Source of the DNA: Candidatus Helarchaeota archaeon
GTDB taxonomy: Archaea; Asgardarchaeota; Lokiarchaeia; Helarchaeales; RDOG01
NCBI GenBank assembly: GCA_019058315.1
Contig: JAHPZH010000004.1
Span: 224,001 to 288,000 of the forward strand
DNA: 64,000 bases
Direction: 5' to 3'
The number at the start of each line of letters is the position of its first letter. The first letter of the stretch is position 1. A program made the translations under genes and the position numbers. Shown piece after piece: positions 1 to 64,000 of this stretch. The notes under the pieces were generated by a model. That model saw only the letters and a list, made by a program, of their open reading frames with translations, did no database searches and was not told the origin of the DNA.

Positions 1-3000
1 CCAATATTTCCGTCTGGAATGAATGTGTTATTTCTAAATTGATAAGCCCCAGAAGGAGTCCCCGAAGGATCCGTGAAAATAGTAAATCGAGAATCATTTA
101 TCATTACAGAGGCAATATTAGATCCAGTTCCATCAGCGTTTCCACTTACGGATATAATTGCACCCACATCAACATCTCCATCTGATACAGGATCGGTAAT
201 TGTAATTGTTGGAAGGGTGTTATCTATATCAAACCAGCGAGTCGTTGAAGTAGTTAAACCTGCAGAATCAGTTACATTTACAAGAATTCCGATATTTCCA
301 TCAGGAATAAATGTGTTATTTCTAAATTCATATGCACCCGAAGGAGAACCCGAAGGATCTGTAAAGATAGTAAATCGTGAATCATTAATCATTACAGAAA
401 CTATGTTAGAGCCAGTTCCATCTGCATTTCCACTGATTGAAATAATTGCTCCAGTATCAATATCTCCGTTCGATGCAGGATCGGTAATTGTAATTGTTGG
501 AAGGGTGTTATCTACATCAAACCAGCGAGTCGTTGAAGTAGTTAGACCTGCAGAATCAGTTACATTTACAAGAATTCCGATATTTCCATCAGGAATAAAT
601 GTGTTATTTCTAAATTCATATGCACCCGAAGGAGAACCCGAAGGATCTGTAAAGATAGTAAATCGTGAATCATTAATCATTACAGAAACTATGTTAGAGC
701 CAGTTCCATCTGCATTTCCACTGATTGAAATAATTGCTCCAGTATCAATATCTCCGTTCGATGCAGGATCGGTAATTGTAATTGTTGGAAGGGTGTTATC
801 TACATCAAACCAGCGAGTCGTTGAAGTAGTTAGACCTGCAGAATCAGTTACATTTACAAGAATTCCGATATTTCCATCAGGAATAAATGTGTTATTTCTA
901 AATTCATATGCACCCGAAGGAGAACCCGAAGGATCTGTGAAGATAGTAAATCGTGAATCATTAATCATAACAGATACGATATTAGATCCGGTCCCATCGG
1001 CGTTACCACTTATGGATATTATGGTTCCTGTATCTATATCACCATCTGATGCAGGATCTGTTATTGAAATAGTCGGATAAGTATTATCTATATCAAACCA
1101 TCGAGTTGTAGAAGTGGTTAAACCTGCAGAATCAGTTACATTTACAAGAATTCCGATATTTCCATCAGGAATAAATGTGTTATTTCTAAATTCATATGCA
1201 CCCGAAGGAGAACCCGAAGGATCTGTGAAGATAGTAAATCGTGAATCATTAATCATAACAGATACGATATTAGATCCGGTCCCATCGGCGTTACCACTTA
1301 TGGATATTATGGTTCCTGTATCTATATCACCATCTGATGCAGGATCTGTTATTGAAATAGTCGGATAAGTATTATCTATATCAAACCATCGAGTTGTAGA
1401 AGTGGTTAAACCTGCAGAATCAGTTACATTCACCAAGATTCCAATATTACCATCTGGGATGAATGTGTTATTTCTAAATTCATAAGCTCCCGAGGGAGTC
1501 CCTGAAGGATCAGTGAAAATGGTGAACCGAGAATCATTAATCATAACAGAAGCAATATTAGAGCCAGTTCCATCAGCATTTCCACTTACGGAAATAATTG
1601 CACCCGTATCTATATCCCCATCTGATGAAGGATCAGTAATTGAAATTGTAGGATAGGTATTATCTATATCAGCCCATCGTGTGGTAGAAGTTGTCAAGCT
1701 TGCAGTATCGGTCACATTTACCATGATAGCAATATTACCGTCTGGTATAAATGTATTATTTCTAAATTCATAAGCCCCAGAAGGAGTTCCCGAAGGATCT
1801 GTGAAAATGGTGAACCGTGAATCATTAATCATTACTGATACAATATTAGATCCGGTCCCATCTGCATTGCCACTTATAGATATTATAGCTCCTGTATCAA
1901 CATCTCCATCTGAAGCAGGATCGGTAATTGTAATGGTTGGATATGTGTTGTCTATGTCAAACCAGCGCGTAGTAGGTGTAGTTAAACCAGCAGAGTCAGT
2001 TATATTAACTTTAATACCTATATTTCCATCTGGAATGTACGAATTGTTATTAAATGCATAGCTGCCTGATGGGGAACCTGATGGATCAATGAAGATTGTA
2101 AATCGGGAATCATTAATCAAAACAGATATAATATTAGAACCAGTGCCATCCACTGTCCCATTAATCCAAATAATGGCTCCTGTGTCAATGTCTCCATCAG
2201 AAGCAGGATCATTTATAGTGATAGTTGGGTAGATATTATCGACATCAAACCAGCGTGTAGCAGAAGATGTCAAACTAGCAGAATCTGTCACATTAACTTC
2301 GATAGCAATATTTCCTTCAGTAATATAAGAATTATTATTAAATGCGAAGCTTCCTGATGGAGAACCTGAGGGATCTGTGAATATCGTAAATCTAGAATCA
2401 TTAATCAAAACAGATACAATATTGGAGCCTGTACCATCCACTGTCCCGTTAATCCAGATAATAGTTCCTGTGTCAACATCTCCATTAGATGCGGGATCGT
2501 TAATTAAAATTGAAGGATTTGTATTATCTAGATTGAGCCAGCGTATAGCAGCAGATGTTAAACTAGCAGAATCCGTAATATTAACTTCGATTGAGATAAT
2601 TCCATCTGCTACATAAGAATTATTATTAAATGCGTAGTTTCCGGAAGGAGATCCAGATGGATCTATGATAAGTGTGAATCTGGAATCGTTAATCATCACA
2701 GAAGTAATATTTGAACCTGTTCCATCTACTGTTCCGTTTATCCAGATATCAGTGCCTGTAACTAAATCTCCATTTGAAGCAGGAACAGTAATTGAAATTG
2801 TGGGATATGTATTATCAATATCAAACCAACGAGTAGTTGAGACGGTCAAGTTAGCAGTATCTGTAATATTTACCTCAACCGCTATATTTCCATCTGGAAT
2901 GTAAGAATTATTATTGAACGTATAAATTCCGGAAGCAGATCCTGAAGGATCAACTGCTATAGTAAACCTCGAGTCATTTATCATAACTGATTGAATATTA

Positions 3001-6000
3001 GAACCAGTTCCATTTACAAATCCACTAATCGAAATAGTAGCTCCAGTATCTATATCGCCATCTGAAGTTGGATCCGTTATTGAGATTGTTGGATATGTAT
3101 TATCAATAATAAACCATCGAATTCTGTAATCTGAAAGGCCTCCTGAATTATTTAAGGTTATAGTAATAGCAACACGACCATCAGGAATAAAACTAATATT
3201 TTGAAATCCATAAACTCCGGATGGACTTCCAGAAGGATTAACTGTCAAAATAAATCGACTATCATTAATCCAAACTTGATCGATATTAGTCCCACCACCA
3301 TCAGCTGTTCCATTTATTGTAATATCAATTCCTGTATCTATAGCACTATCTGGAGAGGGATGATCAACGGTTACACTAGGCCCAATAATATATGTAAACC
3401 ATCGGGCTATAGAACCAGTTAATCCCACCGAATCGGTAACATTTACTTTAACCGCAACATTTCCAAGGGTAATAAAGCTATTATTACTAAAAGTAAAGGG
3501 ACCTGAAGAGCTTCCTACAGGATTTGTTGTTAAAGTAAATCTGGAATCATTTATTTGAACTGAGAAAATATTAGTTCCTGTTCCATCAACCCATCCATCG
3601 ACAGTAACACTACCCCCAGTATCGGTTGTACCATTTGGAAAGGGATGAGTTATAACAATAGTAGGATTTGTATTATCTAATATAAACCATCGAATCGCAG
3701 AAGTGGTTAAATAAGCAGAATCCGTGACATTAACCTCAATTGCAATAGTCCCATCTGTGATTAAGGTGTTATTATTAAATGCATAATTTCCTGATGGACT
3801 CCCTGATGGATCAGTGAAAATAGTGAATCGGGAATCATTAATCATTACAGACGAAATATCGGAACCTGTACCATCAGCTGTTCCATTTATCCATATAATG
3901 GCTCCTGTATCTAAATCTCCATTCGACGCTGGATCGGCAATTGAAATAGTAGGATAAGTATTGTCAATATCAAACCATCGTGTAGTAGAAGTAGTTAAGC
4001 CAGCAGTATCAGTAACATTTACGAGAACTCCTATATTTCCATCAGCAAGGTAAGTGTTATTTCTGAATTCATAAGCACCAGAAGGGGATCCTGAAGGATC
4101 TGTAAGAATTGTAAATCGTGAGTCGTTAATCATAACAGATACTATATTAGATCCCGTACCATCTGCATTTCCACTTATAGATATGATAGCTCCTGTATCC
4201 ACATCCCCATCAGAAACAGGATCAGTAATGGAGATAGTTGGATAAGTATTATCTACGTCAAACCATCGTGTAGTTGATGTTGTTAAACTAGCAGAATCCG
4301 TCACATTAACAAGAACTGCAACATTTCCATCCGGGATGAACGTGTTATTTCTAAATTCATAAGCTCCAGAAGGAGATCCTGATGGATCCGTAAAGATTGT
4401 AAATCGTGAATCATTAATCATGACAGATATAATATTGGAACCAGTTCCATCAGCGTTACCGCTTATGAATATTATGGCACCCGTATCTATATCTCCGTCA
4501 GAGGCAGGATCCGTAATCGTGATTGTAGGATATGTGTTATCAATATCGAACCATCTTGTTGTTGATGTTGTAAGGCCAGCAGAATCCGTCACATTCACAA
4601 GAACTCCAATATTTCCATCTGGAATGAATGTATTGTTTCTAAATTCATAAGCTCCAGAAGGAGTTCCTGATGGATCTGTAAAGATGGTAAAACGAGTATC
4701 ATTAATCATTACCGAAGCAATATTCGACCCAGTTCCATCTGCATTACCCCCTACTGATATAATAGCTCCGTTATCTATATCTCCATCAGAAGCGGGATCA
4801 GTAATTGAAATAGTCGGATAAGTGTTGTCAATATCAAACCATCTTGTATTTGATGTTGTCAATCCAGCAGAATCCGTTACATTAACAAGAATTCCTACAT
4901 TTCCATCTGCAAGATAGGTGTTATTTCGGAATTCATAAGCTCCAGAAGGAGTTCCAGAAGGATCTGTAAAGATAGTAAATCGTGAATCATTAATCAAAAC
5001 GGATACAATATTAGATCCAGTGCCATCGGCGTTACCGCTTATTGAAATAATGTTTCCAGTATCAATATCACCATCAGAAGCAGGATCTATTATTGAAATA
5101 GTTGGATAAGTGTTGTCAATATCAAACCATCTAGAAGTTGAAGTTGTAAGACCAGCAGAATCGGTTACATTAACAAGAACTCCTATATTTCCATCTGGTA
5201 TGAATGTGTTATTTCGGAATTCATAAGCTCCAGAAGGAGTTCCAGAAGGATCTGTAAAGATAGTAAATCGGGAATCATTAATCATAACAGAAACAATATT
5301 AGATCCCGTTCCATCGGCGTTACCGCTTATTGAAATAATTGCACCTGTATCAATATCCCCATCAGAAGCGGGATCTGTAATTGAAATAGTTGGATAAGTA
5401 TTGTCTATATCAAACCATCGAGTAGTAGAAGCAGTTAGACTAGCTGAATCAGTTACATTAACAAGAACTCCAATGTTACCGTCCGGAATATATGAATTAT
5501 TTCTAAATTCATAAGCTCCCGAAGGACTACCCGAAGGATCTGTAAAGATAGTAAATCGAGAATCATTGATCATAACAGAAACTATATTTGAACCAGTTCC
5601 ATCAGCATTGCCACTTATTGAAATAATAACTCCAGTATCAATGTCTCCGTCTGAAGCTGGATCGGTAATTGAAATGGTTGGTAATGTGTTGTCTATATCA
5701 AACCATCGAGTCGCTGACGTAGTTAATCCTGCAGAATCAGTCACGTTTACAAGAACCCCGATATTGCCGTCTGGAATAAATGTATTATTTCTAAACTCAT
5801 AAGCTCCAGAAGGAGAACCCGAAGGATCTGTGAAAATAGTGAATCGAGAATCATTAATCATAACAGAAGCTATATTAGAGCCAGTTCCATCAGCATTGCC
5901 ACTTATTGAAATAATAACTCCAGTATCAATGTCTCCGTCTGAAGCTGGATCGGTAATTGAAATGGTTGGTAATGTATTGTCTATATCAAACCATCGAGTC

Positions 6001-9000
6001 GTTGATGTGGTTAAGCCTGCAGAATCAGTTACATTAACAAGAACTCCAATATTACCGTCTGGTATGAATGTGTTATTTCTAAATTCGTATGCACCAGAAG
6101 GAGTTCCTGATGGATCTGTAAAGATTGTAAATCGTGAATCATTAATCATTACAGAAGCTATATTAGAGCCAGTTCCATCAGCATTGCCACTTATTGAAAT
6201 AATCACTCCAGTATCTATATCTCCATCAGATGCGGGATCTGTAATTGAAATGGTTGGTAATGTGTTGTCTATATCAAACCATCTAGTTGTTGATGTGGTT
6301 AAGCCTGCAGAATCGGTCACATTAACAAGAACACCTATATTGCCGTCTGGAATAAATGTATTATTTCTAAATTCATAAGCTCCAGAAGGAGAACCCGAAG
6401 GATCTGTGAAAATTGTAAATCTAGAATCATTAATCATAACAGAAGCAATATTAGAACCAGTACCATCTGAGTTTCCACTTACAGATATTATGGCTCCAGT
6501 ATCGATATCCCCATTAGATGCAGGATCTATTATTGAAATAGTGGGATAGGTGTTGTCAATATCAAACCATCTCGTAGTAGATGTGGTTAGTCCAGCAGAA
6601 TCGGTGACATTAACTAATACTCCAATATTTCCATCAGCAAGAAAAGTGTTATTGCGAAATTCATAAGCTCCAGAAGGAGTTCCAGAAGGGTTTGTAAAGA
6701 TTGTAAATCGTGAATCATTAATCATAACAGAAGCAATATTAGAACCAGTACCGTCTGCGTTTCCACTTATAGATATAATGACTCCAGTATCTATATCACC
6801 ATCTGATGTGGGATCGGTTATAGATATTGTTGGATAGGTGTTGTCAATATCAAACCAGCGAGTTGCAGATGTAGTTAATCCTGCTGAATCTGTTACATTC
6901 ACAAGGACTCCGATATTGCCATCAGCAATGAAAGTATTATTTCTAAATTCATAAGCACCAGAAGGAGTACCCGAAGGATCTGTGAAGATTGTGAATCTTG
7001 AATCATTAATCATAACCGATATAATATTAGATCCAGTACCGTCAACATTGCCACTTATTGATATTATGGTCCCAGTATCAGTAACCCCATCAGCAGTAGG
7101 ATCAGTTATTGAAATGGTGGGATAAGTGTTATCTATATCAAACCATCGTGTAGTAGAAGTAGTCAAACCAGCAGAATCTGTTATATTTACTAGAATTCCA
7201 ATATTGCCGTCAGCAAGAAAAGTATTATTTCTGAATTCATACGCCCCCGAGGGAGTTCCGGACGGATCTGTGAAAATAGTAAATCTAGAATCATTGATCA
7301 TGACCGAAACAATATTAGTTCCAGTTCCATCTGCATTTCCGCTAACTGATATTATAATACCAGTATCAATATCACCATCTGATGCGGGATCGGTTATAGA
7401 TATTGTAGGATAGGTGTTATCTATATCAAACCATCTTGTTGCTGAAGTAGTTTGACTTGCAGAATCTGTTACATTAACGAGAATTGCGATATTTCCATCG
7501 GGAATGAAAGTATTATTACGAAATTCATAGGCTCCAGAGGGAGTTCCTGATGGATCTGTAAAGATAGTAAATCTAGAATCATTAATCATTACAGATACGA
7601 TATTAGAACCTGTCCCATCCGCATTTCCACTTATAGATATAATTGCTCCAGTATCGACATCTCCATCAGAAGTGGGGTCAATAATCGATATTGTAGGATA
7701 AATATTATCAACATCAAACCATCGTGTGGTTGAAGTTATCAAGCCTGCGGAATCAGTTATATTTACAAGTACCCCGATGTTTCCATCTGAAATAAAAGTG
7801 TTATTTCTAAATTCATAAGCTCCCGAAGGACTACCCGAAGGATCTGTAAAGATAGTAAATCGAGAATCATTAATCATAACAGAGACAATATTTGACCCAG
7901 TCCCATCTGCATTTCCACTTATTGAGATAATAGCACCAGTATCTATATCACCGTCAGAAGCAGGATCTGTAATAGTAATTGTAGGATCTGTATTGTCTAT
8001 ATCAAACCATCTCGTGGTTGAAGTAGTTTGAGCTGCAGAATCAGTAACATTCACTAGGATCCCAATATTTCCATCTGGGATGAAAGTGTTATTCCTGAAT
8101 TCATAAGCTCCCGAGGGAGATCCGGAAGGATCTGTGAAAATAGTGAATCGAGAATCATTAATCATGACGGAAACAATATTAGATCCGGTTCCATCTGCAT
8201 TACCACTGATAGATATAATCGCACCAGTATCAATATCACCATCAGAAGTAGGGTCAGTTATAGAAATCGTAGGATATATGTTATCAATATCGAACCATCG
8301 TGTTGTTGATGTGGTTAAACCCGCAGAATCCGTCACATTTACTAAAACTGCAATATTACCGTCTGGTATAAATGTGTTATTCCTGAATTCATAAGCTCCA
8401 GAAGGAGATCCCGAAGGATCAGTGAAAATAGTGAATCGAGATTCATTAATCATTACTGATGCAATATTAGATCCAGTTCCATCAGCATTACCGCCTATTG
8501 ATATAATGGTTCCAGTATCTATATCACCATCAGAAGCAGGATCTGTTATTGAAATAGTGGGATCAGTATTGTCAATATCAAACCATCGAGTAGTAGAAGT
8601 TGTTAAACTAGCTGAATCTGTCACATTGACGAGAATTCCAATATTTCCGTCTGGTATGAATGTGTTATTTCTAAATTCATAAGCTCCAGAAGGAGAACCC
8701 GAAGGATCTGTAAAAATTGTAAATCGTGAATCATTTATCATAACAGAGACTATATTAGAACCAGTGCCATCGGCATTACCGCTTATTGATATAATGACCC
8801 CAGTGTCTACATCTCCATCCGAAGCAGGATCAGTAATAGTTATTGTAGGATTGGTATTGTCTATGTCAAACCACCTTGTAGCAGATGTTGTTAATCCTGC
8901 AGAATCGGTTACATTTACCAAAATTGCGATATTTCCATCAAGAATTAAGGTGTTGTTTCTAAATTCATACGCTCCTGAGGGAGTTCCAGACGGATCTGTG

Positions 9001-12000
9001 AATATAGTAAATCGAGAATCATTAATCATGACAGACGCTATATTAGATCCAGTACCATCTGTATTGCCGCTTATTGATATAATGGTCCCAGTATCTATAT
9101 CTCCATCAGATGCAGGATCGGTTATTGAAATGGTTGGATAAGTATTGTCTATATCAAACCAACGAGTTGTTGATGTGGTTAAGCTTGCGGAATCAGTCAC
9201 ATTAACAAGAACTGCTACATTTCCGTCTGGAATGAATGTATTATTTCGAAATTCATAAGCTCCAGAAGGAGAACCCGAAGGATCTGTAAAAATTGTGAAT
9301 CGTGAATCATTAATCATAACTGAGACTATATTAGAACCAGTGCCATCGGCATTACCACTTATTGATATAATGACTCCAGTATCTATATCTCCATCCGAAG
9401 CAGGATCAGTAATAGTTATTGTAGGATTGGTATTGTCTATGTCAAACCACCTTGTAGCAGATGTTGTCAATCCTGCAGAATCGGTTACATTTACCAAAAT
9501 TGCGATATTTCCGTCGGGAATGAATGTATTGTTTCTAAATTCATATGCACCAGAAGGAGTTCCCGATGGATCAGTAAAGATCGTAAATCGTGAATCATTA
9601 ATCATAACAGAAGCTATATTAGATCCAGTGCCATCCGCATTTCCACTTATTGATATAATGGTCCCAGTATCTATATCTCCATCAGATGCAGGATCAGTTA
9701 TTGAAATGGTTGGATAAGTATTGTCTATATCAAACCAACGAGTTGTTGATGTGGTTAAGCTTGCGGAATCAGTCACATTAACAAGAACTGCTACATTTCC
9801 GTCTGGAATGAATGTATTATTTCGAAATTCATATACTCCTGAAGGCGTTCCCGAAGGATCAATAAAGATTGTGAATCGTGAATCATTAATCATAACTGAA
9901 ACTATATTAGAACCAGTACCATCCACATTTCCACCTATTGATATAATAGTACCTGTATCAATATCACCATCAGAAGCAGGATCTGTTATTGAAATAGTGG
10001 GATCAGTATTGTCAATATCAAACCATCGAGTAGTAGAAGTTGTTAAACTAGCTGAATCTGTCACATTGACGAGAATTCCAATATTTCCGTCTGGTATGAA
10101 TGTGTTATTTCTAAATTCATAAGCTCCAGAAGGAGATCCTGAAGGATCTGTAAAAATTGTAAATCTAGAATCATTAATCAAAACAGATACGATATTAGAA
10201 CCAGTGCCATCGGCATTTCCACTGATTGAAATAATAGTACCTGTATCAATATCTCCATCAGATGCAGGATCTGTAATTGTTATGGTTGGGTATGTATTGT
10301 CAATATCAAACCATCTAGTTGCAGAGGTTGTCAAGCTTGCAGAATCAGTCACATTCACTAGGATTGCAACATTTCCGTCCGGAATAAATGTGTTATTTCT
10401 AAATTCATATGCACCAGAAGGAGTCCCTGATGGATCTGTAAAAATTGTAAAACGAGAATCATTTATCATTACTGATACAATGTTAGAACCTGTTCCATCC
10501 ACATTACCGCCAATTGAGATGGTGGTCCCAGTATCTATATCACCGTCCGATGCCGGATCTGTAATTGAAATGGTAGGATAGGTATTGTCTATATCAAACC
10601 ATCTTGTGGTAGAAGTTGTCAAGCTAGCGGAATCGGTTACATTAACTAGGATGGCAATATTACCGTCTGGGATGAATGTATTATTTCTAAATTCATAAGC
10701 TCCAGAGGGACTGCCCGAAGGATCAGTAAAGATAGTAAATCTAGAATCATTAATCATAACAGAAACTATGTTAGAGCCAGTTCCATCTGCATTACCACTG
10801 ATTGAAATTATCACCCCAGTATCAATATCTCCATCAGAAGCTGGATCTGTGATTGAAATGGTAGGATAGGTATTGTCTATATCAAACCATCGAGTAGTAG
10901 AAGCAGTTAGACTAGCTGAATCCGTCACATTGACGAGAATTCCAATATTTCCGTCCGGAATGAATGTGTTATTTCTAAATTCATAAGCTCCAGAGGGACT
11001 GCCCGAAGGATCAGTAAAGATAGTAAATCTAGAATCATTAATCATAACAGAAACTATGTTAGAGCCAGTTCCATCTGCATTACCACTGATTGAAATTATC
11101 ACCCCAGTATCAATATCTCCATCAGAAGCTGGATCTGTGATTGAAATGGTAGGATAGGTATTGTCTATATCAAACCATCGAGTAGTAGAAGCAGTTAGAC
11201 TAGCTGAATCCGTCACATTGACGAGAATTCCAATATTTCCGTCCGGAATGAATGTGTTATTTCTAAATTCATAAGCTCCAGAGGGACTGCCCGAAGGATC
11301 AGTAAAGATAGTAAATCTAGAATCATTGATCATAACAGAAACAATATTAGATCCCGTGCCATCTGCATTTCCGCTTATTGAAATAATAGCTCCAGTATCA
11401 ATATCTCCGTCTGAAGCTGGATCGGTAATTGAAATGGTTGGATAAGTATTGTCTATATCAAACCATCGAGTCGTTAATGTGGTTAAGCCTGCAGAATCAG
11501 TTACATTAACAAGAACTCCAATATTTCCGTCCGGTATGAATGTGTTATTTCTAAATTCATAAGCTCCAGAAGGAGATCCCGAAGGATCTGTAAAAATTGT
11601 AAAACGGGAATCGTTGATCATGACTGATACGATATTGGAACCAGTACCATCAGCATTTCCACTAATTGAAATAATGGTCCCAGTATCAATATCTCCATCA
11701 GAAGCAGGATCTGTTATTGTTATTGTTGGATATGTATTATCTATATCAAACCATCGTGTTGTTGATGTGGTTAAACCCGCAGAATCCGTCACATTTACTA
11801 GAACTGCAATATTACCGTCTGGTATAAATGTGTTATTCCTGAATTCATAAGCTCCAGAAGGAGATCCCGAAGGATCTGTAAAAATTGTAAAACGAGAATC
11901 ATTTATCATTACTGATAAAATATTAGATCCAGTACCATCGGCGTTTCCACTAATTGAGATAATAACACCAGTATCTATATCACCGTCTGATGCGGGATCT

Positions 12001-12895
12001 GTTATTGTTATTGTAGGATCTGTATTATCTATATCAAACCAGCGTGAAGCGGTTGTTGTTAAGCTCGCTTGGTCAGTTACATTAACTTGAATTGCCACAT
12101 TTCCATCGGGGATATATGTATTATTTCTAAATTCATAAGCTCCAGAAGGAGATCCCGAAGGATCTGTAAAAATTGTAAAACGGGAATCGTTGATCATGAC
12201 TGATACGATATTGGAACCAGTACCATCAGCATTTCCACTTATTGATATAATAGCTCCAGTATCTATATCACCATTTGAAGCTGGATCAGTTATTGTTAAG
12301 GACGGAAGTGTATTATCTATATCAAACCATCGAGTAGCGGATGTTGTTAATCCGGCTGTATCTGTTACGTTCACTAGAATTGCGACATTCCCATCAGGAA
12401 TAAAAGTATTATTTCGGAATTCATATGCTCCTGAAGGAGTTCCTGAAGGATCTGTAAAAATTGTAAAACGAGAATCATTTATCATTACTGATACAATATT
12501 TGAACCTGTTCCATCAGCGTTGCCGCTTACGGAAATTATAGCCCCCGTATCTATATCTCCATCAGATGCGGGATCTGTTATTGATATCGTAGGTGGTGTA
12601 TTATCTATATAGAACCAGCGAATAATAGAAGAAGTTAAACCTGATGAATCTGTAATATTTATTTTAATTGCAATATATCCGTCTGCAATATAAGATGAAT
12701 TTCTAAATTCATAATTTCCGGAAAGGCTTCCTGAGGGATCCAGAAATATATTAAAATTAGAATTATTAATCTGAATAGATGTGATTTCAGTTCCGGTTCC
12801 ATTGGCAAATCCACTGATTGAAATTATAACCCCCGTATCAATGGAACCATTAGATGCGGGATCTGTAACTGTAATAGTAGGATTAATCGAATCCA
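1..12895 (-). repeat. 288-bp (96-aa) intragenic tandem repeat array, 44 complete units plus one partial
   Basis: The RWF motif (aaacca..g on +) recurs every 288 nt from about 234 to 12615, with a single 285-nt step near 3390. Confidence 0.95.
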
Positions 12896-15464
12896 TAATT
12901 ACCCAAATCATGAAAGACCCATTATTTCTTGCATAATCTTGTGCAACGACTGTTATATTGTTCCAACCTTCAACCAAGTTAATATTTTGAACAGTGGATG
13001 TACCTGTATATTGAATTGATCCATTTCTAATGACTTCATAAACTTTAATTCCACTTTCAGAATCGTAACTACTTGTCCAATTTACTTGGACAGAGGCTGC
13101 AGATGTATTCAATTTATCAACAGGACTATCGATGATGACTGTTGGATTTGTATTATCTGAGCTTACATTCCAATAAATAATTTCAGATCGACTTTTATAA
13201 CCTAACTTTGAAGAAGTAATGTTAATTTCATAAATATTATCTAAAGTAAAATCCGAATAGTTAAGTTGGATATAATACGTCTCATTGGTTGCATGCCATA
13301 GGAAATTTCCATCTTGACCTGTCATATTACTATTATAAGTTACATTTGCATTTGTAATATTAAGACCAGTTTTCAAATCGATATATTGTACTATTATAGT
13401 GAGATTAAATGGCTCAAAATTACTCGTTATTGTAGTGCTAGGTTCCAATCGAATTAAACTTGTATTATAAATCAGTGAAAAAGTATTATTTATAGACGCA
13501 TTGTTATACCATGCTTTAGAAGCATTAATTACAACTTTATATGAACCATTTACAAAGTTATTTGTGGATAATGTATAATTATAATATCCGGAACTTAGAC
13601 TTTCCGTGAGGTTATCTTGCAAGACAAGAGATGAATCAGTCTCATTAAATATTTGAATTGTAAGGTTTGCTTCTGTTATTGGTGAATTAGTATGAGTATC
13701 ATTGTAAAACACAGTGACATTCAAATCGACTCCAATTAAATGGACGCCACTAACCTCACCTAAGTCATCAAAGCTTAGATTTGTGGAATTAACTACAAAT
13801 AAGTAAGTTTGATTTATTGCTGAATAAGATTCATTAGTCCAAATAATTTGAACAGTATAATTTCCTGTCTCTGTTGAAGCAGGAACGGTTACATTGAATA
13901 AAACGAAATCTACGAGTGTAGAACTATTAATTGTTGTCCAATCGGAAGTAACATCGTCATTAGTAGTATTATATATTGATAAATTCATTATACCATTAGA
14001 AAATCCACTAACAGAAGTATTTATTTGTATATTTTCTCCATGAATATAAGCTCGAGAATTATATGATGATGTAACTGCAGATTGGTTTAAAGATATTAAT
14101 ATTGTTTGTGTTGGACTCCTAAAAGTAAATTTCCAGAGACCTTCGGTTAAAATATCGTTGGTGTTATTTGATAAATATACAATGTTGTTCTGTTCAATTA
14201 TACCATTGGTAACATTTACATCTGAAGAATTTAATGCTAAAATCATATTCCAACTTGATAATGGTTTGGAAAGGGTAACCGAAAAATTACTTAAAGACTC
14301 TCCATATGAAGCTGTTGGAGCGGATACTGAAAAATTAGTTTTCCAATAACTCCACAACTCTCCAAGAGAAATATTATGTTTTATATTAGTAGTTTGTGTC
14401 AAATTAACATTTATAGATGTCCATGTCAGATTACATGAAAAACTAGAATTTGTGGATATTGTTATTGATTTGTTTTCTCCGTCATTATCTGCAAAATTGA
14501 AATTATAGGTAGTACTATTAACATCATGAACGGTACTATCTATCGTCATGTTCATATCGATATCTTCTGGGTTCATATTTGTAAGAGTGTTATTCGAAGA
14601 ATCGATATAAACTGTTTTTAGTTTTAATGACATATCTTGTGTATTTATTTGACTCCAGACTCCAACATACTGATATAGATAACCCTCATCAACGTTATCT
14701 CCTCCATTAAAAGTTGTATCCCAATTATAAAACCAATGAACACCAGTGGTTCCTGGGATACTATCTACTAAATTAGTTGCGTTAATCACAAAATAATAAA
14801 ATCCTGCTGTCAAATTAACGTTAATATTACTAAACACATTCCATGTAGTAGTTCCAAATTGGCCAGTCCTCGAACTATTCCATAATAGTGCTTGTGGTGC
14901 ATTTCCAACTCCTGTAGAATTCCAAATCTCAATGTCATAATATCCTGAAAAAAGTATCAGGTAACCATATAAGCTAATATCAGTGATTCTAGAATCTCTC
15001 GAGAGGATAAAAGACATTGCGTAAGGAGAAGAACTACTACTAAGAATATATTTAAGAGTACTAAAATTTTGTTCAACATCCCTCCAAGTAGATTCTGCAG
15101 AAATATTCTGTATATTAATTTCATAATTGGTACGGTTATAGTCTGTGGGAACAGTTACATCGAATTGACGTTCATTGTCACCAGCTGGAGATTCAGGACC
15201 TGTTGCGTTTATTACATTACTTACTAACCAATTTAAATAAGTTTTATTTGAATAACTTGTCTGTGTGACATTTAGACCATTTCGTGTACCATTTGCATAA
15301 TCCTTAGTAATCTCATTAAAGGTTTTTGATTTAAAATTTAATTTTTCCAATAAATTCAATGGAATTGGAGATTCTGAGTTATATTGATTATAATTTAAAA
15401 TCGCCAAATAAGGTGAAGTTAGTATGATAATAAAAATAATGATTTTAATAGGAATTTTTCGCAA
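1..15464 (-). CDS. Giant secreted surface protein/adhesin (>5150 aa, 3' end outside window) with about 45 tandem 96-aa Ig-like repeats
   Basis: TTG start at 15464, with AGGT upstream and an in-frame TGA two codons before. N-terminus MRKIPIKIIIFIIILTSPYLAILN looks like a signal peptide. The same frame is read at both ends, and the ORF track shows no closed minus-strand ORF inside it. Repeat unit: RWFDIDNTYPTISITDPASDGDIDTG..ISISGNADGTGSNI.SVMINDSRFTIFTDPSG.PSGAYEFRNNTFIPDGNIG.LVNVTDSAGLTTSTT. Confidence 0.93.
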   Translation of the reverse strand, partial: MRKIPIKIIIFIIILTSPYLAILNYNQYNSESPIPLNLLEKLNFKSKTFNEITKDYANGTRNGLNVTQTSYSNKTYLNWLVSNVINATGPESPAGDNERQFDVTVPTDYNRTNYEINIQNISAESTWRDVEQNFSTLKYILSSSSSPYAMSFILSRDSRITDISLYGYLILFSGYYDIEIWNSTGVGNAPQALLWNSSRTGQFGTTTWNVFSNINVNLTAGFYYFVINATNLVDSIPGTTGVHWFYNWDTTFNGGDNVDEGYLYQYVGVWSQINTQDMSLKLKTVYIDSSNNTLTNMNPEDIDMNMTIDSTVHDVNSTTYNFNFADNDGENKSITISTNSSFSCNLTWTSINVNLTQTTNIKHNISLGELWSYWKTNFSVSAPTASYGESLSNFSVTLSKPLSSWNMILALNSSDVNVTNGIIEQNNIVYLSNNTNDILTEGLWKFTFRSPTQTILISLNQSAVTSSYNSRAYIHGENIQINTSVSGFSNGIMNLSIYNTTNDDVTSDWTTINSSTLVDFVLFNVTVPASTETGNYTVQIIWTNESYSAINQTYLFVVNSTNLSFDDLGEVSGVHLIGVDLNVTVFYNDTHTNSPITEANLTIQIFNETDSSLVLQDNLTESLSSGYYNYTLSTNNFVNGSYKVVINASKAWYNNASINNTFSLIYNTSLIRLEPSTTITSNFEPFNLTIIVQYIDLKTGLNITNANVTYNSNMTGQDGNFLWHATNETYYIQLNYSDFTLDNIYEINITSSKLGYKSRSEIIYWNVSSDNTNPTVIIDSPVDKLNTSAASVQVNWTSSYDSESGIKVYEVIRNGSIQYTGTSTVQNINLVEGWNNITVVAQDYARNNGSFMIWVIMDSINPTITVTDPASNGSIDTGVIISISGFANGTGTEITSIQINNSNFNIFLDPSGSLSGNYEFRNSSYIADGYIAIKINITDSSGLTSSIIRWFYIDNTPPTISITDPASDGDIDTGAIISVSGNADGTGSNIVSVMINDSRFTIFTDPSGTPSGAYEFRNNTFIPDGNVAILVNVTDTAGLTTSATRWFDIDNTLPSLTITDPASNGDIDTGAIISISGNADGTGSNIVSVMINDSRFTIFTDPSGSPSGAYEFRNNTYIPDGNVAIQVNVTDQASLTTTASRWFDIDNTDPTITITDPASDGDIDTGVIISISGNADGTGSNILSVMINDSRFTIFTDPSGSPSGAYEFRNNTFIPDGNIAVLVNVTDSAGLTTSTTRWFDIDNTYPTITITDPASDGDIDTGTIISISGNADGTGSNIVSVMINDSRFTIFTDPSGSPSGAYEFRNNTFIPDGNIGVLVNVTDSAGLTTLTTRWFDIDNTYPTISITDPASDGDIDTGAIISISGNADGTGSNIVSVMINDSRFTIFTDPSGSPSGAYEFRNNTFIPDGNIGILVNVTDSASLTASTTRWFDIDNTYPTISITDPASDGDIDTGVIISISGNADGTGSNIVSVMINDSRFTIFTDPSGSPSGAYEFRNNTFIPDGNIGILVNVTDSASLTASTTRWFDIDNTYPTISITDPASDGDIDTGVIISISGNADGTGSNIVSVMINDSRFTIFTDPSGSPSGAYEFRNNTFIPDGNIAILVNVTDSASLTTSTTRWFDIDNTYPTISITDPASDGDIDTGTTISIGGNVDGTGSNIVSVMINDSRFTIFTDPSGTPSGAYEFRNNTFIPDGNVAILVNVTDSASLTTSATRWFDIDNTYPTITITDPASDGDIDTGTIISISGNADGTGSNIVSVLINDSRFTIFTDPSGSPSGAYEFRNNTFIPDGNIGILVNVTDSASLTTSTTRWFDIDNTDPTISITDPASDGDIDTGTIISIGGNVDGTGSNIVSVMINDSRFTIFIDPSGTPSGVYEFRNNTFIPDGNVAVLVNVTDSASLTTSTTRWFDIDNTYPTISITDPASDGDIDTGTIISISGNADGTGSNIASVMINDSRFTIFTDPSGTPSGAYEFRNNTFIPDGNIAILVNVTDSAGLTTSATRWFDIDNTNPTITITDPASDGDIDTGVIISISGNADGTGSNIVSVMINDSRFTIFTDPSGSPSGAYEFRNNTFIPDGNVAVLVNVTDSASLTTSTTRWFDIDNTYPTISITDPASDGDIDTGTIISISGNTDGTGSNIASVMINDSRFTIFTDPSGTPSGAYEFRNNTLILDGNIAILVNVTDSAGLTTSATRWFDIDNTNPTITITDPASDGDVDTGVIISISGNADGTGSNIVSVMINDSRFTIFTDPSGSPSGAYEFRNNTFIPDGNIGILVNVTDSASLTTSTTRWFDIDNTDPTISITDPASDGDIDTGTIISIGGNADGTGSNIASVMINESRFTIFTDPSGSPSGAYEFRNNTFIPDGNIAVLVNVTDSAGLTTSTTRWFDIDNIYPTISITDPTSDGDIDTGAIISISGNADGTGSNIVSVMINDSRFTIFTDPSGSPSGAYEFRNNTFIPDGNIGILVNVTDSAAQTTSTTRWFDIDNTDPTITITDPASDGDIDTGAIISISGNADGTGSNIVSVMINDSRFTIFTDPSGSPSGAYEFRNNTFISDGNIGVLVNITDSAGLITSTTRWFDVDNIYPTISIIDPTSDGDVDTGAIISISGNADGTGSNIVSVMINDSRFTIFTDPSGTPSGAYEFRNNTFIPDGNIAILVNVTDSASQTTSATRWFDIDNTYPTISITDPASDGDIDTGIIISVSGNADGTGTNIVSVMINDSRFTIFTDPSGTPSGAYEFRNNTFLADGNIGILVNITDSAGLTTSTTRWFDIDNTYPTISITDPTADGVTDTGTIISISGNVDGTGSNIISVMINDSRFTIFTDPSGTPSGAYEFRNNTFIADGNIGVLVNVTDSAGLTTSATRWFDIDNTYPTISITDPTSDGDIDTGVIISISGNADGTGSNIASVMINDSRFTIFTNPSGTPSGAYEFRNNTFLADGNIGVLVNVTDSAGLTTSTTRWFDIDNTYPTISIIDPASNGDIDTGAIISVSGNSDGTGSNIASVMINDSRFTIFTDPSGSPSGAYEFRNNTFIPDGNIGVLVNVTDSAGLTTSTTRWFDIDNTLPTISITDPASDGDIDTGVIISISGNADGTGSNIASVMINDSRFTIFTDPSGTPSGAYEFRNNTFIPDGNIGVLVNVTDSAGLTTSTTRWFDIDNTLPTISITDPASDGDIDTGVIISISGNADGTGSNIASVMINDSRFTIFTDPSGSPSGAYEFRNNTFIPDGNIGVLVNVTDSAGLTTSATRWFDIDNTLPTISITDPASDGDIDTGVIISISGNADGTGSNIVSVMINDSRFTIFTDPSGSPSGAYEFRNNSYIPDGNIGVLVNVTDSASLTASTTRWFDIDNTYPTISITDPASDGDIDTGAIISISGNADGTGSNIVSVMINDSRFTIFTDPSGTPSGAYEFRNNTFIPDGNIGVLVNVTDSAGLTTSTSRWFDIDNTYPTISIIDPASDGDIDTGNIISISGNADGTGSNIVSVLINDSRFTIFTDPSGTPSGAYEFRNNTYLADGNVGILVNVTDSAGLTTSNTRWFDIDNTYPTISITDPASDGDIDNGAIISVGGNADGTGSNIASVMINDTRFTIFTDPSGTPSGAYEFRNNTFIPDGNIGVLVNVTDSAGLTTSTTRWFDIDNTYPTITITDPASDGDIDTGAIIFISGNADGTGSNIISVMINDSRFTIFTDPSGSPSGAYEFRNNTFIPDGNVAVLVNVTDSASLTTSTTRWFDVDNTYPTISITDPVSDGDVDTGAIISISGNADGTGSNIVSVMINDSRFTILTDPSGSPSGAYEFRNNTYLADGNIGVLVNVTDTAGLTTSTTRWFDIDNTYPTISIADPASNGDLDTGAIIWINGTADGTGSDISSVMINDSRFTIFTDPSGSPSGNYAFNNNTLITDGTIAIEVNVTDSAYLTTSAIRWFILDNTNPTIVITHPFPNGTTDTGGSVTVDGWVDGTGTNIFSVQINDSRFTLTTNPVGSSSGPFTFSNNSFITLGNVAVKVNVTDSVGLTGSIARWFTYIIGPSVTVDHPSPDSAIDTGIDITINGTADGGGTNIDQVWINDSRFILTVNPSGSPSGVYGFQNISFIPDGRVAITITLNNSGGLSDYRIRWFIIDNTYPTISITDPTSDGDIDTGATISISGFVNGTGSNIQSVMINDSRFTIAVDPSGSASGIYTFNNNSYIPDGNIAVEVNITDTANLTVSTTRWFDIDNTYPTISITVPASNGDLVTGTDIWINGTVDGTGSNITSVMINDSRFTLIIDPSGSPSGNYAFNNNSYVADGIISIEVNITDSASLTSAAIRWLNLDNTNPSILINDPASNGDVDTGTIIWINGTVDGTGSNIVSVLINDSRFTIFTDPSGSPSGSFAFNNNSYITEGNIAIEVNVTDSASLTSSATRWFDVDNIYPTITINDPASDGDIDTGAIIWINGTVDGTGSNIISVLINDSRFTIFIDPSGSPSGSYAFNNNSYIPDGNIGIKVNITDSAGLTTPTTRWFDIDNTYPTITITDPASDGDVDTGAIISISGNADGTGSNIVSVMINDSRFTIFTDPSGTPSGAYEFRNNTFIPDGNIAIMVNVTDTASLTTSTTRWADIDNTYPTISITDPSSDGDIDTGAIISVSGNADGTGSNIASVMINDSRFTIFTDPSGTPSGAYEFRNNTFIPDGNIGILVNVTDSAGLTTSTTRWFDIDNTYPTISITDPASDGDIDTGTIISISGNADGTGSNIVSVMINDSRFTIFTDPSGSPSGAYEFRNNTFIPDGNIGILVNVTDSAGLTTSTTRWFDIDNTYPTISITDPASDGDIDTGTIISISGNADGTGSNIVSVMINDSRFTIFTDPSGSPSGAYEFRNNTFIPDGNIGILVNVTDSAGLTTSTTRWFDVDNTLPTITITDPASNGDIDTGAIISISGNADGTGSNIVSVMINDSRFTIFTDPSGSPSGAYEFRNNTFIPDGNIGILVNVTDSAGLTTSTTRWFDVDNTLPTITITDPASNGDIDTGAIISISGNADGTGSNIVSVMINDSRFTIFTDPSGSPSGAYEFRNNTFIPDGNIGILVNVTDSAGLTTSTTRWFDIDNTLPTITITDPVSDGDVDVGAIISVSGNADGTGSNIASVMINDSRFTIFTDPSGTPSGAYQFRNNTFIPDGNI

Positions 15465-15636
15465 AATTCATCCGACCTAAAAAGTAAATTATATCAAGTT
15501 ATATTACATCATTGAATTTAAATTATAAAACAAGAAAAATATAAAAATATTTATTTAATATTGAAAATCTAATATATCAAAATTAAGTAATTTTTAAAAA
15601 TAAGAAACAATAAATAAATTTTAAGAAATTAAAGAG

Positions 15637-17010
15637 TTATTTAAGAGCTTCTCTCAAACTAGCTAATTCTTTGAGATTTCTCATCCTCTCAACTTCTTCT
15701 AAATATTGCTTAGCTTCTGTCATTTCACCAATTTCTACAGATAGCTTTGAAGCTTGATCAAACAACATTGCAGCTTCATCGTATTTTCCACCAATTTCCA
15801 TTGTTTTTGCTTTATTAATAATCTCATTTCGTTCTTGTCTTAATCGTGGAATTCGTGAACGCATTTCCTGTGCGGTTTGACTAAAGAGCTGGGCACGTTC
15901 TGCAAATTCTTGAGCGACTATATTTTCGTATAATTGAGTAGAAAGTCCCGAAATACTAGATAATAATTGTGCAGCAGTACCAAAATCATCTCTTTTTACT
16001 GAATCATCCAGTTGAGAAAAAAGAATCTTCCTTTCTTCACGTATCCTTTTCCTGTTTTCAATTTCTGCACTAAGTTGCTCCGTTAGCTTTTTTTTAGGGA
16101 ATTGCTGAATTCTATCTAGAAAAGTTTTTCTACTATCTTCCGTAGAAACTAATAAATCTTCCAAAATTAAATTTTTATTTTCATTAGATAATGTCTTAAT
16201 TTCTGACATTTGATCCCATAGCATTCTACGTTCTGCGGATTGAGCTACTTGTTCTATATCTATAGCTATAAATAATCCTTTGTCATTTAGACCAAAAATT
16301 GCCTTTACAATCTTATCTCGGGGCATTTTTGTTTTTTTAATAACTTCCTCAATGAGTCTAGCTGTAAAAAAGAAACCTCTTTCTTTAGAAAGGTCTTTCG
16401 CGACTTTCATTATTGAATTTTCTGCTGAATTAAGTTTTGCCTGTTTTATAATTTCAGGATCCATTGGTAAAATTATGGGCTTAATTAAAAACAAATTGAA
16501 GTGTGTATCAACCAAATCTTTGGCTGGAGCAAAATCACTTACTTTTCCCGAGAACTCATCAATATATCGTTTAAATTTTCTATTAAAATCTTCTGCAAAT
16601 GTAGTAAGAGATTGCTTGATAGGATCGGAAGGATCGGATTCAAGCATTACTGCGACCATTACATCTTCCGTATCTGCAATACAGATTTGGAATTGTTCCA
16701 TTGGATATGTATAAAGTACACAAGTGGTTCCTGCCATTTCTTCGGTTATATCGGCACTTTTTGGTTTTTTCTTCTCGTCTTTCTTCTTTTTCTTTTCGTC
16801 TTCTCTTCTTTCCTTTTCTTCTTCCTTTTTCCTCTTCTCGTCTTCCTTTTTTCTTAATTTTTCTTCTTTTTTATTGTCTTTCTTTTTATCGACTTTCTCT
16901 TTTTTATCCTCTTTTTTGTCGTCTTTTTTGTCATCTTTTTTTTTCTTGTCTTCTGGAATCGTGGGTTTTTGGAAAGGTATAAACCTTGGAGTTCTTCGGG
17001 GTCGTGCCAT
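15637..17010 (-). CDS. Hypothetical protein: K/D/E-rich N-terminus, partial longin-like region, wHTH-like segment and TPR-like helical C-terminus
   Basis: ORF track 457 aa. LTTFAEDFNRKF..YIDEFSGKVSDF resembles the Asgard longin C-terminal helix; GKYDEAAMLFDQASKLS is TPR-like. Confidence 0.7.
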   Translation of the reverse strand: MARPRRTPRFIPFQKPTIPEDKKKKDDKKDDKKEDKKEKVDKKKDNKKEEKLRKKEDEKRKKEEEKERREDEKKKKKDEKKKPKSADITEEMAGTTCVLYTYPMEQFQICIADTEDVMVAVMLESDPSDPIKQSLTTFAEDFNRKFKRYIDEFSGKVSDFAPAKDLVDTHFNLFLIKPIILPMDPEIIKQAKLNSAENSIMKVAKDLSKERGFFFTARLIEEVIKKTKMPRDKIVKAIFGLNDKGLFIAIDIEQVAQSAERRMLWDQMSEIKTLSNENKNLILEDLLVSTEDSRKTFLDRIQQFPKKKLTEQLSAEIENRKRIREERKILFSQLDDSVKRDDFGTAAQLLSSISGLSTQLYENIVAQEFAERAQLFSQTAQEMRSRIPRLRQERNEIINKAKTMEIGGKYDEAAMLFDQASKLSVEIGEMTEAKQYLEEVERMRNLKELASLREALK

Positions 17011-17311
17011 TATTTCTCCTCATTTAAGTTTTTATTCAAAAATTTGGGTTGAAATTTCTAAAAGACACGTAAAATATTCTTTTTTACATTTACACATTTT
17101 ATTTATTTAAATATTTAGTTATAAACATTTAGTAAATTTTAATATTATATTGTTCATTTCATTTTGTAAATAAAAATGCAATTATCTTTTTATTATATTT
17201 TTTTTCAAATTGTTAATCATAAAATATTTACTTTATTAATGATTTCAAATACTTAGTTAATTAAAGAAATTATATTTATGGGATTAATAGATTTAATATT
17301 AATTTATTTTA

Positions 17312-18601
17312 GTGATTACTATGTCTTGGAAAGAAATAAAAAGAATCGAGCAAATTATCAGAAAGGAACGTGGGGATAAAGCTGTATTTCTCAGACTTGT
17401 AAAAGATAAAGACGAAGTTTCTTCGGTAATTTTTGGTATAGAAGATAAAAATAGTAAAAATTCTATAAAATTAAGTTTAGAAGAATGGGATAGTCTATTA
17501 TCTTTCTTTAACACAATAGATGATGAAATAAAATCACGTCAAAACTCTATAATAGAAGAAGAAAAAGAATACATATCAAATGAGTTGGAAACACAAACTC
17601 CTGCAGAAGTAGGTATTCAAGAACCTCCTGAAACCATCCCTGAAGCTAAAGTAATAGGCTCAGCATTTGAAGAACCTTCCTCAACTGTGACTCTTATTCA
17701 TAAAGATATGACATCTACCCCCGCAGAAATAACCGAAATACCCTCTCCAGAACCTGAGGAAGTAACTGAAATACCCTCTCCAGAACCTGAAGAAGTAACT
17801 GAAATACCCTCTCCAGAACTTGAAGAAATAATTGAAATACCCTCTCCAGAACTTGAAGAAATAATTGAAATACCCTCTCCAGAACCTGAAGAAATAGCTG
17901 AAATACCCTCTCCAGAACCTGTAGAAATAACTGAAATACCCACCCCAGAACCTGTAGAAATAACTGAAATACCCTCTCCAGAACTTGAAGAAACGATTCC
18001 ACCTCCTACAATTGTTAATGAAGACATCGAATCCCCCTCAGAAGTAATAGCAGAACCTATTGAAATAGAAAAACCACCTTTGCCCACTGCAGTTGTTTTT
18101 GAAGAAGAACCACAGATAGAGGCTAAACCAACACCTCCTGCAATTGTATTAGAACATATTGAACCACCATTCGAGAGCAAACCTAAAATTACTGAACCTA
18201 AACCTTCAATTCCGTCTCCTGTTCTAATTCCAGATACAAGTCCAATTAGTCCAGAACAAGATGATCTATTTCCTGAAATGCCACCTGAAGTAAAAGAAAT
18301 TTTTGAAGAATTAGATACTCAAGCAACAGAATTGGAAAAATCTCTCATATTATCTGAGGACGAATTATCCGGTTCAGAACTATCAAAAGAAGTAAAAATA
18401 ACTAAAGCTATGCAAGAGGTAGCAGAACTTATGCCTTCTGGTCCAGCAAAAGAATTTGTTGAACAGATGATTGTAAAAAGAAAAGAGACACAAGATACTA
18501 CTGAAGATGAAAATGAGAAATCAAAAGAAAAGGAGAAAAGCTCGCCTAAAGAAGAAATAAAAAATGATACAGAAGAGGAAGAAAAATTAAAATATTGGTA
18601 A
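17312..18601 (+). CDS. Acidic Pro/Glu-rich protein with small N-terminal globular domain and 11-aa tandem repeats
   Basis: ORF track 429 aa; likely ATG at 17321. Confidence 0.8.
   Translation: MITMSWKEIKRIEQIIRKERGDKAVFLRLVKDKDEVSSVIFGIEDKNSKNSIKLSLEEWDSLLSFFNTIDDEIKSRQNSIIEEEKEYISNELETQTPAEVGIQEPPETIPEAKVIGSAFEEPSSTVTLIHKDMTSTPAEITEIPSPEPEEVTEIPSPEPEEVTEIPSPELEEIIEIPSPELEEIIEIPSPEPEEIAEIPSPEPVEITEIPTPEPVEITEIPSPELEETIPPPTIVNEDIESPSEVIAEPIEIEKPPLPTAVVFEEEPQIEAKPTPPAIVLEHIEPPFESKPKITEPKPSIPSPVLIPDTSPISPEQDDLFPEMPPEVKEIFEELDTQATELEKSLILSEDELSGSELSKEVKITKAMQEVAELMPSGPAKEFVEQMIVKRKETQDTTEDENEKSKEKEKSSPKEEIKNDTEEEEKLKYW
17726..17989 (+). repeat. 8 x 33-bp in-frame tandem repeat (EITEIPSPEPE)
   Basis: gaaataccctctccagaa recurs every 33 nt. 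Confidence 0.95.
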
Positions 18602-18612
18602 AAGTTTGACCA

Positions 18613-19515
18613 TTAGCATACTAATCTATTAGCCATTATCTCCCATTGTCTGTCAACCCAATCTTGTAAATATTTGATATCGGTCTTTGTCATTTTAGCA
18701 AATCTTCCTTGAGGTTTAATATATTCTTCTATAGGTTTTCTCTTAGATTTATCTAGACGTGATTTGCTAGGTCCACTCAACTTTGTAACACCATCTTCAA
18801 CTTCATATAAAATCCAAAATCCGGTTTCTACTGCTAATTTACCCATTTCAATTGTAAGTTCAGAAGCGAATCTCCAACCGGGGGCACATGGAGCAAATAT
18901 GTGGATATATTTACAGCCTCTTATATCTTTTGATTTCTTTACCTTGTTATATAGATCAAGTGGATATCCTGTAGAGGCTGTAGCCACATATGGAATATCA
19001 TGAGCTGCGATAATTTGAGGTAAATTTTTCTTATGTTGTTTTTTTCCAAAGGGTGTAGTAGTCGTCCAAGCACCATAAGGTGTTCCACCACTTCTTTGTG
19101 TACCAGTGTTCATATATGCTTCATTATCATAACAAATATATAAAATATCATCCCCTCGTTCAGCTGCACCACTTAGAGCTTGTATACCAATATCGTATGT
19201 TCCTCCGTCTCCTGCCCAACATAAACATGTGATATCGTTTATTCCTCTGGCTTTTAATGCAGTACGAATTCCGGCTGTAGCTGCAGCACCTGCAGCAAAT
19301 GCCATATTAATGAATGGAATAGTAGGTGCAGTTTTAGGATATAGACCAATAACTACATTTGTGCATGAAGCAGGGGCAACTATAATTGTTCGTTCTCCCA
19401 AAGCCTTTAAGGTCCATCTTATAGCAAGCTCAAGTCCACAACCTGCACAACAAGAATTTCCTCTTAAAAAATATTCTCTATTCTCAGTTTTTGCTAATTC
19501 TTTAATAGATACCAT
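18613..19515 (-). CDS. porB: Pyruvate/2-oxoacid:ferredoxin oxidoreductase beta subunit
   Basis: CAGCG, TPP-binding GDGG...YDNEAYMNTG, and PCAPGW motifs. Confidence 0.93.
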   Translation of the reverse strand: MVSIKELAKTENREYFLRGNSCCAGCGLELAIRWTLKALGERTIIVAPASCTNVVIGLYPKTAPTIPFINMAFAAGAAATAGIRTALKARGINDITCLCWAGDGGTYDIGIQALSGAAERGDDILYICYDNEAYMNTGTQRSGGTPYGAWTTTTPFGKKQHKKNLPQIIAAHDIPYVATASTGYPLDLYNKVKKSKDIRGCKYIHIFAPCAPGWRFASELTIEMGKLAVETGFWILYEVEDGVTKLSGPSKSRLDKSKRKPIEEYIKPQGRFAKMTKTDIKYLQDWVDRQWEIMANRLVC

Positions 19516-19528
19516 AATTCTTCACCTT

Positions 19529-20770
19529 CTATTTATGAAAACCTACATATTCAACTTTATTTTCTAATTCTCCTTTCTCTAAATTCTTAAACGCTTGTTT
19601 AATAATCCAACATTGGTCATCAACAGAAACATCTCTACCACCAACCCCACCAATCACAGGCATAACTATAGGTCTTTCTTCAAGATAATAGAGTGCTGAT
19701 TTTAAATCTACAGAAGCACAACCACCATAAAGACTAAACCCCATATTACGTTCCAAGGTAGCAAAAACTTTTATTTTTTTAGCTAAATTTTGAAAATCTT
19801 CAGTTGGAAAAGGTTTATAAGCTCTTAATTTAACCGCTCCAACTTTATAACCTTCATCTCTCATCCTATCTACTGAGTATTTAGCTTGATCTGCTAAATT
19901 TCCCATGCAAACAAGGGCGACTTCAGCATCGTTACATTTATATTCCTCTATCAAAGCTCCATGATAGCGCCCAAATTTTTTCTTAAATTCTTCAGCAACT
20001 TCTTTAATAACAGTTTTTGAATTTAACATAGCTTCATCAATTAGTGAACGAAATTCAAAGTACATAGAACCTGGAGTGGCAGTAGCTCCACCAGGATTTT
20101 GTAAATTGCCATGAGAAATTGGTCTTTCTGGATCTAAAAAGATGTGGGGCCAACCATTTTTCGGAATCTCTGGTAGAAAATCATCCACATCTGCTTGGTC
20201 TGGCATATCTACTGGTGTATTCATGTGGCTTAACATAAAACCCTCTAAACAAACCATTATAGGTAGAAATACTCTAGGATCCTCTGCTATCTTGTAAGCC
20301 TGTATTATTGTGTCAAAGATTTCTTGGTGGTTTGATGCAAAAAGAATAAGCCATCCGCTATCCCTTTCTGCAATAACGTCTTGATGATCTCCCCAAATAT
20401 TCCATGGAGGGGCTATACCACGGTCTGAAATGGCAGTTACTATCGGTAACCTTGTAGCACTTGCCCAATGTAACATCTCTGTCATGTATAATAATCCTTG
20501 ACCTGCGGTTGCAGTAAAAGTCCTTGCACCCGCATAACTAGCTCCTACTAAAAAACCCATTACACTATGTTCACTTTCGACACGGACATATTCCGCATCC
20601 ATTTCTCCAGCATCTACAAAATCGGAAAGTTTTTCTACTATAACAGTCTGTGGTGTGATAGGATATGCCGATATTACTTGTACTTTAGCATATCTGGCTG
20701 CCCAAGCGACAGTTGCATTACCAGAAATTATTCTAGTTGTTGGTTTTAAATCAGATTTTACTTTTGTCAT
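19529..20770 (-). CDS. porA: Pyruvate/2-oxoacid:ferredoxin oxidoreductase alpha subunit
   Basis: AYPITPQT, VESEHS, TATAGQGL motifs. ATG at 20770 preferred over the track start at 20797. Confidence 0.93.
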   Translation of the reverse strand: MTKVKSDLKPTTRIISGNATVAWAARYAKVQVISAYPITPQTVIVEKLSDFVDAGEMDAEYVRVESEHSVMGFLVGASYAGARTFTATAGQGLLYMTEMLHWASATRLPIVTAISDRGIAPPWNIWGDHQDVIAERDSGWLILFASNHQEIFDTIIQAYKIAEDPRVFLPIMVCLEGFMLSHMNTPVDMPDQADVDDFLPEIPKNGWPHIFLDPERPISHGNLQNPGGATATPGSMYFEFRSLIDEAMLNSKTVIKEVAEEFKKKFGRYHGALIEEYKCNDAEVALVCMGNLADQAKYSVDRMRDEGYKVGAVKLRAYKPFPTEDFQNLAKKIKVFATLERNMGFSLYGGCASVDLKSALYYLEERPIVMPVIGGVGGRDVSVDDQCWIIKQAFKNLEKGELENKVEYVGFHK

Positions 20771-20774
20771 ATTC

Positions 20775-21113
20775 TTAATCCTCCACTTTTTTTTCACGAA
20801 TTAACGTTATTGCCTTTTTCGGGCATTCATGAGCACAAATTCCACATCCTTTACAGTAATCATAATCAATTTCTGTAAATTCATCATCGCTAATATCAAT
20901 ACAACCTTCTGGACAATAAGCCCAGCACAAATAGCATTTATTACAATTTGATTTATCGATTACTGGACGAAAAGTTCTCCAATCACCTGTCACACCAAGA
21001 CTACCTTCACTGGGGACTGCAATTGGAACAGGTGGAAGATCTTTAACTTTGACTTCATCTGGAACTTTTCGCCAAGCTTTAAACGGTTTTCTTTTCTTTA
21101 CTTCATTTGTCAT
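20775..21113 (-). CDS. porD: 2-oxoacid:ferredoxin oxidoreductase delta subunit (2x[4Fe-4S])
   Basis: TGDWRTFRP, CNKCYLCWAYCP, YCKGCGICAHECP. Confidence 0.93.
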   Translation of the reverse strand: MTNEVKKRKPFKAWRKVPDEVKVKDLPPVPIAVPSEGSLGVTGDWRTFRPVIDKSNCNKCYLCWAYCPEGCIDISDDEFTEIDYDYCKGCGICAHECPKKAITLIREKKVED

Positions 21114-21132
21114 ATTATCATACTCTCTTTCT

Positions 21133-21732
21133 TTATTTTGAACATTTTAATCTATCATAAGCAAGTTCTACTGCTTTAACATTTAATCCGCCCCATTCAC
21201 CTTTCCATTTAGCTCCTAAAGTGTTAACTAAATATTCTAATTTGACAAGACCAGTAGCCTTAGCCATAGCTCCTAACATAGGTGAATTTACAACACTTTG
21301 CCCTGCAACTTCTAAATTTAATTCAATAGAAATTCCTGTAGCATCTACTGTGCAAATTTTTAATCCATTATTTTTCAAAGTTTTTTGGATTTCTTGCGGT
21401 GATCTTGTAGAATTTAGAATTAATGTCCCATTATCTTTAAGACCATCTAAAACAACCTGACTATATTTTATGAATAAGCTGGGATCTAACACCACAACTA
21501 TATCTGGATTATATATTTGGCTGTGAATTCGTATTTGTTCTTGTGAGATTCGGGCGAAAACTCTAATTGGAGATCCTCTACGTTCTGCACCTATTAATGG
21601 TATAGATTGGACTCCAGCGTAACCCTGCTTATGAGCAGCTTGTATAAACAAGTTTGCAGCAGTCACGGTGCCCTGGCCTCCGCGACCATGCATTCTTATT
21701 TCATAGATTTCCTTTTTTTCCATTTCTTTCAA
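21133..21732 (-). CDS. porG: 2-oxoacid:ferredoxin oxidoreductase gamma subunit
   Basis: EIRMHGRGGQG, GAERRGSP, NSPMLGA. Confidence 0.93.
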   Translation of the reverse strand: MKEMEKKEIYEIRMHGRGGQGTVTAANLFIQAAHKQGYAGVQSIPLIGAERRGSPIRVFARISQEQIRIHSQIYNPDIVVVLDPSLFIKYSQVVLDGLKDNGTLILNSTRSPQEIQKTLKNNGLKICTVDATGISIELNLEVAGQSVVNSPMLGAMAKATGLVKLEYLVNTLGAKWKGEWGGLNVKAVELAYDRLKCSK

Positions 21733-21771
21733 CTTCTATAGGGAGATATAAAAATTTTATAAAAATCTCAC

Positions 21772-21800
21772 GCCTTTAAGTTATTTTATAACTTAAAGGC
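21772..21800. promoter_or_regulatory. Perfect 13-bp inverted repeat upstream of the por operon
   Basis: GCCTTTAAGTTAT-TTT-ATAACTTAAAGGC. Confidence 0.55.
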
Positions 21801-22042
21801 ACTTATATTAAAACAATAATAATAAGGACGACAAGGAGAAGAACTATATTTGTGACTGAAAAGTAGTTTTTTATTTTTATATTCAAATTTAGCTCATTCA
21901 ATTTTTAATTTTCTCCAAAGTGTCGTACAATAACTTAAAAACTAATTATAACATAGTTTTAACAAAAATATTTAAAACTTTCTGTTAAATTTCAGAATCT
22001 TATAAAAATAAATAATCTTATTCATGTTAAAAAAAAAATAAT

Positions 22043-22603
22043 TTAAACAAAAATAAAAGTAAATTCCTCGTCTCCGCCAATAAATTCTGATTTTCTTCCC
22101 CATAAAATTATTAAATTAGACATTATTTCAAAGTTCATACTAGTTTTAATTTTTAGTTTTGTTCCTTCCGGGAAATGCCATATACAGTGGCAATCATATT
22201 CTAATTCTTCTTTAGGAGTCCAAGTTCTATAAATATTTTTGTTATTCCTACCTATTTTAAAATCTCCCTTAAAATCGATTAACCAAGTTATGTAGGGCAG
22301 GTCCTCAGAACCTCGATGCCCAATATCAACGTGTACGACCTTTGGATTTACTTTTTTATTATTAATATAATTTTTCTCTTCTCCTAGAAAATTTTGCATA
22401 TTATTCCACAATTTTTCAATTTCTTCATTAAAATCCAATTGATTAGTTTCGTGGCAAAGATTTGCATAGAATCCATCCGGGTCATAATAATCGTATTGTA
22501 ATAATTGGTGGATCTCGCCATCTCTGGCTACGTTAAAATAAGCATAAGCATAAATTGGGGTTATATTTTCGTCAGATTTTTTCTTTCTATTATTCATTCT
22601 CAC
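22043..22603 (-). CDS. Hypothetical protein
   Basis: ORF track 186 aa; globular-looking composition. Confidence 0.75.
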   Translation of the reverse strand: MRMNNRKKKSDENITPIYAYAYFNVARDGEIHQLLQYDYYDPDGFYANLCHETNQLDFNEEIEKLWNNMQNFLGEEKNYINNKKVNPKVVHVDIGHRGSEDLPYITWLIDFKGDFKIGRNNKNIYRTWTPKEELEYDCHCIWHFPEGTKLKIKTSMNFEIMSNLIILWGRKSEFIGGDEEFTFIFV

Positions 22604-22706
22604 TCATCATTTTTTTTCATTTAGTTTAAAACGGATCAAAACATTTTTAGTATGAAAGATCTACTTAAAAAAAGTATAATCTACTATAAATTAGGAAGAT
22701 AATAGC

Positions 22707-23162
22707 ATGAGTCTTGAAAATATAAAAATTGCAGATAGAATAATCTTATTAGGGAAAAAAATTAAGATGGATATCGATAAGACTCTACTGGTAGCGTCTA
22801 GAAAATATAATATGGACTTAACAAAATCGATTTTAAATTATTCTGGCAGTTTAGTTAAAGAAAAAATTGATGAAATAATAAATGAAGAAGCTGAAAAATT
22901 TAGATATATAAGAATTTTAGTTGATTTCGGTGTATGCGAATCGGAACTCGATAAAATATTAAGCTTTGCTAAAAATATTAAAGATAATTTGGCTACAGAA
23001 CTTCCCACAGGATATGATATTTCAAATTTATCAATTTCGGTTAATGATTCTATGAAATTGATTATAATTCAATTTCCAGCCAAATGGGGAGTTGAATTAG
23101 TGGATGATTATAGAAAAAATTTCATGGAAAGATTAAGACAAAATGATATTGTCAAAATTTAA
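22707..23162 (+). CDS. Hypothetical protein upstream of sepS
   Basis: ORF track 151 aa; SD-like AGGAAG before the ATG. Confidence 0.75.
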   Translation: MSLENIKIADRIILLGKKIKMDIDKTLLVASRKYNMDLTKSILNYSGSLVKEKIDEIINEEAEKFRYIRILVDFGVCESELDKILSFAKNIKDNLATELPTGYDISNLSISVNDSMKLIIIQFPAKWGVELVDDYRKNFMERLRQNDIVKI

Positions 23163-23215
23163 TTAAAACACTATTTTAAACCCTATTTTTAATGTCCACG
23201 ATTGAGTGAATTTTA

Positions 23216-24766
23216 TTGAAATTTAAAATTAAAGATATAAAAGATTTAAGTAATGAAGATTATGAAAAGGCATGGATTGAAACCCAGAAATTACTTAAAA
23301 ATAATGGAAAACTTTTCTCATTAAGTAAAAAAGGCAAATCTCACATTTTATATGATACTATTGAAAAAATCAGAAGAATTTTAATTGACTTTGGATTTGA
23401 AGAAATTGTTTTACCTATGATAGTGGAAGATTCAATTGTTTATAAGGAATATGGTCCCGAAGCAGCATTAATTTTAGATAGATTATTTTATTTAGCCGGT
23501 ATAATACGCCCTGATATCGGAATTTCTAAAAATAAAAAAGAAATGATAAATAAAATTATTGTTAATTTTCAAAAAATTGATTTACTTCAGACTATTTTTA
23601 AGGAATTTAAAAAGGGAAAGATTGAAGCCGATGACTTAATTGAAGAGATGGTTTTAAGATTAGATATCAAACCAGAACAAGCAACTAAATTAATCGATGA
23701 AGTTTTTCCAGAGTTTAAAAACCTAACCCCTGTTCCCTCAAACCTAACCCTACGTAGTCATACTACTGCACTTTGGTTTCCTGTTTTGGAAACATTACAA
23801 AAGAGTTCAGAATTACCAATACAACTCTTCCATATTGGACAAAAATTTCGTAGAGAACAACATTTGGATAAAACTCATCTTTATTCTTCATATACTGCTT
23901 CTCTTGTTATTGAGTCAGAAAATATTTCATTAGATGATGGAAAAAGAATTTCTGCAGAAATTTTTAAAAAACTAGGGTTTGAGGAGGTAAAATTTGAAAT
24001 AAAAAAAGCCACATCAAAGTATTACGCACCTCAAATGGAATTTGAAGTGTTTATTAAACATGATAATGAATGGTTAGAAATTGGGGATGGCGGTTTTTAT
24101 AGTCCTGTAAGTTTGGCTAAATTCAACATAGAATATCCCGTTTTTAACTTAGGTTTAGGAATTGAAAGGTTATGTATGATTGAAACAGGAATAACCGATA
24201 TTCGAGAATTAGTCTATCCTTACTTTTACAAAAAAGCTGATTTTTCAGACGAGGAAATCGCTGAAAAAATTAGCTTTGAAAAAGAACCTAGAACAAAGCA
24301 AGGAAAAGAAATTATGAATTCCATAATTTTAACGGCATTAAAAAATAAAGATAAATCAGCGCCAATAGAAATCCTTGTCTGGAAAGGGGAAATTCAAGGT
24401 AAAAATATTGAAATTACTATTTGGGAATTCGATAAGGGTGCAAAATTAATAGGACCGGCTTCCTTAAATGAGATAATTGTTAGAGAAGGTTCCATTCTTG
24501 GAATATTGCCAGAAAAAAATACTAAAGGTGGCGTTTCGACAAAAATTAGATATCTAGATTCTTTAGCGGCTCATGCTGCGAGAAAAATAGAGGAATTAAT
24601 TAATTCGGATAAGGATGAAATTAAATTAAGATATCGGATTTCAAAACTAGCTTCTGATGTTAATATAAATATTCCACAAGACGTTCGCTATTTCATCACT
24701 TCAAAAAATAAGAAAATTGACCTTCGTGGACCAGTATTTATTGGAATAACAGGAAAGATTGTTTAA
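23216..24766 (+). CDS. sepS: O-phosphoseryl-tRNA(Cys) synthetase (SepRS)
   Basis: YGPEAALILDRLFYLAG..RPDIG, LTLRSHTT..WF, FRREQ..D.THL, SKYY, NLGLGIERL and C-terminal KIDLRGPVF. Confidence 0.92.
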   Translation: MKFKIKDIKDLSNEDYEKAWIETQKLLKNNGKLFSLSKKGKSHILYDTIEKIRRILIDFGFEEIVLPMIVEDSIVYKEYGPEAALILDRLFYLAGIIRPDIGISKNKKEMINKIIVNFQKIDLLQTIFKEFKKGKIEADDLIEEMVLRLDIKPEQATKLIDEVFPEFKNLTPVPSNLTLRSHTTALWFPVLETLQKSSELPIQLFHIGQKFRREQHLDKTHLYSSYTASLVIESENISLDDGKRISAEIFKKLGFEEVKFEIKKATSKYYAPQMEFEVFIKHDNEWLEIGDGGFYSPVSLAKFNIEYPVFNLGLGIERLCMIETGITDIRELVYPYFYKKADFSDEEIAEKISFEKEPRTKQGKEIMNSIILTALKNKDKSAPIEILVWKGEIQGKNIEITIWEFDKGAKLIGPASLNEIIVREGSILGILPEKNTKGGVSTKIRYLDSLAAHAARKIEELINSDKDEIKLRYRISKLASDVNINIPQDVRYFITSKNKKIDLRGPVFIGITGKIV

Positions 24767-24792
24767 TTTTATCTTAATTTTAGGAAGTGTAG

Positions 24793-26379
24793 TCTTTTCT
24801 AATTACTGGAAAGCTTAGTAATAATCGTGAATTTACGCAAAATATCAATCCAGATATTTCAATCCTCAATTTAAGAGAAAAAGAGATCTCTGAAATTGAT
24901 TTAAGAATTCTTCAAAATTGTAAAAATCTTAGAGGTCTATTTTTATCAGATAATAAAATAAAGGAATTAAATCTTGAGCCACTCCAAAAATGTCCAAAAT
25001 TTTCGGATCTTGATATATCTAATAATTTATTTAATTCTGTAAATCTCAATCCCCTACAAAATTGTAAAAATCTCAAGTCATTATTTTTAGATCATAATTT
25101 TTTGACTAGTATTAATCTTAAACCACTCAGAAATTGCACGAAACTTATCGATATTACACTATCTTATAATAAATTTGAAGAAGTGGATTTAAGCCCTTTG
25201 AAAAGTTGTAAAAACCTTGAAACACTCAATTTACAAGATAATGAATTAAAAGAACTTGATTTATCACATTTTAATAACTTCCCAAAGCTTAAATCAATAA
25301 TATTACCAACAAATCAATTGAAAGAGCTTAAATTATATAATTTTCCCAATCTTCACGATTTGGATTTGAGAAATAATAGGCTACCAGATTTGGATATTAA
25401 TCCATTGAAAAACTCTATTAAATTAATGAGGATAAATTTAAATTCTAACCATCTGACCTCTTTTGACTTTCAACCTCTTCAAAATTGTACTAATCTTGAA
25501 TATATTTATTTAGTTGATAATAAAATTAAAAAATTAAATTTGATTTCACTTCCAAATCTTCAAAATCTTAATTCAGGAAGCAATCAACTAAATGAGTTAG
25601 ATTTAACTCCAATCAAATATTCTAAAAAATTATATTCTATTATTTTGAGTAAGAACCAACTACAAGATATAAAATTAGTTGAATTACCTAATCTTGAAAC
25701 ACTTTATCTAAATGAAAATCAACTAAATTCAATAGATTTAACTCCTATTCAAGGTTGTTCGAAATTAAGCCAAATAGATCTATCATTTAATAATTTGAAA
25801 ATAATTGATCTTTCTCCTTTAAAAAAATGTAAAGACTTTCAATACTTAAATTTAAACGATAATCCCTTGGAAAAATTAAATTTAATACCACTAATGTATT
25901 GTTCTAAATTGAGGATTCTAAATTTATTTAGAACCTCTTTAAGCTCTCTGAATTTAACTCCATTGAAGCATACCACAATACAATATCTAGATTTAAGTGA
26001 ATGTAAATTGAAGAGCGTAACCCTATGTCCAATGAAAAATCTAAGTAGTCTTGATTTAAGAATTAATCAAATTTCTTCTTTAGATCTATCTCCACTCAAG
26101 CAAAGTCCTAAACTAAACACTCTATATTTGTTTAATAATCAGTTAAAAAATTTAGATCTCTCTCCTCTACAGTCTTGTATAGAATTACGAGACCTTAGAT
26201 TGACAGATAATCCAATAACATCTTTGGATATTACTCCGCTTCTCGGTTTAAAAAATCTAACATATATTGTAATTAATAATGATACCAAACTTCAAATCCA
26301 AAAATCTAAAAAAAAGAAAAAAATCAGTTCTAAAGTAGTTAGAGATTTAATTAAAAATCGATCTATTGAATGGATTTAA
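24793..26379 (+). CDS. Leucine-rich repeat protein; true start uncertain
   Basis: LxxLxLxxN repeats throughout. In-frame LRRs continue about 100 codons upstream of the track start (25102), back to a TAG at 24790-24792. Confidence 0.8.
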   Translation, partial: SFLITGKLSNNREFTQNINPDISILNLREKEISEIDLRILQNCKNLRGLFLSDNKIKELNLEPLQKCPKFSDLDISNNLFNSVNLNPLQNCKNLKSLFLDHNFLTSINLKPLRNCTKLIDITLSYNKFEEVDLSPLKSCKNLETLNLQDNELKELDLSHFNNFPKLKSIILPTNQLKELKLYNFPNLHDLDLRNNRLPDLDINPLKNSIKLMRINLNSNHLTSFDFQPLQNCTNLEYIYLVDNKIKKLNLISLPNLQNLNSGSNQLNELDLTPIKYSKKLYSIILSKNQLQDIKLVELPNLETLYLNENQLNSIDLTPIQGCSKLSQIDLSFNNLKIIDLSPLKKCKDFQYLNLNDNPLEKLNLIPLMYCSKLRILNLFRTSLSSLNLTPLKHTTIQYLDLSECKLKSVTLCPMKNLSSLDLRINQISSLDLSPLKQSPKLNTLYLFNNQLKNLDLSPLQSCIELRDLRLTDNPITSLDITPLLGLKNLTYIVINNDTKLQIQKSKKKKKISSKVVRDLIKNRSIEWI

Positions 26380-26450
26380 TAAAAATAGGAATTAAATTAG
26401 CAAAAATAATTATTATTTATATATTATTAATATTATAGAGGATAACCAAA

Positions 26451-27116
26451 ATGCCGAATGAAGTTGAGAAAAAAAAGCGAAGTTCTGCTTGGAAACGGTT
26501 CATTTATGAGTTTTTTGAACGATCAGCTTATGAACAATGGCATGACGGGGTAAATCCTTATGTAGTTCTCGATTTAGTGGGAGAAGAGCGCGAAGAAGCG
26601 GAAAATATACTAATTGAAAGTGTACAAAAGGGTGAAATGTGGCCTACAGAAGGTCTAGCAGCATTAAAATCTCAAAAAGCATTACCCATATTGAAAAAAA
26701 AATTAACAAATGCCCCTCCACCAACAAACATTCGGATTGCTTTAGCAATTGAAGAGATCGAGGGATCTGGAGAATATGTTTCAGTAATAATTGACGAGCT
26801 TCTTACAGGTTACTCCCCCTACAATAGATTGGAAGCTGCAATGAAGCTTAGGAAATTTCCTACTCAGGAGGTTATTAATGCACTCTTTAAAGGAGTTTTG
26901 GATCCTGATTATCTCGTTAGAAATCACTCATCTGAGAGCCTCCTTGAAATTCATGGTTTTGAACCCGAAATATCCGAACATCGAGAGATTTTTAAGCTTA
27001 TTTGTGCTGATAAAGAAAATTCTGGAGGACAAAATCTGCCTGAGTTATATGAAAAAGCAGCAGAAATGTTGAAAAAATTATTTAAAAATAAAAAAGGTTT
27101 AAAAAAAGGGTCATAA
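26451..27116 (+). CDS. HEAT-repeat protein
   Basis: RLEAAMKL...ALFKGVLDPDYLVRNHSSESL is a HEAT/PBS-lyase-like pattern. Confidence 0.75.
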   Translation: MPNEVEKKKRSSAWKRFIYEFFERSAYEQWHDGVNPYVVLDLVGEEREEAENILIESVQKGEMWPTEGLAALKSQKALPILKKKLTNAPPPTNIRIALAIEEIEGSGEYVSVIIDELLTGYSPYNRLEAAMKLRKFPTQEVINALFKGVLDPDYLVRNHSSESLLEIHGFEPEISEHREIFKLICADKENSGGQNLPELYEKAAEMLKKLFKNKKGLKKGS

Positions 27117-27164
27117 ATACGATATTTTTATTAAACAAAGTAAATAATTAAGAGAAATAATAGA

Positions 27165-27857
27165 TTGAATAACAATATTAGAAATTTTTTATTATATCTA
27201 CAAAAATTTGGTAGTAATGAGCAAAAACTCAGAGAAATTCAAATTATAGATGCCAAAAAGATAGTTTTAGAAGATGGTTTTTCTTATCCACCTTCGACAA
27301 TTGCTGGAATTGACGCTGCTTATATTAATAATACTGCTTATACTGCTTGTGTCACTCTTAATTTTAAAAATTTGAAAATTTTAGAGGAAAAAGTCATAAA
27401 AACCGAATTACAATTCCCTTATAAATCTGGTTTTTTTATTTTTAGAGAAGGTCCCCCAATATTAGATGTTCTTTCTAAATTAAGAATTATTCCAGATGTC
27501 ATTTTAATCAATTCACATGGGATTAGCCACCCTCTAGGAATTGGTGCTGCATCTCATATTGGGATTTTAATTGAAAAATCGACAATAGGGGTTGCACAGA
27601 ATCTATTATGTGGGAATGTTGAAACTCCTAAGATAAAAGGTAATTATAATCCTATTAATTTTAAAAATAAAATTGTTGGGTTTGCATATTTGTCTCAAAT
27701 AAATACAAAACCAATTTATATCTCTCCAGGACATCTAATTACCCTAGAAACTTCAATAAAAATCATTAAAAATACAATACAAACTCATAAATTACCAGAA
27801 CCATTAAGATTGGCTCACGAATTAGCAAATTTAGCTAAATCCCAACAATTAATTTAA
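27165..27857 (+). CDS. nfi: Endonuclease V family protein with a divergent active site
   Basis: AGID, FPY..G...FREGP, HP.G.G.ASH.G, PIYISPGH, LPEPLRLAH. Confidence 0.88.
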   Translation: MNNNIRNFLLYLQKFGSNEQKLREIQIIDAKKIVLEDGFSYPPSTIAGIDAAYINNTAYTACVTLNFKNLKILEEKVIKTELQFPYKSGFFIFREGPPILDVLSKLRIIPDVILINSHGISHPLGIGAASHIGILIEKSTIGVAQNLLCGNVETPKIKGNYNPINFKNKIVGFAYLSQINTKPIYISPGHLITLETSIKIIKNTIQTHKLPEPLRLAHELANLAKSQQLI

Positions 27858-27913
27858 TAAATCAATTTTTAATGTTATTATAAAAAGAAAAAATAGTTTG
27901 AAGATGGGCTATT

Positions 27914-28600
27914 TTGAGTAGTGAGCTTTGGTTTTCTCTTTTTATTTTAGCGAAATTAGGTGCAATAAATAAAAAAATCGAGATCTCTTCAACAAAATTT
28001 TCTAAAGAAATATCCGCTAGTCAACAAACTGCTTCAAGGCGGATAATTGAACTTGAAAAACTCGGTTGGATCTCTCGTGAACCTCATGGTACTGGACATT
28101 ACCTTCAAATTACAAAATCAGGGAATAATCAGCTTAAGGATGTTTATAATATTCTAGGAAGTATTTTTGAACCAAAACAAAAATCCATAGAAATTGAAGG
28201 AGAATTATTTACAGGAATGGAAGAGGGAGGATATTATGTTAGCCGTGAAGGCTATAAAAAACAATTCATAAAAAAATTGGGTTTTAAAGATATTTATCCA
28301 GGAACTTTAAACTTAGAATTGACAACAGAAGAAGATATAAAAAATCGGAAAATTCTTCTAGATAGAAAAGATTTAGGGATTGTCATTGAGGGATTTAAAA
28401 ACAAAGATCGGACGTATGGCAATGTGATTTGTTTTAAATGTAAAGTTAATGAAAAAATTGATGGAGCACTATTGGAAATTGAAAGAACTCATCATAAAGA
28501 AACCGTAATCGAAATAATTGCGCCGTTCCATATCAGAACTGCTCTAAATATTAAGGATGGGGATAAAGTCAAAATTAGAGTATTTTTAAATAACTTTTAA
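27914..28600 (+). CDS. ribK: CTP-dependent riboflavin kinase with N-terminal HTH
   Basis: SQQTASRRI HTH; G.EEGGYY, YPGTLN, ERTHH, EIIAP. Confidence 0.92.
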   Translation: MSSELWFSLFILAKLGAINKKIEISSTKFSKEISASQQTASRRIIELEKLGWISREPHGTGHYLQITKSGNNQLKDVYNILGSIFEPKQKSIEIEGELFTGMEEGGYYVSREGYKKQFIKKLGFKDIYPGTLNLELTTEEDIKNRKILLDRKDLGIVIEGFKNKDRTYGNVICFKCKVNEKIDGALLEIERTHHKETVIEIIAPFHIRTALNIKDGDKVKIRVFLNNF

Positions 28601-29070
28601 GAATAAAATCTTAATAATCTTTGTATTCTATCTTCTAATTTATCTAAAATTTTAGAAGAACTGTTTAATCCTGGTGTTCCGTATTTTTTCAATCTATAAA
28701 TTTTAATATTTGTTAGACCTCGTTTTTCTAATTCTCTCCTTAAGTGGTCACTATCAATTTTCTGATCATATCCCAGAGCAATAATATCAGGTTTGCATTT
28801 TTCCACTATCTTTAAATGATCCGGACCTTCTGAACCAAGGTATACAGCATCGACAACTTTTAACGACTGTATTAAAGCTAATCTCTCTTCTTCTGGAAAA
28901 ATTGGATCATGTCCCTTCTCCTTTATAACTGTAGAATCTCTTGCAATTACAACAATTAATTCTACATTATCGCCTCCTAATGCCCTTGCTTGTTCTAATA
29001 ATCTAACATGCCCAAAATGAAGAATATCAAAAGTACCAAATGCCATTACTTTGATTTTTTTTGAGGGCAT
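28597..29070 (-). CDS. ribL: FAD synthase (cytidylyltransferase family)
   Basis: GTFDILHFGH, VVIARD, PDIIALGYDQ, SSSKI; convergent with ribK. Confidence 0.85.
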   Translation of the reverse strand: MPSKKIKVMAFGTFDILHFGHVRLLEQARALGGDNVELIVVIARDSTVIKEKGHDPIFPEEERLALIQSLKVVDAVYLGSEGPDHLKIVEKCKPDIIALGYDQKIDSDHLRRELEKRGLTNIKIYRLKKYGTPGLNSSSKILDKLEDRIQRLLRFYS

Positions 29071-29282
29071 TGTTTTTCGGTCTCAAAAAGTATTTTTTCT
29101 CAAATTTAATGTTGAGGAATCTAATTTATCTGCTATTTTTAATTTTCAAAATTGAATTAAAAAGATTATTTCTTAAGGCTCAATCAATTAGAGCAATTTC
29201 GTAAATCTTTTTAAATATAGATTAATTTATTTTTCTTAAGCAAATTTATTGCTTATTAATTAAAAATTAACTAGGATAAGTT

Positions 29283-29388
29283 GGGCTCGTAGCTCAGTTT
29301 GGTAGAGCACCGGGCTCTTAACCCGATGGTCGCGGGTTCAAAAAACTCTCATAAATTGAGGTTTGAACTAACCCCGTCGAGCCCGCCA
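29283..29388 (+). tRNA. tRNA-Lys(CTT) with a 29-nt intron at 58/59 (29342-29370); CCA encoded
   Basis: Acceptor stem GGGCTCG/CGAGCCC; anticodon loop CT-CTT-AA; BHB with central helix GTTC/GAAC and bulges AAA and TAA; C27-A43 mismatch. Confidence 0.92.
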
Positions 29389-29399
29389 TTTTCCTTTTT

Positions 29400-29530
29400 G
29401 CCCTAGTGGCTTAGTGGTATAGCAACATAGTATCTAAAGTACTAGATTCTATGTAAAAGCCTCGTAAGCTGTAGGTCGAGGGTTCAAAATCAAAGGAAAA
29501 ATTCATTTGATGAAAATCCCTCCTAGGGCT
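29400..29530 (+). tRNA. tRNA-Thr(CGT) with two introns: about 28/29 (29427-29457) and 59/60 (29489-29516)
   Basis: Acceptor stem GCCCTAG/CTAGGGC; anticodon stem ACAGC/GCTGT restored after splicing; loop CT-CGT-AA; strict BHB TTCA/TGAA in the T arm; U73 discriminator. Confidence 0.88.
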
Positions 29531-29684
29531 CCTTTCATAAGGAAGCAAAGATAAGCCAAATAACCTTTGAAAAAATAATAAAATAGAAAATTAGTTAGGA
29601 AAATATATTAAAAATTTAACTTCAAAATAAATAAAAAGAATAAAATAATCGAATATTAATTAATTAAGAAAGTATAAAATTACC

Positions 29685-29808
29685 GCAGAGGTGTCCGAGT
29701 CTGGTCAAAGAAACAGCTTTCAGTATGCTGATTAATTTAACTAAAGGAGCAGGACTGAGGCTCCTGTGGCGAAGGCCTGCGTGGGTTCGAAGCCCATCCT
29801 CTGCACCA
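29685..29808 (+). tRNA. tRNA-Leu(GAG) with a 36-nt D-loop intron (about 21/22, 29709-29744); CCA encoded
   Basis: Acceptor stem GCAGAGG/CCTCTGC; anticodon arm CAGGA-CTGAGGC-TCCTG; long variable arm; relaxed BHB. Confidence 0.9.
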
Positions 29809-29841
29809 TCTAAAAAAACTAATTAATTTATAATGATTTAA

Positions 29842-30396
29842 ATGCAAGATATTATTAAAAACACTAAAAATATAATGAAACAGCGAGGCTACAAGATAAA
29901 AGAGCAGGAAAAAGTAGATAAGAACAAAGTTTTTTTAATATGTGAAAAGGCGACAGGAAAGACCACAGAATCTGCTCAAGTACTGATCTTAGGAGAGGTT
30001 GAAACACTCGGAGTAGCGATGGTAAGAGATATCGTAAAAGAAATGAATAAGAAAAAAATTAAAAATAAATTGATAATAGGTTCTGGCAAAGTCACAAGAA
30101 GTGCAAAAAATGAAATGATTGCAAATAAAATTGATTTTATTCCAACACAATTAGTCTTAATGAATATCCTAGAACATGAATTTGTTCCAAAACATGAAAT
30201 AATTCCACATGAAGAGATACAAACAATATTGGAAAAATATAGAATTACTGAAGATTTGCTTCCACAAATCTTAGATACAGATCCCGTCTCTAAAATTATA
30301 GGCGCTAAGCCCGGCGACGTTGTTAAAATAACTCGTAAAAGTCTTACAGCTGGTGAAAGCATAATCTACCGTCTATGTGTAAAAGGTGAAGAATGA
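29842..30396 (+). CDS. rpo5: RNA polymerase subunit Rpo5/RpoH with an RPB5-like N-terminal domain
   Basis: C-terminal NILEHEFVPKHEI...LPQILDTDPV..IIGAKPGDVVKITRKSLTAG...YR, plus about 100 extra N-terminal residues. Confidence 0.92.
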   Translation: MQDIIKNTKNIMKQRGYKIKEQEKVDKNKVFLICEKATGKTTESAQVLILGEVETLGVAMVRDIVKEMNKKKIKNKLIIGSGKVTRSAKNEMIANKIDFIPTQLVLMNILEHEFVPKHEIIPHEEIQTILEKYRITEDLLPQILDTDPVSKIIGAKPGDVVKITRKSLTAGESIIYRLCVKGEE

Positions 30397-30440
30397 AATT
30401 TTTTAATTAATTACTTTCTAATCTTCTCTTCTTATCTATT

Positions 30441-30677
30441 CTATAATTCTTTTGCATATCTATTTGCAAGATAACAAGTTTTTATTATTATATCCACTAA
30501 TTCCTTACTGGTAAATATTATTATTTCTTCATTTGTATCAAAGTATAATTTGAAACATTCATAAACTTTCTTACTTTCATTCCATCTAATGCTCAATTTG
30601 AATTCCCGCTTTTTGTCCTCCCAAATTCCAAAATTTTTTACATTTCCGTGTTGAAAATCTAAAATATCTATCTTCAT
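30441..30677 (-). CDS. Small hypothetical protein
   Basis: ORF track 78 aa filling an intergenic gap. Confidence 0.5.
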   Translation of the reverse strand: MKIDILDFQHGNVKNFGIWEDKKREFKLSIRWNESKKVYECFKLYFDTNEEIIIFTSKELVDIIIKTCYLANRYAKEL

Positions 30678-30754
30678 TTTTCTATATTATTTAATTTTAA
30701 TCCTTAGTATATTATTGATATGGGATGAATGATTGTAAACCTGGATGTGTAAAA

Positions 30755-32065
30755 ATGAAGGTTTTATTAATATATCCACCATATTTTTTAAATACGGGTT
30801 TGGGAGCTATGATGAAATCTCCACCTCTTCCTTTATTACAGTTAGCAGCAATGATTCCAAACCATGAAGTTGAAATTATTGATTTAAATGTTATACCTGA
30901 ATTAGATTACGATATTATTGAGGAGAAAATTTCTAAATTTGATATGGTAGGTATAACTTGCATGTCAAATATGCTTAATAATGCACTAAAACTCTGTGAA
31001 TTAGCCAAACAGCATGATGTTACTACAGTTCTTGGTGGATTCCACCCTACACTAAAGCCAGACGTAATTAAATACCCAAATATTGATTATATTGTTAGAG
31101 GAGAAGGTGAGTACACATTTAAAGAATTAGTAGATGGTCTAAATCCAGTAAAGATTCTAGGACTAAGTTACAAAAAAAATGGAGAATGTCATCATAATAA
31201 ACCAAGACCATTTATTCCAGATTTGGATATATTGCCTTACCCAAGAAAAGATTTGGTGGATTATAAGCCATATATTACTTTTGGGATGCCTGGTGACGTG
31301 GTTGAAACTTCTCGAGGATGTCCATTCGATTGTCATTTTTGTTGTGTTTCAAAATTTTATGGTCGAACTTATCGAAAAAAATCCCCTCTTCGAGTTATTA
31401 AGGAATTAGAATTAGTGCCCAAAACACAAATAAGTGTATTTTTCACAGATGATAACTTTACACTAGATCATAAACGAGTAGAGGAAATTTGCAATTTAAT
31501 TCACGAACGTAAACTTCATAGGAAATTAATGTTTTCTTGCCAAGCGCGAGTAGATGATATTGCACAGAATCTTGGATTAGTTAAAAAGATGGCTGAAAGT
31601 AAATTCTTTGTTTTTTTTATGGGATTTGAAAGTCTTAAGCAAGAGAGTCTCGATATAATAAAAAAGCAAGTGAAATTACCATTATTCAAAAAAGCAATAA
31701 AAAATTGTCATGATAATAAGATTCTAGTGTTTGGATCTTTTATTATTGGAAATATCGATGAAACAAGAGAAGATATGCTGCAATTACCCAAATTAGTAAA
31801 AGAGTTAAAAATTGATTTAGCATATGCAACTTCTCTCATTCCATTCCCTGGAACAAGATTATGGGATCAAGCCGTTGCTAATGGATGGATTGATAAAGAT
31901 TTTGACTGGACTAAATTTGATCTTAGTGAACCTATAATGAGAACACCTGATCTATCAAAAAAAGAAATACATGAATTACTTGAGAATTTCTATAAATCAT
32001 TTTACAAAGTTAATTTCCCTACTGGCATGTTTAAGAACTTATTAATAAATCCTCAAGACCAATAA
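30755..32065 (+). CDS. B12-binding radical SAM protein
   Basis: VLGGFHPT, VRGEGE, ETSRGCPFDCHFC (CxxxCxxC), DDNF, GFES, PFPGT. ATG 30755 (MKVLLIYPP) preferred. Confidence 0.92.
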   Translation: MKVLLIYPPYFLNTGLGAMMKSPPLPLLQLAAMIPNHEVEIIDLNVIPELDYDIIEEKISKFDMVGITCMSNMLNNALKLCELAKQHDVTTVLGGFHPTLKPDVIKYPNIDYIVRGEGEYTFKELVDGLNPVKILGLSYKKNGECHHNKPRPFIPDLDILPYPRKDLVDYKPYITFGMPGDVVETSRGCPFDCHFCCVSKFYGRTYRKKSPLRVIKELELVPKTQISVFFTDDNFTLDHKRVEEICNLIHERKLHRKLMFSCQARVDDIAQNLGLVKKMAESKFFVFFMGFESLKQESLDIIKKQVKLPLFKKAIKNCHDNKILVFGSFIIGNIDETREDMLQLPKLVKELKIDLAYATSLIPFPGTRLWDQAVANGWIDKDFDWTKFDLSEPIMRTPDLSKKEIHELLENFYKSFYKVNFPTGMFKNLLINPQDQ

Positions 32066-32547
32066 ATTTGAATATTCCTTATTTGGGGATAATAGAGACG
32101 GGATTATATAGTTAAAAAACTAAATTTGAAAGTTTTATTAAAAATATTCTTCTATTAATACCTTTATTAATCTCTTTTTATACAATTATTATCCATTTTA
32201 CAAAATCATTCAATTAATTACATGAAATAATTATAAGATAGGGATGAATTGTAACAAAACATTAGTGTGAATATTTATATGAGGGATATAATCTGAAATG
32301 AGGAGAAATCTAATATAAAAATAAATTTTTAAAGATTATTTGGAAACTAACATTGAATTTTTGATCAAATTTTGAAGCAAATTTATATATAACTTAATTT
32401 ATTATTTAAATCAGAAAGATCTTGAGATTTTTATTAATTTTATATATCTTTCTACTTTTAAAATATAGTTTGTCTAAAAATCGAATTGGGAAATTCTTTT
32501 TTTAAATGATAAATTAAAACATAGTTTATTTAACAGTTGATTTAAAT

Positions 32548-33039
32548 ATGACTGAAAGCGTTGAAGAATTTAAAATTGTTGATGAATTAAAACCTGATTT
32601 AAGGGGCATCAATATAAAAGTAAAATGTAGTTCAATAAATGATGAAAAAGAAATAGTTTCTAGAAAAACTGGAGAAAAATTAAGAGTTACCGAAGCATTA
32701 GTCGGTGATGAGACAGGAAGTATATATTTATCCCTATGGAACGACGATATTGATAAAATTGAAATGGGCCATGTTTATCAATTAACGAATGTTTATACTA
32801 AAGTATTTAAAGGCTCTTTAAGACTAAATATTGGAAGATATGGAAGTTTTGAAGAAATAAATGGAGAAGAAAATATAGAAATAAACATTGAAAATAATCT
32901 TTCGGATAAATATTATGAAGAACCTCGAAGATATCGCTCAAGTGGATATAATAGGGGATATGGCAATAGTAGATTTAGTGGCGGGCGAAAATCTTATAAA
33001 AACAATAGAAGAAGTTCCTATCGAAAATGGAATTATTAG
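32548..33039 (+). CDS. ssb: Single-OB-fold ssDNA-binding protein with an R/G/Y/S-rich tail
   Basis: VTEALVGDETGSIYLSLW, LRLNIGRYG. Confidence 0.88.
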   Translation: MTESVEEFKIVDELKPDLRGINIKVKCSSINDEKEIVSRKTGEKLRVTEALVGDETGSIYLSLWNDDIDKIEMGHVYQLTNVYTKVFKGSLRLNIGRYGSFEEINGEENIEINIENNLSDKYYEEPRRYRSSGYNRGYGNSRFSGGRKSYKNNRRSSYRKWNY

Positions 33040-33231
33040 AATAAAGATAAATAATAAGCAAATTAATTATAGAAGTATTTTTTAAATAAAACCAAAAAAT
33101 ATCTTCTGCTTTTTTTTTAAATTTAAATAAAACATCCTATTATTTAATTTACGTTTTTTTGGGTACTGTTAGAGTTTGGATAAAATTTGATAGTTTGAGG
33201 ATTTATATAAATAAAAAAAAGAAAAGGTAGC

Positions 33232-34476
33232 TTACTCTTCATGGACCCTAAACAGGTCTATGTCACCAGGGGCTTTTGGAGCTTTCTCAGCTAATAATCT
33301 GACAAATTCCCTTGTAGAACGTTCTATATCACGAGATTGTGTTATATATCTACCTACTATTATTATATCTGCTCCACTACGAAGTGCTTCAGGCGCAGAA
33401 TCGGGACGAATGCCTCCAGCAACTGCAATAAGCATTCTCTCTTTTGGAAACTCTTGTTTTATCATCGCCACCATCTCAGCACGGCTTGTAATCTTGTCCA
33501 TACCACTGCCTTCTCCAGCTTCCGTATCTATAGCCTTGTGTAAAATGACTACATCGGGTAATTCTTTCATAGATTTCAATTTACTTATCGGATCGGGAAC
33601 ATTCATCATATCTACAATTGCATATATACCCACACGTTTTGCTTCGTAAATGAATTTATCCAAAGATTCCTTGTTTGCAAGTGCAGATGCTACTACTCCA
33701 TCTGCTGTTTCTTCATAAGCCATATCAACTTCTACTTTACCCACATCTAGAGTTTTTAAATCTGCTATAAAGAAAACATCTTTAGCTCCATCCACCTGAC
33801 GTAGCTCGTTAATGATAGAAACACCATACCGTTTAATCAATGGCGTTCCGGCTTCTAAAATAATCCTGTCACTCTTTGCCATTTCTTGTATGACTCTTTT
33901 CGCCATTTTAATTGAGGGATTATCCAAAGCAATTTGAAGGTAGGGTGGACGCCATAGACGTGGAACTTTAAAGCCCATGATAGGATGGCGGGCACGGTCC
34001 TTATCATACAATATCTTCTGTAAATCTGGATATCTCGTTAAAGCTCGTTTAAGTGCTAATTTAGTCGCCCCATAATTATAATGATATATCTTTCGCATAT
34101 CTTTTGCTTGAGGGCTGATAAATACACTAACGACGATTACCCACTCATCTAATTTATCAGAAGGAATAATCCCTTCTTCTACTGCATCCGCAATGGATTT
34201 TGCTACACTAGCCTGAGCAGGACCAAAGATTTTAGAGATATCTTCTCCAGTTTTGACTGTAACCTTCGGAATTATTGCAGTGAATGGTTTAGGTGGAAGA
34301 TTAGGACGAATAACTGCAAGTAGTGGGGTATGTCCCATAGAAAGCTGAGATAACGCATTTGCAAATGCTATACCAACGGGACCACTTTTATCACCTATCA
34401 TCAAGTCAATGTGTGCAACTTCTGCTCCAGAACCTAATAATGCTTCTCCTATTTCAAATACTTGTTTCATTACCAA
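33232..34476 (-). CDS. fae-hps: Bifunctional formaldehyde-activating enzyme / 3-hexulose-6-phosphate synthase
   Basis: GEAL.G.G.EVAHIDLMIG, NYGATKLALKRA (Fae); LQIALD, EAGTPLIK, DLKTLDVG, AVAGGI (Hps). Confidence 0.93.
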   Translation of the reverse strand: MVMKQVFEIGEALLGSGAEVAHIDLMIGDKSGPVGIAFANALSQLSMGHTPLLAVIRPNLPPKPFTAIIPKVTVKTGEDISKIFGPAQASVAKSIADAVEEGIIPSDKLDEWVIVVSVFISPQAKDMRKIYHYNYGATKLALKRALTRYPDLQKILYDKDRARHPIMGFKVPRLWRPPYLQIALDNPSIKMAKRVIQEMAKSDRIILEAGTPLIKRYGVSIINELRQVDGAKDVFFIADLKTLDVGKVEVDMAYEETADGVVASALANKESLDKFIYEAKRVGIYAIVDMMNVPDPISKLKSMKELPDVVILHKAIDTEAGEGSGMDKITSRAEMVAMIKQEFPKERMLIAVAGGIRPDSAPEALRSGADIIIVGRYITQSRDIERSTREFVRLLAEKAPKAPGDIDLFRVHEE

Positions 34477-34486
34477 GTTAAATACC

Positions 34487-34903
34487 TCATTTAATTATTT
34501 CTCTTCCTTTTTTATCTAATTGATACAATCCTTTTTCGATTTTTTTAATAAATCCTTTATCAAGTAGGCTTTTGATTAGTTTACTTATCCAAGATCGGGA
34601 TATTGTAGGAAGTTCTTTTACCATCAATTTAGGACTAGCAACGCTAAATTTTTCAATAATTTTTAATATTTTATATTCCGATAATGACCCTTCATACTCT
34701 AGGAGCTTCTCAATCTCATCAGACTGAGATAAATACTGTTCTATCAATTTGCCCACTTCTAAAAAATATAAATTATAATCTTGTAACAAGGGATTTACTT
34801 TATTTTCTATTTTAAGCAGCCCTTTTTTATTCAATTTCTGGATCATGTCTTCTGTTAGTTCAAGATTCCTTTCTAAAATTTCTAAAGTCGGCAATTGATA
34901 CAC
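34487..34903 (-). CDS. Winged-helix domain protein
   Basis: ISRSWISKLIKSLLDKGFIKKIEKGLYQL. Confidence 0.7.
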   Translation of the reverse strand: MYQLPTLEILERNLELTEDMIQKLNKKGLLKIENKVNPLLQDYNLYFLEVGKLIEQYLSQSDEIEKLLEYEGSLSEYKILKIIEKFSVASPKLMVKELPTISRSWISKLIKSLLDKGFIKKIEKGLYQLDKKGREIIK

Positions 34904-35072
34904 CCAGCTTGAAAAGGACTATACATTAAAATAAAATTAGCATACATATATAAAGATTTTGATCACCAAAATACACGACAAAAACATATTTGTATATAAC
35001 ACTATTTTATTTTATAAAAATTATTTATTAATAATACTAAAAGATTATTTTCACCGATAATGAGGAAAAAAA

Positions 35073-36311
35073 ATGAAGGCAATTTTAATTGTATGTGATG
35101 GAATGGGCGACCGACCTTCAAAATCATTAAATAATAAAACCCCATTAGCTTTTGCAAATACTCCAAACCTTGATAAATTATCAGAGCTTGGTATTAATGG
35201 AATAATGGATCCTATAAAACCAGGCGTTCCTCCTGGCTCAGATACTAGCCATTTAAGTATTTTTGGATACGATCCTTATAAATATTATACAGGAAGGGGT
35301 GGATTTGAGGCTTTAGGAATTGGAATGGATCTAAAGCAAGGTGAAATTGCACTTAGAGGAAATTTTGCAACCGTTAATGAAGATCTCATAGTGTTAGATC
35401 GAAGGGCAGGTCGTTATGTCCCAGAAGCAAAAGAATTCGATGCTTTAATAGATAATTATGTCCCTAAATGTGCAAATGATGTTAAAATCATAACCGAACC
35501 TTCAGTTGAACATAGAATTTCTATTAAAATAGTAGGACCCAATCTATCTCCTTATGTTTCTGATGTTGACCCTGAAGATTGTATTAAGATCCATCAATGT
35601 CACCCACTAAACAATAGCCCCGAAGCAAAACGAACAGCAGAAATTATTAATGAATTTACATATTTTACAAATAAAGTCTTAAAAGAAAGTCCAATAAATG
35701 AAAAAAGGAAGAAAGAAAATAGATTACCAGTAAATATTGTAATTTTACGAGGTGCAGGGACAATACCTAATGTGGAATCCATAGAAAAGAGGTTCGACAT
35801 AAGAGCTTCCTATATTGCTGGAGGAGCTTTATATAAAGGCGTCGCACATGCCGTAGGAATGCATCCTATTAATGTTCCTGGTGCTACAGGTGGAATTGAT
35901 ACTGATGTTATGGCAAAAGGAAAAACTGCATTAGACAATTTAGAGAAAAATGATTTTATATTCCTTCATGTAAAGGGCACAGATTCGGCGTCTCATGATG
36001 GAAGTGCAGAAAATAAAATTATGATGATCGAAAAAATAGATAAAATGGTAGGGTTAATTCTAGATAATGTTAATCTTAAGGAAACATTAATCTGTCTAAC
36101 CGCGGATCACACAACTCCGTTTGAAGTCGTCCGTGACCATACAGGAGATCCCGTCCCCCTTGTAATTTGTGCTGAAAATGTGTTAACCGATAATGTAAAA
36201 TCTTATTCCGAATTAACTTGTGCCAAAGGAGGATTGGGGAGAATCCGAGGAGTAAACTTAATTCACATTATAATGGATTTAATAGGTAAAACCAAGAAAT
36301 TTGGAGCTTAA
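35073..36311 (+). CDS. apgM: 2,3-BPG-independent phosphoglycerate mutase
   Basis: [44 protein letters not shown]. Confidence 0.94.
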
Positions 36312-36330
36312 GTTATTTTAAAACTAAATT

Positions 36331-37728
36331 TTAACTTTTTAATACTGAAATTACTTGCTCTTTAGCCTTCTGTTCTTCAGATTTTTCTTCTAAGTATTCT
36401 CTTTTTCTGATTTTATAATAGGATTTCTTAAAAAATTTTCTAATTCTTACTATAAAATTTCTAGTCCTTTGTAGAAGTAAAAGAAGGATTCTATATTGAT
36501 GTCCTCCTCCCCAAAATACGAGCTGTTTAATTTTAGTTCGTGCCGTGCCTCTTTCTGGATATGCGATATCATCTAAAGTCTTTCCAAATATCTTTTCTAT
36601 TGCGACAGGTATACTCTCACTTGCAATTTTACTTAATCCATTTATATTTGTCAACTCAAATCTTTTAGCATATTTTTTCGAACTAGAGAAACTCTGCCAA
36701 TTTAAGAATTGACATTGCTGGGATAAGTCCTCAATAGCATAAATTAATTTTTGAATTACAGGCTCTAGATTGATAAGGATTTTTCGATTTTCATATCCTT
36801 CCTTAAAGATTTTTCTTAATATTTTAAGATATTTCACTTGTTCCTTTATAGGGACTCTCCATAATACATGATAAAGATCAAATAGATAATCAGAGTGTGT
36901 TTTTTCAATTTTTTTAAATCGAATTTTAGTCCCTAAATCTTTAAAAAATCGTTTTATATGCTCTTTAAGTGGAATTGAGCTCCATTTCATACGAATTAAA
37001 TTATCTATCTCTACAACTAATTTAGTATATTCATACAAATCTAATTTAAGAATATTCTCTAAATGTTCGTGATCTAGGCATGGTATGTCTATTAAAATAT
37101 TCTCCCGAGTATCGAGATATCTTCGAATAATAAAATAATTATCAGGAACAAAAAATCCTTTAACTTTAACCCTTAATTTTGGTCTATCAACATAAATTGA
37201 ATGGTCTCCTGGATCAAATTTAAAATTAATTTTAGGATCACTTAAAACATCATTTATATTATCATACCTTCCAATTCTTTCCCATAAAAAGTCTGGGACA
37301 CCATGAATGATAGTGGATAAAGCATTAAATTCATTATTTTCATTTTTTTCGAAAATAACCCGTTCCAGATCTCCTAAATGGTCAAATCTCTCAACCGGAG
37401 CTTTACTAAAGGACATTATTCCCCAAAAACAGTAGCGTTCTTTATTTAGATCCAAACCTGCCATTCTCATATTTACACAAACAAAATCATAAGGTTTTGA
37501 ATCCATTAACCATCTGTGAGTTCTCTCCTCCCATTCGAAATCATCGCCAAGACTAGTAATTAATTCTCTTAATTCAGTTAAATCCCCAACTTCCAGTAAT
37601 TTCGACCCAACTTCTTTCGCCTTTAGAAGTTTTAGTTTCTCTTGACGTCTAGCGGATTTTGATATCGCTTTTTGGGAAGCTAATTCCTTCAAATAATCTA
37701 ATTTCGTTAATTTTACCTTGACATTCAT
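36331..37728 (-). CDS. Hypothetical protein
   Basis: ORF track 465 aa; no motif recognised. Confidence 0.75.
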   Translation of the reverse strand: MNVKVKLTKLDYLKELASQKAISKSARRQEKLKLLKAKEVGSKLLEVGDLTELRELITSLGDDFEWEERTHRWLMDSKPYDFVCVNMRMAGLDLNKERYCFWGIMSFSKAPVERFDHLGDLERVIFEKNENNEFNALSTIIHGVPDFLWERIGRYDNINDVLSDPKINFKFDPGDHSIYVDRPKLRVKVKGFFVPDNYFIIRRYLDTRENILIDIPCLDHEHLENILKLDLYEYTKLVVEIDNLIRMKWSSIPLKEHIKRFFKDLGTKIRFKKIEKTHSDYLFDLYHVLWRVPIKEQVKYLKILRKIFKEGYENRKILINLEPVIQKLIYAIEDLSQQCQFLNWQSFSSSKKYAKRFELTNINGLSKIASESIPVAIEKIFGKTLDDIAYPERGTARTKIKQLVFWGGGHQYRILLLLLQRTRNFIVRIRKFFKKSYYKIRKREYLEEKSEEQKAKEQVISVLKS

Positions 37729-38065
37729 AAATTTTCATCTGATTATGGAGAACCTTATTTGAGATTACTGTAAAGATACTATTCCTTTCAAATAGAATAG
37801 AAACTTGAACAATAACTACAAATAAATAAATAATTTAACCTAAAAAAATGTAATGTTATCAGCATATATAGGGGGATAAGAGTCACTTCATTTTGTTTTA
37901 GTTCATTTGATTACATTTGATTTCATCGCTTTCTTTCTTTATTTTAATGTTAATAAATTATTTTAAATCTAAGAATGAGTTAAAATTTATAAACAGATCT
38001 AACCTAATTCTTCCAACCAATTTAAAAAAAACTTAAATTGGTCTAAAAATTAAATGGGGATATAG

Positions 38066-38470
38066 TTGGCTGAAATAGCAAAAACTTTGAAAATAATATG
38101 GCTTATCAACATAATTCCGTGTATTCTCTGGGGCATTTTTTACGTTTTTTTAACTGAATCTGTATATATGACAGATATGACAATCCAATTTAACTCGGTT
38201 GCTGCTACTACAGCGCGATCTGTCGGTATCCTTCTTTTCCTTTTTGCAGCATTTTTAATCAGAATGTATCTACTAGATGACTGGGCTAAAATTCAATTTT
38301 ATGTTGAGTTTTGTCTATGTTGGATCGCATATACTATTGTATTAGATATTTGGAACTTAATTTTCCTTTCTGCATCTCCAATTGGATTTTTATTAACTTT
38401 AATTGGGACGATAGTTCTCATTGTGCTCGAAATTCCTTATATCTACTACTGGCTACAACTAAAAGAATAA
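38066..38470 (+). CDS. Small 4-TM membrane protein
   Basis: Four hydrophobic segments. Confidence 0.75.
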   Translation: MAEIAKTLKIIWLINIIPCILWGIFYVFLTESVYMTDMTIQFNSVAATTARSVGILLFLFAAFLIRMYLLDDWAKIQFYVEFCLCWIAYTIVLDIWNLIFLSASPIGFLLTLIGTIVLIVLEIPYIYYWLQLKE

Positions 38471-38518
38471 TTTAACTATTCTAACTCTTTTTTTTTTAAA
38501 CAAGAAAGAACACAAATA

Positions 38519-38623
38519 AATTTTATAATTTTATGAAAATTTCCACAGTAGAGATCATACCAAGTGGGATAAGATTAAAGAATTTCATAATTTTATAAAA
38601 AATTCCACAGTAGATACCATGCC
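38519..38623 (+). repeat. Imperfect direct repeat of about 43 bp (period 62) upstream of the Lrp gene
   Basis: aattttataattttatgaaaatttccacagtaga versus aatttcataattttataaaaaattccacagtaga. Confidence 0.7.
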
Positions 38624-38666
38624 TGATGAACAATCTTATATCCCAGTTTATTATCTATCATATCTC

Positions 38667-39143
38667 ATGATAACTCTTTCTAATTCTTCTAATAATAAAC
38701 TTGATGACCTTGATATTAAAATTCTAAGTTATCTAATTGAGGATGGTCGACAGTCTTTTATTACAATTGGAAAGGAAATAGGTGTAACTTCTGTTACAGT
38801 AAAGAATCGATTGAATAATATGCAAGCTGATGGAACTGTAAAAGAAATTAGTGCTAAGGTTAACCCAAAGAGCCTTGGATATCATATCTGTACTTTTCTT
38901 AATATAACTTTACATAGCAATAAATACATTCCAAAGGTAGTTAGAATGCTGGAAGAATTAGAAGGAGTAACTCAAGTATTTGTTCTCGCGGGAATTGTCC
39001 AGATTAAGGCGATATTATATACTAAAAATATGGATGATTTTTCATTAATTTTCGCTAAAATATCACAAATCGATGAGATAAAAGAAGTTCATAGTGAAAC
39101 AGTTTTAAACGATTCCATGATGGGTAAATTTATAGTTTCCTAA
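38667..39143 (+). CDS. Lrp/AsnC family transcriptional regulator
   Basis: LDDLDIKILSYLIEDGRQSF..IGKEIGVTSVTVKNRL followed by a RAM-like domain. Track start is 38619; ATG 38667 preferred. Confidence 0.9.
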   Translation: MITLSNSSNNKLDDLDIKILSYLIEDGRQSFITIGKEIGVTSVTVKNRLNNMQADGTVKEISAKVNPKSLGYHICTFLNITLHSNKYIPKVVRMLEELEGVTQVFVLAGIVQIKAILYTKNMDDFSLIFAKISQIDEIKEVHSETVLNDSMMGKFIVS

Positions 39144-39188
39144 ACCAGAAATTTCCAATTTTATTTTAATCAGTCTAAATAAAATATT

Positions 39189-40094
39189 TCAAATTTCTTT
39201 TATACCTGCATCATCCATCATTTGCTTGAAAATCTTACGTACAGCTATGATTTGAGGGTCGGATTTTTCTGGTTGAATTACACGATTTAAAAATGAGAAT
39301 CCATTAATGATACGCTCCTTAAAAGAATCTCCGACATGATCTGCGCCATAAACAAGTCTAAATTCATGTTTAATATTATTATCAAATAAAATCCGGTGTA
39401 ATAATTCTGCACCACGATATAGACCTAGCATATCATCTGTGCCGACTTCTAAATATATTTTAATTCCAGATTCTCTAATTTTCATAGCATATTCCTTAAC
39501 AATGAATGCGGGATTATTGACTTTCCAATATTCTTCATCAATAGGGGATCCGAAAATCTTTTCCATAAAATCTTGTGTTCGATAAAACTTATCCTCTAAC
39601 TTAATATCTTTCCATTCGAGTACAGGTTCTATCCCCGGTTCAAAGGCTAATATTGCAGCGAATTTATCACAATATTTGAAACCCATGCGAAGTGAACCAA
39701 GTCCTCCCATAGACACACCTCCAATAAATGTTTTACTTGGATCATCATAAATACGATATTTTTTGCGTACATAAGGTAATAATTCGCTAATTATAAAGGT
39801 CTCCCATTTCTGTGAACCATCTCTATAGTCCATATATAGACCTCGTTTACAGTGAGGCATAACGAATACCATATCAGGTGTTAATTTCTTCTCCCACATT
39901 TCCTGAATAACCGGACCAATGATATTTTTAAAAAATCCTTGATGACCTCCCCCTCCATGAAGAGTTAACATTAATGGATATGTTTTTTTAGAGGTTTCAT
40001 AATCTTCTGGAAGCATTGCTTCACATTTAATAGGACTTGGAACTAGTTCGGTTTCAATTTTAAATTTCTGAATTTCAAACATACGAAAAACCAA
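39189..40094 (-). CDS. Putative esterase (alpha/beta hydrolase, S-formylglutathione hydrolase/tributyrin esterase-like)
   Basis: YPLMLTLHG, GVSMGG nucleophile elbow, GTDD, GADH. Confidence 0.85.
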   Translation of the reverse strand: MVFRMFEIQKFKIETELVPSPIKCEAMLPEDYETSKKTYPLMLTLHGGGGHQGFFKNIIGPVIQEMWEKKLTPDMVFVMPHCKRGLYMDYRDGSQKWETFIISELLPYVRKKYRIYDDPSKTFIGGVSMGGLGSLRMGFKYCDKFAAILAFEPGIEPVLEWKDIKLEDKFYRTQDFMEKIFGSPIDEEYWKVNNPAFIVKEYAMKIRESGIKIYLEVGTDDMLGLYRGAELLHRILFDNNIKHEFRLVYGADHVGDSFKERIINGFSFLNRVIQPEKSDPQIIAVRKIFKQMMDDAGIKEI

Positions 40095-40126
40095 GTTTCA
40101 TTTATCATATTTTGTTTAAAAACTAT

Positions 40127-40975
40127 CTAAAAACCATTTTTCTTTAAGAAATTAACAATAATTGGATTAATTTCATCCGAATGGGTTATGAGAACCATAT
40201 GTCCCGCTCCATTTATTAAATGTAACTCTGAATTTGGCATTAATTCATTCATGGTTTTTTGATCTTGAACCGGAGTGATTAAATCATTCTTACCTGCTAA
40301 TATTAATGTTGGTATTTTTATATTACATAAATCATCTTTGAGATTAAATTTCAGAATTTCTTTTAGCTCCCTGGTCATTGTATCACGGTCTAATAGTAAT
40401 AAGTCATGTAGCCACATTGAAACATTATCCTTTGGCTTCTTCCAATAAATTGCTAAAAGAGGAGCTACCCTTCGTATTAATCTTTTCTTTCCAAAAATTA
40501 GTAATGGAGAAAAACCTAGATTTATCGGTAACATTAAGGAACTCCAAAGGGTTTTAGATATTGGATTGTGAATAACCGAATAATTGCCTCCGATTAATAT
40601 TAAACATTTAATAAAAGGTTGGAATTCAGGGTCAAGATACAATTGCTGAATAATTCCTGCTCCAGCAGACCAACCCAATAACCCAATTGGCTTATTTTTC
40701 AAATTTAGATTCTTGAGGACGTCATCAAAATCTAATCTAATTTGTTCATAAGTGTATCCTATGTTTCTTTTCTCAGAATATCTACCATGGCCTGGAAAGT
40801 CGAAAATTGTTATTCTATAGCCATGATCTTTAATATAAGGTATACTTTCTGAAAACCAGACGGAACTAACACCCCATCCATGAATAAAAATTAAATTAAA
40901 ACCCTCTTCTGGTCCATATTGTTCATAAAATACTTTAATTCCATCTTTTAAATTAAAAAACGGCATTACTATCAT
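40127..40975 (-). CDS. Alpha/beta hydrolase
   Basis: FIHGW, DFPGHG, GWSAG, G.ND, GAGH. Confidence 0.9.
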   Translation of the reverse strand: MIVMPFFNLKDGIKVFYEQYGPEEGFNLIFIHGWGVSSVWFSESIPYIKDHGYRITIFDFPGHGRYSEKRNIGYTYEQIRLDFDDVLKNLNLKNKPIGLLGWSAGAGIIQQLYLDPEFQPFIKCLILIGGNYSVIHNPISKTLWSSLMLPINLGFSPLLIFGKKRLIRRVAPLLAIYWKKPKDNVSMWLHDLLLLDRDTMTRELKEILKFNLKDDLCNIKIPTLILAGKNDLITPVQDQKTMNELMPNSELHLINGAGHMVLITHSDEINPIIVNFLKKNGF

Positions 40976-41013
40976 TATTGACGAGAATATCTAGGTAATA
41001 CTAATGTATAACT

Positions 41014-41340
41014 ATGGTTTTATTCTGCATAATATCGATTAAAATGTTTAGGAAAATAATAAGATTTTTCGAAAAAACGGATTGGTATGGTATAGTTAAA
41101 GAATTAGAAAGTATTATCTTTAATACGAAAGCTACTAGACCAGCTAAAATATCTGATCCACACGCTTACCTAAAAAATTATAGTTTAGAAGTAATCAAGG
41201 GCATAGGTCCTAAAACTAAGACGAAATTAGAAAGTTTCGGGATAAATAATGCATACGATCTGATTAATTGTCAATCAATTCAAGGATTTTCTGAATCTAA
41301 AGTAAATACATGGAAGCAATGTGCATTAACTCTTGATTAA
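41014..41340 (+). CDS. Small helix-hairpin-helix domain protein
   Basis: LEVIKGIGPKTKTKLESFGINNAYDL. Confidence 0.7.
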   Translation: MVLFCIISIKMFRKIIRFFEKTDWYGIVKELESIIFNTKATRPAKISDPHAYLKNYSLEVIKGIGPKTKTKLESFGINNAYDLINCQSIQGFSESKVNTWKQCALTLD

Positions 41341-41494
41341 AAACTCTTTCTACATATTTTTGAGAGATCCAAAATTCATACTAAATTTTTTCCTTATAAT
41401 TTCCCAAAAACTTTTTTTATATTATTAAAAAAATAAGTAATTACTCCGTTTATTTAATTTAAATAATATTTACTCCATAAATGAGGATAAGAGA

Positions 41495-43420
41495 ATGTAT
41501 CAAAAATATTTACTTGGAGGAATTGGAAGTTTAATTTTTACGGCTACTTTTTTATTGGCGGGTACCATTGGCATGCTAGTTGGATCATTACCTGCTTTAG
41601 CGATTATAAATTTTATTATTGCTTCTATTAGTTTAATTTTTATAAGTCTTGGGTTTCGCGAATCTTATCAAATACACCAAATAAAAGATTTAGATACCCT
41701 TTACAAGTTTTTTTTGGTATTTGGAATTCTTTTTGGTCTTAATGCTTTTGCATCTTATATACCAATCATTGTTACTGGCATAATCTTAATAAAATTAAAA
41801 AAAATCATGAGATATCAAAATTTAAGTATAGCTACTGGATTGATAGCTTTAATTTGTGGATTTTTTAGTGCAATTGTTTTAATAGTCTTATCAGCTCTCC
41901 TTCCAAGTCATCATGGATTTACTTGTATTCAATTCCATTGGATAATTTGTGGATTCTCAGGAATTTTGATTGCAATCTTATTTTTTAAAGGATATGGAGA
42001 AGATTTTATCATAAAAGAAGGGGAAGAACTTCTCATTCATAAGGAAGAAATTGAAGAACCGCTAATTGAAGAATCGGGAATTTCATTCACCTATAAAGGC
42101 CAGCAAATTGTCTATATAATAATTATTTTGATCTTAATAGTTTTAGATATTGCTTTTATTATAGATATACTTAACCCAATCTATAGGAATAGTGTTGAAT
42201 GGAGAAATTTCTGGGGTGTATGTATTGTAATTTTTTCATTAACTATAATTTTTACAATTTTACTCATTAGAGCTTCAAAGAAATTAAGGGAGGAAGGATC
42301 GGTTCGGGATTACCTTATAGCAGCAAGTAGAAGAAAGAAGGGTGCTATAGAGGCAAATAAAAAAGGAAAAACTGAAAGAGCGATTATAAGGTTGAATAAA
42401 TCAATCGAATTCTTAGAAAAAGGGAAGATCGAAGCAAATAAATATAATCCATCGTTAATTCCGAAAATTGATGATGAAATTGAGATAATACAATCTTATA
42501 TATCCAATTTTTCTACAGAAACTATAATTTCTACCGAAATAAGGACTCCTACTGAAAAAATAACTCCCCCTATTGAAGCAGATTCAAGAAGGTATGTTGT
42601 GAAAAAAGATATTATTCTTAAACGTGGAGGCGAAATTCAAGGAGGAAAATATATTTTTAAAATAAAAGTCGAAAATAATTCCAGTTTTAACATCACAGAT
42701 TTAAATTTTCAAATTATTTCTTATCCTAGAGATAGTATTAATCTAATTGGGGACAAATTTCGCGAGATTTCAAAATTAAATGCCGGAGGGCTTGTTAGTC
42801 CGACTTTTGAGTTTCAACCTACAAGTGATTGTATTGTAGGAACTATTCATTCTACCGTTTCCTATATAGATCATTCAAATAATTTACATACTGAAAAAGT
42901 TCAGCCTCATGAGATTTCCATAGTCTGTGGTCTATTACAACCACGAAAAATTGATGTTAATGAATTCATAAAAGTTTGTCAGGAATTATTAGATTATGAA
43001 AAAGTAGGAGAGGAGATAAAAATACCCTATAATTCAAAATTGATATTTGAAAAATTGAAAGTGCTTTTACCTGACCAAAACTTCATGTTCGTTACAAATC
43101 CTGAATCAAAATTAATAGGAGATACATTTTTTGGAGAAATTAATGGATTTGCGGAAGGTAAATTCAATAAAAAGTGTGTAGGTTTAAAAATAACCATTAC
43201 AGGAAATACAAATCAAAATTCTAGCATAGGAATGATTGAAGTTTTTGCTCAAGATAGATCAATGCTCCCTTCACTAATTTCAGAATTGAGTGAAAGAATA
43301 ATATATTGGTACTGTAAACGATGTAAGGGGCCTTTAGAAATGGAAGATGTTGAAAAATTATTAAGAAATGAATTAATTAAATGTAGATATTGTGATCATG
43401 TGATGAGTAAATTATTATAA
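41495..43420 (+). CDS. Multi-pass membrane protein with cytoplasmic MIT-like bundle, adaptin/COP appendage-like region and C-terminal Zn ribbon
   Basis: About 7-8 hydrophobic helices, then a helical bundle, a beta-rich FKIKVENNS...VSY region, a LQPRKIDVNEF linker and CKRC...CRYC. Confidence 0.7.
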   Translation: MYQKYLLGGIGSLIFTATFLLAGTIGMLVGSLPALAIINFIIASISLIFISLGFRESYQIHQIKDLDTLYKFFLVFGILFGLNAFASYIPIIVTGIILIKLKKIMRYQNLSIATGLIALICGFFSAIVLIVLSALLPSHHGFTCIQFHWIICGFSGILIAILFFKGYGEDFIIKEGEELLIHKEEIEEPLIEESGISFTYKGQQIVYIIIILILIVLDIAFIIDILNPIYRNSVEWRNFWGVCIVIFSLTIIFTILLIRASKKLREEGSVRDYLIAASRRKKGAIEANKKGKTERAIIRLNKSIEFLEKGKIEANKYNPSLIPKIDDEIEIIQSYISNFSTETIISTEIRTPTEKITPPIEADSRRYVVKKDIILKRGGEIQGGKYIFKIKVENNSSFNITDLNFQIISYPRDSINLIGDKFREISKLNAGGLVSPTFEFQPTSDCIVGTIHSTVSYIDHSNNLHTEKVQPHEISIVCGLLQPRKIDVNEFIKVCQELLDYEKVGEEIKIPYNSKLIFEKLKVLLPDQNFMFVTNPESKLIGDTFFGEINGFAEGKFNKKCVGLKITITGNTNQNSSIGMIEVFAQDRSMLPSLISELSERIIYWYCKRCKGPLEMEDVEKLLRNELIKCRYCDHVMSKLL

Positions 43421-43423
43421 ATG

Positions 43424-44725
43424 TTAAAAATCAATTTTTTTTCCATCATATGTATATTCAAATATTTTTTTACAAGCTTCTAAATCATAATCTGGTCTTG
43501 GAGAAAACCAGCTTGCACCATCGTTGAATGCGGTTTCAGCCAATAACTCTAATTTTTCTTTAAATTCTTTTTCATCAATTCCCCAATCTTTTATTGTAAG
43601 TGGAGTGTCTAACTTTCTCATTAATTCTTGATATTTCTTAACTAGTTTATCAAGATATTCTTCATTACTTGAAGCTTGAATACCCAAATCTTTAGCTAAA
43701 TCAAGATATCGGTCCGATGTTTTAGCTACATATTGTAAACAATAGGGGATAAAAATCCCACAACCAAGTCCGTGATGTGTTTTAAATATTAATTCCATTG
43801 TATGGGCAAAAGCATGATCAAGCGCAGGAGCTGAATTTGACGTTGCAAACGCAGCCATATTTGATGCAATATGCATATAATATTTAGCATCCAAATCTTC
43901 AGGATCTATATATGATCTTTCGAAATATTCAAATATTAATTTTATAGCTTTTAAAGCAAATGCTTCCGTATAAGGAGTGCACCAATGCGAAATATATGCA
44001 TTAGTGGCGTGACTTAATGCGTCAAAACCACTACCTTTAACCAATTTTGGTGGCATTGTTTGAACCATGCTTGTTTCCAAAATTGTGACATGTGGTATGG
44101 TTTCCATTGATATAATAGATACCTTTCTAGGTGGGGTGAACGATGTATCTGTAAGCACAGTTGCAGTTGTTGCTTCTGAGCCCGAACCGGACGAAGTTGG
44201 AATTGCAACAAACTTAACCTTGTGTAAATTTATAGGTACTAAAGGTTGTACATCATAAAGATCAAGATCTGGTCTCTCAAATAAAATCCAAATTCCTTTT
44301 GCTATATCTAAAACTGAGCCCCCACCAACAGCTATGATTAAATCCGCATCAAATTCGTTTAAAGCTTCAACACCTTTTTTGATGTTTTCTATTGGTAGAA
44401 CTGGTTCGATATTATTCCAAATTTTATATTCAAATTTAGCTCTTTTAAGCACCTTTTCTACTGGACCGCATAACGTTATTGTATGCTTTCCTGTTACTAT
44501 AAATGCTCTCTTCTTATTTGATAATACATTTAATAAGGTCCTAAATTGATCTTTTATTATTTTATCACCGAAAAAAGTCATGTTTCCTATGAAATAACTC
44601 ATGTTTCTTCTCGCTTTTTTAGTGCCCAAGGATTGTATAAGACCTCTTGCTACGGGATCTTCAAAATAGTACTTTTTTTTAGCCAATTTTTTCACTATCC
44701 CATTATTAATATAAAAAATAATCAA
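43424..44725 (-). CDS. Iron-containing alcohol dehydrogenase
   Basis: AVGGGSVLDIAK, IPTSSGSGSEAT, DALSH, HAFAH, HGL. Confidence 0.92.
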   Translation of the reverse strand: MIIFYINNGIVKKLAKKKYYFEDPVARGLIQSLGTKKARRNMSYFIGNMTFFGDKIIKDQFRTLLNVLSNKKRAFIVTGKHTITLCGPVEKVLKRAKFEYKIWNNIEPVLPIENIKKGVEALNEFDADLIIAVGGGSVLDIAKGIWILFERPDLDLYDVQPLVPINLHKVKFVAIPTSSGSGSEATTATVLTDTSFTPPRKVSIISMETIPHVTILETSMVQTMPPKLVKGSGFDALSHATNAYISHWCTPYTEAFALKAIKLIFEYFERSYIDPEDLDAKYYMHIASNMAAFATSNSAPALDHAFAHTMELIFKTHHGLGCGIFIPYCLQYVAKTSDRYLDLAKDLGIQASSNEEYLDKLVKKYQELMRKLDTPLTIKDWGIDEKEFKEKLELLAETAFNDGASWFSPRPDYDLEACKKIFEYTYDGKKIDF

Positions 44726-44772
44726 ATAAAACGGAATTTAAAGTTTAGTCAAGTTATGATTAAACCAAAGTT

Positions 44773-45690
44773 TTAATCTTCAAAATAAAATCCCATAAGA
44801 ATTTCAAATACCCTATTCGCAAGTTCGGGTAATTTCTCTAAAATTAATTTTTCAGTTCTGGAATTTCTAGAATATGCCATGATATAGTATTCTTCATCTT
44901 CGTAATTGAATTTTTGAAAATACCCTCTTCCCCCTTTTAATTCAATTTGTAGTTTTTCTGGTGGATTTCCTTGAGCAGCTTGTTTAGCCCAAGTACCAAC
45001 GAATTGTTGAAATCCTTCATCAGTAATTTTAAGATTTTCTTCGTTGCTAGCGTGTATATCAAGAATTAAAAAATTTGTATCAACGAGAATAACCCCAGAA
45101 GAGAAGGTGGCTCTTGCAAACTCTTTTAATATTTTATTAAGCACATCTTCTATCTTTCTAATCTTTCTAAAAGCTCCTGAAAATGAGAATATAATTGACC
45201 AATAATCATTAATAGAAGTTTCAAAATATTGAGCTTTTTTTATCGCATCAAAATTTTCTTTAATCTTTTTTACCCTAGAACGAATTCTGGGATCACTTTT
45301 AATCTCTGGATCCATTTTATGAATAAAAATAAAAATTTTATCTGGATCTATAGATTGAATTTCGGGTAAATTAAATAAATTCTTATAATATTCAATAGAA
45401 CTATCCAAATTCTCCATATCTTGAGCATCAACGAAATATAACATTAAGTCTATTTGGCTCAAATATCTATCTGGGTTTTTAAGATAATCCTCTCGATAAA
45501 TTTGTTGTCCACCATAATCGTAAATATAAAGATCAGAACCTAAAATTCTAATCTTGTTTCTATCAACTCCAACAGTGGCTCTAATATCATAAAGAGCCCT
45601 AAATTCTTGTTGTAAGGCTTCTAAATACGAAGTTTTTCCAGCTGCAGCTAGACCCAGCAGAGCGATTTTGCTTGCTTCTTTTGTGGACAT
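44773..45690 (-). CDS. Rag/Arf-like small GTPase with C-terminal roadblock/longin-like domain
   Basis: G1 GLAAAGKTS, G2 AT, G3 DYGGQ, G4 HKMD, G5 TSI; about 120-aa alpha/beta C-terminal domain. Confidence 0.88.
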   Translation of the reverse strand: MSTKEASKIALLGLAAAGKTSYLEALQQEFRALYDIRATVGVDRNKIRILGSDLYIYDYGGQQIYREDYLKNPDRYLSQIDLMLYFVDAQDMENLDSSIEYYKNLFNLPEIQSIDPDKIFIFIHKMDPEIKSDPRIRSRVKKIKENFDAIKKAQYFETSINDYWSIIFSFSGAFRKIRKIEDVLNKILKEFARATFSSGVILVDTNFLILDIHASNEENLKITDEGFQQFVGTWAKQAAQGNPPEKLQIELKGGRGYFQKFNYEDEEYYIMAYSRNSRTEKLILEKLPELANRVFEILMGFYFED

Positions 45691-45840
45691 TATAAAAATC
45701 TCATAAAAATTATGTTAAGATTAATATTATTTCATTTGAAAAAAAGTTGATGGAACTAAGGATAAATATAAAAATCGATAAAAATACAATAATTTATATT
45801 AAATTTAATAAAAAACAATTATTAATGAGTTAGAACGAAA

Positions 45841-46608
45841 ATGGGATTAATTTATTCAATTGAATTTGCTCTAAACCAATTAACGGGGTACTATTCCACT
45901 AAAGATCCATCAGGATTACTTACTCCCATTCTAGCATTTTCAATTTTAGGAGTAACCGCTTTAAGTATAGTAAATTTATTTAAAAAATATAAAGAAACTC
46001 ATGAACAATCAACATTGTCATGGGCATTATCATTATTGTTTGTAGAATTAGCTTTAACATTTATAATCATGGAAAATATTAGCTATACTATTTTAGGTCA
46101 ACCTGATTTTGGCAGAATAATGTCAGTATCGGCAATTAGTTGTATTATTTGTGGAGTTATTACTCTTGATAACTTTGCATTAAGTATGACATACCCAAAG
46201 TATAAGAATAAATTAATATTAATTGTGGCAATTTTAGGAATAATATCCATTCTATTAATAATTTATGCAAATATATTAGGACCTCCTTACGCAGAAGTTC
46301 GGGGTTTTGTATTAATATATGACCTTAATATTAGCTATTTTATTCTTGCATATGTTATACCTAATTTTTTCGTTGGTCCAATAATTTTCTTCTATTTCGC
46401 TTCAAAGATCCGTGAAGAAAATAGACCAAAATCCAATCTATCTTTATGGATGGGAACAGGATTAACTTGCTTTGGATTAGGTTATGTTTTAACATTTATT
46501 CCAATTATAGCGATATCTTTATCATTTTTCTTAGCAACTACTATAATAATGTACATCTGCTTTTCTATGCCTGAATGGTTCAAAAATAAGATCGGTTGGG
46601 TTACTTAA
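45841..46608 (+). CDS. 7TM membrane protein, family A copy 1
   Basis: Seven hydrophobic helices; C-terminal PEWFK amphipathic tail. Confidence 0.85.
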   Translation: MGLIYSIEFALNQLTGYYSTKDPSGLLTPILAFSILGVTALSIVNLFKKYKETHEQSTLSWALSLLFVELALTFIIMENISYTILGQPDFGRIMSVSAISCIICGVITLDNFALSMTYPKYKNKLILIVAILGIISILLIIYANILGPPYAEVRGFVLIYDLNISYFILAYVIPNFFVGPIIFFYFASKIREENRPKSNLSLWMGTGLTCFGLGYVLTFIPIIAISLSFFLATTIIMYICFSMPEWFKNKIGWVT

Positions 46609-46788
46609 ATCGGAGCTTTAAAATAAAATTCATTCTTTGACAATTTTATTCAACAAAATTATGATAAATCTAATATTTCATTTAAAAAAAGTCGATTTTA
46701 ATAAAAGTATATATAATAAAATCGATATCTATAAGATATTCCATATTAAATTTAATAAGAAATAATCTAGTAATGGACAAGATAGATA

Positions 46789-47556
46789 ATGGGAATAATT
46801 TATTCTATAGAATTTTTTTTCAACCAACTAACGGGGTATGTTTACAATCGTGATCCGTCATTTTTCTTAGTTCCTTATCTTGCTTTAGCAATATTAGGAG
46901 TAACCGCTTTAAGTATAGTAAAACTATTTAAAAAATATCAAGTAACTCATGAACAATCAACTCTATCATGGGCATTTTCGTTATTATTTATAGAATTTAC
47001 TCTAATATTTTTAATTTTAGAAAATATTAGCTATACTACTCTAGGTCAACCCGATTTTGGCAGATTAATGTCAACAATGGCATTTACTTGTGTTATTTGT
47101 GGAATTATTACTCTTGATAACTTTGCATTAAGTATGACCTACCCAAAACAAAAGAATAAATTATTAATAATAGTGGCGATTTTAGGAATAATATCCCTCC
47201 TATTAGTAATTTTTGCAAATATATCAGGACCTCCATATGCAGAAGTTCAAGGATTTGTATTAAAACTTGATATTTATATTACTATTTTTGTTTTTGCATT
47301 TATTATACCGAACTTTTTCGTTGGTCCAATAATCTTCTACTATTTCGCTTTAATGATTCGAGAAGAAAATAGACCAAAATCCAATCTATCTTTATGGATG
47401 GGAATAGGATTAACTTGCTTTGGATTAGGCTACGTTTTAACATATATTCCAATCTTAGCAATAGCTTTTTCATTTTTCTTAGCAACTACTATAATAATGT
47501 ATATCTGCTTTAATATACCTGGATGGTTCAAAAATAGGATCGGTTGGGATTCCTAG
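46789..47556 (+). CDS. 7TM membrane protein, family A copy 2 (tandem paralog)
   Basis: Same length (255 aa) and colinear with 45841-46608. Confidence 0.85.
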   Translation: MGIIYSIEFFFNQLTGYVYNRDPSFFLVPYLALAILGVTALSIVKLFKKYQVTHEQSTLSWAFSLLFIEFTLIFLILENISYTTLGQPDFGRLMSTMAFTCVICGIITLDNFALSMTYPKQKNKLLIIVAILGIISLLLVIFANISGPPYAEVQGFVLKLDIYITIFVFAFIIPNFFVGPIIFYYFALMIREENRPKSNLSLWMGIGLTCFGLGYVLTYIPILAIAFSFFLATTIIMYICFNIPGWFKNRIGWDS

Positions 47557-47568
47557 TTAGCGGGGGAC

Positions 47569-48783
47569 TTAACTTAATTTCTCTATTTTTTTATAAATAT
47601 CATCAATTTCTTTTTTTATTAGCTGGTAATCACCTAATTTAAGCCCTTTAATGTTTAATTTTACTTTTAATAATTCGATTTTTTTAATATATCCCTCAAT
47701 TTTTCGTTTTTTACGAAGTTGGATGAATTCTTTTATTCCTTTTTCCCCTTTTTTGATTAATTCCCGCTCTTCATCATTTAAAATATGTTGGTCTATATAT
47801 AAATTCTTTAATTTAGTGAGATTCTCCAAACCCTCTATCTCTTTAATTGGGTTACCATAAAGAATTAATTCTTCTAATTGGTGAAGATTTTCTAAACCTT
47901 CAATTTTTGAAATCTTATTCTGATAGATAGACAAAAACTTCAATTTGGAAAGGTGTGCTAAACCTTCAATTTTTGAAATTTGGTTGCTATAAAGTGCTAA
48001 CCATTCCAATTGTAAGAGATTTTCTAATCCTTCTATTTTTTTAATTTTATTTTGGCCAATACTTAAATCTATTAAATGTGAAATTGCATCCAAATTCTCA
48101 AGTTTCGAGATTTTACAAAAAGAGAGCTCTAATTGTAGCAATTTTTTAAGATCCTCTAATCCTTCTATCTTTGTTATATTGTGTGTTCCTAAGTATAGCA
48201 CCTCTAATTGTGGAATAATATCAAATCCCTCTATTTTTTTAAATTGATTTGCGACTAGATATAAATTTTTTAATTTAGATAGTCCCTCCAACCCTTCTGT
48301 AGTTTTGATTTCATTATGGCTAATCTCAATTTGCATTAATTCTGATAAATTTTCAAATCCCTCAAATTTTTTTATTTGATTATTATAAAGAGCTATTTTT
48401 TTTAGTGTAGTAAGATTGTTTAAACCTTCTATCTTGGAGATGTTGTTTTCATGTAACCTTAATTCTTCTAATTTTGATAGATTGTCCAACCCTTCTATTT
48501 TCTTTATTTGATTATAACCAAGGTTTAATATACGTAATTTTGATAAAGAGTTTAAATTATCTATTTTTAAAATTTTATTACGATGAAATTCTAATTTTTC
48601 TACTTGTACAAATTTTTTTATTTCCGTAGGGATTTTGTTTAACCCTCTATCATTTAATTTTAATTTAATTACATGCCCCTCTTTATTAACCTCAAAATCT
48701 GAACTATATAATTTAAATTTGCTATCTAAATTCTTTATAGCGTCTCTTTCCTCCATACTTTTAATGATTCCAATATCATTCAT
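47569..48783 (-). CDS. SDS22-like leucine-rich repeat protein
   Basis: 22-aa repeats such as NQIKKIEGLDNLSKLEELRL. ATG 48783 preferred. Confidence 0.9.
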   Translation of the reverse strand: MNDIGIIKSMEERDAIKNLDSKFKLYSSDFEVNKEGHVIKLKLNDRGLNKIPTEIKKFVQVEKLEFHRNKILKIDNLNSLSKLRILNLGYNQIKKIEGLDNLSKLEELRLHENNISKIEGLNNLTTLKKIALYNNQIKKFEGFENLSELMQIEISHNEIKTTEGLEGLSKLKNLYLVANQFKKIEGFDIIPQLEVLYLGTHNITKIEGLEDLKKLLQLELSFCKISKLENLDAISHLIDLSIGQNKIKKIEGLENLLQLEWLALYSNQISKIEGLAHLSKLKFLSIYQNKISKIEGLENLHQLEELILYGNPIKEIEGLENLTKLKNLYIDQHILNDEERELIKKGEKGIKEFIQLRKKRKIEGYIKKIELLKVKLNIKGLKLGDYQLIKKEIDDIYKKIEKLS

Positions 48784-49091
48784 TAAAAATACCAATAATT
48801 GCAATTATTTTATACTTTTTTATTTGGACATTAATGATATAGTAAATAATATTTATAATAAATTCAATTGATTGGGATAAATGGAGTAATAAAGTGGATA
48901 TCAATGAGATATAATTTAAATTTTTCATAGACTCGCAAAAAAATCAGAAAATTGTCACGAATTTCGTATAGAAATCCTTTTATATAGCTCAAGACATAAA
49001 TTTTTAACGATATACAACCTTAATAGGGAAATTTAATGAAAAAATAGATCTAATCAAATTGGACCTAATTAGGGAAATCGGAGCTAAAATT

Positions 49092-49169
49092 GTGAGCCTT
49101 ACCCTCGTTTCTCATAATTTAACCCCCCCTCTCCCTATATTCCCTATTTTTTCCGAGGGTGGGGCTCAT
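49092..49169 (+). other. GC-rich 16-bp stem; candidate structured RNA or miniature element
   Basis: GTGAGCCTTACCCTCG pairs with CGAGGGTGGGGCTCAT, using G-U pairs on the + strand. Confidence 0.45.
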
Positions 49170-49181
49170 CAAAATTATAAT

Positions 49182-50114
49182 TTAACCTTGATAAATAGCA
49201 TAAGTTGTAGAAAAATCCCTTTTTTTTAATGCATCCCTTTGAATGAAGACGAAAATTCGCCCCACATCGCCCCATTCCATTTGAGTTTTGTGATCTGAAT
49301 CAATTTGAAACAACTGTCTCCACTTAATACTCTCCTTGTCTATTCTTGCTTTTTCTGATTCATCTAGATTGGTGTATTTTTCACCACTATGTATCTCTTT
49401 CCAAGGAGTTCCCTCAAGACGTAATTGGCAATCTATCTCCATATTATTATCTATTCCATCAGAATATCCAAGCAATCTATGCGTTATAAACATAGGGAGC
49501 CTTCTCATTTTATCTTCTTTTCGATTGTAAAATTTCGAAATTTCACTATATAAACTAATATATAAGTCTTCTTCTTTATCTTTTAGTTCGAGATCTTTTA
49601 AAATTATTGAACGATATCTAGGAAGATCCTTTTCTTTTGAAAATTTGACTGCACATGCTTTGAAAATACCCGCATCCCAAAGATCCTCACGAATATCAAC
49701 TAGTTGTTTGGGAGGTGAGATGCGAGAGAGCTGGGAAGAATCCCCATCAAAATATAAAACCTCTGAGACTTCATTATAATTTTCGTCATAAACACAATCA
49801 TGAACAATGAATCTAATAGTGTCATAAAAAAAATAAAGCATACCAGAAGGTGGAAAGACTTTTTCTTCATCATACTTGGAAAGCTCATATAAATTAAATT
49901 GAGCGATAAAGGAAAGAGGGAGATCCTCATTTTTTGGCCAATCCAAGTCCTTGGGTAGATCAGGAGATCCTCCTATTTTTGATGCACCGATTCTAATTTT
50001 CTCTTCAGGAACTATTTCTGTCCTAACTCTTATAGAATCTCCTAATAAAGGTAGAATCCTATCCTTTATACTTGAAAATTTTCCAGAGTTAATTAATTTA
50101 ATAATTTCGGACAT
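49182..50114 (-). CDS. YwqG/DUF1963 family protein
   Basis: GASKIGGSPDLP...WP...PLSFIAQFNL, GMLYFFY, HRLLGY, LFQIDSD...MEWGDVG. Confidence 0.88.
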   Translation of the reverse strand: MSEIIKLINSGKFSSIKDRILPLLGDSIRVRTEIVPEEKIRIGASKIGGSPDLPKDLDWPKNEDLPLSFIAQFNLYELSKYDEEKVFPPSGMLYFFYDTIRFIVHDCVYDENYNEVSEVLYFDGDSSQLSRISPPKQLVDIREDLWDAGIFKACAVKFSKEKDLPRYRSIILKDLELKDKEEDLYISLYSEISKFYNRKEDKMRRLPMFITHRLLGYSDGIDNNMEIDCQLRLEGTPWKEIHSGEKYTNLDESEKARIDKESIKWRQLFQIDSDHKTQMEWGDVGRIFVFIQRDALKKRDFSTTYAIYQG

Positions 50115-50266
50115 TTATGCAATCTTCTTTGGCCATTTCTTTCTATAATCTATAAAAATTGAAAATTTTTATTTCAGATTAAAATGAGCATATTGACAAT
50201 ATTAATATGTTTTTTATTGATAACAGCATTAATAAGAACAAAATGAGAGATTAATGAAAATTAGAG

Positions 50267-51109
50267 GTGATTGGGATATCACAATCAGAGGACTTCTATA
50301 AATTTCTAGCAATTTTTTTACAGCGATATTTTTACCAAATGACATCAGATATAATTTCTATTATAATGTTTGTTCTCGTTGGATTAGTTGTTGTTTCAAT
50401 TCCTGTTGTTTATTATGCATTTAAATTACAAGGGTTTGTTAAATATTCCAAAATGTGGAAACCGTGGAAAAAATTAGCATTTGGTTGGGCTTTAACAACC
50501 GTTGCAGGGATAGTAGGTCTGACAATTATTTTTATTATTTTTTATTTTACAGATTTAATTAAACAAGTTATTGTTCCATTAACAATTCTGGGAATAATTC
50601 TTTCCCCTCTAGTCATCATTATTTTGGTAATAATTATTATGACTATTGATGGAATACGTTCTTTTTATAAAAAAGCACAAGTTTCAGTTAATCCAGAACA
50701 GGAAATAAAGAAATTACGTTATATATTTTCAATTCATAATGAAGTTGGTGTGACTATATATCAAAGAAAATTGGGAGAGTGGGAATTGGAAACGGATTTG
50801 ATAGGAGGATTTTTAACTGCAATACAAAGTTTCAGTTCCGAAATCAAAAAAAAGAGGACTTCCATGCGAAAAATGGAATATAAGGATTTTGAAATTATTA
50901 TAGAACGTGGAAAATATGCATTTTTTGCTATTTTTATTGATGGAACCGAATCTTACTGGATACGGGATAAACTCAGTCTGTTTTCAAAGGAATTTGAAAA
51001 TCTATTCGAAGAATATTTAAAAGTTTGGACTGGTGAATTAACTGTGTTCGAACAATCTGAAAAAAACGAATTTTTAATTAATAGAATCTTTGAATTATAT
51101 AGAATATGA
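50267..51109 (+). CDS. 3-TM protein with C-terminal longin-like domain
   Basis: Three TM helices, then YIFSIH..GVTIY...DLIGGFLTAIQSFSSE...FSKEFE..F...L..WTG....F. Confidence 0.85.
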   Translation: MIGISQSEDFYKFLAIFLQRYFYQMTSDIISIIMFVLVGLVVVSIPVVYYAFKLQGFVKYSKMWKPWKKLAFGWALTTVAGIVGLTIIFIIFYFTDLIKQVIVPLTILGIILSPLVIIILVIIIMTIDGIRSFYKKAQVSVNPEQEIKKLRYIFSIHNEVGVTIYQRKLGEWELETDLIGGFLTAIQSFSSEIKKKRTSMRKMEYKDFEIIIERGKYAFFAIFIDGTESYWIRDKLSLFSKEFENLFEEYLKVWTGELTVFEQSEKNEFLINRIFELYRI

Positions 51110-51384
51110 GTTTAATGAATTAATTAAAAGAAAATATGGAACGAAATTGTATATAAAAGATCTTATTAGCTTGATTAATTTTAACGTATTTATTATCTTT
51201 TTCACTCCGTTTTAATAATCATTTTTTGAAGAACATTATAGTATTCAAAATTTTCAATAATATCATTTGAAATTTACTTATTATCAAAAATGAGAAAAAC
51301 AAACAATTAAAATTAAATTAGAACCCTTATCACTAAATCTTAAAACTTTTTTACAGAAAAGATGAAATTTTTCCTTTACAAGAA

Positions 51385-51406
51385 TAAGTAAAATTCATTT
51401 TACTTA
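51385..51406. promoter_or_regulatory. Inverted repeat TAAGTAAAA-N4-TTTTACTTA (putative operator), copy 1
   Basis: The same element occurs upstream of the paralogous gene. Confidence 0.6.
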
Positions 51407-51483
51407 AGATTTTTTAAATTCCGATGAATTATATAAATACAATATGAATTAATATATTGATTTTATATCAATCGGTGAATCAA

Positions 51484-52260
51484 ATGATCTCATTTGGAGA
51501 TAAAGTTTATTCATTTATCCTTACCGAAACTGGTTATATTGCTTCAGTTTATGGTCCTGAATTTTTTATTTTGGGATATATTGCGGATATAATTTGGGCT
51601 TCTTTATTTATTGCTTTAATTATTTTAATATTGAAAACTAAATTAACCTATGTTGAAGGATTTAGGAACAATTTTCTTATTGGAATTATATTATTATTGT
51701 TAGAATCCCTAGTATGGATTTTAAACTTAAGAATTTTTTTTGTTTCGTTTGCTGAAAATCAAGGTCCTGCAAGTCTAATTATGGCTTCTCTTTATATATC
51801 TGCTGGTTATTTTCTGATTCGTGGTTTATTAAAGCTAAATAATTATCTTGATACAATCATTGGAACTAAAGAACAAAGAAACAATTTAAATGCACTAATT
51901 TTTGCAATTATAATAACAGCTACTTATCAAGTTTCTGATACACTGGTTCATGGTGTTAATCCCCTTGGAATACCAAGTATAATATTAACTTCGACTATAT
52001 TCATTTCTCAATTGTATATTTCTATATACTCATTTTATTTGCACCGTGATATGAAAGATCTTAAAATAAATATGATGTTATATTTCGGAATCGGTTTTCT
52101 CTTTCTAGTTCTCATAATAGCATTTGGAAGTATTTTTGAATTTGATACATCTCTTTATCTTACAAGTATCGGTTATACCTATTTAGGTTTTCAGGTATTT
52201 TTAATTCTTGGATATCTTGACTTTAAAAATCGAATTTCAAAAATTAAAACTGAAATTTAA
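51484..52260 (+). CDS. 7TM membrane protein, family B copy 1
   Basis: Seven hydrophobic helices. ATG 51484 (MISFGD) matches the paralog start; track start is 51457. Confidence 0.85.
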   Translation: MISFGDKVYSFILTETGYIASVYGPEFFILGYIADIIWASLFIALIILILKTKLTYVEGFRNNFLIGIILLLLESLVWILNLRIFFVSFAENQGPASLIMASLYISAGYFLIRGLLKLNNYLDTIIGTKEQRNNLNALIFAIIITATYQVSDTLVHGVNPLGIPSIILTSTIFISQLYISIYSFYLHRDMKDLKINMMLYFGIGFLFLVLIIAFGSIFEFDTSLYLTSIGYTYLGFQVFLILGYLDFKNRISKIKTEI

Positions 52261-52375
52261 GAAGTTTACAAATGAAATATTCGAGAAGAAAAATAGTACA
52301 GTATATTCTGAAGAGCTTTAATATAATCTATTTTCAATAATATCATTTAATTTTTTCCCATAATTCCACAATTTT

Positions 52376-52397
52376 TAAGTAAAATTCTTTTTACTTA
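52376..52397. promoter_or_regulatory. Inverted repeat TAAGTAAAA-N4-TTTTACTTA (putative operator), copy 2
   Basis: Arms identical to copy 1; similar distance to the ATG. Confidence 0.6.
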
Positions 52398-52473
52398 AGA
52401 TTTTAAAAATCGATGAAATATAATAATAAAATGAATTTAAATTGATAATTCTACATTAATCAGGTAGTATTAA

Positions 52474-53253
52474 ATGATAATTGGATTTGGTGATACTGTT
52501 TATGCAGTTGATCTTCTAGACACAGGCCTTGCTATTTATAGTTATAGTCCTTTATATTATATTTTGAGAGATATTTCGCATATAATCTGGGCTTGTTTAT
52601 TTATTGCTTTATTTATTATAATAATTAAGACTAAATTAACTCATGTTGAAGGATTTAGGAAAAATTTCCTTATTGGAGTCATATTATTATTGCTAGCATC
52701 CTCAGTATGGGTCATTTTTTTAAGATTTTTTTTTCATTTGTACTATCAATTGATAAATCTTGTTAATCTAATTATGGCTGTATTTTTTATTACTTCTGCA
52801 TATTTCCTCATTCGTGGTTTATTAAAGCTAAATAATTATCTTGATTCAATAATTGGGACTAAAGAAAAAAGAAATAATTTAAGAGCATTAATTATTTCAA
52901 TTATAATCGCCGCTATTTATCAAGTTTATTATGTACTAGTGAGTGGTCTTACTTTCGCTATATTTACAAATATAATATTAATGTTAGCTATATTTACTTC
53001 TCAATTGTATATTTCTATATACTCGTTTTATTTACATCCAAATTTTAAAGATCTCAAAATAAATATGATGTTATACTTCGGAATCGGATTTCTCTTTCTA
53101 GTTCTCATATTAACATTTGGACAAATTTTTGCACTTAACGTGTCTTTAAATTTTACAAGTATCAATTTTTCCTTTTTGGCCTTTCAGTCATTTTTAATTC
53201 TTGGATATGTTGACTTTAAAAATCGAATTTCAAAAATCAAAGCTGAAATTTAA
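52474..53253 (+). CDS. 7TM membrane protein, family B copy 2 (tandem paralog)
   Basis: Colinear with 51484-52260. Confidence 0.85.
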   Translation: MIIGFGDTVYAVDLLDTGLAIYSYSPLYYILRDISHIIWACLFIALFIIIIKTKLTHVEGFRKNFLIGVILLLLASSVWVIFLRFFFHLYYQLINLVNLIMAVFFITSAYFLIRGLLKLNNYLDSIIGTKEKRNNLRALIISIIIAAIYQVYYVLVSGLTFAIFTNIILMLAIFTSQLYISIYSFYLHPNFKDLKINMMLYFGIGFLFLVLILTFGQIFALNVSLNFTSINFSFLAFQSFLILGYVDFKNRISKIKAEI

Positions 53254-53296
53254 GAAGTTTTCAAAGAAAATTTGAGAAAAGAAAAATACTCCCTCT

Positions 53297-55528
53297 TTAA
53301 TTCATCTCTTTTTCAAAATAATTCATCATTTTTTGATAAATTTGGGTTTTTTCGGGATTAGAGCTAGAATTCTGTAATTTTTTTATGATATAATATGGCA
53401 TAGATTTAGCCAGATAATTAAATTTTGGATTTCTATCGACAATTAATCTACCCTCGGCGTCTATACCATTAGCTTCGATACCATCCACTCTTATATTAGT
53501 TTTAATCACCTTTAGAACTTGAGAAGCTAAATGTGAGACTAAGACCGTACACGAATTATTTGATTCTCCTAACATTTCTAATATACTGCCAATAACTTTG
53601 GCAGCTGCGCCAGGCTCAGTTATTGCTTCTAACTCATCCACTAGAACTAATTTCTCCTTTTTAGAAATAATTATATCAGTAAAATTCTTTACGCTGGATT
53701 CAAACGCACCCGAGGAATTACTACCCTGGCTTTTTGAAAAGAAAAATAATTCGTTGAAGAGGCCAATATTAACAGCCTGTGCAGCAACAGGCAGTCCCAT
53801 CTGTGCCATGATAGTAATTTGTGCAATAGTCTGAAGAAGCGTAGTTTTTCCACCAGAATTGGCCCCGGTTAAAATGATTAAGTTATTTTTTATATCAATT
53901 CTATTTTCAAAGATAACTGGAATATTACCGACATGATAATTAATTTGTTTAATTTCAATATTTTGTTCATGCTTAAGAAATAGATTAATTCCTCCTTCAA
54001 AACTCAATCCTAGTTTATCCTCAACAAAATTTGGATAAGTTAAATTATAATCTTTCATTATTGATGAAATTGCCAATAATTCATCTAATTCGAATAAAAT
54101 ATTCAAAAGTTTTGCTACTAATGGCTTTACTGCACTCAAGTTTTTAGCAAGTTGAGTTAGAATTTCAAATTTTAGGATTTTTTCTCGTCTTATTAGGTTA
54201 TTCTTTAGCTTTTCAAGGATGAAATTGTCAGCTTCAATAGGAAAATTCATATCATTAGGATATAGTTCAAAAACAATCGAACTTTCCGGTGCTTCAAGGT
54301 TTAATCTTTCAATTAATTTTTCTCGAGCTTCCATTAGTATTTCCTCAATAATCCCCGCAATATCTAAAGGTAAAAACTCCATTAACGCATTTAAAGAGAT
54401 TGAATTCGAGTCGTCAACTGATTTTAATAAATTAAAAATTTGACCTCCTTCTAAAACTGCTTTAGATTTTTTTATCTCATTTTCTATCGATTCATTAATT
54501 TCTATTTCTTGATCTGCAATAATTCCATCAAAACTATTCACAATTTTTAAAGCTTCATCATATTCTGGGTAATTTTCCTCTTTAATTTCACCATCTTTAT
54601 CAATTTTTGCTAGGTTTAGTATAAGACCTTTTAATAATTCCATACTAATATCTTTAAATCCCTCCAAGGTTTCCTCGTCTTGCTTTAATTCTTGTTTTAA
54701 AATCTTAAATAGCTTATAACCTGCAATCAGAATATTATAATTGACTCCTAAAAAATCACAAATAACCGATTCAGGCAATAAATCAGTAACTGAAAATTCA
54801 TTAATATCTAAAAAAATAGCATTTTTAATTTGATCAGTAAAAGAATTATTATTATAATCATTCGATATAAAAATTACAAGATCAAATGAATTTAAATAAT
54901 CTAGAACTTTCTCACTTAGCGATTCTATTAATAATAATTTACAATATTTTTCAATATCGAGCTCTATTAATTCATTATACTGCTTTTTATTATCAGTTAC
55001 GATAATTCGATGTAGTAAGAGTTTATCTTTAAAAGTCTGAGGTTTAAATGGTTTAATTTTTTTTAGTAAAATTTTGATTTTTTCTATTGTTTCTTCATTA
55101 ATTTTATTCAGTTTTGAAAGTCTATTTCGATAATTTTCTAATCTAGATTTAATTATGTTTAATTTGGTAGCGGGTAATGGATACATAAGTGAAAATTTAT
55201 CTTTAATATATTGGGTTTGGGCATAAGATTTTAAAATTTCAATAATTCTATCATAGACTTTTAAAATGTCATCAGTCATCAAAATCTGGTTTGTGTAATT
55301 TGTATAAACTCCAGATTCATCATCTGAATGAAATTCTTGAATAATCTTAAGAGCCATTTTTTGCCCAATACCTTTTATCGATGAAATTTCACTAATTCTC
55401 GCTTCAGAAATCGCATTGATAACATTTTCTTCAGTTAAAAAATGATTAATTAATTTTTCAGAAATCTTGGGTCCTAATCCTTGTATTGATTGTATGATCC
55501 TTTGTTTTTGTATTACACCATTTTTCAA
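53297..55528 (-). CDS. Archaeal MutS-like protein (N-terminal HhH plus MutS ATPase domain; MutS2/MutS5 type)
   Basis: GLGPK and GIGQK HhH motifs; LTGANSGGKTT, QMGLPV, GAFES, VLVDELEAITEPGAA, VSHL. Confidence 0.88.
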   Translation of the reverse strand: MKNGVIQKQRIIQSIQGLGPKISEKLINHFLTEENVINAISEARISEISSIKGIGQKMALKIIQEFHSDDESGVYTNYTNQILMTDDILKVYDRIIEILKSYAQTQYIKDKFSLMYPLPATKLNIIKSRLENYRNRLSKLNKINEETIEKIKILLKKIKPFKPQTFKDKLLLHRIIVTDNKKQYNELIELDIEKYCKLLLIESLSEKVLDYLNSFDLVIFISNDYNNNSFTDQIKNAIFLDINEFSVTDLLPESVICDFLGVNYNILIAGYKLFKILKQELKQDEETLEGFKDISMELLKGLILNLAKIDKDGEIKEENYPEYDEALKIVNSFDGIIADQEIEINESIENEIKKSKAVLEGGQIFNLLKSVDDSNSISLNALMEFLPLDIAGIIEEILMEAREKLIERLNLEAPESSIVFELYPNDMNFPIEADNFILEKLKNNLIRREKILKFEILTQLAKNLSAVKPLVAKLLNILFELDELLAISSIMKDYNLTYPNFVEDKLGLSFEGGINLFLKHEQNIEIKQINYHVGNIPVIFENRIDIKNNLIILTGANSGGKTTLLQTIAQITIMAQMGLPVAAQAVNIGLFNELFFFSKSQGSNSSGAFESSVKNFTDIIISKKEKLVLVDELEAITEPGAAAKVIGSILEMLGESNNSCTVLVSHLASQVLKVIKTNIRVDGIEANGIDAEGRLIVDRNPKFNYLAKSMPYYIIKKLQNSSSNPEKTQIYQKMMNYFEKEMN

Positions 55529-55843
55529 GCTATTTCACACTACAAAAATTATTTTAGGGAATAATGAGAATTATGTCGGAATATAACCTTTTGAATTTAA
55601 ACAGAAATCAATTAAAATACATAAATTATTGAAGAAATAAAAAAAGATTAAGGGTGTGTTTTAAAAATGAAAAAAGTAGCTTGATCTTTAATAAAAATCG
55701 TTAAATGATTGATTTGAATAGAATATATTAGAATCTTCTAATCCTAATTATAAAAACTTAAAAATAAACATTACACTAATTGATTGAATGGGATTATAAA
55801 AATTATTGAAAATGATTTAAGTTGTAATAAAAAGGGACAAAAA

Positions 55844-56017
55844 ATGAGCTACACTATCCAGGATGTTAAATTTAAATGCCAAAAATGTGATTTTGAATTT
55901 AGAGAAAAGAAAAAATTAATTTTCTCAAATTCAGCAGTTCGAAAAAGACCTATATTTAAAGCAAATTGTCCAAAATGTGGGAATATTTGTGTTAATAGCA
56001 GTTATCCTTCTAGTTGA
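55844..56017 (+). CDS. Small zinc-ribbon protein
   Basis: CQKC...RPIFKANCPKCG. ATG 55844 preferred. Confidence 0.7.
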   Translation: MSYTIQDVKFKCQKCDFEFREKKKLIFSNSAVRKRPIFKANCPKCGNICVNSSYPSS

Positions 56018-56052
56018 TTGAAATGTCTTTTTTATAGATTAAAGTGAGTTTT

Positions 56053-56421
56053 TCATAAATCTAATTTCATTAATTTCTGATATTCCTCAATATGGAGACT
56101 GTTGAAATCATCAAAATAATAGCCATCCTCCTCTTTGGACAGCACTATTACATGAACCTGATTACCAATTTGACTCACTTTAGCAATTACAGAATCCCAT
56201 TGGATATAAAATGGAGGTTTTCGGATTTCTTCAACTTCGGTTACATCAGCGATTTTTTTTAGCTCATTTTGGCGAAGTCTCGATAATGTCTTTATTTTTT
56301 CTTCTGTAAGTGGTAAAAAAATTCTCCTATTTGCATTATTAAATACACTCGCCATTAGATCAAAGTCATTATTTCTAATTGCTTTTATTACAATATTTGC
56401 TACTTCTCGTGGGCTTTTCAT
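56053..56421 (-). CDS. Hypothetical protein
   Basis: ORF track 122 aa; SD GAGG. Confidence 0.7.
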   Translation of the reverse strand: MKSPREVANIVIKAIRNNDFDLMASVFNNANRRIFLPLTEEKIKTLSRLRQNELKKIADVTEVEEIRKPPFYIQWDSVIAKVSQIGNQVHVIVLSKEEDGYYFDDFNSLHIEEYQKLMKLDL

Positions 56422-56531
56422 ATGTATTTCCTCTGATAGAGTTAATATAAAAAAATAACAATAAGTTCCTATTTATAAAAACTTAAAAGTAAATCTTAAA
56501 CTTAGTTATAACGAAAAATGAGAGGATTATT

Positions 56532-56849
56532 TTGAGAAAAATATTATTTAAAGGTATTTTAAGAGGTACAGCAACTTCAAATAAGATTGGATCAATCTTT
56601 GTTATTAAATTAGATGAAAAAATAGAAGGTTTACCCAAAGAATTTGTGGTTTTTAATACTTATATGGGATCTGATTCTAGGAGTCCAATGGGTACTTTAA
56701 AGAATGCTATGGCTACACCTATAAGAATAGGCGATAAAATAATTGTAGAAGGTGAAATTATTCAAGAATTTAAAGGAAAAGAAGCATTAGAATATATAAG
56801 AATGGATGCTAAGCATGTCTATAATGAAACATTAAAATATGGATTTTAA
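56532..56849 (+). CDS. Hypothetical protein, possibly OB-fold
   Basis: IRIGDKIIVEGEI pattern; SD GAGG. Confidence 0.65.
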   Translation: MRKILFKGILRGTATSNKIGSIFVIKLDEKIEGLPKEFVVFNTYMGSDSRSPMGTLKNAMATPIRIGDKIIVEGEIIQEFKGKEALEYIRMDAKHVYNETLKYGF

Positions 56850-56873
56850 GAAAAAAAATTGATTCTATTAAGT

Positions 56874-57158
56874 CTATTCTTCTTCTTTAATTGGGGCAAG
56901 GGTGAGTTTAAATTTTGCAGGGTCAAATTTCTTTCCCAAATCTTTTAAAGAAATTGTTTTGCTGTTTGTAACTTTAATATCACATAAATCAAATGCTACA
57001 CAAGCATTAACAAATGCAGATACGAAATTTCTATTCTTATCTAATTCTTTTGATATCTCATCTATTGTAAGATCTCCCTTCGTTTTCAAAATAGCAAAAA
57101 GTTCTTCTAAAAATAATTTTGCTTCTCTAATGTAATTATCTGTTTTTCTAGAACCCAT
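56874..57158 (-). CDS. Small winged-helix DNA-binding protein
   Basis: ILKTKGDLTIDEISKELDKNRNFVSAFV; SD GAGGT. Confidence 0.75.
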   Translation of the reverse strand: MGSRKTDNYIREAKLFLEELFAILKTKGDLTIDEISKELDKNRNFVSAFVNACVAFDLCDIKVTNSKTISLKDLGKKFDPAKFKLTLAPIKEEE

Positions 57159-57244
57159 TTTAAAACCTCTTTTTTAATGATAAAACTTCGAAAGGAAGCA
57201 AAGTCACATAAACATTTATAAGTAACTGACTATATAAATATATT

Positions 57245-57266
57245 TACACGCATGCATGCGTGCGTA
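57245..57266. promoter_or_regulatory. 22-nt alternating purine/pyrimidine tract containing a perfect 16-bp palindrome, between divergent genes
   Basis: TACACGCATGCATGCGTGCGTA; palindrome CACGCATGCATGCGTG at 57247-57262. Confidence 0.65.
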
Positions 57267-57324
57267 AAATAAACATGAAAATGTGAAAAATATAGTTATT
57301 GAAAAAAAGAGATCGGGAGTAATT

Positions 57325-57918
57325 ATGATGTTTAATGTGATGACATTGAATGACAAGTATATTAGAAAGATTATTTATGAGGCTAATCATTTATATAACA
57401 AATATGATTTAGATAAGAATATAATTCCAGTTGCATTAGATATTTCAATTAGATATATTAAAAATTCGATTCCATCAGAACCAAGAGAAAAAGATGTACT
57501 ATATTGTGCGGCATATTTTATTGCAATTAGACATCCATTCTCACATCCTTCTAATGTAACAAGAGATGGCTTTGCAGATCAATTTAATATAAAGACAACG
57601 AGCTTAGATTGGTATATAAATAGAATATTGACCGAATTAAATTTCATTCGCATTCATGATCTTCAGACAATCCCTTATTTCATTGATCCGACCTCATTAA
57701 TTTATACAGTGACAATATCAATAATTCATTCTAATTTAAGTGAAAATCTGATAAATGCTATAATATACAAAAAGCTGCCTGATGTCAATATACTAGTAGA
57801 TAAAATTACAGGGATTCTTGTAGATAGACTTAAGATCTTGCCAGAAATCTTTAAAAGAAGCCTAAGAGGTTTAGTCCTTGATATTATAAGAGGTGAAATA
57901 AAGAATCTAAGGTTATAA
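57325..57918 (+). CDS. Cyclin-fold/TFIIB-core-like protein lacking the TFB Zn ribbon
   Basis: YDLDKNIIPVALDI...VLYCAAYFIAIR...TRDGFADQFNI...L...INRILTEL fits the cyclin-box pattern. SD GGGAG precedes ATG 57325; track start is 57283. Confidence 0.65.
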   Translation: MMFNVMTLNDKYIRKIIYEANHLYNKYDLDKNIIPVALDISIRYIKNSIPSEPREKDVLYCAAYFIAIRHPFSHPSNVTRDGFADQFNIKTTSLDWYINRILTELNFIRIHDLQTIPYFIDPTSLIYTVTISIIHSNLSENLINAIIYKKLPDVNILVDKITGILVDRLKILPEIFKRSLRGLVLDIIRGEIKNLRL

Positions 57919-57936
57919 TATAATCGGAGGAATTAT

Positions 57937-58224
57937 TTGGAGTATTTCGGAAAGAAATTTTTATTTAAAGTAATTGTAGAAACATTAAACGATTTAAAAT
58001 TGAGAAATCAAGCATTTATAAATGCTAGAAAAATCCGAAATATTATTGAAAGAAAATTAAATCGCACTATCTCATCGAATTTATTAAGTCGTTTTATTTC
58101 AATAAGTTTAGATTGGTTAGTTGCTTCTGAATACTTAGTTTTAATAAAAAAAACCAGTCCAAAAAAATATAAGATCCCAGATCAGTTCCTTATTAACTCT
58201 AAAAATATAAAAATATATTTTTAA
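57937..58224 (+). CDS. Small winged-helix-like protein
   Basis: INARKIR...ISISLDWLV..EYLVLIKKTSPKKYKI; SD GGAGG. Confidence 0.7.
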   Translation: MEYFGKKFLFKVIVETLNDLKLRNQAFINARKIRNIIERKLNRTISSNLLSRFISISLDWLVASEYLVLIKKTSPKKYKIPDQFLINSKNIKIYF

Positions 58225-58567
58225 AACCCATATTCTTAAGTAAATTCTCTAATCTCTATATTTTTTTAAATTTTTTTTATTGAAAAATACAAATTTATTT
58301 TCCACTAGTTTCAATTTTTTTAGTTTTTTTGGAAAGGGCGCTATTTTGAGATCAATTCGATAAAAGCGTGCATTTGGGTATTATCTGGATGATGCTAAGG
58401 TATATTATATAATTATGAAATTCAAAAAAATAAGAAAAAAAATTGCGATTTTAACTATTACCGATACAATAATGAATTTAAATAAAGTGGACCAATTTTA
58501 TATATTAGGAAATTTTTAATTTCTTTACCAAAAAATTGTATTTTTTACAATTGAAAGGTGTAAATTT

Positions 58568-58738
58568 TTGGTGACCGCAAAAGAAAATCCAACAATAGAC
58601 GACGTGAATAGGCCCCAGCCAATTGGAGTAACCGCCCCTCCGGCTTGTTTCCAAGATGGGACCACTTTTAGAAAAACTAACATGGATTGTATTTTGTGTG
58701 ATTATTTCGAAGATTGTAAAAAGGTAAAATATACTTAA
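58568..58738 (+). CDS. Cys-rich microprotein (56 aa), not in the ORF track
   Basis: SD AGGTG 7 nt before TTG. MVTAKENPTIDDVNRPQPIGVTAPPACFQDGTTFRKTNMDCILCDYFEDCKKVKYT; C-x13-C-x2-C-x5-C. Confidence 0.75.
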   Translation: MVTAKENPTIDDVNRPQPIGVTAPPACFQDGTTFRKTNMDCILCDYFEDCKKVKYT

Positions 58739-58790
58739 TTAACTAATTTTTCAAAAATAGTTCCGATTTTTTGAGAATACAAGCCATTTA

Positions 58791-59564
58791 TTATTCTATT
58801 TGTTTAATTGCTGATTCTGTCCAAATTGTTAATCTACCTGGGTGTCCACCTGGAGCTAATTTTTCTGCATTTAAATATTCCACATAAGAAATATCTACCC
58901 CTTGGATATTTCTAGCACCTTTCAGTATATCCTTATTTAAGCTTGAAATTACAATCAGTATACTTTTCTTTCTTTTATATTTACGCCCTCTCATTTTTCC
59001 CTTTCCAGCACGAATTTTCTTAGTAGATGCTCTTACGATATCAGGGTAAATTTTCAAATTTTTAAATATTTCAATAATTTCTTTAGTTTTTGAAACATCT
59101 TCTAGCTCATCAGAAACTACAATAGGCAATTTTAAGCCTTCTTCAAATTGATGTCCCCTAAGTCGGACCAACGTTTCATTTGCTGTTGCGGCAATTGCCG
59201 ATTTAATAGCTAATTTTCGTTCTTTTTTATTAATTTTTTCTTTTATATTTTTCCAAACTTTAGGTGGGAAAGCTGCACGACCGCCTACAACCATAGGAAC
59301 AAAGGCACCTTGATCAACTTTCCTTGTTCCACCGCCTCTAATTCTCGGAACTCGTGCCCTTCCAAAACCAGATCCTCTCGAAACAGCTGTATTTCTAGTT
59401 CCAGCTAGAGGATCCCGTCCTTGGGGTTGTTTCCTATTCGCACTAGATGCTATTACTGCTCTACGGATGAGATCTGGACGATAGACGGTTTGAAAAGTTG
59501 AGGGTAAGGAAATATCTCTTATTTTTTTTCCATCTAATCCCAAAACATCAACTTTGGTTTCCAT
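58791..59564 (-). CDS. rpl4: 50S ribosomal protein uL4
   Basis: RPDLIRRAV, G.GRARVPR, GGRAAFPPK, RAGKGKMRGR, LAPGGHPGRLTIWT. Confidence 0.97.
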   Translation of the reverse strand: METKVDVLGLDGKKIRDISLPSTFQTVYRPDLIRRAVIASSANRKQPQGRDPLAGTRNTAVSRGSGFGRARVPRIRGGGTRKVDQGAFVPMVVGGRAAFPPKVWKNIKEKINKKERKLAIKSAIAATANETLVRLRGHQFEEGLKLPIVVSDELEDVSKTKEIIEIFKNLKIYPDIVRASTKKIRAGKGKMRGRKYKRKKSILIVISSLNKDILKGARNIQGVDISYVEYLNAEKLAPGGHPGRLTIWTESAIKQIE

Positions 59565-59581
59565 AATTTTGCACTTTTTCT

Positions 59582-60607
59582 TTATTTTCCTTGCTTAGAT
59601 TGTGTGGAAATGTATGAAATATCTGGAACTGCTTCAAGATGTGGTTTAGGTCGTAGTGCATAACGCATTTTAATTAAACGTTTGCAAGGACCGGGAACAG
59701 ATCCCTCTAAAAGGATATAATCTCCTTTAATTAAGCCGTATCTTACAAATCCGCCTTCGGGGTTGATTTCCTTCGGATCTGAACCAATTTTTAAAATTCG
59801 TTTATTATATTCGACTCGTTGGTGAAATCCCATTTGTCCAGCACGAGCAACTGTGTAGGGCACACGAGAAGGTTTCCATGCGCCAATTGCTCCCACAGCT
59901 CTTCGTGCTTTCCGAGATTTTCGCGGTAAGATTTTAATTCCAAACCGTTTCACAGGACCTTGGAAGCCTTTTCCCTTTGAAACGGCTGCAGTATCAATAA
60001 ATTGCCCTTCTTTAAATACATCAAATGCTCTAATTTCATTTCCAAGCATATCTTTAGAATATTTTATAAGTTCTTCATAGTTTCCCGCAATAGCTTTAAT
60101 TTCCATTAAATCTGGTTTCTTTTTTGGAATTGCAGCCAAACGGGGTTGTGTATATGCTAATAATCGTAATTGTAATAACTTAGAATCCTTATAAGGTTCT
60201 AATTTCTCCTCAAATTCTAATAATGATTTATCAGTATCATATTCTTTTGGTAGAGAAAAATTTCTGGATAAATCTTCATTTAATTCTCCAGCCCAAGCCT
60301 CCCCAATGGCTTTTAACCCATATTCGGTTAATTTATACGCTTTTATTGCACATATGGAAATAGGAGGTGTGTCAATAACAGTAACCGCCCTTGAAACTTC
60401 TTGTCCAAAATTTGGGTCTGTTTTTCTGTTTTCTACATATATTAAATGTGTCATGCCAGCTTTATATCCCATAAATCCTAAAATAGTCGGTGTTGTACTT
60501 TCAATTTTTGACCAAGATTTAACTCTGGCATTTGGATTACGAGCTCTTTTTCTAGGTCTGTAAGATAATGACCCATGTCTTGGTGCATGTTGCTTTCTAT
60601 GTCCCAT
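59582..60607 (-). CDS. rpl3: 50S ribosomal protein uL3
   Basis: PRHGSL..RPRKRA, GYKAGMTH, KGKGFQGPVKRFG, GQMGFHQR, GSVPGP.KR. Confidence 0.97.
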   Translation of the reverse strand: MGHRKQHAPRHGSLSYRPRKRARNPNARVKSWSKIESTTPTILGFMGYKAGMTHLIYVENRKTDPNFGQEVSRAVTVIDTPPISICAIKAYKLTEYGLKAIGEAWAGELNEDLSRNFSLPKEYDTDKSLLEFEEKLEPYKDSKLLQLRLLAYTQPRLAAIPKKKPDLMEIKAIAGNYEELIKYSKDMLGNEIRAFDVFKEGQFIDTAAVSKGKGFQGPVKRFGIKILPRKSRKARRAVGAIGAWKPSRVPYTVARAGQMGFHQRVEYNKRILKIGSDPKEINPEGGFVRYGLIKGDYILLEGSVPGPCKRLIKMRYALRPKPHLEAVPDISYISTQSKQGK

Positions 60608-60787
60608 TTGTTACATATCCTACTTTAATCATTAATTTTTTATGTTTCATTGGTTTCCTAGTATGAAGGTTTGATAATATTTCATTTAAATAATAGATTC
60701 TAATAAATAAGAATAAATTGTTTAATGTATAATGAATGATTTACTTTTTAAAAATTTAACTTAATAAAAAAAGAAAGAAATTTGGAT

Positions 60788-62095
60788 TTATTTTCTCTTT
60801 CTCTTTATTACTACGACCATTATTACTACTATAATGACTGTTACACCTATTCCCAAAATGATCCATATGGTATTTGATTCTGGCTGTTGTAAAGCTAAGA
60901 GTAGAATTAAGGGATTTGGAGGTTCTTCTGAAGTTTTCATGGAATAAAAGAAAACCCTTTGAGCTGCTCCGGCAGCAAAGTATGAACCATTCTTATTAAT
61001 TGCAACAGATAATACATCTTGTCCTGCCATTGTTGAAGTTTTAAATATTGGACTTGAACTGGAATTTTTGAATACATAAACATCTCCATTATCATTTCCA
61101 GTTACTATATACTGACCATCTGCTGAAATATCTACTGAACGGATAGGAGCTCCTGTAGAATAAGACCATCCTAGCCCTGTCTTATTACGTAGTTGGATTT
61201 GTCCACTTGCATATCCAAAAACAATATTTTCTCCATCTGCTGAAATTGCTACTGAAACGGCATCAAAAGCGGTTCCATAATCCCATACGGGAGTCGAACT
61301 AGTATTTTCAAAAAAATAAATCCTCACGTTATCAGTACTCGCAGCTATATATCTACCATCTGCTGACATTGCTACCGAAAGAACATCACCATTAGTCGTA
61401 TAATTCCAAATTGGTGTCGAACTGTCTTTATCAAAGAGTGTAACATTATTATTGTCATCTCCAGTAACAAAATATTTTCCATTCTCAGAAATATCTACAT
61501 CCTGAACTCGATCATCTGCATCATAGCTCCAAATAAAATTCTCATTAAGAATTTCATATAACATAATTTGCCCATTAGTGTCTCCTGCAACAACATAGTT
61601 TCCATCTTCTGAAATCTTAATTGAATAGCCATCATATGTTGTATTTCGCCACATCTCTTGATCGGTTCTATTAAGAAGTACTACATCTGATGTATCATCT
61701 GCTGCTGCAATATATACACCGTCTGCTGAAATATCCACATCATTGATATACCCTAGAGTTCCTCCAACATCGTAACTCCATAAAAAATTATGAGTGCTGT
61801 TAAATAGAAAAACATCTCTAGATGCAAAGCCACTATAGCCACCAGCAGCTATATAGGTGCCATTTGCCGAAATTGCCACCGAATAAGGGGCCTCACTCAT
61901 AAGATAAACCCATAAATTCTCATAGCTTGCAGAAGTTGAAAGTTTATTTTTTAAACTAGAACTAATTATTGGTATATTCCAAACTGGCTTGCAATTATTT
62001 AATGAGGATAGAGAGACTACAGAAGTCATTGCTAGAATTGTGAATAAAGAGACTAAAAGTAGAGTTTTTAATTTAAATTTCATTAATTTAAACAC
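60788..62095 (-). CDS. Secreted WD40/PQQ-like beta-propeller with C-terminal membrane anchor
   Basis: Signal-like N-terminus; repeated SVAISADG.YI..G blades; C-terminal TM helix followed by KRKRK. Confidence 0.88.
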   Translation of the reverse strand: MFKLMKFKLKTLLLVSLFTILAMTSVVSLSSLNNCKPVWNIPIISSSLKNKLSTSASYENLWVYLMSEAPYSVAISANGTYIAAGGYSGFASRDVFLFNSTHNFLWSYDVGGTLGYINDVDISADGVYIAAADDTSDVVLLNRTDQEMWRNTTYDGYSIKISEDGNYVVAGDTNGQIMLYEILNENFIWSYDADDRVQDVDISENGKYFVTGDDNNNVTLFDKDSSTPIWNYTTNGDVLSVAMSADGRYIAASTDNVRIYFFENTSSTPVWDYGTAFDAVSVAISADGENIVFGYASGQIQLRNKTGLGWSYSTGAPIRSVDISADGQYIVTGNDNGDVYVFKNSSSSPIFKTSTMAGQDVLSVAINKNGSYFAAGAAQRVFFYSMKTSEEPPNPLILLLALQQPESNTIWIILGIGVTVIIVVIMVVVIKRKRK

Positions 62096-62296
62096 CTTTG
62101 CAATGAAAAAATATCTTCTTTTTGTATTAAAGTAGGTTACTAATATTTATTGTATATTTAAATCTTTTTATCCCCTTTTTCTTCATATTATATACATTAA
62201 TACCTTTGATTCTTTAGTAAAAAGAATTAATATGGTTGTTTTACATATTAAAATACTAATATGAAACCATAATTACTAGATTTTTGACTAAATATA

Positions 62297-62704
62297 TTAA
62301 CTTAAAATTTGCACTAAAACGTTCCTTGATCTTGGTCCATCGAATTCAGCAAAAAATATAGATTGCCACGTTCCAAGTTTTAAATTTCCTTTTAATAAAG
62401 GTATAGTTTCGGAGGGTCCTATAAAAGAAGCTTTAATATGACTATGTGCATTGCCGCCATGTCTATATCCGGCACTTATTGGAATCCATTTTTTTAAAGA
62501 ATTTATCATATCTGTCATCAATCTACTTTCGGCTTCATTGATAATAATAGCAGCAGTCGTGTGGCGTGTGTAAATAAGAACAATTCCATCCGAAATTTTC
62601 GACTTGTTAATCACTTTTTGTACTTCCGATGTAATGTCAACTAATTCAATTTGATCATTACTCCTAATTTTTATCTCATCATAAAATACATTCATATCAA
62701 TCAA
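62297..62704 (-). CDS. YjbQ/UPF0047 family protein
   Basis: HTTAAIIINE, NAHSH, LGTWQSIFFAEFDGPR. Confidence 0.92.
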   Translation of the reverse strand: MIDMNVFYDEIKIRSNDQIELVDITSEVQKVINKSKISDGIVLIYTRHTTAAIIINEAESRLMTDMINSLKKWIPISAGYRHGGNAHSHIKASFIGPSETIPLLKGNLKLGTWQSIFFAEFDGPRSRNVLVQILS

Positions 62705-62740
62705 TATCCTTCTTATAGCAATTTTTCAATTCTATTTGTT

Positions 62741-63163
62741 TTATTCACCCATTATTGTTAATGTTATTTTGCGATTCCTTGGTTTTTCGTCAAATTCGCA
62801 AAAAATTATTTGTTCCCACGTTCCTAAGAGTAGTTTCTGATTTTTAAATGGGAAGGTTTGACTTGTCTTAACGAGAAAGCTTCTTACATGTCCAGCTCCA
62901 TTATGATCTCCCCAAGTTCTGTGATGTTTATAATCTCTATCATAAGGAATTATTTTTTCAAGAAATTCTTCAATATCACTTTTAACTAGACCTGGTTCGT
63001 ATTCTAAAGTAGAAATTGCTCCTGTAGAACCCCCAACATGCACATTTACGATACCATCGTTAATTCCGCTTTTTTTAATAGCCTTTCCTATATCTGAAGT
63101 AATATCAATTAGATCACAATATGCTTTTGTCTTTAAATTAATAATATCAAAAATTACCGTCAT
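62741..63163 (-). CDS. YjbQ/UPF0047 family protein, second subfamily
   Basis: GSTGAISTLEYEPGL, NGAGH, LGTWEQIIFCEFD. Confidence 0.9.
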   Translation of the reverse strand: MTVIFDIINLKTKAYCDLIDITSDIGKAIKKSGINDGIVNVHVGGSTGAISTLEYEPGLVKSDIEEFLEKIIPYDRDYKHHRTWGDHNGAGHVRSFLVKTSQTFPFKNQKLLLGTWEQIIFCEFDEKPRNRKITLTIMGE

Positions 63164-63224
63164 AATTTCTTTTTAGATATTGAGTTTTATTTAATTTTTG
63201 TAAAAATTACTAGATGAAATAGCT

Positions 63225-63536
63225 TTATTCTCTTATCATAGTTAAAAGCATTTTATATTTTTTTAGCGCTTTTAAGGCATGAGGTTCATTAGCTGGCATT
63301 ATAATCATTTCACCCTCCTTCAAGTGAATAGGTCTGCCAGAGATAGTAATTTCTACCTCACCTTCAAGTACTTGGACCATAGCATCATAAGGTGCTGTAT
63401 GCTCGCTTAAACCTTGTCCTTCATCAAATGCAAAAAGAGTAACAGTGCCAACTTTTTTATCAATAAGAGCTCGACTAACAACAGAACCTTTTTGATAATC
63501 TATAAGATCCATTAATTTTACTTTTTCTTGTGTCAT
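63225..63536 (-). CDS. Cupin domain protein
   Basis: FAFDEGQGLSEHTAP, MPANEPHAL. Confidence 0.9.
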   Translation of the reverse strand: MTQEKVKLMDLIDYQKGSVVSRALIDKKVGTVTLFAFDEGQGLSEHTAPYDAMVQVLEGEVEITISGRPIHLKEGEMIIMPANEPHALKALKKYKMLLTMIRE

Positions 63537-64000
63537 TATTCAATCAACAACTTACCCAATTCTCTTAATTTATCAAGACCCCTAATTTCTGTGGGAAATA
63601 GAGGTATATTTACTAAGGTGAAATCCTCTGCATAAATGTCTTTAATTTCAACTAAATTTCTTTGTTGCATTTCACGTCTTGAGGAACAAAAACTGCAATC
63701 CAGATTTTCGGGAAATAATTGATTTATAATTATTGCAGAGCTTGGAATCTCTACTTCATATAAATTTGATAATAGTCTTTCAGTTTCATAAATTGCCATC
63801 ATTTCAGATATCATTACAATAACAAAAGAAGTTTTTTTAGGATCTGTCAATTCTTTATTAGCATTCTCGATTACTTCTTTTAATTTTTTCATTTGATCTA
63901 ATCCATCTTCTTTATAATCCTCTCTTTTTAAAAATGCTTTCATTTTACCCCAAATCTGCCCCATTTTTAGGCGGAATGTAATCAATTTCCCAAAAAAACT
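63536..64000 (-). CDS. ArsA/Get3-family ATPase, C-terminal part (5' end outside window)
   Basis: DPKKTSFVIV..E.MAIYETERL, IIINQL, CSFC, PL...EIRG...L; frame open to the window edge. Confidence 0.88.
   Translation of the reverse strand, partial: SFFGKLITFRLKMGQIWGKMKAFLKREDYKEDGLDQMKKLKEVIENANKELTDPKKTSFVIVMISEMMAIYETERLLSNLYEVEIPSSAIIINQLFPENLDCSFCSSRREMQQRNLVEIKDIYAEDFTLVNIPLFPTEIRGLDKLRELGKLLIE

Follow-up and report, generated by a model that had tools for sequence, protein, structure and literature searches.

Stand-alone seven-helix protein families in a Helarchaeota genome and their link to longin domains

Do the seven-transmembrane (7TM) proteins encoded side by side in an Asgard archaeon act as receptors, and if so, through which partners? 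In the window (the whole stretch of DNA analyzed, 64,000 nucleotides), four stand-alone 7TM genes, arranged as the tandem pairs A1/A2 and B1/B2, lie beside a Rag/Gtr1-type GTPase gene and a gene for a protein with three transmembrane segments and a longin-type domain (3TM-longin). The longin domain is a fold that eukaryotes use to control small GTPases. Our preferred explanation, held tentatively, is that these are receptor-like 7TM families whose inner face docks a longin/GTPase platform and whose outer faces serve for inputs. The original prediction was confirmed in part as an observation and is supported in part as an interpretation. All genes were found where it had placed them, every motif it quoted is present, and the gap between the GTPase and pair A is exactly 150 bp, as it had claimed. 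The features are as follows.

44773 to 45690, minus strand: Rag/Gtr1-type small GTPase, 305 amino acids (aa), G domain and C-terminal extension; divergent from A1
45691 to 45840, no strand: divergent intergenic spacer between the GTPase and A1, 150 bp
45841 to 46608, plus strand: A1, family A stand-alone 7TM protein, 255 aa, seven hydrophobic segments
46789 to 47556, plus strand: A2, tandem paralogue of A1, 255 aa
47569 to 48804, minus strand: leucine-rich-repeat (LRR) protein, 411 aa, convergent on A2 (Pfam LRR_4, 1.6e-42)
49182 to 50114, minus strand: DUF1963 protein, 310 aa (Pfam DUF1963, 2.9e-39)
50267 to 51109, plus strand: 3TM protein with a C-terminal longin-type domain (residues about 136 to 280)
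51457 to 52260, plus strand: B1, family B stand-alone 7TM protein, seven hydrophobic segments; likely start 51484, giving 258 aa
52474 to 53253, plus strand: B2, tandem paralogue of B1, 259 aa

The database copy P0010, 100% identical to B1, is 258 aa long, which makes the ATG at 51484 the probable true start of B1. The LRR and DUF1963 proteins are syntenic context: the LRR gene holds the same position at loci L049 and L053, and the DUF1963 gene is also present at L053.

As predicted, these are stand-alone 7TM proteins with an N-out/C-in topology. Hydropathy gives seven transmembrane segments in both families, and the count of lysine plus arginine, 12 to 13 on loops 1, 3, and 5 and the tail versus 2 to 3 on the other side, implies this orientation; fusion proteins with a C-terminal longin domain independently put the C terminus in the cytoplasm. 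A1 and A2 are 76% identical and B1 and B2 64%, both without gaps, and families A and B share no sequence similarity with each other. The 5.8-Mb genome carries 26 family A and 13 family B copies, many of them in tandem arrays, whereas family A was found in 5 and family B in 1 of 201 sampled genomes; A and B are thus two lineage-restricted, strongly multiplied stand-alone seven-helix families, and neither belongs to a Pfam or NCBIfam family. A1 is the orthologue of a single-copy gene in relatives, being 82 to 84% identical to P0001 and P0002 and grouping with both in the tree. Common to A and B is a juxtamembrane tail motif, FK(N/R/K)(R/K)I, directly after TM7 (EWFKNKIGW in A1, DFKNRISKIK in B1), which occurs in 34 of 4,944 genes, 31 of them A or B.

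The contrast of conserved inner with diverged outer regions was borne out for pair B, where 47 of 56 inner residues (84%) but only 16 of 59 outer residues (27%) are identical (Fisher P = 7e-10) and omega (dN/dS) is 0.20 inside versus 1.65 outside (permutation P = 0.0075). The outer value is not significantly above 1 (confidence interval, 0.75 to 4.0), and so relaxed constraint fits as well as ligand diversification. Pair A had been said to follow the same trend and does not: identity is 35/46 (76%) inside and 46/61 (75%) outside (P = 1), with omega of 0.53 inside, 0.32 outside, and 0.43 overall at a dS of 0.33. In family A the trend shows only across all 26 paralogues (0.51 versus 0.33, P = 6e-4). 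The missing asymmetry in pair A counts against our preferred explanation. The predicted repertoire is supported insofar as the 26 and 13 paralogues are a diversified set that keeps its inner face conserved. The transmembrane helices are moderately constrained; no ligand-binding ectodomain exists, and the loops on the outer side are short.

Tandem arrays, recent duplications (dS, 0.33 to 0.36), the outer omega of about 1.65 in pair B, and the restriction to so few sampled genomes would also suit variable surface proteins that act in self/non-self recognition or as virus targets or decoys, with an inner face devoted to membrane insertion or trafficking. We give this reading very little credence: such short loops expose little surface, pair A lacks outer diversification, and the longin fusions described below would be left unexplained.

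Every fold match of the two models is a GPCR or rhodopsin bundle (family A, Z of 15.1 to 10.6, class C ahead; family B, Z of 12.5 to 8.9, where Z of 12 to 15 is common for helical bundles), and no transporter or enzyme is among the top 50 matches of either; however, the models are weak (pLDDT of 56 for family A and 69 for family B), and Foldseek returned no match at E of 0.001 or better for either. Class C GPCR 7TM domains (CaSR, mGlu, GABA-B, and GPR156) rank first among the solved structures matched by the family A model (VIA Z, 14.6 to 12.3), and class C fills the top of its Foldseek list as well, with E of at least 0.019 at pLDDT 56. Class C GPCRs have the same topology as A and B, but A and B lack a Pfam 7tm_3 match, a Venus-flytrap domain, and a heterotrimeric G protein. 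Asgard “class C GPCR” and “7TM protein” structural clusters appear as a catalogue entry in a 2026 preprint (10.64898/2026.10.28.762692), which gives no longin link for them. In the atlas, the family A model aligns at TM scores of 0.61 to 0.67 with the 7TM domains of 7TMR-DISM-GGDEF receptors, HD-GYP receptors, and GABA-B, the best matches (0.65 to 0.67) being bacterial receptors (7TMR-DISM_7TM with GGDEF; 7TM-7TMR_HD with HD-GYP). Weak Pfam matches to 7TMR-DISM_7TM (5/29 members) and 7TM-7TMR_HD (2/29) are all below threshold. Unlike these bacterial receptors, A and B have neither a cyclase, phosphodiesterase, or kinase fused to them nor a large sensor domain outside the cell, and their proposed output is a longin domain of eukaryotic type. 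The family B model, made with AF2, has an outer N-terminal three-strand sheet and seven helices and aligns best with a Heimdall rhodopsin (Z, 12.5). A sensory rhodopsin with its Htr transducer is alike in outline, a stand-alone 7TM protein beside a separate, small transmembrane protein with a cytoplasmic signaling domain, but A and B lack the retinal lysine in mid-TM7 (the sole conserved lysine near TM7 belongs to the cytoplasmic tail), have no match to Pfam Bac_rhodopsin, and have a putative partner with a longin domain instead of HAMP or MCP domains.

The predicted link to longin is real for family A, through fusion homologues, and statistically modest for both families, through gene adjacency. 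The family A profile matches the membrane half of 7TM-longin fusions at E of 1e-14 to 1e-21 in a library of 1.84 billion proteins. Six fusion representatives of 364 to 384 aa join a family A 7TM region to a C-terminal longin domain (E, 1e-33 to 1e-36) and form one clade within the family A tree (support, 99). Aligning family A with the transmembrane halves of the genome's own fusions in hhalign gave probabilities of 90% (E = 1.7e-6) and 64% (E = 6.5e-5), against E of at least 0.02 for reversed-profile controls. Judged by sequence, family A is the unfused counterpart of a membrane module to which relatives attach longin, a Rosetta-stone link. The fusions, about 40 of which are encoded in the same genome, are unannotated, and no description of them was found in the literature searched. 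They share the seven-helix module (by sequence) and the N-out/C-in topology with family A and lack the FK(N/R/K)(R/K)I tail in which A and B, having no longin domain, end about 10 to 15 residues past TM7. For family B, no fusion form was detected, nor did hhalign detect homology to the fusion transmembrane halves; the absence of a fusion form and of homology to A counts against our preferred explanation.

Gene order adds to this link. A longin gene adjoins the 7TM array in 5 of 26 cases (1.47 expected, P = 0.013), and a longin or GTPase gene lies no more than two genes away in 10 of 26 (4.3 expected, P = 0.006); expected counts assume random placement and ignore regional clustering of expanded families, and with 142 longin and 117 small-GTPase genes among about 4,940, enrichment is only 2- to 3-fold. 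More than half of the arrays have neither gene within three genes, and both points weigh against our preferred explanation. In two of four distant genomes, a longin gene lies within two genes of a family A-like gene. GTPase genes are immediate neighbors of 6 of 40 fusion genes (1.8 expected, P = 0.0095) and of 16 of 97 other longin genes (4.3 expected); at L063, a gap of 41 bp separates a family A-type fusion from the Ras/Arf GTPase gene behind it, and a Rag-like gene comes next. For family B, a co-directional operon at C1:520743 runs from a longin gene through genes for a 136-aa protein, a Ras-family GTPase, a 214-aa protein, and a second longin protein to two B genes at its end, with gaps of 9 to 91 bp. 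It resembles the Asgard operon of roadblock/longin, Rab-like GTPase, and DENN-domain genes of Liu et al. (bioRxiv 10.1101/2020.10.19.343400), whose main text mentions no transmembrane partner, and differs in running on into 7TM genes. All four copies of a 135-aa family lie in B loci, three overlapping the B stop codon by 4 nt.

Longin and GTPase genes are so numerous, and absent near so many arrays, that the neighbors could reflect this density and regional clustering around proteins of unrelated membrane function (small transporter, channel, lipid-handling protein, or biogenesis factor), a reading to which the missing Pfam/NCBIfam membership and weak fold evidence also lend themselves. We consider it unlikely, since covalent fusion of the family A 7TM module to longin is hard to put down to chance, neither model has a transporter or enzyme among its top 50 matches, and longin, Ras, and B genes lie together in one tight operon.

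Are the partners, then, the genes next door? The GTPase is Rag-like, as had been claimed (Pfam Gtr1_RagA, E = 3.9e-21, 76 bits against a cutoff of 22), with the P-loop GLAAAGKTS, DYGGQ, and HKMD; it matches PDB entries 8zla_A (3.7e-32) and, over residues 6 to 287, 8yl2_A (1.3e-30), as well as RagA (4e-13) and Gtr1 (2e-12) over residues 7 to 272. The 3TM-longin protein, with three transmembrane segments and a Lys/Arg-rich loop 1, is likewise longin-like at its C terminus: its domain profile matches TRAPPC1 (E = 0.0066) and AP-4 sigma (0.044), and Pfam gives Sybindin (2.4e-5) and Clat_adaptor_s, with Intu/Fuz longin among members. It is one of the 142 open reading frames of the genome with a longin domain. 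The original prediction had both pairs signaling as GPCR-like receptors through these two neighbors as shared partners, which now seems very improbable. In its favor are the 3TM-longin gene directly upstream of pair B, the Rag-like gene near the family A-type fusion at L063, and the divergent GTPase/A order, kept in two related metagenome-assembled genomes (MAGs), one of Promethearchaeota and one of Helarchaeota. These relatives are close (79 to 84% identity), however, and shared order is expected from descent; in a third, a Hodarchaeota MAG, the synteny is lost, the GTPase being absent and an Fe-ADH gene directly adjoining the A gene. GTPase genes are not enriched immediately beside 7TM arrays (1/26 versus 1.17 expected, P = 0.70), and no GTPase lies within 75 kb of the closest paralogous pair, on C3. 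Most likely, pair A has the Rag-like GTPase as an inherited neighbor and not as a dedicated partner. Nor does the 3TM-longin/7TM pairing recur as proposed: the two closest 3TM-longin paralogues have no 7TM neighbor, which also counts against our preferred explanation, and the gap to B1 in the window is 347 to 374 bp.

The same longin links would be expected if A and B were membrane anchors or adaptors holding longin/GTPase modules, in the way that LAMTOR1 tethers Ragulator or Yip1/PRA1-type proteins act on Rabs, with no external signal read and outer loops drifting unconstrained. The outer omega of pair B is compatible with such neutrality, as are the symmetry of pair A and the short outer loops without a ligand-binding ectodomain. 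We regard this as rather unlikely, for 39 stand-alone and about 40 fused copies are many for a passive anchor, the moderately constrained helices form a bundle like receptor folds, and family B has its modeled outer beta-sheet.

LYCHOS/GPR155 is a eukaryotic lysosomal 7TM sensor that acts through longin-containing GATOR1 and Rag GTPases. Its logic, from 7TM sensor to longin-containing GTPase regulator to Rag GTPase, is like the one suggested here, and its GPCR-like domain is among the family A fold matches (Z, 11.0), a match that is not specific among many GPCRs and does not imply homology; in contrast to the LYCHOS/Rag system, Rag-like adjacency is at chance level for A and B arrays. In our preferred explanation, A and B would be receptor-like membrane modules whose conserved inner face and tail may dock a longin-domain protein in trans, where the fusions have longin attached in cis. 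The docked longin protein would serve one of the roughly 117 small GTPases as a platform, be it as exchange factor, GAP, or anchor, and the variable outer faces may respond to different inputs. The novel part is the stand-alone families A and B themselves, and a putative receptor-to-GTPase pathway built on them is plausible.

The genes lie in the window (C1:224001-288000), part of a 5.79-Mb Asgard genome in 12 contigs, at the coordinates and on the strands that the original prediction had described:

44773-45690, minus strand: Rag/Gtr1-type GTPase, 305 aa (Pfam, solved relatives)
45841-46608, plus strand: A1, stand-alone 7TM protein of family A, 255 aa
46789-47556, plus strand: A2, stand-alone 7TM protein of family A, 255 aa
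between pair A and the 280-aa gene, both minus strand: LRR protein and DUF1963 protein
50267-51109, plus strand: 3TM-longin protein, 280 aa, with three TM helices and a C-terminal domain of ~140 aa
51457-52260, plus strand: B1, stand-alone 7TM protein of family B (probable start 51484)
52474-53253, plus strand: B2, stand-alone 7TM protein of family B

The later start of B1 is probable because its database copy is 258 aa long. Both pairs align without gaps, at 76% identity for A1 and A2 and 64% for B1 and B2. BLAST found no similarity between A and B, and hhalign gave a probability of 5.9% (E 0.006, versus 0.039 for the reversed control), so that homology of the two families is not established. 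Neither family matched any model in Pfam or NCBIfam searches; their database homologues bear the names Promethearchaeota, Hodarchaeota, and Helarchaeota. Upstream in the window (41495-43420, plus strand) is a 641-aa protein that begins with approximately seven TM segments and continues into a large cytoplasmic region, at the C-terminal end of which are two CxxC pairs; Pfam gave nothing for it beyond a weak DUF7479 match. It has a ~140-aa stretch, distinct from the longin domain, in common with a 1488-aa protein on contig C5, and we rejected it as a longin protein, since it clustered with longin neighbors solely through another region of the giant protein. A 743-aa protein (53297-55528, minus strand) is convergent on B2 and carries a Walker-A-like GANSGGKTT near its C-terminal third. 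GC content is ~0.36 to 0.38 in the first 12 kb of the window versus ~0.25 to 0.33 over most of positions 12000-64000, and rises to ~0.35, with strongly negative GC skew, at 18 to 22 kb.

Both A and B have seven hydrophobic segments by hydropathy, whether computed on single sequences or on family alignments. Lysine plus arginine residues number 12 to 13 on loops 1, 3, and 5 plus the tail versus 2 to 3 on the opposite side, and we therefore assign both families the N-out/C-in topology first proposed for them; related proteins that carry a longin domain at the C-terminus, described below, independently place that end in the cytoplasm. AlphaFold models were weak (A, pLDDT 56 and pTM 0.56; B, pLDDT 69 and pTM 0.65), but a GPCR or microbial rhodopsin occupied every row of the top 50 structural matches of each, with no transporter among them. 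The A model best matched designed GPCR-like folds (Z 15.1) and then class C receptors (Z 14.6 to 12.3), and its top Foldseek rows were all class C (best E 0.019, for a model of pLDDT 56). The best match of the B model was Heimdall rhodopsin (Z 12.5), with GPCRs next (best Foldseek E 0.051, for a model of pLDDT 69). In the atlas fold search, A reached TM 0.61 to 0.67 against the 7TM parts of 7TMR-DISM-GGDEF, HD-GYP, and GABA-B proteins, and B stayed at TM ≤0.28 throughout. Because the models are weak and such Z values are commonplace among helical bundles, we only tentatively call the predicted fold of A and B a GPCR/rhodopsin-like arrangement.

We compared the two families with known 7TM classes. 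Their N-out/C-in topology is that of eukaryotic GPCRs, and on the weak models a GPCR-type bundle is tentative. In Pfam searches across 29 family-A and 17 family-B members, no 7tm_* model (7tm_1, 7tm_2, 7tm_3) matched even at E ≤10. Microbial rhodopsins carry a Schiff-base lysine in mid-helix 7, whereas the conserved lysines of B (K257) and A (K248) sit in the cytoplasmic tail, past TM7; with no mid-helix-7 lysine and no Bac_rhodopsin Pfam match, A and B are therefore not rhodopsins. Bacterial receptors of the 7TMR-DISM_7TM and 7TM-7TMR_HD types show fold likeness to A (TM 0.65 to 0.67, from a weak model), and their Pfam models gave best E values of 0.54 (7TMR-DISM_7TM, in 5 of 29 family-A members) and 0.078 (7TM-7TMR_HD, in 2 of 29), all below threshold. 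Those receptors have a fused GGDEF, HD-GYP, or kinase output, unlike A and B, which stand alone at 255 to 267 aa. The language-model atlas placed A in unnamed Asgard clusters and B in unnamed clusters; a HisKA_7TM lead from the same atlas (0.88 and 0.80, both weak) was dropped, as Pfam did not confirm it.

Both families are expanded in this genome, to 26 genes in family A and 13 in family B, and many of these form tandem arrays of two to five; A or B accounts for 36 of the 92 ORFs of 220 to 290 aa with at least six hydrophobic segments (~40%). Elsewhere both are narrow in distribution. Family A has 114 representatives in a library of 1.84 billion clustered proteins and, within the phylum, turned up in 5 of the 201 genomes sampled (four weakly), and family B was found in this genome alone among the 201, with four metagenomic or MAG relatives; cross-genome synteny past close relatives is thus limited. 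Sequence divergence between B1 and B2 is strongly partitioned by membrane face: identity is 84% in the inferred inner regions (47/56) versus 27% in the outer ones (16/59; Fisher P = 7e-10). At an unsaturated dS of 0.36, omega is 0.20 inside (CI, 0.06 to 0.61), 0.66 in the helices, and 1.65 outside (CI, 0.75 to 4.0), higher outside than inside (permutation P = 0.0075) and not significantly above 1 outside. The conserved inner and diverged outer face that had been claimed for both pairs thus holds for pair B but not for pair A, in which identity is 76% inside versus 75% outside and omega 0.53 versus 0.32. Across all paralogues, conservation is higher in inner than in outer columns for each family (A, 0.51 versus 0.33, P = 6e-4; B, 0.52 versus 0.25, P = 5e-8).

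Fusions tie family A to longin domains. This genome encodes ~40 proteins of 350 to 390 aa in which a seven-segment membrane half precedes a C-terminal longin domain. Of the 114 representatives of family A, six that are 364 to 384 aa long have their family-A match within the first ~230 residues (E 1e-14 to 1e-21) and bear a longin domain at the C-terminus (E 1e-33 to 1e-36 by a longin profile built here); in a quick tree search these six form one clade (support, 99) within a mostly stand-alone family. Family A is also collinear with two fusion TM clusters of the genome by hhalign (probability 90%, E 1.7e-6, and 64%, E 6.5e-5; reversed-profile controls, E ≥0.02). Family A is therefore the free-standing form of the 7TM-longin membrane module, and by a Rosetta-stone argument from this homology it may be functionally tied to longin. 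The fusions carry the cytoplasmic longin domain on the chain, whereas A (255 aa) and B (258 to 267 aa) stop 10 to 15 residues past TM7, and a longin HMM search of A and B proteins gave no match. For family B, hhalign against the fusion TM halves gave nothing above reversed-profile controls, and we found no longer, fused forms, which is weak evidence. Longin domains in this genome are C-terminal on proteins with 0 to 10 TM segments, including giants of ~1,100 to 2,600 aa. A ~14-kb stretch of contig C5 (G000 C5:1284350-1298550; L018) holds, in this order, six tandem 7TM-longin fusion genes, two Ras-family GTPase genes, and a five-gene family-A array.

A and B both end, directly past TM7, in (W/D/N)FK(N/R/K)(R/K)I. 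The pattern FK[NKRSQ][RK]I occurs in the last 20 residues of 34 of 4,944 genes: 20 of family A, 11 of family B, and 3 Lys-rich soluble proteins. The fusions lack an FKNRI-type tail and instead run from TM7 through an ExxW-type linker to the longin domain. The tail that A and B have in common points either to very remote shared ancestry or to a cytoplasmic partner that both use. It is not evidently a relic or mimic of the first longin strand, as a longin-edge HMM scored it no better than control or shuffled tails. It also resembles F(R/K)xx(F/L), the motif with which GPCR helix 8 begins, a likeness that we regard as a lead.

In the window, the 3TM-longin gene lies 347 to 374 bp upstream of B1. 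Its C-terminal domain profile matched TRAPPC1 (E 0.0066 and 0.0083) and AP-4 sigma (E 0.044) among solved structures, and Pfam searches of longin-domain members gave Sybindin (2.4e-5), Clat_adaptor_s (0.014), and Intu/Fuz longin (0.015/0.031). Each match is weak, yet they point to one fold class throughout; because all are longin-fold families, the predicted TM-longin identity of this protein stands at the level of sequence profiles. The two closest paralogues of the gene (on contig C3) have no 7TM neighbor, and complex prediction of B1 with the 3TM-longin protein (score, 0.00) speaks neither for nor against binding. At the other end, the gene at 44773-45690 is Rag-like as proposed, with a Gtr1_RagA G domain (Pfam, 76 bits versus a cut-off of 22) and intact G motifs (GLAAAGKTS, DYGGQ, HKMD). 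Solved relatives match at 3.7e-32 and 1.3e-30 (one over residues 6-287), RagA at 4e-13, and Gtr1 at 2e-12. Toward the C-terminus, where Rag/Gtr1 GTPases have a roadblock domain, alignments extend to residue 272 (Gtr1, 8fw5_D) and 287 (8yl2_A) of 305.

Of the ~4,940 genes in this genome, 142 contain a longin domain and 117 encode small GTPases (five combine the two), enough for some adjacency to arise by chance, and we evaluated the 26 7TM arrays of the genome by permutation over gene order. A longin gene immediately adjoins 5 of 26 arrays versus 1.47 expected (P = 0.013), and a longin or GTPase gene lies within two genes of 10 of 26 versus 4.3 expected (P = 0.006); for over half of the arrays, no gene of either kind is found up to three genes away. 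A GTPase gene immediately adjoins 1 of 26 versus 1.17 expected (P = 0.70), the single case being the window. An apparent proximity of GTPases by the Gtr1 model alone (4 of 24 loci within 2 kb, P = 0.025) depended on a threshold picked after seeing the data and is superseded by the gene-order test with all 117 GTPases. The divergent GTPase/A pairing persists in two MAGs, one from Promethearchaeota (L049) and one from Helarchaeota (L053), and in a Hodarchaeota MAG (L051) Fe-ADH directly adjoins the A gene with no GTPase between. These relatives are close (79 to 84% identity) and have the Fe-ADH, GTPase, A, LRR, and DUF1963 genes together as a complete block; given their closeness and the retention of the block, the shared order reflects descent. 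Because a single A gene is present in them, the tandem duplication of A (dS 0.33) is recent in this lineage. No GTPase lies within 75 kb of the next closest A paralogue pair (on C3). We conclude that the Rag-like adjacency is no evidence of partnership, and the part of the original prediction that cast this GTPase as a signaling partner falls away.

Two further family-B loci in this genome (G000) have soluble genes in close company with B genes:

C1:520743-526549 (L017:3744-9550): tight co-directional operon, gaps of -11 to 91 bp
C7:238543-243262 (L020:6544-11263): four-gene family-B array, with soluble ORFs after three of the B genes

The operon on C1, the contig of the window, encodes in order a longin protein (279 aa), a 136-aa helical protein, a Ras-family GTPase (Pfam Ras, 1.1e-48), a 214-aa protein, a longin-containing 361-aa protein, two family-B 7TM proteins, and a 240-aa protein; from the longin gene through the two B genes (C1:520743-525837) gaps are 9 to 91 bp. 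The 136-aa protein belongs to a four-member family without a Pfam match, and all four members in the genome are at B loci. Three of the four are in the C7 array, where, as ORFs of 135, 135, and 86 aa, each overlaps the preceding B stop codon by 4 nt. The C1 operon resembles the roadblock/Rab-like GTPase/DENN operon reported, along with longin/roadblock and GTPase expansions, by Liu et al. (10.1101/2020.10.19.343400), whose main text mentions no transmembrane partner; here it is extended by 7TM genes. In distant genomes, a soluble longin gene lies within two genes of a family-A-like gene in two of four. At one locus in another family's genome (L058:8424-10543; G147 C8), a family-A-like 7TM gene is followed by a co-directional 124-aa ORF and a soluble 251-aa longin gene, and these three face a convergent gene for a 1459-aa protein that bears a longin domain at its C-terminus. 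Longin genes in turn neighbor GTPase genes: 6 of 40 fusions have an immediate GTPase neighbor versus 1.8 expected (P = 0.0095), as do 16 of 97 other longin genes versus 4.3 expected. At locus L063, a family-A-type fusion gene is followed 41 bp on by a GTPase gene of the Ras/Arf family, with a Rag-like GTPase gene coming next.

A and B are thus diversified 7TM families, receptor-like in shape and with ties to the longin world. The original prediction was largely right in its observations and right in kind, though not in its Rag-like partner or in the asymmetry of pair A. We propose as most likely that the 7TM module would pass its signal to a longin platform in trans and that the longin platform would pass it on to a small GTPase, a route suggested by fusion homology, modest adjacency enrichment, one operon, and the shared tail. 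A wider reading, which we consider possible but rather doubtful, is an Asgard receptor-to-small-GTPase pathway in which diversified GPCR-shaped sensors (39 stand-alone and ~40 longin-fused here) would act through longin platforms on Ras/Rab/Arf/Rag-like GTPases, the stand-alone forms docking longin via the shared FKNRI tail; it would be a prokaryotic counterpart of 7TM-receptor/G-protein logic, possibly its forerunner. A literature search found no paper tying Asgard 7TM proteins to longin domains: a 2026 preprint has Asgard entries for "7TM proteins" and for a structural cluster named "class C GPCR", at the catalogue level only (10.64898/2026.10.28.762692), and the main text of Eme et al. 2023 mentions neither 7TM nor longin.

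These results touch on the origin of the eukaryotic link between seven-helix receptors and GTPase switches and on which native regulators and inputs act on the small GTPases that Asgard archaea have by the hundreds. The locus offers testable candidates: a membrane module that occurs both longin-fused and free-standing, two expanded families whose inner face is conserved, and a shared five-residue tail as a putative docking motif. If they do not bind longin, the families still make up ~40% (36/92) of the genome's small multi-TM proteins of such size; if a longin protein with an effect on a GTPase proves to be bound by the tail or inner loops, they would represent the first input layer for Asgard GTPase signaling.
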